Positions 1 through 51,269 of a DNA stretch of 51,269 nt are shown piece by piece (positions within the stretch are counted from its first letter, which is position 1; each line of letters starts with the position of its first letter). Origin of the DNA: Ascoidea asiatica JCM 7603 (lineage: Eukaryota > Fungi > Ascomycota); contig BCKQ01000006.1 of the NCBI GenBank assembly GCA_001600695.1, positions 992,864 through 1,044,132 of the forward strand. The letters are read 5' to 3'. Both the position numbers and the translations under genes were made by a program. The notes under the pieces were generated by a model. The model was not told where the DNA came from. It saw only the letters and a list, made by a program, of their open reading frames with translations, and searched no databases.

Positions 1-383
1 AAGGCACCTGTCATAGTTAAAATATATTTGAATTAAACTTAAAAGAGATAAAAATAAAGAAATAATAATTGCCTGTAAAAGCACAAAAAAAGAAAAAGTA
101 AAATAAATGAAAACAATTTTAACAAAAACAGAATTTTAACTATATTTCAGTAATCTCCAGACAGATAAATACGCTTTGAAATCAGTAAAGCTTGTTGGTT
201 GCTTTTTGGAGTCCCACTTAAAACCACTGAAAGTTCATTTATTTTGAATTACAACTATTCTTTGAAATTCAAATATAATTCTTATTTATTCAGTGTTTTC
301 TAATAGCTTTAACGTAAATTCAAATTAAATTACACTCTTGTAACTTAACAAAAGATCAGCCAGCTTCAATACACACTTAGAAA

Positions 384-953
384 ATGGATCAGTACTCTTT
401 ACCTTCACCTTTAAGGTTATGCTCACTTTCAAAAATAGAAGAAGAAGAACTTTTGGATCATTTATTTGAACCTTGTCCAACTTTGAAGAAACTCTTGATT
501 CCTATGCTCTTTTCAAGTTTTCAAAAATATGAAACTTATAAAGAATTTATTGAATTTTCAAGAAAACAATTATTTACATTGTTATTAAATGAAAAAAACA
601 ATATTTTATTGGAAAAAGATATCAATGAAATAATTGCTGCACATCCTAGATTAGGTGCAACTAAAAAGAATATCACCCAATTATCAGTTCATTCTCAAAA
701 GGAACAAGAAAGTTTGTTGAAGATTTCTGAAACTGAAGCTATAAAGTTGAAAGAATTGAATAAGCTATATGAAAATACATTTCCTGGCTTAAGATATGTA
801 GTTTTTGTAAATGGAAGATCAAGACAAGTTATAATGGAAAACATGATAAAAAGAATAAATAGAAATGATATTGCTCTTGAGAAAAGAGAAGCATTTAATG
901 CAATGTGTGATATAGCTTTAGATAGGGCAAAAAAACTTGGTGCCAAATTATAA
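384..953 (+). CDS. OHCU decarboxylase (2-oxo-4-hydroxy-4-carboxy-5-ureidoimidazoline decarboxylase, UraD family), probably peroxisomal
   Basis: 189 aa with IAAHPRLG, S..EQ and LNKLYENTFPGLRYVVFVNGRSR, MCDIALDRA motifs of the fungal OHCU decarboxylase family; C-terminal AKL is a PTS1 signal. Confidence 0.88.
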   Translation: MDQYSLPSPLRLCSLSKIEEEELLDHLFEPCPTLKKLLIPMLFSSFQKYETYKEFIEFSRKQLFTLLLNEKNNILLEKDINEIIAAHPRLGATKKNITQLSVHSQKEQESLLKISETEAIKLKELNKLYENTFPGLRYVVFVNGRSRQVIMENMIKRINRNDIALEKREAFNAMCDIALDRAKKLGAKL

Positions 954-1554
954 ATTTTCTTTTATTTTCAAATTAAATGAACATGCTATTATCTTATTAT
1001 ATCAATAACCCAGTTAGCTTTACTTATATTTCTAACAATTAATTTTATGCAAAAATGGATTCAATATCTAAAATTTCGAAGTCAGTAACTTTTGTGAAGT
1101 TTGATAAATACTTAAAATCGAATAAAACATAAATACATACTTATTTCAATAAAAAAATAATTCACTATTTCATTTTCCACTAAAGAATTTTAGGACACAC
1201 AAAAATATCAAATCATCAATATGGGAGTATACTTTTTATATTTCTAGTTTAATTAAAAATCAATTAAAAAATTGTCATCGTTTATTATTATTAAAATAGA
1301 TGAAATAAAAGTATGAAATTAAAATGATAAGGTAGAAAAAAAAAACTGAAAATTTTAAGAAAGAATTTATATAAAAATTCAAAATAAAAATTTAAAATAA
1401 AAATAAAAATAAAAATAAAAATAAAGATAAGAAATAAAAATTTAAGATTAAAATCATAATTATAATTAAAGAATGATAAATTTTCAATTATAATATATAT
1501 TTTTGAAGGTATTTATATATTGATATAGTTGATTAAAAAGAGAAACAATATAAT

Positions 1555-2634
1555 TCACAAAAAATAATCAGGAGTCTTTCTTGTAACAGTTGGTTCACCA
1601 GGTCTAACAGAGGGATCATACTGTAAGAACTGTCTATTATGCTGTTCATCAACTTCCATAATTGCAGCTTGATTACCACATCTATAACAATAATTTGGAG
1701 CAGAAAATATAGTTACAACCAATTGTGTATGAGACCAAGAATAACCTTCCATAACTAATTGATGAGCTCTTGCAATTAAAGATAAATTATTTGTCTGATT
1801 AAATTGTTTTGAAATATCTGAACCAAATGTAAAACCAGCACCTCTTGGACTTATACCCCAACCAGTTCTTTCATCAGGATCAGACCATAATAAATCACAC
1901 ATTGGACCTTCATGAGGTACTTCTTGTACTCTTTGTAATAATCTTACTTGATCAATTGTTTCAAGCATTGGAGATAAACCACCATGAAGACAAAATATTC
2001 TATTATCTACAAGAGCAGTAATTGGAAAATAATCAAATAAATCTGTAAATAATTTCCAAACTTCTGCAGAACCATATTTTCTTAAACATTCATCATAAAA
2101 TCCATAAACTTGAGTTATTTGTCTTGATTCATGATTACCTCTTAATATTGTAATTCTATTTGGATATCTTACTTTCATTGCAACTAAAAAACTAACAGTT
2201 TCAACAGAATAATAACCTCTATCAACATAATCACCCATAAATAAATAATTAGTATCAGGACATGGACCACCAATTTTAAATAATTCCATTAAATCATGAA
2301 ATTGACCATGAACATCACCACATATTGTTACAGGTACATGTACAGGTTGAACATTTTCTTCAAATTGTAAAACATCAGCAGCCATTTTACATAATTTTGA
2401 TACATTATCTTCAGTTAAAGGATTACAGTTAGCTAATTGTTCAATCCATTGATCTAATTGATTAATATTTGAGTCAGATAATTCTGGAGGAGGACCTTCT
2501 TTTTGTTCAAAAGCTGGATTGAAAGAGTAATCTCCATTTGAAGAAGTTTCTTGAGGTTCTTCATCTTCTTCCAAGCTTGGATCTAAACGATTATCAACTT
2601 GATCTTGCATTGTAATATCACCATCCATGTCCAT
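1555..2634 (-). CDS. PPH21: Protein phosphatase 2A catalytic subunit (Pph21/Pph22 type)
   Basis: GDVHGQ, GDYVDRG, RGNHE PPP motifs, [12 protein letters not shown]-terminal TPDYFL; acidic N-terminal extension typical of yeast Pph21/22. Confidence 0.97.
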
Positions 2635-2724
2635 ATTATATTATATTGTATTATATTTTATTAATGATATTAAATTATTATTTTATTTTTTAAAAATTGA
2701 AATTAAAATGAAAAAAAAGGGAAA

Positions 2725-3151
2725 CTAAAGGAAAATAAGAGACATTGAAGAGAAAAAGAATATTATGGTTAGTATCATTGTTATAATGTTAAATAATTCA
2801 ACCTTTAATTGATTGACAATGTTATTGATTAAAATGAATAATATCAAATATTACGAGAAATGTTTTTGAAAATGATTTTTTCTTTAACAACGGATTAAGA
2901 GAGCAAATTTGATTAAGATTTAACTTGAATTGAATTTAGAAGATTGTCTTTGTGATTAAGATTATGATTAAAGATATGATTATGATTATAATTTTGATTA
3001 TGAATGTGATTATAATTACTGATTGTAAGTTTGTAAGTGGAGTGTGATTGTAATTAGAATAATTCAAGATTTATGAAAATATTGTAAAATGTTAAATATG
3101 TGATTGTGATGAATAAGATTAAATCTTGGATAAAGCAAATAAAGTACTTAC
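2725..3151 (-). other. Spliceosomal intron in the PPH21 5' UTR (427 nt)
   Basis: Minus strand: CTG|GTAAGT donor at 3151, perfect TACTAAC branch point (2774-2768), long pyrimidine tract, TTTAG acceptor at 2725, 90 nt before the ATG. Confidence 0.8.
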
Positions 3152-3919
3152 CAGAATGTAGAATATGATAAATGATTATTTGAAATTTATGATTTATAAT
3201 TTATGATTTATAATTTGCAATTTACAATTTGAGAACTATTCACAAATAAATGTTTATATTGATATTGATATTGATATTGGTTTTGCTATTGATATTGAAA
3301 TTGAATTGGGATTGAATATATGAAATATTAATATCAATAACATTAACAACATTAATAACAGTAGCGTCAACAGTAGCGTTACCATTTACAATACTGCAAT
3401 TGTAGTATTCTGCCGTACTCTTTAATGTTGTACAGTACAGTACTATCACTACTACTACTATTACCGCTGCCATTACCACCTTTACCACTGATATTACCAG
3501 CTACAACACCACTAACACTGCTAATACTAATACTAACACTAACAAACTGCCTTCAATCCCACAGTTACCATACGTAATGAAATACTCAAAACTAACAGCC
3601 TCCAAGTCAGGTGTCTGGTCACGTTATACGTTATAGTCTGAGGACGTGTCACGAGACACTATCTCAACCAGATCTCTCAAGATCTCAAATTTCCGTCTTT
3701 TTTTCAATCGAAATTTCTTCTTCCGTTTGAAGATTTTACTGCAACGGATTGAGATCATGTGTGATAGATTTCAGGGAATATTTGAATCATCAGAAGAAGC
3801 ACAAGAAGCAAGAACAACAGAAGTGAGATCAGAACAAGTATCAATATAAGAAAGAACAATCCAAATAAAGCAAGAGGCCATCAATTATTTTCAAACATCT
3901 GGTTCAACTACTTTTGTAT

Positions 3920-5161
3920 ATGTATCAAGATATGACTGTGTCTTCTTTTGGATCCCCAAATCAAAACACCATACATGAGAAAAAAGATTCTTCAACTGCT
4001 CAAGATAATTCTGATCAGAAAGCTAGTCAACTTGAAGAGGACGAAGATATACCAATTCTAATTACTGATCAAGAGATAATAAATTGTTCTTTTTCGAATT
4101 GGTACCCTATTTTCAAATCTCATTCTCCGAAAGCTCATATACTAAGACCTATACCGAAATCTTTCATAGATTATTTATTTCAAGATGGTATTACTTTACC
4201 TAATGAATATTATAATTCTACAACTGGAAAAAACTCAAACATAAATAAAAATGAATGGGAAGAAAATTCAGACTATCAATTATCCTCTAATATTTCTAAT
4301 AATCTCAATAATCTAGATCCAACTGAAAAATTCACTAATTTTCATAATCAAATAAAATTAATCCTTATTAATAATGGTCCAATTTTCCCAAAACTTAACT
4401 GGTCAGCTCCAAAGGATGCTAAATGGATTTTACCTGATTCAATTTTAAAATGCTATACAACTTCCGATGTTTATATGCTTTTAAAGTCCTCTGATCATAT
4501 ATTATTTGACTTAACCAAAATGCTAAAAGTTTATGATACCACTACTACCACTACTACCGCTACTGCTATTACTACTGTTAGTGCGGATGAAAATAATAAT
4601 AATAAAAACTTCGAGTTTGAACTAGTTTTAAAGGAATGGTTTAATATAAATCCTTCTTTAGAGTTTAGAGTTTTTATTAAAAATAAAAAAATTATCGCCA
4701 TTTCTCAAAAAGATTCAAATTATTATCAATTTTTACAAAAAATAGCTTCCAAAATTAAATTAAAAATCTTTACATTTTTCAATAATATTGTAAAACAAAA
4801 TTTTATTAATAATAATTATATAATTGATCTATATTTACCGATTTCAACTGAAAAAATTTATATTATAGATTTTAATCCTTTTTCAAAACAATCAGATTCT
4901 TTATTGTTCAATTGGAATGAACTAATTAACTTTTCTTCAAATGATGATTTGGATTTTCAATTAAGATTTGTAGATAAATTTAATTCAAAATCCTTTTTAG
5001 TAAAACCTTATTCCGAAAGTCAAGTCCCTAGAGATGTTGTAGATGCTTCAATGGATGCTTCAGCTATGGTAGATCTACTCAAACAGTGGCAAAACTCCTT
5101 AGACAAAAATAATGATCAACTTTCATCAGATTCAGATACTGATTCATATACAAAATCTTAA
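3920..5161 (+). CDS. CDC123: Cdc123/D123 ATP-grasp eIF2 assembly factor
   Basis: CSFSNWYP, FPKLNWSAPKDAKWI, LLKSSD, EFRVFIK..IIAISQ, IIDFNPF motifs; first ATG at 3920 (alternative 3932); the ORF track starts at a TTG. Confidence 0.95.
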   Translation: MYQDMTVSSFGSPNQNTIHEKKDSSTAQDNSDQKASQLEEDEDIPILITDQEIINCSFSNWYPIFKSHSPKAHILRPIPKSFIDYLFQDGITLPNEYYNSTTGKNSNINKNEWEENSDYQLSSNISNNLNNLDPTEKFTNFHNQIKLILINNGPIFPKLNWSAPKDAKWILPDSILKCYTTSDVYMLLKSSDHILFDLTKMLKVYDTTTTTTTATAITTVSADENNNNKNFEFELVLKEWFNINPSLEFRVFIKNKKIIAISQKDSNYYQFLQKIASKIKLKIFTFFNNIVKQNFINNNYIIDLYLPISTEKIYIIDFNPFSKQSDSLLFNWNELINFSSNDDLDFQLRFVDKFNSKSFLVKPYSESQVPRDVVDASMDASAMVDLLKQWQNSLDKNNDQLSSDSDTDSYTKS

Positions 5162-5207
5162 ACAAAATTCAAATAATTCTTTCTAGTTTTTCTAAAATGT
5201 TATTGAG

Positions 5208-7558
5208 TTAATCTTCAAAACTATTACATTTTGAGATTGGAAATTCTTCTTCTTGTCCTTTCAACGGTCCTTCTGTATAATAAAGTTTTGGTCTATATCC
5301 AGGTTCTTGATTCATAACACTTGAACTGCGAAATTTAGAAATCAAGTTTTCTTTCCCTTGTCTATATCATCACATTATTCTCATTACAAGTTTCATAATT
5401 TTGTTAGTTTTCCACATTCTCTAATACTTTAATTTTATTCACACCTCAAATTTCAAAATAATATACTTACACATTTGCATATGAAATATCACAAATTTTT
5501 TCTGAATTAAACCTATTCCATTTAGTTCCCACTCTTGCTTTAGCAAAAGTTATAATGTGCTCTGGCGAGATAAAAGATATAAATGCATATCCAACGCTTT
5601 TAAAAATTATTAGTAATTAGTTTTTTTCTAAAAAAAATTCAAAAAAAAAGAATTTTATTTATTAGCTCAAAAAATACGTACTTGCAATGATTAATGAAAT
5701 CAATTCTTAAATCTTGTTATTTAATTTTTTCAAAAAAGTGAAATTTTGTTAGTAAATCTTTTTCATTTTTTCATTTCTTTAGTAGCACAAAGTAATATTT
5801 ACAAAGGAAATCATAGGTGTATTCATTAGTTTCATCAATATATTCTTTCAACATTTGCTGATCTACTTTATTTGGAATATTTCTTATCATTAATGTTGTT
5901 CTTTTATCTTGACCTCTTGCAATTCTATCCAAATCAACAATGTTTTTACCTGGAACTGATCCACATCTCATTGAAACTTGTTTAGTTCCATTTATAAAAT
6001 TTGTTTGGTAATTTGGATGGAAAGCATTATTTTGTAAACTATAAAATCTAGATTTAGATCCAGATGGAGCAGGGGTAATAGTGGACCTTACAGATTTAAA
6101 GTTAATCAATTGAGGTGAATATTCATTTCTAGTAATTCTATTATAGCCAATTGTTTTATAACGAGAACTATTAACACTTTTTTTTTCATTGGTAAGCTGA
6201 AAAAGTAACTTAATATCAGTGGAAAGAATTAGCATTGATCCATTAATAATGCATCCATTTAACTTGGCTATGGATTTCTGAACAGCTAAAACATTGTAAT
6301 AACTACAAAATATCAATGTCTCTGAAATATTAGAAGATTCTAATTTACTAAAAAATTTCAAATCCTCAATGCTACTCATCTTTGTCTTAATCAGATATAA
6401 AAGCTTGTTACTTTGAACTCCCTCAATTACATTAATATAAACATTAGAACTAGATTCGTTTAATCCAGAAAGAGTAAGTCCATTTTGTAAAATAACTTGG
6501 TTTAATGAACATGAATACTCAACTGAAAAATTAATATCAGTTTCATAACTATAATCCTCAAGAATATTTTTAAATGCCTTCTCTGCATGCCGAATATCAA
6601 ACCAACCAACAATAATCTCAAGAAAATAATCATTAAATTCCGAAAATTCAATAATGGCAACTTCTCCATAACTTGTGCATAATTGTTTAAGTAACTCTAT
6701 ATTTGAACCTATAGGGAAATATTTCAATAAAAGAACCCTACTGGTAATTTCATTGTTATTAGATGATGGTTGAAGTAGTGAATTGTGTGTGAAGTTAAAA
6801 ATCTTTTTATTTTTTAGATTAGGATTTTGTTCAAGTGTTTGAATTTTAAGTGCTTTAAAATTATTTTTCATGTTATGATTTTGATTTTGATTTTGAAGTT
6901 GCATTTGAGGTTGAATTTGATTTTGAGTAAAAATTTGATTCAGATTTTGACTTTGATTTTGTATCTGGCTCTGATTTCCGACCATAGCTAATTTACTATT
7001 TATAATGGAAGATTCATTAATTGCTCTTTGGTCATTCATAGTGGTACCTAGTAAATTATCCGAGGTTTCAGTTTTATTTAGTGTGATCATTGAAGGCTGT
7101 TGAACATTGGAGGGATAAAAATGTGATTGTTGCTGATTTACATCAACATGGTCTGTCAAAAAATTTGGGTATAATTCCGAATATAGATTTGTATATTCAT
7201 CAGCATATGTATTGGATTGATCTAGAATAGGAAATGATTGTTTTTTATTTTTTGAAAGATTCTGATATTTACTAGGAATGATGTCATTTTCAAATGAATT
7301 TATACCATCAGACTGATCTTCGTGCTTTACAAAGTACAATTTGTTATCTAAATTGGAATTTGCATGGAATGGAAAAGGGGCCACTGAAGATTGATTAGAA
7401 ATATCTGTAAATGGAAGCTTTCTTTGGTTAAAAAATGAAGTTTGAAGTGAATTAATGCTATTAGTTGTATTATTATTCTCATTATGTTGAATGTTGGAGT
7501 TTTGAAGTAAATAATTGGTATTTTCGGGCTGACAAAAATTAGGAGGTGAAATATTCAT
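5208..7558 (-). CDS. mei2: Mei2-like RNA-binding protein, 4 exons (7558-5803, 5712-5682, 5596-5471, 5361-5208), 688 aa
   Basis: Splicing three GT..AG introns restores the Mei2-specific C-terminal RRM3: DKRTTLMIRNIPNK...TYDFL/YLRIDFINHC/NVGYAFISF...KWNRFNSEKICDISYAN/VQGKENLISKFRSSSVM...YRPKLYY; two degenerate N-terminal RRMs (SRVLLLKYFP..YGEV..WFDIRHAEKA; YYNV.A..SIAKLNG); exon phases are consistent. Confidence 0.9.
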
Positions 7559-8626
7559 TTTAGTGAAAATTAAGATTTAAATGTTGAAAAGAGAAACAAT
7601 TAGCAGGGAGGTAATTAAGAAAAGATTCACCTTTAATAACTTGGCAAAAATATCTGTTGTTTTTTCTAAATAAAATTCAAATCACTTCTTGAGAATTTTT
7701 AAATGTGATTAAAACCTAAATATAATAAAGATAGATTAATTTTTGACAATTACTAGGAAAAATAAAATATTATAAGAATAAAAAAAGGTTTGATCTAAAC
7801 AAAAAGATAGAAAATTTAAAAAGCAATTGCAATTAATTTCTGATAAAAACCAAAAAAAAGCTTGTTTTGAAAGAAAAAAATAAGGAAAAAAAAATAAAAG
7901 AACCAAAAATAGAAAAAAAATCTGCCAAATAAAAAGAGATTTTCAGTTTTAATATTTTGATAGCAATTTGAATGGAACGAAAGAATGTTAATGATGTAAG
8001 GATATTGATTATATTTTTTACTTAATTTATCTGTTGGATTAAAGTAATAAATAGTAAATAATATAAGTTTAGTTGTTAACTCATACAGTATAATAAAAAA
8101 TAAAGATAAAAGAGAAAATTACACTACATTTTCTCCTTAAAAAAAATATCGCTGAAATGAAATTCATAGTTTCTAATTCTATATAAAAGCAAACGACCAA
8201 AAGAAGTTCACAAACAAATTTTTTCTTGGGAACTTTCAAAAATCAAGCAGAAAAAAAGAAGCATTTCCATTTCCATTCCATTTGTATTTGTATTTGTATT
8301 TGTGTATTTACTGAATTTTTTGTTGGCAGAGTTGCGGCAAGTTTTCGCAGTGGAGGTGCTGAAAGAGAATTCGGTTCGTGAGTTTTGGTTCTTCTGCAGA
8401 AGAGAGCCCAGAAAAATGGACTCAGATTACGATTTGAGATTAAAAGAAAATTCAGAGAGTAATATATATACATTTATAAGGATACAGAGCTAAAGCAGCG
8501 ATATTTAGCGAATGAAGACTATGAGATAGGAATATAAAAAATGGAATTTTAAATAGGAATATAAATAGGAATATAAATGGAATTATAAATGAAAATGCAA
8601 TTTCAATTAGCAAGTTACTTATTCAT

Positions 8627-10417
8627 CTAATAATATTGCCATACAGTACTTGGTAAAACCTCATTCATTAGATGCCAATGTTTTAGTGCAATTTTATCTT
8701 GAAATTCATTTAAACGATTGTTATCTTCAGTTAAAATCATGCCTGGTTTTATTTTTGAAATATCAACTCTTCTATATTGTAAAGTATTGAATATATGAAA
8801 TCTTAAGTTTGAGCCATTACATTCTTCTAAAGAAACACTTTTGAAAGACTGAACTTGATAATTATCTTTGTTTCTGCAAAACATTACATAATTATTTGGA
8901 TCATCATAATCAACAATATGAGAACTAGCATTTTTGAGAATTGCATCATGAAATATTTCACAATTATAAACTTCAGAAATAGTTGAGTATACAGATCTTA
9001 TAGCTAAAGAATTCAAAGCTCCATAAATATTAACAACTAAAATTCCATCGGATTTTAAAACATTTTTTTTTATTTTTTCCCAGGCTTCAATAGAATATAA
9101 ATTTGAAGGTACTAACCCTCCAGAAAAAAAATCATGAATAACCAAAGAATATTTTTTTAATAAATTCAAGGAATTAATCCAAACATTTGCATCTTGAATT
9201 ATAATTTCATGTAATTCAGAAGATTTTAAACCAAAATAATCTCTTGAAATTTCGTAAATGACAGGATCAAGCTCTAAAATACTTGTTTCAAAATTTGAGT
9301 CAATAAAACCATTTGCAGCGGAACCAATACCTAACCCGAGTAAAATTACATTTTTTTCTTTAAAAGGAGGATCGATAATCTTTACAGCTTCTTGTAATAT
9401 AAAAGTTGAATAAATTGAATCACCTAATTTAGTTTCATTATTCTCTTGATTTAACCAAAGACCACCTAATAAAGAGTGATCGACTCTCAAATATCTCATT
9501 GGTTGATCATAACGAGATAAGTTTCCTGGATAAAGATCACCAACAACAACTTGACCAGTTATCGAACTTGTAGAATTATAAATAATTAAATCATCAAAAT
9601 GGTCTTTTATTGGATGAACTGGAAATTTCTGATTGGAAAACAATTTTAAAGGTTTTTGAAAAAAAAAATGAGAAGAAAAAATTAAAATAGTAAGTAATAT
9701 AGTTGAAAATTTGTCAAAATTTAAATCTAATTTTTTTGAACTTTTTTTTGATTTAAACATAAAAATTGAAACTGAAATTGAATGAATTATCAGTAAGGTA
9801 AAGGATATCTTGAAAAGATCAAAACTATTTAATAAGCGAAATAATAAGAAATACAATAGTACAGCTGAAAAAAATTGAATCAAGTTCTTTTGGGATTGAA
9901 TTCCGTTTTGAAATTTAGATAAATATTTAAAAGCAAATATGTATGATGGGATTAATCCAAAAATAAAAGTGAAAATAACACAACCATAGATGATTTGATC
10001 AGTAGAAAAAAAGGAAAGGATTCTATTTACTGAAGATACATTATTTAGAGTTACAACAGAAATTTGATAGGTAATATTTTTTGAATATAGTTGCGAGATT
10101 ATTAAGGTAAATGGAATAGGAGTTAAAAAGTCAATAGAGTTTTTGATATCAAGACTTTCTCTTTTAACTTTTGAATCATTATTCTCATTATTGCTATCAT
10201 TATTTTTTACCATTTTAATTGAATGTCTTGGATATAGAATCACATAAAGAATATAAACAAAAACAAAAGCTAAAGGTATATAAGCTGGAGATATTATTTC
10301 CGAATAATGGCCAAACAAAGATTTTAAAGAATTAGCTTGGATCATTGTTAAAGAGAATAAACTTGATAAAACTAAAGTCTCAGACATAATTTGCCTTGAA
10401 GATTGTTTTGAAAACAT
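8627..10417 (-). CDS. Membrane-anchored class I SAM-dependent methyltransferase / spermidine-synthase-like protein
   Basis: Several N-terminal TM segments, then SSITGQVVV, YLRVDHSLLGGLW, YSTFILQEAV, Gly-rich ILLGLGIGS, ELDPVIY, IIIQDA, IHDFFSGG, DGILVVN. Confidence 0.8.
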   Translation of the reverse strand: MFSKQSSRQIMSETLVLSSLFSLTMIQANSLKSLFGHYSEIISPAYIPLAFVFVYILYVILYPRHSIKMVKNNDSNNENNDSKVKRESLDIKNSIDFLTPIPFTLIISQLYSKNITYQISVVTLNNVSSVNRILSFFSTDQIIYGCVIFTFIFGLIPSYIFAFKYLSKFQNGIQSQKNLIQFFSAVLLYFLLFRLLNSFDLFKISFTLLIIHSISVSIFMFKSKKSSKKLDLNFDKFSTILLTILIFSSHFFFQKPLKLFSNQKFPVHPIKDHFDDLIIYNSTSSITGQVVVGDLYPGNLSRYDQPMRYLRVDHSLLGGLWLNQENNETKLGDSIYSTFILQEAVKIIDPPFKEKNVILLGLGIGSAANGFIDSNFETSILELDPVIYEISRDYFGLKSSELHEIIIQDANVWINSLNLLKKYSLVIHDFFSGGLVPSNLYSIEAWEKIKKNVLKSDGILVVNIYGALNSLAIRSVYSTISEVYNCEIFHDAILKNASSHIVDYDDPNNYVMFCRNKDNYQVQSFKSVSLEECNGSNLRFHIFNTLQYRRVDISKIKPGMILTEDNNRLNEFQDKIALKHWHLMNEVLPSTVWQYY

Positions 10418-11512
10418 TTTTTTCAGAATAGCTTTCTTTTAATTTTAATCAGAATTTAAATAACTGAATGAATGTATGTGCTTAATTGAAAAATAGCACA
10501 ATTTTTTATAACAGCAAATTTTTTTTTCATAAAAATTAATATTGAATTGAAAACTTTCTAAATAAAAAGACAAAAAAAAAAGTGAAATACATTTCAATTT
10601 AAATGATATTTTTCGAAGGCATTTTATTCTAGAAATATAATTATTAACCGGTTTTTTTCGAGATGAATTTCATTGATGTTGTAGTATTATTGTTCATTTA
10701 GTTGATAATTAAGTATTGCTTATTGATGCAATAGGAGAAATGTACAGCACTGTGAAAATATATCTATTGAAAACACATTCTTCTATTAATCAAGACGTGT
10801 GAATAGTTCAGAAGTGATTTAAAACATCTTTTTTTTATCTGAAACAAACCATTTTTTAAGTCCCAATAAATATTACGTAATCACCACATAAGCATTTTTG
10901 ATAACAATGATCAATAAAACTAAAGAAAGTGAACCAAAAAAACGGCGCTCGAAGTTTGAGATCCCATAACTCTGGTTCTATGAAAACCCAAAAGATCACG
11001 TAATCGGCCACTTAAAAGTTATTTGAAGCAGTACGCAAAATGTACTCCGCGATAGTACCTAAAGCGCGGAATTCTCGCCAGATTTGAAAATGATTCCAGT
11101 GCTATCAGTTCTTTCGGACGTTCCTGGTGAAGTTATTGCACAGAAGTATGCTCAGATAGATAGCGTGAAGAAAGAGAGAAAGAAGAATAAGATGATCCGA
11201 AAATACCAACTGAGACAAAATACAGCGAGGAGCAAGAGGTAAAAAAAGAAAAAGAAATAGAAACAGGAAATACAGTAACATTAACTAGAAATGAACATGA
11301 AAATGGAAATTGGAATAGACTTAGATAGCTATATAAGATCTTACTGAAGCTGAATGGGTTAATATTCCTAGGCTATTCTACTGGAGTCGTGATTTTTTGC
11401 TCATTATTATCTATAGTGTAAATGATGCTTGATCTCTTATACTGAAATCCTCTTTGGGAAACAATATATTGCTTTCTACTTTCATGTAAATTAGAAATAA
11501 GGTATTATATTA

Positions 11513-11617
11513 GATAAGGAATTGTTTACTATTGTATATCAATACTCATTAATATAATATGACAAAGTGATTGTAAAGATAATATGATAATTTAGTTGAT
11601 AACTATGCATATATAAA
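11513..11617 (+). promoter_or_regulatory. Cluster of four GATAA elements plus TATA box upstream of the oxygenase-like gene
   Basis: GATAAG 11513, GATAA 11578, 11586, 11598, TATATAAA 11610-11617; clustered GATAA sites are the known nitrogen-catabolite-repression elements (Gln3/Gat1). Confidence 0.5.
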
Positions 11618-11772
11618 TCTAGCTTCAATTCTTCTCTTTTTTTTCAAAAATATAATGTTCGATCAATAACAATCAATTAACTGCTCGATCAATAACTCAA
11701 TTATTTAACAATTGGTAAAAATTTCAACTGCATTTCATTTAGACTCATATTAATCATCTTTACATAAAAAAA

Positions 11773-12774
11773 ATGGCTGATACTTCCGAACTTCCTTTAA
11801 CTTTACCATCTTCTTGGTTCACTAGTAATAAAATTTTAGATATTATAAGAAGTGAAGTTTTATTGAAAGAATGGTTATATATAGCTCCAATCACTCGTTT
11901 TTACAAGTCTAACGGCTCGGAATATGTTCAATATTGTTATGCTAATAAACCGTGTTTTGTTCTTACTGGTGATTTTTCTTCTTCAACAACTTCAATCAAT
12001 GCATATCTCGGTGATTATGAAAAAGAAATTTTGCCTTTGAATAGTGATGAATTGAAAATTAATAAAAAACTTCAATCTCTTCCACAAATTTCTACTTATA
12101 TTACAAAAACTGGTTTAGTTTTCATCAATTATCAACAAAATCCTTCAGTTTCTTTAGAAGACCATTTTAGTAAAGATTTATTCAAGTTAACTGATAATGT
12201 AAACTTTTCCAAATTAAAATATAAAAGAACTGTTGTTTATGAAACAAATTACAATTTTCTTACTTTTCTTGATGGTTACCAAGAATGTCTTCATTGTCAA
12301 TATACCCACCCGGGTTTAGCAAAAGCTTATGATATGACTTCTTATGAAGTTCAAAATTATAAAAATTTCTCTCAGCATAAAACTTGTCCACAAACTAATG
12401 CTAAAGCCGGTGAAGGTGATGGGTTATTTCTTTATTTTTTTCCAATTTCAACTTTAAGTTTATATGGCGGTGGAATGAATTGTTTTAGAGTTATTCCTAT
12501 AAGTAAAAACCGTTCAAAAATGGAAATCGATTTTTACTTTGATGAATCTATTGTAACTGATAAAACAAAAATGGGTGTCGAGTTTGAAAAATATTTTAAT
12601 TTTGTTAGACAAGTTCAAACTGAAGATCAATATCTTTGTGAAGATACTCAAAAAAACCTTCAAATTGGTCTTTATAAAGTCGGTTTTTTGAATCCTGTCA
12701 AGGAAAGTGGTGTTCTCTTTTATCAAAATTTGATTCGTGAAAGAGTAGTTAACTTTGTTAAAACGGCTGCATAA
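11773..12774 (+). CDS. Choline-monooxygenase-like ring-hydroxylating oxygenase alpha subunit lacking the Rieske cluster motif
   Basis: LPSSWF, KEWLY, GLVFIN, TNYNF...YQECLHCQYTHPGL, YFFP, EDQYLCEDTQKNL..GLY..G.L.P..E.GV..YQ match the catalytic domain; no CxH..CxxH. Confidence 0.8.
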   Translation: MADTSELPLTLPSSWFTSNKILDIIRSEVLLKEWLYIAPITRFYKSNGSEYVQYCYANKPCFVLTGDFSSSTTSINAYLGDYEKEILPLNSDELKINKKLQSLPQISTYITKTGLVFINYQQNPSVSLEDHFSKDLFKLTDNVNFSKLKYKRTVVYETNYNFLTFLDGYQECLHCQYTHPGLAKAYDMTSYEVQNYKNFSQHKTCPQTNAKAGEGDGLFLYFFPISTLSLYGGGMNCFRVIPISKNRSKMEIDFYFDESIVTDKTKMGVEFEKYFNFVRQVQTEDQYLCEDTQKNLQIGLYKVGFLNPVKESGVLFYQNLIRERVVNFVKTAA

Positions 12775-13154
12775 TTAATCTTTCAACTTTATTTTTTTTC
12801 GTCTTCCTTTTTACTTAATATTTAAATTTAGACCCATATTCAATAACTAAAATCAAAACTAAAATTCAATTTCTTTTTATAATCTTCATAAATTATCTTT
12901 TATATCCATTAATATATGCTAACTATACACTTTTATTCATTTATGGCTCTAAGTTACAATGTAAAATATGACGTCTAAAATTTAGTTTAATCTTTCGATA
13001 ATTTAAAAGCCGACATGCAGCTCCGTAAATAGTATAACTAGCAATATCAGTGGCGGTATTGTTTATACTTTTACCAAGCAGCTTTAATATTATTTGAAAT
13101 AAAATTTTTTAATTGATTTAAAATTTTATGAAATCTTTAATCAATTACTTAAAA

Positions 13155-16100
13155 ATGAGTCTTTTAGATAATATTATTTCTGTTGGAGACAATTTCCCAA
13201 ATATTACAGAAGTTAATCAAACTACAATCTTGAATTCGACTCAAGATGAGTCCTTTCTTTCATTGACAGATGATATAATCCTTTCAATTGATTATAGATT
13301 CAATAAGTTTAGCGCTTGTTGCTTAGATATAAGCTCAAGAAGATTATATGTTTTAGAAAACTCTTCTATAGTTTTAACTCAAAATGATTACTTAGGAATA
13401 GCTGAAGCATTTTTCGAAAATAGTATGTAAATAACTTGCTATTACTTTTTTATTACTGAGGCTAAAAAACTGTACTTTTTTTATGATCTTGGGATAACTA
13501 ACAATACTTTCAAACCAAAAGTTGTGATTCAATTCAAGCCTACTGTTGTTCTCATAGCTACATGTCTCGATCCAGTATTTTGTGAAATAGCAAGCAAAGC
13601 TGGTAAGCTTCACACCCACTATACCTTTTTGAATATATTTTTTATGCTTAACTAACTTAGCTTAAAGCAGGAATTTTTCACTGACAAATCAACATTTTTT
13701 TTAATTAACTGAAATAGCTGGCAAATTCAATTATTCTTTAAAGATTACACCCAATCACCATTATGCAAAATCTGAGGTACTTAAATTATTTGAAGAAATC
13801 CTTGATGAAGCAAAAGGAGAATGCGATGAAATATCTAATGAAAATTCATTAACTACATCAAAGTTGAAATCTTATTTTGCTATGCTTTCAAATAATCCAG
13901 ACTACTCGGTGGCTGTATGTATATAACCTGATGAAATTATTCATTATTTGCTTTTATTTTTCAAGCGCTAGTAACTAATTATTCTATTTTTCTAAAAAAG
14001 CTTGGTTGTATTGGCTCCTTATTGTCTATGCTTCAAACCCATATTTTTTTTCAGAATTCCGAAATTAAAGCATTGAGCTTGATCTCCACTTTTGAAACAT
14101 TGATTTTGTAAGTTTTACAGTCACTATTTTTTACCTACGATATCAGATAACAAATATTCTAACATATTATTCAAGGGAAGATTATATGTTCATCGATCAA
14201 AGTACATTATTTGCACTTCAAATTTTTTCAAATCCAAATTACACTCAAATTACTTCGAAAAAAGATAGCAAAGTAACTGTTTTCGGTACATAATACTTTT
14301 TTTTTTAAACATATATTTTATATCAAAAATACTAATGCCATCAATTAGATCTTTTGAATTTTACCGGTTCAGTTCCAGGGGCTAAGATGCTAAGAAATTG
14401 GCTAACAAGACCATTGTCAAATCTTCGGTTAATTGAAGAGAGACATAAATCAATTGAGATTTTTCTGCGATCAAATAATTCCGAAACGGTGAAAAAATTG
14501 ATGAGTTCAATCAAAAATTTGGGAATTATTTCAAAAAACATACTAACTTTACATGCTGGAAAAGCACAACTAAGAACCTGGGAGTCGATTTTAAACTTCT
14601 TAAATCATTCAATAGAAATTTATGAAACTCTCAACTTTTTACATGGCAGGGAAGAGATTGAAGTTATTCAAGCTATTATTTCATTGGCTGATGTTGAAAC
14701 GATCAAAGATCTGGTTGAAACTCTTATTTCAACAATAGATTTTGAAGAATCAATTGAATCAGGGAAAATTACTATTGCCAATAAAGTTCATCCTAGATTA
14801 GATGAGCTAAGAAATATCTATAATGAAATGGATGATATTCTAAATGATGTTGCCTTGGAGGTTTGTAAAGTATTTCCAAAAGCTTTTTCGGACTTGATTA
14901 ATGCCGTTTATATACCACAGCTAGGATATCTTATTTCTGTTTTATATGAAGATAACAATTATTTTGACTATATATTTGATGATTGGGAAGAAATTTTTCG
15001 AACTACCACCACAGTATATTTTAAGACTGATGCTACAAAAAAAATGGATGATTATTATGGTGATATTTATAGTTTGATGTGTGATTGCGAAATTGAGATT
15101 TTATATGAACTGCAAATGGTTATTATTGAACAAGAAAAGCTTTTATGCGAGCTTAGCACTTTGTTTGCTTCTTTAGATTGGTACGACTCACACTCAACTT
15201 CTTTTGAAAAAAAAACAAATATATCCTACTAACAGAATTATCTTTATCGTAGTTTTCTTTCTCTATCTAAGGCTTCTGAAATTTACAATTATTGCAAACC
15301 AGAAATGAGTAATAACATCATATTAGATATTAAAGATGGAAGGTAAGAATATTCTTTTACTTTTTAGTTATATTTGAAAGCACATTATAAGTTTATTATA
15401 TTAACTGGCTTTTTTTTAATACTAAGACATCCACTATATGAAACTGTCGTTCCAACATTTGTTCCGAATCAAACTTATTTAAATGGTTCCACTAGTGGTG
15501 ATGATAGGTGGGCAGAAACAGGACACGAAAGAATCTTGTTAGTAACAGGTGCTAATTTCTCTGGAAAATCTGTTTATTTAACACAGTGTGCTTTAATTGT
15601 CTTCCTTGCTCATATAGGTTGCTTCGTTCCCGCTTCTAAAGCTATTATTGGGTTAACAGATAAAATATTGACAAGACTGGTATCAAAGGAAAGTGTTTCA
15701 AATGCACAAAGCACTTTTTTGATTGATTCTCAGCAAATTTCCAAATCTCTGAATTTGATTACCGAAAGAAGCCTGCTTATTATTGACGAATTTGGTAAAG
15801 GAACAGATATAATAGGTATGTTAAATACTTTTACACATTGAAACTATTTTTGCTTTATTACTAACGTTTTCTTAGATGGACCTTCTTTATTTGGTTCTGT
15901 TCTGAACTATCTTTCGAAATTGAAAAATTGTCCCAGAACTGTTGCTTCCACCCACTTTCACGGTAAGAACACCTTCTTTTAAAAAAGGGAATATATTGAA
16001 GAATAGTTTGCTTTACTAACCTTTTTAAAAAGAAATTTTTGCCCCTAGTATTATGGGAAATATCAATGGTATTCATCATTACCAAATGGAAATTTTGATA

Positions 16101-16579
16101 TCCTTTGATCAAAGCGATCAAAATGAATCTACTGAAAATATAACATATTTGTATCATTTGAAAGAAGGTACAATGACAAATAGTTTTGGAATTTAGTAAG
16201 TATACTGAAATTTAGGTCTTTTTTTAAATCTTATTTTAGTTTTTGTTCTAACGTTTATTTTAGTTGTGCAAAAATGTGTGGAATAAAACACACAATAGTC
16301 AGAAGAGCACAAGATATATTCACAATGATTGAAAATGGAAAAGATCCGGTCAAAAAATGTTCAGTACTCACAGAAAAAGAAGCTAATTCTCTCAATGTTG
16401 CAGTAAGTAATATATTCATAAATTTTAGCTGCATGTGCTTTATAAAACCTCTGACTACTAACAATAAATTCAAGAAAGTAATTTCGAAAAATTTTTTAAA
16501 ATGGGATTTTTCAAAAGAAGATCATAAATCAGATATACGCATCAAGGAAAAATTGATTCAATTGACAAATGAAAAATAA
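13155..16579 (+). CDS. MSH5: Meiotic MutS homolog Msh5, 12 exons (13155-13422, 13522-13602, 13718-13914, 14001-14107, 14176-14285, 14349-15180, 15253-15342, 15427-15815, 15876-15962, 16033-16195, 16264-16402, 16475-16579), 855 aa
   Basis: All 11 introns are GT..AG with branch-like motifs and consistent phases; motifs YMFIDQSTLFALQIF, VYIPQLGYL, DGRHPL, Walker A TGANFSGKS, ESVS..QSTFLID, IDEFGKGT, STHFHE, SFGIYCAKMCGI; upstream in-frame ATG also at 13128. Confidence 0.95.
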
Positions 16580-16619
16580 TTTCCAGAAAAAGTTAGTGGC
16601 TATATATAACATTAAACAT

Positions 16620-18314
16620 TTAGGCAAATTTAATAGATCTTGAAAGATTCTTTTTGATACCAGTTTTCTCACCTTCATATGACCCTTGTTGCCCAGTGTA
16701 AACAGCACGAACACTTTTAAGTTTTTTCTGAGCTTTTTCATATTTCTTTCTCTTTTTAACTCTTGCATTCCTATTAATTTTATCACGTTTAGGTGTAAGA
16801 CCCTTATTCTTAAGGATTTGATAATTTATTGCTCTTTTTCCATTTTCTCCTACCATTTCTTGCAATTCAGATAATTTACCCTCTTTAGCGGCCTTCACAG
16901 CCTGAATATGAGCTGTTTTCCTTTGTTCTTTCTTTTCCATTCTTGCCTTTTTAACTAATTCATAAGCAGAATTGGCAGAATTTATATTATTTGCTTGTTT
17001 TTCATCATCAGAATTAAAATCATCTCCATCAAGATCGGCGCCTACACTACTATCTTTCTGACCACGTTTACGAGCTTCTTCAGTCAATCTTTGTTGCCTT
17101 TCAAAGAAACGCTCTTTATAAGGTAGATCCAAATCCCCAGTAAATTTAATATCTCTTTTGTTTGCTTGTTGGTCAATTTTAGAAGTATAGAAACGTAAAG
17201 ATCGCTTATGAGCTTTCTTTTCTTCTGCATCAACATCTGCCATTTCACCTTCCACGAAATCTTGCTGATATACTTGTCTTTTTTGGATTACACGTTTCTT
17301 ATTTATATCAAATTCTTCATCGGACTCATCGGCTGTAGTAATATCTTGACTGAGTTTAGAAGCCGAAGAACTAGAAGAAATTTCCTTATTATTTATTTCT
17401 GTATCTTCAATTTCTTTATCTGAATTTTCTATTTCTTTATTTGAATTTTCCAAGTTTTCATCATCAGTTTTTTTATTTAAAGTTATAAATTCATTGCTAT
17501 CTTTTACGATAGTAGTATCTTGATTTTGAATAAATGAGTATTCATCAGGCAACTGATCTGCTTGTTTCCATACTTCTCTGGCTTTTAATATGCACTCCAT
17601 TATGGGATGATTTTTCATTGTAAAGTTTTCACCTGTTGATAAATTAGAAATAAATAATGCAAAATAATTACTTATTGAGCCAAGATAAGCAGATAAAGCA
17701 GTAAATTTAACATCCAGTATTTCATTATTTTCTTTTTTTGAAATTAACCAACTGAGTTTGGGCATAAGGGATGTTAGTTCAGTAGACATAGGTAAATATT
17801 CAGGGAAATTTGATTGAATTACTTTCAATCTTTCTGATTTATCTAATGATGCAAGATTAGTCCAAGGAACATTATCTTCAGGTTCTGTTAATTTAGTTGA
17901 TATTTCAGGAACTTTTTCTGACCATCCTGTTTCTTCTTCATCAAAATAATCTTGTATATTAAGGTTTTGCCTGTGAGACTTTTCAAGACGAATTGCTTCA
18001 TCAACCATTCTTTCAGCATCTTCTGGATCTTCAATATCCTCATCATCTTCTGCTCCATAATAATTCTGTTTTCCTCCCCAATTATCAAGGTCTTCTTCAT
18101 TATTTATATCGTCTTGATTTTCAGTGAAAAATTCTCGATCATTCTCATTTTCATCTTCAAATTTAAAATTTTCATTATCAGATTGACTCGAATCAGAGTC
18201 ATAATCATTTCTCATTACTTCTTCATCGGAACTTTGTTGTAATAATTCATTTTGACTTACATCATCTTCAGAATCGGATAAAGGGTCATCTAACATTAAC
18301 TCTTTTTTATCCAT
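16620..18314 (-). CDS. SAS10: SSU processome component Sas10/Utp3
   Basis: Acidic N-terminus, HPIME..L, SLRFYTSKIDQ, GDLDLPYKER, C-terminal KRAINYQILKNKGLTPKR..RNARVKKRKKYEKA..YEGEKTGIK. Confidence 0.96.
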   Translation of the reverse strand: MDKKELMLDDPLSDSEDDVSQNELLQQSSDEEVMRNDYDSDSSQSDNENFKFEDENENDREFFTENQDDINNEEDLDNWGGKQNYYGAEDDEDIEDPEDAERMVDEAIRLEKSHRQNLNIQDYFDEEETGWSEKVPEISTKLTEPEDNVPWTNLASLDKSERLKVIQSNFPEYLPMSTELTSLMPKLSWLISKKENNEILDVKFTALSAYLGSISNYFALFISNLSTGENFTMKNHPIMECILKAREVWKQADQLPDEYSFIQNQDTTIVKDSNEFITLNKKTDDENLENSNKEIENSDKEIEDTEINNKEISSSSSASKLSQDITTADESDEEFDINKKRVIQKRQVYQQDFVEGEMADVDAEEKKAHKRSLRFYTSKIDQQANKRDIKFTGDLDLPYKERFFERQQRLTEEARKRGQKDSSVGADLDGDDFNSDDEKQANNINSANSAYELVKKARMEKKEQRKTAHIQAVKAAKEGKLSELQEMVGENGKRAINYQILKNKGLTPKRDKINRNARVKKRKKYEKAQKKLKSVRAVYTGQQGSYEGEKTGIKKNLSRSIKFA

Positions 18315-18424
18315 TTTTTTTAAAAAAAAAATTTGTAGATATTATATTTTATTCTTCAAATTTTTTTTATAATATTGACTACTTATAGTAGGTATAAATA
18401 AACTTTTAATAATTATTTATAAAC

Positions 18425-18637
18425 GGATGAGCTATAGATTTAGAGCATTAATCTTTCAAATATTATTTCGATACTAATATTAGCAAATTTTTGTTGAATT
18501 GAAAACTTAAATTGAAATGTTTTTATGATTTTAATCTTTTATAAAACTACTGACGTTTTTTCAAATTTGAAATTTTAAAATATGTTTATTTTTTCAAAAT
18601 AATTAAAATATTTTTGAAAAATATTTTTTCCGGGTAA
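18425..18637. promoter_or_regulatory. Divergent SAS10/RPC53 ribosome-biogenesis promoter with PAC-like, RRPE-like and Reb1 sites
   Basis: GGATGAGCT near 18425, TGAAAAATATTTT near 18615, exact Reb1 site CCGGGTAA 18630-18637. Confidence 0.6.
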
Positions 18638-18924
18638 GCTTTAAGTACCATTAGTTTGGAAACGAAAAAAAAATGAGATGTGGGTGCAGGATGTTAGAGC
18701 CTGGAAGTAAGCAAAGAGAATAAAATAAACTTACTAGGAGTGAAATCCAAAGTTGAAAGATCAAATAAATTGAAGGTAAATATTAACAGATGAAATTAAA
18801 TAATAAAATTATATAATAAAAGTAAGTGATAAGATTGAATAATAAAGTAAAGTCATTGTTTGGGTAATTAACAACTGTAAATACTAATACTTCGGTGGTG
18901 AAATATAGAAAGAATAATCTTACA

Positions 18925-20124
18925 ATGGCGGGTACACAACGTCTTGATGGGTTGTCAAATAGACTTTCTTCAGGTCGAGTATCTTTTGGTACACCAAAGC
19001 CAAAAGCAGGGTTGAAATTTAAACCAAAAGCAGTTTCTAGGAGGACAAAAGAAGAAAGGGCAGCAGATGCACCTGTTTTGAGAGAAGTAGATGATAATGG
19101 TCGAGGAAGAGGTCGAGGCAGAGGTAGAGGTGGTTTAAGAGGTCGAGGTAGAGGTAGAGGAGGACGAGGACGTGGTAATTTAGCTGGAACTCATTTAATT
19201 TCTCTGGGACCTTTATCTAATACAGAAGTTGTTGATATACGTAAGAATGGAAGAAATGGTAGAAGTATTAAATCAGAAGCTCATCGGAATATAAATGATG
19301 AATTATTAGATTTACAAGGTTTAGATGATGCAAAAAGAATTAATATGAATGAAGAATATGAATTAGATAAAGGGACTACTGAATTATTTCCATTAAGAGC
19401 TATGAATGGAAATAGTAAGAAAGCAGAAAGTATTAACTCATCAGATAGTAGTACTTCATCAAAAAGTAATTCACCGGAATTAAGTGATAGTGAAGAAGAA
19501 TATATATCAGTAAAAGAAGAAAGTGAAGATATTTCATCAAAATCACCTTCAATTAAAAATGAAGATGAATTAAATAATCAATTATTAAAAGATGAAAAAC
19601 ATAAAAATTTTAAAAAAAAATCAAAGAAAAAAGTAAAAATTGAAAGTAAACTGATTCATGAATATAATTCGGATGATGAAGAAATATGTATACTTAAAGA
19701 TCATTTTAAAATTATGAGAATAGTAGAAAATCAAGCTAAAAGAATAAACAATAATGAAACAAATAAATTAATAGTATTTCAACTTCCTAAATTATTACCA
19801 AATTTTCAAACAGAAGAAGATAAAATTGAAAATGAAAATAGTAAAAAAAATGAAAATGGCGAAAAAAATGAAAATGGTGAAAATAGTGACAATTTGAAAC
19901 CAAAAATAAGAATCAAAGATCCACCAAATGGAATAATAGGAAAATTAAGATATCATAAATCAGGAAAGGTTAGCATGAAAATTGGAGAAGTTGTAATGGA
20001 TATTTCTAGCGGAGCAAATACAAATTTTCTACAAGATGCTATTCTAGTTGACACTAGCAATCATAATGTCTATCAGATGGGTCAGATAGAAGATAAAATT
20101 GTCGCCAATCCTAAGTTATTCTGA
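18925..20124 (+). CDS. RPC53: RNA polymerase III subunit C53 (RPC4)
   Basis: RL.SL.. start, LKFKPKAVSRRTKEER, LFPLR, FQLP..LP, GIIGKLRYHKSGKVSMKIGEVVMDISSGA..FLQD; ATG at 18925; RG-repeat tract near the N-terminus. Confidence 0.95.
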   Translation: MAGTQRLDGLSNRLSSGRVSFGTPKPKAGLKFKPKAVSRRTKEERAADAPVLREVDDNGRGRGRGRGRGGLRGRGRGRGGRGRGNLAGTHLISLGPLSNTEVVDIRKNGRNGRSIKSEAHRNINDELLDLQGLDDAKRINMNEEYELDKGTTELFPLRAMNGNSKKAESINSSDSSTSSKSNSPELSDSEEEYISVKEESEDISSKSPSIKNEDELNNQLLKDEKHKNFKKKSKKKVKIESKLIHEYNSDDEEICILKDHFKIMRIVENQAKRINNNETNKLIVFQLPKLLPNFQTEEDKIENENSKKNENGEKNENGENSDNLKPKIRIKDPPNGIIGKLRYHKSGKVSMKIGEVVMDISSGANTNFLQDAILVDTSNHNVYQMGQIEDKIVANPKLF

Positions 20125-20844
20125 GTCAAGCTAGAGAATAGTCAGCACAAATATATATATTAGAATATATGAAAATATACTCTATAAAACTAAATAAAAA
20201 TGTTAAAAGTGTAACTTTACTGTATTTTATTTTAATCTTCCCAAGCCAGGCCTTTTAAAGTAATTAATTGTAAATAAACTTAGCTAATTCCATTGTAGCG
20301 CAATAAATTGAAAGATACAAAAATCGACGCCGAGAAACTGGTCTCGCTCGCATAATCCATAGTCCTAGAATATTGTCCTAGAACAGTGTCCTATAAACAG
20401 CAATGTCCTAGCTCGCCATCCAAAAGAATATCCGTGTTTGTGGACTCTACTTGGCGGCTATGCGCCCGCGCTCCGGCGATGGTCTGCTGCGCTGGCAGTT
20501 CGCAATTCCGCGCGCTACACGCCCGCAGTAGCAGCTATTTGGGCTTGGAACAGCTGCTCACGAAGTTGATCCCCAGAAATCCTCACCTCCAGCACCATCT
20601 TTTTTATGCCCAGAGACCTTGTCACCTCACAACCTCACACACAGTCTTATTATCTCACTCAAATCTCTATCCTTCTTTATATTTATCTTTTGTTTGGCGC
20701 TTAAGATTTATAAACAATTTCATAAGTGATTTATACTTTATAAATATTATTTTTATTATATTCATTACCATTTCCATCACTATCTCCATCAACTATTGCA
20801 AGAATAATGATCCCTTTGGAAAAAGCTGTTATATAAGACTAACA

Positions 20845-23800
20845 ATGGACAATATAAGTTTCCAAGACAATAATATAAATTCTACTGATGATTTATATAA
20901 CTTTTTAAAAAATTATCTTCATTCTCTTGAATTAAAATTCTCTTCAAATCAACTCACTTTAGATCAAGTAAATTCAAGTCTTATCTTTTATTTAACATTC
21001 TTATCAAAATATATGGATTTTAGCTTCAATTCAGATATAATACTAACTGAAAATAATATTAATGAAATTGATTTAATTTCAAAAACAAATTACTCTATAA
21101 TTACACAATCAAATAAAGAAGAAATAATCTATAACTCTTGTTATTTTTTAATAGATTCAATTCTTTTTAAAAATATAACTTTTCAAAAATTCGTAATTGG
21201 TAAATTATTAGGTTTATTAAATTTAAATTTAAAATTGGCCGATATTAATCTAAAATTAATTATTGGAATAATATTTAGTATAATTATACAAAATTTTACT
21301 AAAAATCAAGACTTTGATTATGGTTATCAAGAAAATAATACCGATAATATTAATATAAATGATAATATTGATAATAATCTTGAAAATTATAATATAAATA
21401 ATGATGATAAAAATATTGATATAAATAGCGCTTTGCTACTAACTTTACAGAATTATTCTTCTTTTAAAATTTTTTATAAAATTCTTTACTTTAATAATTT
21501 CATTTCATTTTTTCATCAAAGAAAACAAATAATTTCAAATCATTTAAATAATAATATTAAATTTAATCAAAATGATAATTTTATTATTAATCTTTCTTAC
21601 GAAAAAAATGATTTAAAAATAATCAATGATCCTTCTCAAACTGATAATCAATTATTATCAAATGATCAAAATAATTTAATTCTTAATCAATCTTTAAATA
21701 ATATAATTAATGAAAATATTAATTTAAAAAAAAATTTATTTTTATTTAATCCTGATATTCAAAAAAATAATTTTTTCATAAATCAACCTGAAAATTATAT
21801 ATATGATATAAATTTAAAAAATGAATTACTAAATGATGAAAAGTTTTATCTTAATGAAATCTTTCAGTCTGAAAAAAAATTAATTACAACTACAAGTGAT
21901 TCTCTTTTAAATGAATTAAATTTAAAATTAAAGAATCTTAATAAATTAAAAAAAATTAATTTGAAGAAATTTTTAACTCAAAATATTAATAATATCTATT
22001 ATCCTTGGAAAAAATTTTTAATTAATAAATATTTTTTAAAATTATTAATAAATTATTTTAAAATTTTAAAAATTTCTTTTATTGATATTTTATTAATTAA
22101 TAATACTTTTATTTTTGAATTTTTAATTAAAAATTTGAATATTTTTTGTACAAGTAATAATTTAGAAGATACTTCAAAAGATTTTTATGATTATGACGGT
22201 CAAAATTATGGTGATGGTTATTATGGAAATTTTAGAAATAGTGTAATTAATTTATCTCGTTCTAATTCTCTTAAATTAAATTCAAATTCAAATTCAAACT
22301 TAAATTCAAGTCAAATAATTAAAACTATTAAAAATAAAATAAATGATTTTTGTAAAGCTATAGGTATAATTGGCGCTGCGACTTCAACAGATTTAGCTTT
22401 ATCAATAGAAGATGAAAAAGAATTAAATAATTTAAAATTTCAATTTATTCTATCATTAAATGAACAATATATGTTACTCAATTATAATCAATTAACTTTG
22501 AAAAAAAAAATTCCAATAAAACTTTTACAAAAATTAGAAATAAATAAATTTTTAAAAATTTATAAAATTAATGAAAAATTAAAAATTTTGAATAAATTAA
22601 AAAAAGGTTTTTTATTAGATATTAATAGTAAATTAAACCAGTATATTCAATATGAGAAAGATCAATTAATGTTTCAACAAGGTTTTGATAATCAATATAA
22701 TTATTTCTCAAATTCTACAATAATTTCAAATTCTAATTTAAATATTGATGAAGATGAACTTTATGAATCAATTTATAATGAATACGAAGATTCATTTAAT
22801 GAACTTGAAATTATTGAAAATGATTTATTAAAAGAAAAAAATGAAATTTTATTGAATGATTCTGGCTATTTAGAAATAAATAATAATAATTTCAATTTAA
22901 CAAAATTTTATGAGGATATTATTAATGTTTATCCCAGTATTTTAACCTTTAAAGATATTGAAGATGAATTTATTGTACAATTAATCAACAGATTCAAAAA
23001 ATGTATAAGAATTTCAAAAATTGATCCTGGTATAGATGAGCATTTATTATTCAATGATTTTAACATTTCTGATTTAAAGACTCAAAAAGTAATACTAAAA
23101 ATAACGGATGAAGAAAAAAAGAAAATATTAAAACCGTTAACAAAAAATTTAGTAGTTGATAATTTACTTGGAAAGTTTTCTGAAATGTATAAAAATTTAA
23201 TTGAAGAATATAAACTTGATCCAGAAAATGAAAATGAAGTTAATTTTATTGGATCGGTTTTAGTATCTACAAAAGATGAAAACATCTTTAGAAATTTTAT
23301 TTCATATTTAATTTATGATTTTAATAGAGAAGAAGATAATTGTAATAAAATTATGATTTTAAAAGTATTATATTTGATTTTAAAGACTTTTAGTGAAGAT
23401 AAAGTCCAAAAAAAGAAATTTGACTTTTATATGAATGATTTGAAATTATTAGTTGATATATTTATTAGAGAATTATTCAATTTATCTGCAGATTCTCAAG
23501 CCCCTTTGGTTAATAATTATCTCAGAGTTTTTTATCTATTACTCAATTTCACAGATTTAAATTTTTTTGAATTAGATTCTGAAAGTGAAGATCGTCTGAA
23601 AATAATTAAAAATGAAATAGGACAAGTAGAAAAAAAACAAAGAAATGGAAATGGAAATGGAAGTGAAATTTATAAAATTAATAAGTATGAAGTTAAGTAT
23701 GATTTTGATTCTCGAAGTTATAAAAGAAAAGAAATTATTAATCTACTAATTTATTTAAGTGGGGAAGATATTCAAAATATGTGTGATGCAATGATTGTAA

Positions 23801-24543
23801 GACATAATAAAAAGCATTGTAAATTAGAATTCAAAAAAGAAAAACAAGAAAATAAGATTAAAAAATTACGAGTATGGGAGCCAAACAAACAAACAATTAA
23901 ACTAGCTAAAAAATGTTTAGATATTAAATGGCTTGGTTTAAATGATTATTTAGAGGAATTTTTAAGGCAAAAAACAGTAAGAGAACATCGAAGTCAAACA
24001 TTTAATAATGGTGATAGTAGTGTTAGTAGTTTCGAAGCAGTTAATGAAAATGAATTAAATGATAATTTATTAAAATTGAATTTGAGATCCGAAAGCTTTT
24101 CATCGTCAAACTCATCTTCAACCCCAAATATTAGTGACCCTGAAATCAACGAAAATAACTTAAATATAATAGGATCCCATAATCATAAAAATAATTCTAA
24201 TGAAAATGTGAAAAATAATAATTTGTATAGAGAAATTTATGGAAATGGAATAACTTATCCTAGAAGGATCAATTCTTCAGCAACATTACTTGATCATTCA
24301 AGAAAAATGAGTAATGGAAGTCAAAGTAGTAGTGCCACCACTCCAGAAATGTATATCGATTACAGGAGGTCAAGTTCAGTGTCTAGCTTACAAAATAACT
24401 CGTCGAATCACAACAACAAATGCAGAAGCAGTAATGCCAAATTTTCAGAATTTCAAAGAAACAAAAAACTACCTCCTCCTCCACCTCCTCCGTCAAGGAA
24501 ACTACGGTCAGTCAATTCAAGAAGCAATCTCAGTGCTTTATAA
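20845..24543 (+). CDS. LDB17: Ldb17 (SPIN90/WISH/Dip1 family Arp2/3 activator), expanded by Asn-rich inserts, about 1232 aa
   Basis: FILSLNEQY, FRNFI..LI..FNRE, ILKVLYLI, FYMNDLKLLVDIFIRELFNL, YLRVFYLLL and C-terminal PPPPPPPSRK; first ATG at 20845; syntenic neighbourhood fits. Confidence 0.85.
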   Translation: MDNISFQDNNINSTDDLYNFLKNYLHSLELKFSSNQLTLDQVNSSLIFYLTFLSKYMDFSFNSDIILTENNINEIDLISKTNYSIITQSNKEEIIYNSCYFLIDSILFKNITFQKFVIGKLLGLLNLNLKLADINLKLIIGIIFSIIIQNFTKNQDFDYGYQENNTDNININDNIDNNLENYNINNDDKNIDINSALLLTLQNYSSFKIFYKILYFNNFISFFHQRKQIISNHLNNNIKFNQNDNFIINLSYEKNDLKIINDPSQTDNQLLSNDQNNLILNQSLNNIINENINLKKNLFLFNPDIQKNNFFINQPENYIYDINLKNELLNDEKFYLNEIFQSEKKLITTTSDSLLNELNLKLKNLNKLKKINLKKFLTQNINNIYYPWKKFLINKYFLKLLINYFKILKISFIDILLINNTFIFEFLIKNLNIFCTSNNLEDTSKDFYDYDGQNYGDGYYGNFRNSVINLSRSNSLKLNSNSNSNLNSSQIIKTIKNKINDFCKAIGIIGAATSTDLALSIEDEKELNNLKFQFILSLNEQYMLLNYNQLTLKKKIPIKLLQKLEINKFLKIYKINEKLKILNKLKKGFLLDINSKLNQYIQYEKDQLMFQQGFDNQYNYFSNSTIISNSNLNIDEDELYESIYNEYEDSFNELEIIENDLLKEKNEILLNDSGYLEINNNNFNLTKFYEDIINVYPSILTFKDIEDEFIVQLINRFKKCIRISKIDPGIDEHLLFNDFNISDLKTQKVILKITDEEKKKILKPLTKNLVVDNLLGKFSEMYKNLIEEYKLDPENENEVNFIGSVLVSTKDENIFRNFISYLIYDFNREEDNCNKIMILKVLYLILKTFSEDKVQKKKFDFYMNDLKLLVDIFIRELFNLSADSQAPLVNNYLRVFYLLLNFTDLNFFELDSESEDRLKIIKNEIGQVEKKQRNGNGNGSEIYKINKYEVKYDFDSRSYKRKEIINLLIYLSGEDIQNMCDAMIVRHNKKHCKLEFKKEKQENKIKKLRVWEPNKQTIKLAKKCLDIKWLGLNDYLEEFLRQKTVREHRSQTFNNGDSSVSSFEAVNENELNDNLLKLNLRSESFSSSNSSSTPNISDPEINENNLNIIGSHNHKNNSNENVKNNNLYREIYGNGITYPRRINSSATLLDHSRKMSNGSQSSSATTPEMYIDYRRSSSVSSLQNNSSNHNNKCRSSNAKFSEFQRNKKLPPPPPPPSRKLRSVNSRSNLSAL

Positions 24544-24727
24544 TAAATAATTTTTTTTTTTCTCTCATTTTTATAAAATTCTCTCATAGTTAAAGTTTTA
24601 TTAGCATAGACAATCGTACAACATCATTTTACTATTGTAATTTCGCTTAGAAGTAACTCTAACTGAGCCAGGAGTTACACAAAGGTAAAGTTACCTACGA
24701 ATAATGCTAGCAGAGTACTTAGTTAGC

Positions 24728-24934
24728 TTACCCGTAACTAAACTTGTTGTCTACACAATAACGGTGAAGCACTTTTACAGCACTGGGCTACAAGACCCCC
24801 ACCAGTGGTTCCCTGCCTCTTTTATGCCCGCAGAGCCCTGGCAATAAAAAAATTAAGAAACCTTCTAGTCATGTGCCTTGTTGTTACCCTGCAAAGTCTT
24901 TTTTTCATTTTTGGATCCTCGAAACACTATAAAA
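24728..24934 (+). promoter_or_regulatory. U2 snRNA promoter: Reb1 site and TATA box
   Basis: TTACCCG 24728-24734 and TATAAAA 24928-24934, about 55 nt before the U2 5' end. Confidence 0.65.
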
Positions 24935-24985
24935 GGACTAGAATTCCTGTTATTTTTATCTAGTTTTTTTTCCCTTTTTTTTCAT

Positions 24986-25180
24986 CAAAATCTCTTTGCC
25001 TTTGGCTTAGATCAAGTGTAGTATCTGTTCTTTTCAGTGTAACAACTGAAACTCTCCTAATGGGAGACTTTTAACTTTGTTACTTTTATTTTTGGTGATG
25101 GTGATTTCCTTCAATGGGCTTGCTCATTGGGATATTGCATCGTGTCGTTACTCTAGGGTTTCTGACGCAAATCTCTTCAA
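24986..25180 (+). ncRNA. LSR1: U2 spliceosomal snRNA (short form, about 195 nt)
   Basis: ATCTCTTTGCCTTTGGCTTAGATCAAGTGTAGTATCTGTTCTTTTCAGTGTAACAACTGAAA is the conserved U2 5' end with the GTAGTA branch-recognition sequence; Sm site ATTTTTG 25088-25094; stem III hairpin CAATGGGCTTGCTCATTG; ends approximate. Confidence 0.97.
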
Positions 25181-25464
25181 GTTTTTCTAAGTGTTTCATT
25201 TATAAAATTTGAAAGGATTTGTTTTTAAACTAATTTATTGGTTGTTTTTGTTAAGTTAGGTATTTTGGTTCTTACTCTTAAATGCTAATGTTTAACAGAA
25301 TATCTACAAATGGATTGACTAGGTGTTTAAAAATTATGTTGTATAATAGGCTTGTCTTACTAGCATTTTCAAAACTTATATTCTATATAAAAAAGTGGGA
25401 AAAAAAAGTAAGCGCTTACTACAAAGACGATCAAGATAAAGTTTGGTAGATGATTAATTTACTA

Positions 25465-26847
25465 TCAAGAATTTTTATTCTTGGTTTCGTTCTCATTTTC
25501 ATTTTCCAGTTGTTTTTGTTCTTTTCTTTTCTTTTTTGCAGATTTTACCAAGTTATTCCACCTTTTATTAAGTTTTAAGTTTTCATTTAACAAATTATTG
25601 TTGTTAAACTTGACAGAGGTTAATTCATTTATTGTATTTTTGTTTTTCAAATTTAGAGAGGCTATTTCTTTATTTTTAATATTTAACTGTTGATTCAAGA
25701 GGTTTATCTTGGAAATAAACCTATTTATTTTGTCTTCATTTTGATTTACCATTTCTTTTTGATTTTGAATCAATGGGTTTTCTTCATTACATTTTTTTAA
25801 TTTATTATTATCATTAAAATTATCAATCTTTTCTTTTTTCAACTTTTCTATCAAATAACCATTTAGTGTATTTGAGTGATTTTGGACTAATTTTTTCAAA
25901 TTATTTTCATTCAAAATTATTAAATTTTCCTCATTTGCAATCTCATTATTTTTATTCTTACTAATCAATTGTAATGATTTTAATTGATTATTTAAATAAT
26001 CTAAATTTAATTTTAGTTGTTGATTTTCAATCATTAATTCTTCTTTGCTTTTGTTTTTTAGTATATTTAAATTTATCTTTGTTGGATCATTGATATCAAT
26101 TTTTAGATTTTTTTCTTTACCTTGTGTCTTATTATTCAATTCATTTAAATGTATACAATTTTTATTTATTGAATTTGTGAATTCTTTGATAAATTTATTG
26201 ATGATTTCATTTGTTATACAAGTTAAATCAGTTACATTATTAACATAATTCTTTTGTGAAGTTACTCCAATATTGGAATTATTAATATTATTGTTATTGT
26301 TATTACTATTATTATTATTATTATTAGTAGTAGTAGTAGTATCAGTAGTATTAGTAGTGATAGCAGTGGAAGTAGTAGTAGTATGAGTTTTTGAAACACT
26401 AATTTTTCCTATATTCGCATTGGTAACAAAATTATTGACATTATGTTTTATAATTCCTCTCCTGTTAGACAATGAATGCAGACTGTTTTTCCTTCGCAAT
26501 AATTTTTCTTTCTCTTTTTCCTTTTCTTTCTCTTTTTCTAATTTAAGTATTTTTAAATTTTCTCTATCTAAATTATCTTGTAAATTTTTCTTCAATGCAT
26601 TATATTTATTGAGACATTCTATTGACTTCTTCTTATGCTCTTCGATTAAGATTTTAATCACATTAATTATTTTCTCATAATCATTAAGATTTGATTCATT
26701 CTGATCATATTCAATTGATAAATTGGTCAACACTTCTTCAAACTTCTCAAAAGTAAGTTTGTGATAAGTACTTGCCTCTTTGTATTCCTTTCTAGTGGTA
26801 TAATTTTCTGCTTTCTCAGCTAGCTCGTAAGCATCAGGAAGTGACAT
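25465..26847 (-). CDS. ATG38: Atg38 (PI3K complex I subunit): N-terminal MIT-like domain, C-terminal coiled coil
   Basis: N-terminal AYELAEKAE..RKEYKEA..YH helix bundle; C-terminal ENLKLNKRWNNLVKSAKKKR resembles the Atg38 terminus (RW.SLV.SAK.RR); position next to ATG9 fits ancestral order. Confidence 0.75.
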   Translation of the reverse strand: MSLPDAYELAEKAENYTTRKEYKEASTYHKLTFEKFEEVLTNLSIEYDQNESNLNDYEKIINVIKILIEEHKKKSIECLNKYNALKKNLQDNLDRENLKILKLEKEKEKEKEKEKLLRRKNSLHSLSNRRGIIKHNVNNFVTNANIGKISVSKTHTTTTSTAITTNTTDTTTTTNNNNNNSNNNNNNINNSNIGVTSQKNYVNNVTDLTCITNEIINKFIKEFTNSINKNCIHLNELNNKTQGKEKNLKIDINDPTKINLNILKNKSKEELMIENQQLKLNLDYLNNQLKSLQLISKNKNNEIANEENLIILNENNLKKLVQNHSNTLNGYLIEKLKKEKIDNFNDNNKLKKCNEENPLIQNQKEMVNQNEDKINRFISKINLLNQQLNIKNKEIASLNLKNKNTINELTSVKFNNNNLLNENLKLNKRWNNLVKSAKKKRKEQKQLENENENETKNKNS

Positions 26848-27170
26848 CTATACATCCCCTGATTTCTTTAGAATAGTAAAAATAAATCTAACAGATATCC
26901 AATCCTTCAGATTCTTTATAAAATCTTTGCAATATAGTTTCTTGATTCTTTCACTTCTCAAAAAATTTGTTATCAAAAAACCAAATCAGTAACGTTATTA
27001 ACAATAATTATCAATTCGAATTTGGGGTTATTCAAAAGTTGACAGTCTTTAGCTTATCAGCGGCAACAAGATACATCCTGCATCCATATTTTGTTTTGTT
27101 ATCTTCTCCCGATAATCAAATAGTTAAATAGTTAGCTTTTATCGATATAAAAACATTGAAGATTTACTTG

Positions 27171-27291
27171 GTAAGTATTGCTTTGAACATTCGCATATTT
27201 TAGTTTTCATTTATTTTCCCTTTATTACCACTCTTTAATTTTACCTTCCACAATATCAAGCCTAATTTAATAAAATTTTTACTTGGTCTAG
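27171..27291 (+). other. Probable intron in the ATG9 5' UTR (121 nt)
   Basis: TTG|GTAAGT donor at 27171, CCTAAT branch-like motif at 27261, CTAG acceptor at 27291, 12 nt before AAAATG. Confidence 0.55.
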
Positions 27292-27303
27292 TTCTGTTTC
27301 AAA

Positions 27304-30300
27304 ATGGCAAATATTAATCCCAATGATAATAATAATTTTTTGACTAGGGTGTTTGGTCCTTCAAAGAATAAAAAGTTATCAGAAACTGAACTTGTAGATA
27401 ATCCAGCTCATCAAAATAACTCTAATCAGGAAATGATCAATAATACAACCGCTTTTAATAATTTAATACCAAAACTTGTCTCTTCTCCAACAGCAAATCT
27501 GAATTCCTATCAAACGGTGATTTCTGATTCAAATGCACATTCTGGTTTAAATAGAACTTCTAGATCCGGTTCAAAAAAATATTCAAAAACTCGTTCAATT
27601 TCTAAACAATCTAAAAGACTGAATTCTCAAACTAAAAATAAACCAATTACTGCAAATTTAGTTGAATCTGAACCTGATTCCACTGATTCTGAATCAGATT
27701 CACATTCTCAAACGAGTGAGTTCAATCCTAAATCAATTTCCAACTCTTTCTTGCTTCAATCTCAAAATTCTCAAATAAAAGATAACAAATTTAATAACTA
27801 CTACACAAAAGAGGAAGATGGACAACTTCGAAAAAATCAAATACAAGAAGAGCTGGCGTATGATATACATCATGGGCTGGAACTTGAAGAAGATAATACT
27901 CATGAAGAAATAGAAGAAGAAGAAGACGAAGAACCTGACGCTGTTATTCACAAAGGTCCTTATAATTTCAACTTTGAATACAATAAATATCGCAATAATT
28001 CTCAACAAGATTTTGCTGATTCGGAGGATAGTGATATGGATGACGATGCAACTAACAAAAAAAATCAAATTATTAACGTTGAATCGAATTCCAATGGTTA
28101 TTCTTTAAATAATGAGATATCTAAGGACTTTAGCGACGATCAAGACAATTCCCAAGATTCAGAAAGTGATTTACTTGATAAAAAAGATTCTTCTTCAATT
28201 TTGCAACATAATTCAAAAAAATCTTATTGGAGTAATAAGAATAAAGGCATTCTCCCTCTATACAATACCCATAAATCATACCCTGCTTCTCATAAAAGGC
28301 ACTTATTGAATAGCAAATTTTTGAAAAAGCATTCATCAAAAAAAAATAAACTTTCCAGAGGAAATAAGAGATTGAAAAGTAAAAGAATAGCAAATTTGAG
28401 TCCTGAAGAAAGAGCTCACTGGATGTGGGCAAATGTTGAAAATTTAGATGTCTTTTTGCAAGATGTCTATAAATACTATCTTGGAAATGGCTTTTATTCA
28501 ATAATATTATCCAAACTAATTGATCTCATAACAATTATTTTTATATTCTCCATATTCATATTCCTAACATCCTGTATTGACTATTCAAAAATATCCTCTT
28601 CGAATAATAAACTTCAGAATATAAGAGTACCTCACTGTTATAAAAACCTTCATTTTTTCAAAAGAGGTTTAACATGGGTTATGGTTATTTTTGTAGTAAT
28701 GAGATTGATTCAATTTATTTTCATTGATTATAAAAAATTAAAGGATATGTTCCTTTTTTATAAATATCTTCTTAACATTCATGAAAATGAGCTACAAACC
28801 ATTTCATGGCAGTTAGTTGTTCAAAACATTATCCTTTTGAAAAATCAAAATGCGATCACTTCTAATGTTGCAGATCTAAAATCAAAATCAAGATTAGATG
28901 CCCATGATATCGCTAATAGAATAATGAGAAAGGAAAATTATATGATTGCTTTGTTCAATAGAGATATATTAGATTTGAGATTACCTTTGCTTAAGCACAT
29001 AGGCTTAAACTCAAATAATAGTATACTTACAAAAACTTTAGAATGGAATTTAAATTTTTGCATTTTGGGTTTTGTTTTCAATGAACAAGGTCAAGTTCGA
29101 ACATTATTTTTGAAAGAATCATACAAACCCTTGCTATCGGATGAACTTAAAAAAAGGTTTTTGCTTGCAGGGATCCTTAATCTTTTTTTCTCTCCCTTCA
29201 TTGTTGTTTATTTCATTTTACTTTATTTTTTCCGTTATTTCAATGAATACAAGACTAATCCAGGAATAATTAGCTCGAGACAATATACCCCATTTGCTGA
29301 ATGGAAATTACGAGAATTTAATGAATTGTATCATCTTTTTGAAAGACGCTTAAAGCTCAGTATCCCAGAAGCTTCTAAGTATATTGATCAATTTCCCAAG
29401 GATAAGATGACACAGTCAATGAGATTTGTTTCTTTCATTTCTGGCTCTTTTGCTGCAATTCTTGGTATTCTAGCAATTTTTGATCCAGAATTAGGGATAA
29501 ATTTTGAAATAACGGAAGGTAGAACTGCTTTATTTTATATTGGTGTTTTTGGTACTATATGGGCTGTTACGCATAGCGCAATTCCGGAAGATACAATTGT
29601 ATTTGATCCTGAGGCCAGTTTAAGATACGTTGCTCAATTTACTCATTACTTACCAAAAGAATGGGATCACAAATTTCATACTAATGAGGTTAAAACTGAG
29701 TTTTCTACCTTATTTGAGATGAAAATTGTATTGCTTCTAAAAGAATTAGCCAGTATTATTTTAACTCCGTTTATCTTGATGTTTGCTGTAACGAGGTGTA
29801 GTGATAAAATTGTTGATTTCTTTCAGAAATATTCTGTTCATGTTAATGGCCTTGGATACGTGTGCACATTTGCCATGTTTGATTTTGAGAAAGATAAAAA
29901 AACTTTGGATGAAGATCCAAAAGGAAAAAAAAAGGAAAGAATGCGTACAGCCCATTTTTCGAAGGATGTTGGTTTAACAGATGGTAAGCAATTTGGTGCC
30001 CAAGATGGAAAAATGGTTAAATCATATTTATACTTCTTGGAAAGCTATGGCGGAAATAAAGATCTGAATTTGCGGGTTGATTCTACATCTAGCCATCAAT
30101 ACTCCAATAAACGACCTTTAAATGATAATAACATGAGAAATAGTATGTTTGGATCTAAATATTTGAATGGTATAGATGAAACTAGAGCTAAATTGTTTCG
30201 CAAGACTCCAAACTTAGTCAACGGAAAATGGAATGAAAATACTAAATTAGATGGTAGCTTTTTAGGAGAATCATTTCAAACTGCATTACCAAAAGTAGAT

Positions 30301-30393
30301 GCCACTTTCGAAGATGAAGACCCAGGTTCTAATCCTGGAGTTCTTGGTTTAATCAATCAATTTTACACTCAAGGTCAACATATAGGCCGGTAA
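27304..30393 (+). CDS. ATG9: Autophagy lipid scramblase Atg9
   Basis: WMWANVENLDVFLQDVY.YYLGNG, RLDAHDIANRIMRKENYMIAL, LTKTLEWNL, WKLREFNELYHLF, YIDQFP, GLGYVCTFAMF. Confidence 0.98.
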   Translation: MANINPNDNNNFLTRVFGPSKNKKLSETELVDNPAHQNNSNQEMINNTTAFNNLIPKLVSSPTANLNSYQTVISDSNAHSGLNRTSRSGSKKYSKTRSISKQSKRLNSQTKNKPITANLVESEPDSTDSESDSHSQTSEFNPKSISNSFLLQSQNSQIKDNKFNNYYTKEEDGQLRKNQIQEELAYDIHHGLELEEDNTHEEIEEEEDEEPDAVIHKGPYNFNFEYNKYRNNSQQDFADSEDSDMDDDATNKKNQIINVESNSNGYSLNNEISKDFSDDQDNSQDSESDLLDKKDSSSILQHNSKKSYWSNKNKGILPLYNTHKSYPASHKRHLLNSKFLKKHSSKKNKLSRGNKRLKSKRIANLSPEERAHWMWANVENLDVFLQDVYKYYLGNGFYSIILSKLIDLITIIFIFSIFIFLTSCIDYSKISSSNNKLQNIRVPHCYKNLHFFKRGLTWVMVIFVVMRLIQFIFIDYKKLKDMFLFYKYLLNIHENELQTISWQLVVQNIILLKNQNAITSNVADLKSKSRLDAHDIANRIMRKENYMIALFNRDILDLRLPLLKHIGLNSNNSILTKTLEWNLNFCILGFVFNEQGQVRTLFLKESYKPLLSDELKKRFLLAGILNLFFSPFIVVYFILLYFFRYFNEYKTNPGIISSRQYTPFAEWKLREFNELYHLFERRLKLSIPEASKYIDQFPKDKMTQSMRFVSFISGSFAAILGILAIFDPELGINFEITEGRTALFYIGVFGTIWAVTHSAIPEDTIVFDPEASLRYVAQFTHYLPKEWDHKFHTNEVKTEFSTLFEMKIVLLLKELASIILTPFILMFAVTRCSDKIVDFFQKYSVHVNGLGYVCTFAMFDFEKDKKTLDEDPKGKKKERMRTAHFSKDVGLTDGKQFGAQDGKMVKSYLYFLESYGGNKDLNLRVDSTSSHQYSNKRPLNDNNMRNSMFGSKYLNGIDETRAKLFRKTPNLVNGKWNENTKLDGSFLGESFQTALPKVDATFEDEDPGSNPGVLGLINQFYTQGQHIGR

Positions 30394-30526
30394 TAAACTC
30401 TACACATATTTTGGGTGACGTTTTTTTTAGTCAATATTTAAGATATTCAATAAGTTAAGCTTTTGATATATAAGATGAGTTATGCAATTAAATTAATATT
30501 AATACAATTTATACACTTTGATAAGT

Positions 30527-32908
30527 TTATTTTTTACGCAACTTTTTTTCCTTGTCATATTCATTTCTTTCATTACCTTCATTAGTATTGATTTCATTAA
30601 CCAATCTGGCCATTTTGGAATGATACTCTGAATACTGTGCTTTCTTATTTCTAATTTGATTTTCAGCAGTAACTTTAGTGTCTCTACGTATTTCACGTAA
30701 GTTAATTTTCTTTTCCTTCTTGATTTGTGCCTTAAGTTTTTGAATCTCTTGCCTATCTCTATTTGGGTCGTAGGATTTTTTATCCGGATTATAATTTTCT
30801 TCAAATTTAGGTGCATATGTAGCAAGAGCCAAAGGTCTGTGATTTTGCAACAATAAGGGTTGATGACCAGCTAAAGCAAATTTACTTAATTTTTCAATTT
30901 TCTCTATTAGTAACGATACATCTTGGAAGCCCGGATACACCATTTTGAGATGTTTTAGAATAGAGGCAAAAGAATCCACGATTTCAAGGAAGGCAGATTT
31001 TTCTTTCCACATATCACAGTATTTACTTACCAAAGAAACAGTTTTTGACAATAAGATTTTTGGATCAAGATTTTCATTATTCAAGTCCGAAATTCGAAGC
31101 TTTGAAGTTTTGAATTCAAATTTGGAATTCAAATCTATGTTAGTTTGCAAGCTAACAGGCAATGAAACTGGAAGAACTTTTTTATCTAGTTGAGATACAT
31201 TGGGCGAAAGGGTAAGCAAAGCCTTTTGTAAAAAAAAAGTTGTTTCAGGCATGTATCTTTTTGATATTCTTTGATATTGAAGCATTAGATCACTTAAGAA
31301 AATACCTAAAAAGACTGAATTTAATGATTTTATAGGAATTTGACTCAAGGATTCTGCAATAACGATAGATGCAAGAGTGACAACAAGATGATAATGATCA
31401 GAAGTTGAATATATTATACCTACTAAAGAAAGAAGTAATAAATCTGAAACCTTTGGGAAATTAGTAGACTCTTCTCTTAATGACTGTATTATTCTTTGAT
31501 GAATTTTATTTATACAATCCCTAAACTTTTGGCATAAATCTTCTTGATATTTAAATGATAATTTCTTCAATATAGTAATTAAGTCATTTTGTGTTTTAGC
31601 ATAAGAAGTATAATTATCTTTTGGAAATGTAGAATCTGCAAGATACAATATATGATCAAGTATTATGGTGGTGAAAACAGAAATTTTTTCTTTATTACCT
31701 AAAGCAAATTTAGGATTATAAATTGTAATGATTTTATTTATTATGATACAATGTTCCTCTAACTCTTTTTTTGTAAGTAAATTTAATAGTTCAGTGTGAG
31801 TATTGGGCATTTGTAAAGATTCTTTGGGAGACTTGGAAACTTCTTTTAATTCAGTTTTCTGTTCTATTTTTGATTGAGATTCATCAATTTGCTTTGAAAT
31901 CTTATTTGAAAGTTTTTCACCAATTGCAAATCCATCTGTTTCATTTTCGCTGTCACTACCAGCCCAGAAATCGCCTAATTCTTCTACACCAGTTTCAGTT
32001 TCTATAGTATTATCCATCCTGTTGCTTCTGGCTTCTTCTATTTGATTTTTTTTGGTCTCTTCTTCTTCCGCTATTTCTTTATCTGTTTTTGTTCTATCGG
32101 CAGGAACAGATCGCCTATCTAGCATAAGACTTTTATATGTTTGATCATAAGAAATATCTTTTTCGGATTTTTCTTTTTTTACTGGCTTTGAATTCTTTTC
32201 TTTACTGGCAGTATGTAAAGTTTCCATAATATTTTCAAACTGATTATCCAAGTCTTCAATTGTATCCAATCTTTTTTCTTGTTCCTTTTGACGCTGATAT
32301 TTATGAAATTTTGCTTTGGCTATTATTTCTTGCATAACTTCACCTTTTGTCTTTTTTCTTGGAGCCTGATCCAAAGGCTCATCTGTACTTGATCTCTTAA
32401 CAGTGTTGGATAAACTTAATTGATTTGATTCATTGTTATCTGACAAACCTAAGTCTCCGTCTTCAAAATCATCTGTCATGGATAATGGTTTTCCTGAATG
32501 AGTTAAGGAATTTAGGTTATAATTATCTTCATCATCATATAAATTATCATCATTATCTATATTGTAAATTGATTTTTTACTAGAATGTTGTCTTTCTCTA
32601 GTATAACGTTGTAACATTTTTTCCTCATCAGGTATGTTGGGATTGTTTTCACCAAAACGACGATCAACAAAAGCACCAACCTTATTACGTCTTGCTAATT
32701 TTTGATTAAAATCCAATTTTAACGCATCTTGTATTCTCTGTTTAGAAACTCCTGGTCTTCCTTTAGCATTATTGTTAAAATTAACAATATCAATCTTTTT
32801 CCGATTGAATTTTAAATCAAAAGGATTAGGTTCACTTCGTATTTTTGCAATAAGTTTGGCCTTGGGATCGTCAAAATCCCCTCTTCTTTTTTTCCCTTTC
32901 TTACCCAT
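30527..32908 (-). CDS. NOP14: Nucleolar protein Nop14
   Basis: NPFDLK, FVDRRFGE, EEKMLQRYTRERQ, LTHSG, KKTKGEVMQEIIAKAK, PADRTKT, STSDHYHLVVT, APKFEENYNPDKK. Confidence 0.97.
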   Translation of the reverse strand: MGKKGKKRRGDFDDPKAKLIAKIRSEPNPFDLKFNRKKIDIVNFNNNAKGRPGVSKQRIQDALKLDFNQKLARRNKVGAFVDRRFGENNPNIPDEEKMLQRYTRERQHSSKKSIYNIDNDDNLYDDEDNYNLNSLTHSGKPLSMTDDFEDGDLGLSDNNESNQLSLSNTVKRSSTDEPLDQAPRKKTKGEVMQEIIAKAKFHKYQRQKEQEKRLDTIEDLDNQFENIMETLHTASKEKNSKPVKKEKSEKDISYDQTYKSLMLDRRSVPADRTKTDKEIAEEEETKKNQIEEARSNRMDNTIETETGVEELGDFWAGSDSENETDGFAIGEKLSNKISKQIDESQSKIEQKTELKEVSKSPKESLQMPNTHTELLNLLTKKELEEHCIIINKIITIYNPKFALGNKEKISVFTTIILDHILYLADSTFPKDNYTSYAKTQNDLITILKKLSFKYQEDLCQKFRDCINKIHQRIIQSLREESTNFPKVSDLLLLSLVGIIYSTSDHYHLVVTLASIVIAESLSQIPIKSLNSVFLGIFLSDLMLQYQRISKRYMPETTFFLQKALLTLSPNVSQLDKKVLPVSLPVSLQTNIDLNSKFEFKTSKLRISDLNNENLDPKILLSKTVSLVSKYCDMWKEKSAFLEIVDSFASILKHLKMVYPGFQDVSLLIEKIEKLSKFALAGHQPLLLQNHRPLALATYAPKFEENYNPDKKSYDPNRDRQEIQKLKAQIKKEKKINLREIRRDTKVTAENQIRNKKAQYSEYHSKMARLVNEINTNEGNERNEYDKEKKLRKK

Positions 32909-32988
32909 TATCTTTTAATATTTTTAGTATATTTATTGTTATTCTTTTTACTATTCAGAAAAAATATTCAAATAAGGTCTGTCAAATT

Positions 32989-32998
32989 TGAAAATTTT
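32989..32998. promoter_or_regulatory. RRPE element upstream of NOP14
   Basis: TGAAAATTTT about 80 nt upstream of the NOP14 ATG; typical of Ribi genes. Confidence 0.55.
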
Positions 32999-33353
32999 TA
33001 GTTTTTCTAACTTTATTATTACTGAACCATAGACCTACTTAAAAAATAAAAAAATTAAAAAATTAAAAAAATAAAAAAATATTTTTGATCAATATTCCGC
33101 CAGAAAATTCCGTTAGCTTAAATCCGTACTTGCAATATTCCCAAAGCAGAATATCCGGATTATCTAATTATTAAATGTTGAATTGTTTAGGACGTAGACC
33201 GTGATAGTTTAGGTCAAGCCTCTATTATTTAACATTTTCATAACGCTACCCTTGAGTTTCAAATATACTTTCAAATCTACAGTAAAACGTTACCAGTATT
33301 AAATTGACTAGAAAAATTTCGTTTCTGTATTTGTTTCTAAATAAAATTCAATT

Positions 33354-34520
33354 TTACTTGGTCTTTTTTTCATTTTTAATAGTATTTCTGCTAGCATAGC
33401 TATACAACCCAGCTCCAATAAAAACAAAAACACTTCCAATTTTACATAAAGGATGAAGCTCATTGCCAAACATACACACACTTAATATTAAACTTACAAA
33501 TTTTCTCACCAAAAGAACGATTGAAACTGTCAAAGCATTTGTGGCACTGGCCAATTTATTTACTCCTCTTATACAAAGATTCTGCGTAAAGCAATTAATC
33601 ATTAAGTACAATATGGATTTGGAAATATTTAGATTCTGCGTTCCATATAATTTCAAGGAAAAAGCTTGATTATTATCCACAATCTTTTGAAACTCATTGA
33701 TTAATGGCCTATAAAAAACGATGAAGAATGGCAACCCAAAAAAATGCTGATAAAATAAACTCTCTTGCCAATGCTTTCCATAAAGTTTATATGTGTTTTC
33801 TGTAAATAAACCATTGAATGCAATAATAATTGATGATATCATCAATAATGTAACACCAACATAAAAGCTTGTTAAATGATCATAATCTACCAACGATGAG
33901 TTTGTTAAAGAGGATTTTTTTGAATTATTTAAATAATTTCCGATTGTAGCTAAAAATATACCAAAGGTCAATATTAAGGCTGACATTATCTGCTTAAAGT
34001 TATATCTTTTATTTGCAAAAAAATATCCAGTTATCATTGTTATTACTGTTCCTGAAGATCTGAAAATAATATGAATTGGTACTGATATATTGAATGTTAA
34101 TGCCATATTATTCAAATTTGATGAAATAAAAAACATAATAACATTTACCAAATTTCTTTTTAATGGAATCTTGTTTTTTTTCAAATATAAAGTTGAAATG
34201 CAACCATTTTTATCAAAGTTATTATAATATCCAATTGCCGAAATAAATAAAAATTGAGAAAAAGTTATCAAATGGCCTATTAAAACGCATTCCAAATAAA
34301 TTCAAAGTCAGTTAGTTTAAACAATATATCCATAAGTTGTTTTATCTTTAAATTGAGTAAAAAATATAAACTTACTAGAATCAGGTATTTCATGATAAAC
34401 TTGCTCAAGAGAAAAAACATTAGAACAACAACCTCCAAAAATTAAACTAGTTATAGGTACCCATTGAAATAAAGCAGTTATTAATGAAAGTATAATAACC
34501 TCTTCTCTTGCTTCCTCCAT
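33354..34520 (-). CDS. YEA4: UDP-GlcNAc transporter (Yea4/SLC35B4), 2 exons (34520-34376, 34276-33354), 355 aa
   Basis: IFGGCCSNVFSLE in exon 1; GTAAGT..ACTAAC..TAG intron; exon 2 HLITFSQFLFI, ISVPIHIIFRS, WQESLFY.H, CIRGVNKL, LVRKFVSL; C-terminal KKTK dilysine motif. Confidence 0.95.
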
Positions 34521-35373
34521 TTTTCAATGGGCTTTTATTTATATGAAAAAAGTAAAATAGAAAAATATTAATCATAAGAGTGATTAATGCCTTTCGGATT
34601 GAAATAAGTCTAATATTTCGGTTAAATTAAGTTTTAGAATGGTAACTAAAGTTTTGCGACTTGTTCTTTCAGTGATTTTTTCATTGGGTTGAAAAGTGTG
34701 CTAGCATTACGGAGAAAAATGAAAACCTAAGAAAAATTCAGATCCTAAGACCTTCATTTATTTGTAATTAAATGGACAAAGTATTAAAACTACAATAAAA
34801 AGAAATTCTAGATTAAATATTGAAATGATATTAGATTATAAATAAATATCTAATGAAAAATTAGACAATGAGAATTAAAAAGTATAAAGAAGACAAAAAT
34901 GGTTATAATAATAAAATATAAAAAAGTAAAATAAATTTGAAAAAAAAATGAAATTGATAAAAATATAGTAGTTTTAATTTTTTTTTTTTTTGTAGTTTAA
35001 ACCGAACCTAATGAAATACAACCGATAGTATATGCAACAAAAATATCAAAGAAATTTCTTTGAATAAGATTAAGTCATTTTTAAATTGCAAAGAAAATAG
35101 CTTGAATAAGCTGTAAATATAGTAGAAGAGAAATTTTGTCTAACGCCCATATAACTAGGATTTAAAAAAATAATGCCAAAGAATTGATATAATACACCAA
35201 TGAGGAGATGAAAGTAATGATATAACAAAATTGAATAAAAAAAGTATCAAGAAGTCATGGCGTCTAATTATGAATAAAAAGAGGTAACAAATAGAATGAA
35301 AGAACCTTAATGAATTTTTCAGATTAATGAAAGATGATGAAAAATAATGCAAATTAACGAGAATTAACTGAAC

Positions 35374-36585
35374 TCATTGAAAATCAGAATAAGATAAAGG
35401 AGCAGGTCTTTCATGAACTAAAGTATTTTGAATAATTTCTAAAGCAGACATTTGTTCACCAAGGCCATACCATCCATCCCATTTTCCCATAGTCCAATCA
35501 ATACCACAGGTAACATTATCTGAGCCTCCAGAACATGATTCAGCTGCACCTTGAGCAGAAGCTTGAATTAAAGGATCTATTGTAGAAGCAGTTTGAGGAA
35601 CCAAAACAGAAGTTAAAGCTAATAATCTTGAAAATAGAGATTTAAAAGATCTTTGATCAGTATTACAAACAGATTTACCATTAGATTTTTGACATTCTTG
35701 TTCATACATAACTTTATCATCAAAGAATATTTCAACAGCTTTATTTAATAATTTATTTGTACGATCTAACCAAATTGATTCACCAGTATAATTATAAAGA
35801 TAAGCACAACCAGCCATATAAAGACCATAATTATAAGTCCATTCTTTATCAGTAATATCAGTACAACCTGTATAAATATGAGCACCATCATGAATAGTAA
35901 TTGTATCATCATCTTCAGATAAAAATTCAACATCTTCAGTCCATTCCCAAATATAATCAGCAATATAAGTATATCTTTTTAAATTGTTAAATCTTGCTAA
36001 TCTTGCAGCTAATTGAAATAAACAACCATTACTAACGGTATTTTTATAATCATAACCAGTTAAAGAAGGATACATTTGCCATCTTAAACCACCACCACAT
36101 TCATCATCCCATCTTGAGAACATTGAATTAAAAATATTTTCAGCTATTTCATTCCATGAATAATCAACACCAGCGGTAGATGGTTCAATGAAATTTCTTT
36201 CCGCGGCAGCCATGACAGCAACAGCCCAAACACCTTGATCATCATTACCTTCAGCGTCAGTTTGATTATCTGGAACATAATCATAATTATCACCAGCTTG
36301 ATGAATCATTGCATCGAAAATAATTGATTCATATTTAGTATCTTGACAATAATACCACATATCTAATAAAGATCCAAAAGCTTCACCAGCTTCCCACCAA
36401 TAATACGGCTGTTGAAACATTCCAACAGTACCACCAGATCTTGTACCAAGATAATAATCCATTAATCCTTCTGATATTGTTGAGGCGGCATCGCAAATTG
36501 AATCTTTACTTGAAGTATCTAAATCAATTGCAAAAGAAGTTGATAATAATGTAACAGCGGTTGAAAGTAATAAAGATAACTTCAT
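35374..36585 (-). CDS. DFG5: GH76 alpha-1,6-mannanase/transglycosidase of the Dfg5/Dcw1 family, signal peptide present, GPI tail absent
   Basis: GGTVGMFQQPYYWWEAGEAFG, catalytic EGNDDQGVW, CGGGLRWQ, YKNTVSNG, WTYNYG, DQRSFKS, GLGEQMSALE; DFG5 versus DCW1 is tentative. Confidence 0.9.
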   Translation of the reverse strand: MKLSLLLSTAVTLLSTSFAIDLDTSSKDSICDAASTISEGLMDYYLGTRSGGTVGMFQQPYYWWEAGEAFGSLLDMWYYCQDTKYESIIFDAMIHQAGDNYDYVPDNQTDAEGNDDQGVWAVAVMAAAERNFIEPSTAGVDYSWNEIAENIFNSMFSRWDDECGGGLRWQMYPSLTGYDYKNTVSNGCLFQLAARLARFNNLKRYTYIADYIWEWTEDVEFLSEDDDTITIHDGAHIYTGCTDITDKEWTYNYGLYMAGCAYLYNYTGESIWLDRTNKLLNKAVEIFFDDKVMYEQECQKSNGKSVCNTDQRSFKSLFSRLLALTSVLVPQTASTIDPLIQASAQGAAESCSGGSDNVTCGIDWTMGKWDGWYGLGEQMSALEIIQNTLVHERPAPLSYSDFQ

Positions 36586-37302
36586 TTTTTCTTTATATTG
36601 CTAAGTTAATTGATTTATGAAATTTAAAGCGTTAAACTTTTTTTTTAATAGAAATATATTTGAATATAATATTTTAATTGAATAGTTAAAATTAATGTAT
36701 AATGATAGATAATTTTCAAATTATTATATGAAAAATACTAAATAGACTATATTTTGAATTTTAGTTTGAAAATAATTGAATTGAATTGAATATATTGTTT
36801 TGTTGATAATAAGAGAGAATAAAATAAATTTAAAGTAAATAAAAAAAGAAAGAGAGATAAGTTTGTATTTATAATATGATGTTTTTGAGATTAAGACATC
36901 AAGTTGATATTATTATCAATACATAAAAAATAGAAAGTAGAAAAAAGTTAAAATAGCCATATGATAAAATGGGATGTGGAAAGAAATGCAGTAAAAATGA
37001 ATTGCCTGAGGTTGAAAATAATTGATTTATTTTTAGCCTAAGTTTAAATCACACTTTGCTCCCATTCATGATTCCATTTATATTAGCAATTATATTTATA
37101 TATGCAGTCCTACTTTATATTTTCATTTTCATTTTCATTTACGTAACTCCACTTAAACATTATAAAATTATTCGGTGTGGTTAATGATGGGATATTCTTA
37201 GGGAACCTGATCCATGTAGCATTTTGTAGCATTGTAGCTTTGTAGAAGAGAAATTCAATGAACTTACATTGCTACCAAATTTGATACGTTACTGGTGCTA
37301 CT

Positions 37303-37350
37303 GCTATTGCTATTGCTATTGCTATTACTATTACTATTACTATTACTATT
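37303..37350. repeat. Compound hexamer microsatellite (GCTATT)4(ACTATT)4
   Basis: Read directly. Confidence 0.9.
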
Positions 37351-37412
37351 TGCTTAGATTATAAAGGTTTCATTAGATCTTGCTATATCTTATTAGATCT
37401 GAGAGTAAATGC

Positions 37413-37459
37413 TTCGATCTAATTCGATCTAATTCGATCTGATTTGATCTGATTTGATT
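37413..37459. repeat. 10-bp tandem repeat TT(C/T)GATCT(A/G)A, about 4.7 copies
   Basis: Read directly. Confidence 0.85.
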
Positions 37460-39340
37460 AATATAATCAATAAATAATAATAATACAAACCGCTGACTTT
37501 CTTTGTTTAAGTTACCAGAATATATTTAGTATATTAAGTGAAAAAACTTCAGTTACGTAATGGAGAGTATTTTTAGCCTGTTTGTTCTCAGTTGGCCCGG
37601 TGAGTGCAGTTTGATCCACACGCTTTTCAGTCTATGTACGCGTGCAGCCGTTAATGCAGGCAAAACATCTACCTGCACCGCCACCCTTGCCAACAATAAT
37701 AGTCGATACAACTAGACTTGAGCTACTCGAGCTTTTCCTCATCGACAAATTTCAAATAGTAGTCAAAATATACTCGAGCTTTATTCCAAACAAATTCCAC
37801 TTGTTTATCAATTGTTTTTCTAAGTGTATCCATATTTACTTTTATAGACACAAATCATAAGAACGTATCTGCTTTTTATGTTATTGACTAACAGAAAATG
37901 CTTTTCAAGAAGAATAAGTTTCTACTGTGAAATTTTCTTTTTTTTTTGCTTCTTCCGCTTAAAGGCTAATTCAATTTACCTAGTTCTTTTGAACGCTTGT
38001 ATTAGTTTTATTATATAATCATGAGTTTGAGATATTCCCATGCTTTAAGTTGTTATTTAAGAAATTATCATAAATCATCTCTACTTGTACATTTATTTTT
38101 GTTTTTCCCTCAACACATTTTTAAACATGTTGATATTTATAAAAAAAAATGACTCTAACTATATTGATTTTTTTATTTTATTGTATAAATAGATGAAAAT
38201 CAATGCTATGATTCAAAGAAATCTTTTATTCAGTACTTACTCTAAGAATTTATAGTTAGACCTATACGATTTTTTCAAAACTAAAAAACGAGCAAATAAA
38301 AAACCACAAACTTTCGGTAAAATTTAGTATGGCATTCATTACGTACATGCTTAAACCATATGACATATTAAAACTCAAAGTAAATTAATAATAGCGTTGA
38401 ATATTTTTTACTCTTTTTCCTTAGCCACTTGAAATATACGATACAATAGCGGTTGTATTAAAACACATGGTTCAAAAAGATATAATTAGTGATTTATAAT
38501 TTGAAATCTATATTTAATAAAATAAATTTTTTTAACTAACTCTTTTAGTGAAAAATCAAAAATAATTTGAATCATTGTTTTGAATAGCAAATATTGTAAC
38601 AGGAAAGAACAATAACTGCAATTTTGAAGCAAAAATCAAAAATAAAATAATACTTTATGTCATTAATTATAGAAACAGCTATTATGATTATTGCAGTTCT
38701 TATTATACAGTATAACCCAGATAAAGATAACTATACTGATGATTTGCTAATATTGAAATTAATTCTCATCGCAATAGTCCCAAAATTATATAAATAGCAG
38801 ATCATTGCTTAAATTTATAAATTATTTCCTGTAGAAACTTCTACTTGTATTATATTGCACTGTATTCTTTTAAAATCTTGGTAAGTTTCTTTCGATTTTA
38901 GTAGAAAACCTGTCTAAATGATTAGCGTGACTGATCAGCAGCTAAATGCTCTTGCCTTAGCTCCTTAAGTTACGAGCCTTGGATATAAGTAAGGGTCCTC
39001 ATCTCCTTCCTCCTACAAATCTACCATTTGCTATTTACCATTTGTTATTTGCTATTTTTGATTTTGTCACCCCGGAAAGAAAGCGTAAAAAGCGTGTCCC
39101 ATGATTTATACAAGTCCTACCCGAACCTTGCACCAGAATAAAATTTGTTTTGCACTAAATTTGTAAAATGATTACGTGAGCTATTACTAATATCACGCTC
39201 GATTATGTTTCTTCTTAAAGTTACAAAGTTTTTATTCTTTTTTTTCTGAAATATCAAAACATTGGTGAAAGGTATTTTCAAATGATGAAATATAATAGAT
39301 TTTAGAATCATTCAATTCAATAATGAGATTGCTTTGAAAA

Positions 39341-41131
39341 ATGTTCTCAGCAAAGTATAATATAAAACAATTGTATTATTTTCGACATATATCTAAATGT
39401 GCTTCCAATTCAACTCACATAAGTTCTAGTATCTTGAGAAAAAATTCCCCTTCATCATCAAGATTTTTCTCATCTTTTTCAAGTTCTTATAATAAATCTG
39501 AAGAAAATTCAAAAGAAATCTTAAATGAAATTTTGAAACCAGAAGAAAACGAAGAGAAGGAAAAAAAGCAAAATGATCTTAGATCTGAAATTTCTTCTGG
39601 TTCTCAACTTAATAATCGTTCTGATATTATTAGTGAAATAAATAATATTGATGATTTACTTCAAAATATAACTCCTATAGATAGTCATGTAAATAACTTA
39701 TCTTCCGAAATAAAACCGGAACTAATAGATAGATCAAATTATTTTTCTCTTAACCAAGATAATAATAAAGATTTAAAACTTCATTCAAATAGTAATATTA
39801 TAAATAATTCAAACAAAAAAAAGAAATTAAAAAAAATCAACTTTGATTATAAATCAAAAACATCTGAACAATTGGATATTGTTGATTTTTTAAAACAAAT
39901 TTCTCCAAATAATTCAAATTTATCATCGTCATCATCATCGTCATCATCATCCAATAATTTAAAAAATCCAAAACCTTTATCACATCTTAATTTAAAAAAT
40001 GATAATGATGAAAGCTTATCATTTGAAGATAAAAAAAAAGATTTATTATTTGAAAAAAAATTATTTAATGATGTATTTACAGATATATCTTCAAGATCTT
40101 TATTTAATAATTATTCAGTTGAAAAAGATACATTAAATAATGAATTTAAAAAAATTTTTCAAAAAACTTTAAATGATTCAAAATTTTCAATATCAAAAGA
40201 TATTAATTCAAATAAAAATTTAAAAGAATTTGAATTATCAAAAATTCAAATTGATGAATTAAATAAAAAAATTAGTTTATCTGAATTAAAACATTTGAAT
40301 TCTTTAAATTTATTAAATGAAAATATTAATAAAAGTTTATTAAAAACATTTAATTATATTGAAAATGAATTAAAAACAAACATTGATTTTATTAATTTTA
40401 TAAATAATAATATTATTAAAAGATATATTAAAAAAATTAATGAAAAAAAATTAAATAATAATAATAATAATATTGGTAATATTGGTAATATTAATAATAT
40501 TAAAGAAAATAATTTTAAATTATTTGAAAGAATTAAAAATGAATCAAATTTAAATCCATCATTACCATTAATAACAAATGAAACATTACCAATATTATTA
40601 ACAAAAAGTTTTAAAATATTTTATGAAAAATTTAATATTAATAATTTAAATAAAAGTAATACATCAGAAGATATTTTTACAATATTTTATAAAATTAAAA
40701 AAAATGATTATAAATGTTTAGAATTATTTATAAATGGATGTTCAATAGATTTATATAATTTATTAATTTTTATAAATTGGGAAAATTTTAAAGATATTTC
40801 AAAAATTGAAAGTTTAATTTATGAAATTAAAATTAATGGAATTTTATTTAATAAAAATTCATTAAATTTATTTAAAAAAATTGCAAATGAATGTAAGAAT
40901 TTATTAATTAATAAAAAAAGTATATTCAATGAAGTAAATGAAATTAATGAAGCAGGTGAAATGGATAAGAGTTTTAAATTGAATGAAGAAGATATGTATG
41001 AAGAAGTTCATACAATTATTTGGAATGAATCAGATCAAAAATGTTTAGTTGATATTTTTTCAATTATTGAAAATCTTGATTTAAAGTTAGAAAGATATGA
41101 AAAATTAAAATTTGATAATCTTTTAAATTAA
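39341..41131 (+). CDS. MTF2: Mitochondrial Mtf2/Nam1-family protein
   Basis: Ser/Arg-rich mitochondrial presequence; C-terminal PLITNETLPILL..F..IF..IKK..FINGCSIDLYNLLI..NWENFKD...I..LI.EIKINGI matches the Mtf2-like domain. Confidence 0.75.
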   Translation: MFSAKYNIKQLYYFRHISKCASNSTHISSSILRKNSPSSSRFFSSFSSSYNKSEENSKEILNEILKPEENEEKEKKQNDLRSEISSGSQLNNRSDIISEINNIDDLLQNITPIDSHVNNLSSEIKPELIDRSNYFSLNQDNNKDLKLHSNSNIINNSNKKKKLKKINFDYKSKTSEQLDIVDFLKQISPNNSNLSSSSSSSSSSNNLKNPKPLSHLNLKNDNDESLSFEDKKKDLLFEKKLFNDVFTDISSRSLFNNYSVEKDTLNNEFKKIFQKTLNDSKFSISKDINSNKNLKEFELSKIQIDELNKKISLSELKHLNSLNLLNENINKSLLKTFNYIENELKTNIDFINFINNNIIKRYIKKINEKKLNNNNNNIGNIGNINNIKENNFKLFERIKNESNLNPSLPLITNETLPILLTKSFKIFYEKFNINNLNKSNTSEDIFTIFYKIKKNDYKCLELFINGCSIDLYNLLIFINWENFKDISKIESLIYEIKINGILFNKNSLNLFKKIANECKNLLINKKSIFNEVNEINEAGEMDKSFKLNEEDMYEEVHTIIWNESDQKCLVDIFSIIENLDLKLERYEKLKFDNLLN

Positions 41132-41284
41132 AGATTTTATAATTTCTTGTATATACAATAGTTTATAGTAAATTAATTAAAATAAAGTAAAATGAATGTA
41201 TATTATAATGAGATAATTCTTTTTTATTTCATTGTTTATTGTCTATGTACATGATTTTTTAATGAATGAATTATTATGTTGTTA

Positions 41285-41743
41285 TTATAAGCTTGGCATT
41301 GTAAGAATTTCTTTTTCTTCATTTTTACTTGTCTTTTGAAGTAATTTTAAAATTTTTGAATTTTTCCATTCTTCAGGTAATGGAGTTATTTTATAATTTT
41401 CAGTAACCCAATAATAAATATCCCAATCATTTAAATCTAATAATTTATCATATTCACATAATTCTTCATAATTTAATTTTTTTAAATAATTTTTTGCAAA
41501 TTTAGATAATAAAAGATCAGTTTCTAAAATACCTCTTTTTCTTGATTGATATAATAATCTTGCTCTTTTAGTTTCTATTGGTTCATTTGGTCTTGGAATA
41601 GGTTCTATTTTAATATCAATAGTTTTAGTACTATTTAAATCATTAGAAGTAGTATGAAAAGCATTGCATTGAAGTCTACTCTTAGCCAAAGTATTGGAAG
41701 CTAACTTGAGTAATTGGGAAGTTCTTAATACACTTGGAAACAT
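41285..41743 (-). CDS. SDH5: Succinate dehydrogenase assembly factor 2 (Sdh5/Emi5), 152 aa
   Basis: [41 protein letters not shown]; likely start MFPSVLR at 41743 gives a mitochondrial presequence. Confidence 0.96.
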
Positions 41744-42051
41744 TATGAGGTCTTGCAAAGGTTTCTGTCTGACAGTATTCCTACTCCTATTATGATTATT
41801 GCTATTCTTCTTCTTCTTATTATTGTTTCTTGTTATTATATTGAGTTCTTTCAAAAAGCTCTGCTTCAATCTCACGATATAAAATTCAATAACGAACCCA
41901 CCCAGACCGATGACAATCTCCAGTACAGAAGAGCATGGCACGTGGCAAACATTCACCATGATAATGGATCCTTGTTTTCAGCAGATTGCGGTTGTGTCAT
42001 TGTCTGGGAGGATACAAACGTAAAAGAAAGAACGAAAGCAAGAAAGAAAGC

Positions 42052-42275
42052 AAGTAGCAAAGTAGCAAAGTAGCAAAGTAGCTCGATTACGTAACCGCCC
42101 CCAGTTTGCTGTTGTCGTGCCCTTGCTCTTTTGTTCCAGGCAAAGCAGAGCAAAGCAGAGCAAAGAAGAACCAGAGAGCTCTCTGCTTACGTAATGCCAC
42201 CACCCTCACTCTGTTTCTCTCCCTAGCTAGCTAACTACCTAGCTAGCTAACTACCTAGCAGCTTAACTACCTAGC
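42052..42275. repeat. Three short tandem-repeat arrays in the SDH5/CDC55 divergent promoter
   Basis: (AAGTAGCA)x4 42052-42082; (GCAAAGCAGA)x2.5 42140-42165; 16-bp (CCTAGCTAGCTAACTA)x3.4 42222-42275. Confidence 0.9.
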
Positions 42276-43287
42276 GTGGTGAGTGCAGAGTGGTGGTCTT
42301 CCGCCTATTTCACGCTACCGCCCATAATTCTAATTCAATTCTGCTCTGCAATAGTAATGCTACTCACTCTACTTCTCTGCTTCTCTACACTAAGAACCTT
42401 ACACTTAACTCAAAACTGCTACCTATCAGCTTTTCTTCCAACAGTGTAAACATTATCAAGAAAAAAAAAAAGGAGGATAGTAGTAGTTGTAGTAATATGA
42501 TAGATATACTCTAATAATTTTTAATATATTTCTTTAATTCGATTTCACTCTTACAATAATCTCACCTTTCACTTTATTACTTATCTCAATATTTATTTCA
42601 ATAATATAATATCAATAATATAATATTAATAATATCAATCCATTCATCACTATCAAAATAAAATCAATTCATATATTTTGCTTAATATTGTGTATCAATT
42701 ATCCTTTTCCTCAATTAATTCCTGCCTTTTATATTTACTTGTTGATTTGGTATAATATAACTAATTTATTTTATGATCACAAATTATATATAATAATATA
42801 TTACTTTAATTCAAGAATATTCATAAATATCCATTAATATCCATTAATATCCATAAATATCCATAACCAAATCATTGGTTATTTATTATACTATTAATTT
42901 TATTGTAGATTGTCTGTTCTTTTGGTTTTCAATATATACTATAACTTATCCATTTATATTTTCAATCTATTTTAAATTATACTTAATCAATTTTCATCTT
43001 CAATCTTTATTAACTGATATAACTTTCAAAAATAAAATCAGTAACTAATTATTCATTTCTAAGATAATAATCAATTCAAATTACATAATAGCATTAATTC
43101 AAAACTTTTTTTTTTTTTTGTTTTTCTTTTGTTTTACCATAACTTTTGAAATTTTAAAAAACTATCACTTTAGTTCTTTATCAATATTCATATTTTTGTA
43201 TATTATTGAATTATATTATCATTATATTATCTTTATATTATCATTATACTATCATTATATCTTTTTTTTATAATATAAAATAGAATT

Positions 43288-45063
43288 ATGTCAAAAATAC
43301 AAGATAGTACTGACTTAAATCAAGTTTGGAAATTTTCTCAATGCTTTGGTGATAAAGGTGATGTTGAAAATGTAACTGAAGCTGATATTATATCTACTGT
43401 TGAATTTGATCATACTGGTGATTATCTCGCCACTGGTGATAGAGGTGGTAGAGTTGTTTTATTTGAAAGAAATAAAGCTAGAAAAAATTGTGAATATAGA
43501 TTTCATACTGAATTTCAATCTCATGATGCTGAATTTGATTATTTAAAATCTCTTGAAATTGAAGAAAAAATTAATAAAATTAAATGGTGTAAAAGATCAA
43601 ATCAAGCTCATTTTTTATTATCAACAAATGATAAAACTATTAAATTATGGAAAATTTATGAAAAATCAATAAAAGTTGTTTCTGAAGCAAATTTAAATGA
43701 TAATAATAATAATATATCCTTATTAAACAATAATTTATATAATAACAATAATATTAATAATAATAATAATACTCAACTACCTCAATCTCAAATAAATTTA
43801 GATAAATTAAATAAACTTCTCATAGATAATTTATCTGCTTATACAAATCATTCTCCTTTTAATTCATTAAATTCTTCAATTTCTTCTTCAGATTCAAATA
43901 AATCAAATAATCCTTTATTATCTTTAAGTCGCCTACATTTACCAAGATTAGAAATTCAAGATACAATCATAGCCGCTGCTCCAAGAAGAATATTTGCAAA
44001 TGCTCATTCTTATCATATTAATTCAATTTCTTTAAATTCTGATAGTGAAACTTTTATTTCTTGTGATGATTTAAGAATTAATTTATGGAATTTAGGAATT
44101 GCAAATCAAAGTTTTAATATAGTTGATATTAAACCTGTAAATATGGAGGAATTAACAGAAGTTTTAACTTGTGCTGCTTTTCATCCATTATCATGTAATT
44201 TATTTATGTATTCTTCTTCTAAAGGTACAATAAAATTAGCTGATATGAGAGAAAATGCATTTTGTGATTCAAAAACAAAAGTTTTTGAAGAACATATAAA
44301 TCCTGCTACACATAATTTTTTTACTGAAATTACTAGTTCAATATCTGATGTTAAATTTTCAAATGATGGTAAATATATTGTTAGTAGAGATTATATGACA
44401 GCGAAAATTTGGGATATTAGAATGGAAAATAAACCAATTAGAACAATAAATATTCATGATCAGTTGAGAGAAAAATTATGTGATGTTTATGAAAATGATG
44501 CAATATTTGATAAGTTTGAATGTGTATTTTCTGGTGATAGTAAATCTATAATGACTGGTTCATATGATAATAATTTTATGATTTATCCAAATGCTGTTAA
44601 TACTTCAAATCCAGATCCTGTAATTAATAAGAAAAAGGACAATTTTGATGAGCAGAAAAATCGTACAGTAATTTCATTAAATGATAATGCAATTAATAAT
44701 ACTACTAATAATAATAATAATACTAATAACACTAATAATACTAATAATAATAATAATAATTTAAGCAGAAATTCATATTTAGATGAAAATGATGCTTTTG
44801 AAGATGGAGAAGAAGATGGAGATGAAGATTTTCCAGAGATTTTATTGCAAGCAGATAAATCTGCTTTTAAAGCTAAAAAAGTTGGTGTTCCAATGACTAG
44901 AAGGCAAAGAGAATTAAATAATAATACTAATAGTATAGCAAGGAATCTAAATTCTAATTCAATTGATTTTAAGAAGAGTATACTACATTATTCATGGCAT
45001 CCAAGAGAAAATTCAGTAGCAATCGCTGCCACCAATAATTTATATATATTTTCAACTCTATGA
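43288..45063 (+). CDS. CDC55: PP2A B55 regulatory subunit
   Basis: [97 protein letters not shown]; two Asn-rich inserts. Confidence 0.98.
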
Positions 45064-45617
45064 ACTGCTTTTACATTAATGAATCAAATCTTAAAAATTA
45101 TAAATATATCTTTTACTTTACTTTACCTTACTTTACTTTTCTCCATAATTTTCATTTTCTAATAATTAATTTTTAAAACTTTTCCACAATTTCATGTTAT
45201 GAAAAAAAACAGAAAAAAAAAGAAGATATATTTGATGAATACTCTTGGTAGAAAATATCATATAGTTTATAGAAAAAAAAAAAAAAAAAAAAGTGAAGTC
45301 AATTCAATTGATATACAATATATTAATTTCAGTAGTGATATAGATGTATATAATTTACGTATTAATGATTCTTCTTTTTAATTACCATTTTATCATATAA
45401 ACTACTACCAATAATATAGATCTTTGTTAATTCATCTGAATTTTGATTAAATTTTTGTACTGTAGCTAATTTTTTTGATGTTGATGAATATATTTGAATA
45501 CTTAATATTATTAGTAAAAGAGAAATAATTTTACAAAAGCGATGGATTAAGAAATTAAAAATTAATTTTCTAATAGATTAAAGGATAAATTAAATGTAGA
45601 TTCTAAAATTGTTCTAA

Positions 45618-46037
45618 TTAATAACGAGGTGGATTTCTATTAATTTTATCATTCCAGAAAAGAGTTTTATCACCATCACCCCAAAAGTATTTTTTATTTC
45701 TAATATTTTGAAATTCATATTGTTTTGGCCAGTCTTCATCAGAAATCTTTGCTTTTTCTTCCATATGATGAGAATGTTCTTTTTCAACAAAATATGTGTT
45801 TACAGCACATAAAGCAATGGAAGGCATGGCAACAAACCAAGTTATTTTTTTCCAGAAACTTGAAGTTCCTTCAGCATGATGTTCAGTAGCTTTTAAAGAA
45901 CTAATAAATTCTTCAGCAGCTTTTTTATCAGCAGCACCAAAAGCAGGTTCATTTGCCCAAGATGGTAAAGTATGGTTCTGACGAACAATTTGACGAGAAG
46001 CAACAGCTACTCTTTTTGATACAGTATTTGAAAACAT
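45618..46037 (-). CDS. COX13: Cytochrome c oxidase subunit VIa, 139 aa
   Basis: HHAEGTSSFWKKIT.FVA.P, EKEH..H, YEFQNIRNK.YFWGDGDKTLFWN; ATG at 46037. Confidence 0.96.
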   Translation of the reverse strand: MFSNTVSKRVAVASRQIVRQNHTLPSWANEPAFGAADKKAAEEFISSLKATEHHAEGTSSFWKKITWFVAMPSIALCAVNTYFVEKEHSHHMEEKAKISDEDWPKQYEFQNIRNKKYFWGDGDKTLFWNDKINRNPPRY

Positions 46038-46239
46038 TATGAATATTTCTGATCTTGAAAATAAATCAGATAAATAAATAAATGAAAACAAATTTAGAAG
46101 GTTAATAAATGTAAGTAATAAATTCAAGGTTTTATCTTATTGTCACTCAGGTCTTTCAAACTTCAGTGTAGATTGAAAGAGCCATTGATATTACTATCAT
46201 ACTCTATGTAGTGAAATCAGATTATTGTTGGTGAAGCAG

Positions 46240-46246
46240 TGATTGG
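46240..46246 (-). promoter_or_regulatory. CCAAT box (Hap2/3/5 complex) upstream of COX13
   Basis: TGATTGG (CCAATCA on minus strand) about 200 nt upstream of a respiratory gene. Confidence 0.6.
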
Positions 46247-47010
46247 CTGGAACTGAGAATCGCATGATTCCACAACCGGAAAACACAAAACACCTGACAA
46301 CCTTAGAGCGGATACGCTGCTGCGGATTATTCCGTTTATGGAATTAGAATAATCCGAGTAATGCATGTTTCTGCTGTGTTTTCCATGAACACAACTTTAC
46401 CTGCCTTGGCTTACATTCCGCCTATCCGTTTTTTTTCCACCGCCGGAACTGCAAAATAAAAGTAAACAAACAAAAACTGGAGCATTTGAACAATGAAGGA
46501 GAATAAGGCCACTCAGAATATATTTGAAAAACAAGTTATGTTAAAGTACTGTAACAGCTAGTAACTTTAAGTTAAAAGTTATCAACAAATCCTATGTACA
46601 GTGCTCGGTATTATCTGAGTAAACTTAAGATCTGAACTCCATTTCTTTTATTTCTTTTAATTCTGATAAATATATATATCAAATATAATATTAAATACCA
46701 AATCTTCAATATCATCTATCTAACATTAATTAGTTATTTTTTTTTTATGTTCCTATCAGACTCTCTTTTTCTACTATAATATTTCATTATCAAATCCTCC
46801 AGCTTTTGGCCTTCAAGATTATTATATAATACATCATTTTCTCAGGCTGAATCACCCCAATACCCCTTAGCTTAAGCATCATTATATTTTTAATTTTTAT
46901 TCAAATTAAATCATTTTCATAACAAATCAACGAAGGAAGCTAGAGTTAAAAAAATATAATAGATTTATTCTTCCTTTGGCCTTACTTTCTATATATAATA
47001 TAATCTACCT

Positions 47011-47073
47011 ATGGCACATCCTCGATTGCCTGATTTATCTTCTTTATCAGGTCCAAGATTCAACAATTTTACC

Positions 47074-47114
<41 letters not shown>

Positions 47115-50100
47115 CAATAATAATGACAATGGAAATAATTCCGATTCTTCATATTCTTCTTCTTCCTATTCTTTATCAAATCCATTAATGAGCTCTTTAC
47201 CAACTACAAATTCAAATTCAACCATACCAAGCCAAAGAAAATTAAATAATTCAAAATCTTCTGAATTATTAAATGAATTAAATAGGTTGAAATTCAATCA
47301 TCAAAAGAAGCAGAGTCTGAATGATCTTATAAATAAGAAAAATAATCTTTCTAATCTTTCAATATCAAATTCATCATCTCAAAATAGAAATAGAAATACA
47401 AATCAATCTCAATCTCAATTTCAAAGTCTTGATCCCAGTTTAAAAAATGAACTTTATTCTTTACCCAAAAAAGATAATTCAAAAGATTTTGAATTTACTT
47501 TGGAGCTTTCAAGAAATTTAATAATTCAAACAAGGCAATTAAAAGCTGAAAATTCTCAATATAAAACAAAATTAAATGATTTAAAAACTAAAAATTCAAC
47601 TTTAAACGATTTACTAAATAATCATAAATTAAAATTAAATGATTTTTTAAAAAATAATGAGATTTTAAATGATACTAATTGGCAATTGAATATAAAAATT
47701 CAAGATCAATCAATTAAAATCAATAATTTGAATAATGATAATTTAAAAAAATCAAATTTGATTAAAGATCTTGAAAATCAAAATACTAATTTAATCTCAA
47801 AATTTGATGATGTAAACTTGAATTTTTTAAATTTATCAAATAATTATAATTCTGAAAAAAAAAGCAATGAGAAAATTTTAATAAACTTAAACAGTCAAAT
47901 TAATGATTTAAATAATGAAAACGATGAATTAATCAAAAAATTAAATTATACTCAAAATAATCTAAAATTACAAGAAAAAAAAAACAGTGATTTATTAATT
48001 GATTTAGCAAAATTGAATAGTAATTCAAATACTTCAAATAATAATAATAACATAAATAATAATAATTTATTAAATCAGTTAAATGATTTAGATTCAGATT
48101 TAAATAATTCTAAAAACATTTTGGATCCAAATAATTCTCAATTTTATTCAAATTATAATTCTCCAATTAAAAATTTGCCTTCAAAAAATTTTCAATTAGA
48201 ATCTGAAACTTTGAAGTCTAATTTATCTCATGCAAATCACACAATTATTAGATTAAAAAATCATTTATTAAAAATAAAGAATCAAATACAGAATTCAGGA
48301 GTAAATTTAGATTTAAATTTTAATATCGAAAGTGATACTGATAATGATAGTGAAATTGATAATAATTTATCTGATTCTGATTTATTACTATATGGGAAAT
48401 CAAAAAAAAGAAAAAATAACTTTGAAAAATATGAGAAATTTAATAAGTTCAATTCAAATAATCCAAATCTAAATTTAAATTTAAATATAAATAAATTTAA
48501 TTTAAATCCAAGTAAAAAAAGTTCAAATTTAAGCATAAATTTAACAAATGATTTAAACTTCAATCAGCATGAAACTAATGATGATAAAGAAATTGATAAT
48601 GATAAAGAATATGAAGAATTTTCAGATAATGACGATGAAAATGATGAAGATGACTTATATGCAAATAATAATCAAGATACATCTTTTAGAAATACAAAAC
48701 ATCATTCTGATATTAATATGAATATTGATAAAAAACTTACTGTTGGCAAAAAATCAGAATCTGAGCTGTTTTTGAACTCAACTTCAATTTCTTTACTTAA
48801 TCAAAGTTCTTTGTCAAATTTTAATCAATCGATATTAAATTCTACTTCAAATACTAAAAGAAACTTATTAGATGAATTAAATGATCAGAATGACAATATC
48901 AACGATGATCTAAGTAGTAATAATAGTGATTATTCAGCTAGTCAATTAAACTTTAAGAAAAGCTTAGAGAAATATATTAAAACAAATAAATTATTGTTGT
49001 TAACTCAAGATGAATATAACAAGTTAAACAGTTCCGTCACTTTCACTAACTTGAATGAAATTCTTGAAGGCTCTACTACCGCCTCTCCTTCCGTATTAAA
49101 TATCAATGATCTTAATCAAATTCCAGAACTAGAAGAAGACGATTCTGAAGACCAAATACATGAACCCTATTCACAAGAATCAACTAATGAAGGATTATAT
49201 ACCAAAAATAACCTTATTAGAAACTCACCTGTTAAAGATGAGCTCAATAATGATGGGGCCGGTGAAAAAGATTTGAACGTAATTACATTGAAAAACGGGT
49301 CCCAGACTGGAAGCCAGAATAGTCAGGTTAAAAAATCTTCTTTAACTACAGATAATTTTAGTACAAGCAAAATGCTGATTTCTGTTCCTGAAATTTTATC
49401 TGATGCTAAAGCTAAAGATAATTGCACATTCCTCAATTCTGAAATTGAAATTCGAAAAAATGAAAATCTTTCATTGATAAAAAAAAATACAGAATTGAAG
49501 CACACCTTGAGCGATTTATCAGAGAGATTAGAACAGTGTAATAATAAAGTGAAAATTTTAGAATCAAGCAAAATTGGACTCACTTCAAAGTTTGACTTAC
49601 TCTCTGATAAAAATATTTCGCTTAGTAAACTTAATAAGGAAAATGATTTCCAGATTCATGAGCTATCTAAAGAACTAAACTTGCTCAAAACAGAGAAAAA
49701 TACTCTATTAACGGAATTAAAAGAAGGCAAAGTTCAGGCTGAAAATAAAGATTTAAGGGATTCCAATCAAAGCATTTCAGCAGATTTGCAAAAACTTAAA
49801 AATGATTATAGTAATGTTCAGCTTGATAATGATTCTTTGAAGAAATTGAATTGTGATGCTTTAAGGAAGGCAAAGGAAATAGAGACCAAGAATTTCTCTT
49901 TATCTGCTGAGTTTGAGAAACTTAAAAAGGTGAATAATTCTTTGAATGAAACATACACCAAAGTGAAACATGAGATTGAACTGTTGACTAATATAAATAA
50001 TTCAATAAAGCAGGAGAATTTATCTTTATTGGAAGAAAATAAACAAATATCTTCCATATTAAAGGAAATAAGAGCGCAAAATACATCGTTAATAAAAGAA

Positions 50101-51269
50101 AACAATGAAATGAAGTTAGAAATTATAGAGGCTAAAGATCAAAAGAGTGTTACACTAGAGGAGGTATCTTCAATCAAATCGAAACACTATCTCTTGTTGA
50201 AATCCAAGAACGATATTTCAGCAGAAAACTTATTATTGAAGAAAACAATAAATACGCTCAAAATGGAAACTCAATCTTTAACAGGATTGAGTTTGGCTGC
50301 TAATAATAAAGCAAAACTGATACTGCAATCAAATGAGGAAATGAAAGAGAAAATAGATTCTTTATCTAATTCAAACAATCGGATCTTATTAGAAGTTGAA
50401 ATATTAAAGAAGGAAAATACTGAAGTGAAAGCCGAAAATCATTTATTAACTGAGGTTAGCAATGAAACAAAATCGAAATTGATTGAAATAGAGAAAGAAA
50501 AAACAGTAATGGATATTAAGATTAATGAAATAAACGTGAAAAATACTTCATTATTAAACTCAATTAACTCAGAAAAACTTAGAAGTGAGTCATTGATTAA
50601 TAGTAATAGTGAAATTTCTGCAATTGTAAAAGATCTCAAGAGTGAGAATATTATACTAGCACAGGAAAAGAAAGATCTTAAGCAGGAAAATCATACTTTT
50701 GCTCAAAATAACAAAGCTTTAATGACTAAAATAAAAGAAATCGAGACAGAAAATGCTTCCATATTGGCTAAGAAGAATGATATTCAACTATTAGTATTTG
50801 AGCTTCAGGAAAGTATATCTTCTATGTCAAGATCTAATGATAAGATCAAAATTGAAAACGATTCATTGAAGGAAAAGAATCATGAAATGTCCTCACAGAT
50901 TATCAAACTTCAGGAAAGCAGTGCCTTGTTAATCGAAGAAAACGAAGAACTTTTGGTGAAGTTGTCTGAATATAAATCTCAAAATGCCTTATTAGTACAA
51001 GAACAAATTAGTAAAGTCTCGGAAATTCAAAAATTGACTAATGAGAACACAAAATTATGTGAGGGAAAAACTAAAGACACTTCTGAGCTCTTAGAAATTG
51101 GTAAGAAATTTTCAACATTATCCATTGTAAAAGAGAAGCTTTCAAGTCATAATAACGAGATAGAAATGCAGAATAAATCATTATTAAATGAAATGAATGA
51201 GTTAGCTACAAAATTCCAAAACTTGGAGAAAGATAGTCTATTGTTACAGACGGAACGGGAAAAACTAGA
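47011..51269 (+). CDS. NUM1: Num1/ApsA cortical dynein and mitochondria anchor, N-terminal part (ORF runs off the window end; absent from the ORF track)
   Basis: Open frame from ATG 47011 (MAHPRLPDLSS..) to the window end; FEFTLELSRNLIIQTRQL, EILNDTNWQLN, LESETLKSNLSHANHTIIRLK resemble the Num1/ApsA N-terminal coiled-coil motifs; long heptad region follows; the diagnostic PH domain would lie outside the window. Confidence 0.72.
47074..47112 (+). repeat. (AAT)13 coding poly-Asn tract
   Basis: Read directly; similar Asn/Thr/Ser tracts in CDC55, ATG38, MTF2, CDC123. Confidence 0.9.

Follow-up and report, generated by a model that had tools for sequence, protein, structure and literature searches.

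The window analysed here, the whole stretch of 51,269 nucleotides from Ascoidea asiatica JCM 7603 (contig BCKQ01000006.1), carries on its minus strand a Mei2-type gene that, judged by homology, is real, intact and interrupted by three introns. The RRM3 core, the RNA-contact residues, the three RRMs, the single copy and the gene order mark the predicted protein as a genuine Mei2 ortholog. The presence of this family in budding yeasts is already known, and the gene is a sound annotation, not a discovery. It is probably best explained as the spliced, single-copy Mei2 ortholog of an Ascoideales yeast, acting in the switch from growth to meiosis.

Exons, introns and the splicing model

The gene model is given below in the direction of transcription, with positions of the window.

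5208..7558, minus strand: MEI2-like gene, ATG to TAA, four exons and three introns, 688 codons plus stop
5803..7558, minus strand: exon 1, 1756 nt, encoding the N/Q-rich N-terminus, RRM1, RRM2, the linker and the first third of RRM3
5713..5802, minus strand: intron 1, 90 nt, GTAAAT...TACTAAC (5754-5748)...AAG, phase 1, in the codon equivalent to Y629
5682..5712, minus strand: exon 2, a 31-nt microexon, (Y)LRIDFINHC(N), with the equivalents of RNA-contact residues Y629 and R631
5597..5681, minus strand: intron 2, 85 nt, GTACGT...TACTAAT...AAG, phase 2, in the codon equivalent to N639
5471..5596, minus strand: exon 3, 126 nt, the RRM3 core with RNP1 VGYAFISF (equivalent of F644)
5362..5470, minus strand: intron 3, 109 nt, GTAAGT...AACTAAC (5409-5403)...TAG
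5208..5361, minus strand: exon 4, 154 nt including TAA, the αC/βC extension of RRM3, with the equivalent of K690

The exons (1756 + 31 + 126 + 154 nt) sum to 2067 nt, that is 688 amino acids and the TAA stop. Exon 1 ends with ...YDFL and the first base of a Tyr codon, and the three junctions split a Tyr (exons 1/2), an Asn (exons 2/3) and a Val codon (exons 3/4). The introns, of 90, 85 and 109 nt, open with GTAAAT, GTACGT and GTAAGT, respectively, all end in AG, and each contains a putative branch site (TACTAAC, TACTAAT and AACTAAC). The coordinates, the strand, the three introns and the length of 688 amino acids proposed in an earlier, sequence-only reading of this DNA are all reproduced when the exons are read in this way.

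The homology evidence for the spliced model is strong. Searches were run exon by exon, with a cut-off of 25 bits for Pfam. Exon 1 matches the RRM_2 profile (PF04059) at positions 1-33 (36.1 bits, E 7.5e-9), and exon 3 follows collinearly at positions 45-85 (62 bits, E 6.6e-17). Among solved structures, the only matches are to chains of S. pombe Mei2 RRM3: residues 537-585 of exon 1 align with 6yyl_A 12-60 (E 7e-12), exon 3 with 72-112 (E 1.5e-17, 33 of 41 residues being identical to S. pombe Mei2) and exon 4 with 114-155 (E 9e-11). The gap of 11 residues left between exons 1 and 3 on this chain is exactly exon 2 with its two split codons, (Y)LRIDFINHC(N), and tblastn, bridging a gap of 30 codons, pairs exon 2 with LRIDFVNKC of S. 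pombe Mei2. The full-length proteins of Lipomyces japonicus and Trichomonascus are likewise collinear with exons 1, 3 and 4, at 65-88% identity (tblastn). Splicing would thus restore a Mei2-type RRM3, as the sequence-only reading had proposed, the exons being collinear with both the Pfam RRM_2 profile and the Mei2 crystal chain.

Without splicing, the open reading frame (5771..7558, minus strand) runs 10 codons into intron 1 before it meets a stop, and encodes 595 amino acids. Its RRM_2 match (38.8 bits) breaks off at profile position 34 of 97, which bears out the earlier statement that the unspliced frame stops in the middle of the domain. An ORF-based or intron-naive gene call would yield this 595-residue protein with a broken RRM3, hence the value of the corrected model. 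The same truncation is found in a relative: the automatic gene call of a Blastobotrys-like yeast ends with ...YDFL-CK, a read-through of intron 1.

Downstream of its branch site, intron 3 contains a GAG ahead of the terminal TAG. Since splicing at this GAG would bring a stop after three codons, TAG is taken as the working acceptor. The donor of intron 1, GTAAAT, has no G at position +5 and two of the acceptors are AAG, for which reason splicing of this gene could be inefficient. Counting splice motifs as a means of intron validation was dropped: the pattern GTAAGT-N(20-50)-TACTAAC occurs 59 times genome-wide versus 50 for the reversed control, and is not distinctive in this AT-rich genome. Splice motifs not being rare at 26% GC, it is homology that supports splicing. 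CTG stands at codons 206 and 389, both outside RRM3, and may be read as Ser in this lineage.

RNA-binding domains and linker

The RRM3 of S. pombe Mei2 contacts the UUC core of meiRNA through N582, Y629, R631, F644, S677, Y678, N680, I681 and K690 (Shen et al. 2022, PMC9486875). In the alignments, eight of these nine residues are identical in the A. asiatica protein (N582, Y629, R631, F644, S677, Y678, N680 and K690), while I681 is replaced by the Val encoded by the codon split between exons 3 and 4. The equivalent of Y629 is itself encoded by the codon split between exons 1 and 2, and that of R631 lies within the 31-nt microexon. Because the contact residues are conserved, it is reasonable to infer that this RRM3 would bind U-rich RNA containing UUC, as that of S. 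pombe Mei2 does. The αN and αC/βC extensions that flank RRM3 are also covered by the sequence alignments to 6yyl_A.

Upstream of RRM3, the following features are predicted.

6515..6736, minus strand: divergent RRM1, residues 275-348 (AF2 with pLDDT >90, Foldseek, tblastn)
6221..6445, minus strand: divergent RRM2, residues 372-446, followed by a helix to about residue 466 (AF2, Foldseek, tblastn)
6074..6133, minus strand: linker islands TRNEYSPQL (residues 476-484) and KSVRSTIT (residues 488-495), opposite the S438 and T527 Pat1-site regions

No Pfam match to RRM_1 is obtained in the N-terminal part, where the two domains become visible by structure prediction. Folded with AF2 from a 65-row alignment, residues 272-468 form two tandem RRMs (pLDDT 91, pTM 0.83), and Foldseek relates this model to the tandem RRM1-2 of HuR, Sxl, HuD, PABP and U2AF65 (E 5e-9 to 1e-7). 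The two N-terminal RRMs of the sequence-only reading are confirmed by this fold and these matches. In tblastn, residues 57-357 of S. pombe Mei2 and residues 89-427 of the Lipomyces protein both align to window positions 7276..6221, with E-values of 1.5e-8 and 2e-10, respectively. Residues 1-270 are rich in N, Q and S and have no homologs.

The linker between RRM2 and RRM3 had been said to recall a Pat1 target region at TRNEYSPQL. In a MAFFT alignment with 12 homologs, in which the linker is softly aligned, ITRNEYSPQ does stand opposite LGRTESSPA of the S438 region, with R, E, S and P in common, and KSVRSTIT opposite MRRSLTV of the T527 region. The resemblance thus holds weakly, as an alignment of short islands, but the acceptors themselves are replaced, S438 by Tyr and T527 by Ile. 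Other Ser and Thr residues neighbour the aligned positions.

At its other end, the protein stops eight residues past ...EEEFP and lacks the conserved RKLRS...IGLFPP tail that Schizosaccharomyces, Lipomyces, Trichomonascus and the Blastobotrys-like yeast carry; positions 5000-8000 of the window gave no match resembling it. The tail also seems to be short in the proteins of Ogataea, Saccharomycopsis and Yarrowia, and for this reason it does not define the family.

Taken side by side, this protein and S. pombe Mei2 (6YYL, 7EIO, 7EIU, 7DUS) are alike in their three-RRM layout, in an RRM3 bearing αN and αC/βC extensions, in their alignable RRM1 and RRM2 regions and in the residues of exon 3 and of the contact surface. 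The A. asiatica gene differs by its three introns, the N/Q-rich N-terminus of its product, the missing tail and the Tyr and Ile at the Pat1 acceptor positions, and by the Mmi1-type partner, of which none was found in the genome.

Orthology, gene order and intron age

Clade membership was assessed from the identities of the individual exons, the copy number and the synteny. The genome (20.3 Mb, 71 contigs, ~26% GC) contains one RRM_2 locus. The Nop14 encoded in the window has its best match in Ascoidea rubescens (54% identity, against 43% for the next named species), which places the host in the Ascoideales while setting it apart from A. rubescens. The neighbours of the gene in the window serve as synteny anchors.

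1558-2634: Metallophos gene
3914..5161, plus strand: CDC123/D123, convergent neighbour, with 46 nt between its stop and that of MEI2
16623-18314: Sas10, separated from MEI2 by ~9 kb of other genes
18895-20121: Rpc4, beyond Sas10

The orientations of Metallophos, D123, MEI2, Sas10 and Rpc4 match those found in relatives. Downstream of its Mei2-like gene, Saccharomycopsis crataegensis has a convergent D123 with Metallophos beyond it; the genes of Ogataea philodendri run Rpc4, Sas10, Mei2-like, D123, and those of the Blastobotrys adeninivorans-like yeast Sas10, Mei2-like, D123, TCP1. Annotated relatives thus share a convergent D123 downstream, with Sas10 and Rpc4 upstream, and the Rpc4-Sas10-MEI2-CDC123 block is conserved across at least three budding-yeast orders.

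The gene belongs to the same family as DASC09_059390 of S. crataegensis, OGAPHI_005172 of O. philodendri, OPOL_74879 of O. polymorpha and the annotated Mei2-like proteins of Trichomonascus, Lipomyces, Yarrowia, Wickerhamiella and Tortispora. The RRM3 exons of annotated budding-yeast Mei2-like proteins are 60-88% identical to those of A. asiatica. For RRM3, identity in exon 3 is higher with Lipomyces, Trichomonascus and S. pombe (77-88%) than with Saccharomycopsis (67%), a member of the same order.

The premise of the sequence-only reading that a Mei2 protein is unusual for a budding yeast does not stand up: annotations of Mei2-type proteins span at least five orders of these yeasts. With the RRM3 region of Trichomonascus as query, 688 proteins were obtained at E ≤1e-20, and the best 120 of them include Mei2-type proteins from Lipomyces, Dipodascopsis, Myxozyma, Limtongia, Tortispora, Trichomonascus, Yarrowia (annotated "Meiosis protein"), Wickerhamiella sorbophila ("Meiosis protein mei2"), O. 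philodendri and S. crataegensis. That reading had itself allowed that orthologs might already be widespread and characterised in these yeasts. Widespread they are, but functional characterisation was not found: for MEI2 function in budding yeasts (Saccharomycotina, polymorpha, lipolytica, albicans), the literature yielded only the expression datum of Hanson et al. 2017.

The positions of the introns are shared with other yeasts. Introns 1 and 2 have counterparts of identical position and phase in the Blastobotrys-like gene, where they flank a microexon that is likewise 31 nt long. The gene of Lipomyces japonicus has an annotated intron at the position of intron 2 and another within 1 nt of intron 3, the annotated ends of the latter not being GT...AG. 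Because these positions recur in the Blastobotrys-like yeast and/or Lipomyces, the three introns of the A. asiatica gene, all in its 3' part, are to be regarded as ancestral and retained. The Blastobotrys-like gene (GC 47%) differs in having an additional intron after each of TRW and VMDQ and in lacking intron 3; it also keeps the tail motif. Both extra positions are found in L. japonicus as well. The Saccharomycopsis and Ogataea genes, in contrast, are intronless, their length being three times that of the protein plus the stop. That ancestral introns at the 3' end are kept in some of these genes is unusual for yeasts stripped of most introns.

Probable place in the switch from growth to meiosis

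According to published work, Mei2-like genes are required for meiosis in S. pombe and Arabidopsis, as is Csa2 in Cryptococcus, and the Mei2-like proteins of plants and Cryptococcus have non-meiotic roles too. In O. polymorpha, overexpression of RME1 raises OPOL_74879_Spom_MEI2 by 3.29 (log2), together with RIM4, IME2 and MUM2, and IME1 has no ortholog in this species (Hanson et al. 2017, PMC5720833). IME1 is lacking in the MEI2-bearing budding-yeast lineages where this was checked. This, and the fact that no functional study was found in budding yeasts, makes the MEI2 family a reasonable candidate for meiotic entry in most of them. The question is already approachable in Ogataea or Yarrowia and is not newly raised by the present locus.

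By analogy, the A. asiatica gene most probably functions in sexual development or in the entry into meiosis. In the account favoured at the outset, removal of three short ancestral introns, clustered in the part of the gene that encodes the C-terminal RRM, would give the mature mRNA. The predicted 688-residue product would combine a disordered N/Q-rich N-terminus, two divergent RRMs, a Ser/Thr-rich linker and a Mei2-type RRM3. Under starvation, it would act post-transcriptionally in the passage from growth to sexual development and meiosis, in a lineage of budding yeasts where IME1 would not be expected.

This switch would presumably proceed without a sequestration step of the Mmi1/Erh1 type, as a Pho92-type YTH reader and homologs of Ime4/Kar4-type methyltransferases are all that the genome shows. 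The sequence-only reading had suggested looking for Mmi1. The single YTH locus (C2:1092786-1093202) proved to be of the Pho92/YTHDF type: in the PDB it comes nearest to S. cerevisiae Mrb1/Pho92 (117 bits) and human YTHDF1-3, and no hit to an Mmi1 chain is obtained at E ≤0.001. MT-A70 is found at two loci, taken to be Ime4- and Kar4-like. ERH (PF01133) has no match in the genome; the control genomes were likewise without one, and the search could overlook a small gene split by introns. The S. pombe circuit is not supported beyond Mei2 itself. Several points weigh against the preferred meiotic account: the splice signals of intron 1 and of two acceptors are weak, the aligned Pat1 acceptors are not Ser or Thr, the tail is missing, Mei2-like proteins elsewhere have the non-meiotic roles named above, and meiotic promoter elements are not recognised upstream. 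For the latter, positions 7559-8626 were scanned for Rme1, URS1, MSE, TR-box/HMG and PRE motifs, and one MSE-like heptamer was seen, with nothing above background.

The strongest competitor, though considerably less probable, accepts the gene as a true Mei2 ortholog and assigns it a different main task, that of a general starvation- or TOR-linked post-transcriptional regulator of the passage from growth to differentiation. It might, for instance, repress translation in the cytosol or in P-bodies, meiosis being triggered by machinery of the Ime2/Ime4-Pho92/Ndt80 type. In plants, Mei2-like proteins have functions in vegetative development, basidium formation in Cryptococcus is under the control of Csa2, and S. 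pombe Mei2 itself has cytosolic P-body functions through RRM1. The retention of the Pho92-type reader and of both MT-A70 loci would suit such a role, and so would the lack of conservation at the Pat1 acceptor positions. Against it stands the co-induction of MEI2 with sporulation genes in the only budding yeast with data, as well as the preservation of those residues of RRM3, F644 included, on which the meiotic function depends in S. pombe.

A more speculative and rather doubtful proposal adds to the meiotic account a gate at the level of splicing, Mei2 being an ancestral, IME1-independent switch for meiotic entry in budding yeasts that operates without Mmi1 and whose functional output depends on intron removal. 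Ancient introns with weak signals (the GTAAAT donor, the AAG acceptors, the skipped GAG) would be confined to the 3' end coding for RRM3, where they flank the microexon with its two RNA-contact residues. Retention of any one of them would then leave a protein devoid of RRM3.

Retention of the full S. pombe circuit, with Pat1/Ran1, Mei2, a meiRNA-like decoy RNA and Mmi1, is very improbable. The linker islands that align to the S438 and T527 regions and the conserved RNA-contact surface of RRM3 speak in its favour, but the sole YTH gene is nearest to Pho92/Mrb1, the acceptor positions align to Tyr and Ile, and ERH is unmatched in a search that had no positive control. An equally improbable reading, that of a gene in decay or of one whose only product is the unspliced 595-residue form without a working RRM3, could invoke the weak donor of intron 1, the two AAG acceptors and the lost tail motif, but it is opposed by four exons that are all in frame and 65-88% identical to distant orthologs, by the near-complete set of contact residues, by intact branch sites and by intron positions conserved across orders.

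Gene calls across Mei2-type introns

In the Blastobotrys adeninivorans-like yeast (Logan contigs), the automatic call P0004 (332 aa; L003:4001-5510) ends early, as it reads through into the first RRM3 intron (...YDFL-CK). Beyond this end, the true gene runs on across four introns up to a ...VGLYPPQD tail. MEI2 seems to be systematically truncated by intron-naive gene calls. In Lipomyces japonicus, the intron that the annotation places between codons I690 and Q691 (MU969601.1, L011:5433-5486) starts with TAAGTT and ends with ATACT and is not GT...AG: its boundary is probably off by a base or two, the other reading being a non-canonical intron.

Several loci of the Ascoidea asiatica genome carry copies of two intron-like strings that are nearly identical and span GTAAGT to TACTAAC. 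Either a multi-copy gene family or a mobile element might account for them as its introns:
C2:2501807, C10:603705, C18:124290, C18:264683, C18:304192, C20:153007
also C1:981215, C1:1030124, C3:1516307

Relatives within Ascoideales

Judged by Nop14, the closest named relative is Ascoidea rubescens. None of the matches listed in two protein searches is a Mei2-type protein of this species, whose ortholog may be mis-annotated (intron-split), beyond the length window of the search, or lost. Exon 3 of the window RRM3 (5471-5596) is 77-88% identical to Lipomyces, Trichomonascus and S. pombe, versus 67% to Saccharomycopsis crataegensis (exons 2 and 4 of this RRM3 lie at 5682-5712 and 5208-5361). The lower similarity of RRM3 to the same-order species than to these three suggests that evolutionary rates are unequal inside Ascoideales.

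The MEI2-Sas10 interval

Whereas MEI2 adjoins Sas10 in Ogataea and in the Blastobotrys-like yeast, ~9 kb of additional genes (7559-16622) separate them in the window:
8627-10417, minus strand, 596-aa ORF without Pfam family
11773-12774, homolog of the ring-hydroxylating oxygenase alpha-subunit
14354-15841, further ORFs

m6A-related genes

The sole YTH gene of the A. asiatica genome, located at C2:1092786-1093202 inside a 713-aa open frame, is of the Pho92/YTHDF type. The genome also harbors two MT-A70 loci, taken to be Ime4- and Kar4-like:
C15:46305-46793
C14:254217-254555
An m6A writer-reader pair is therefore encoded alongside MEI2.
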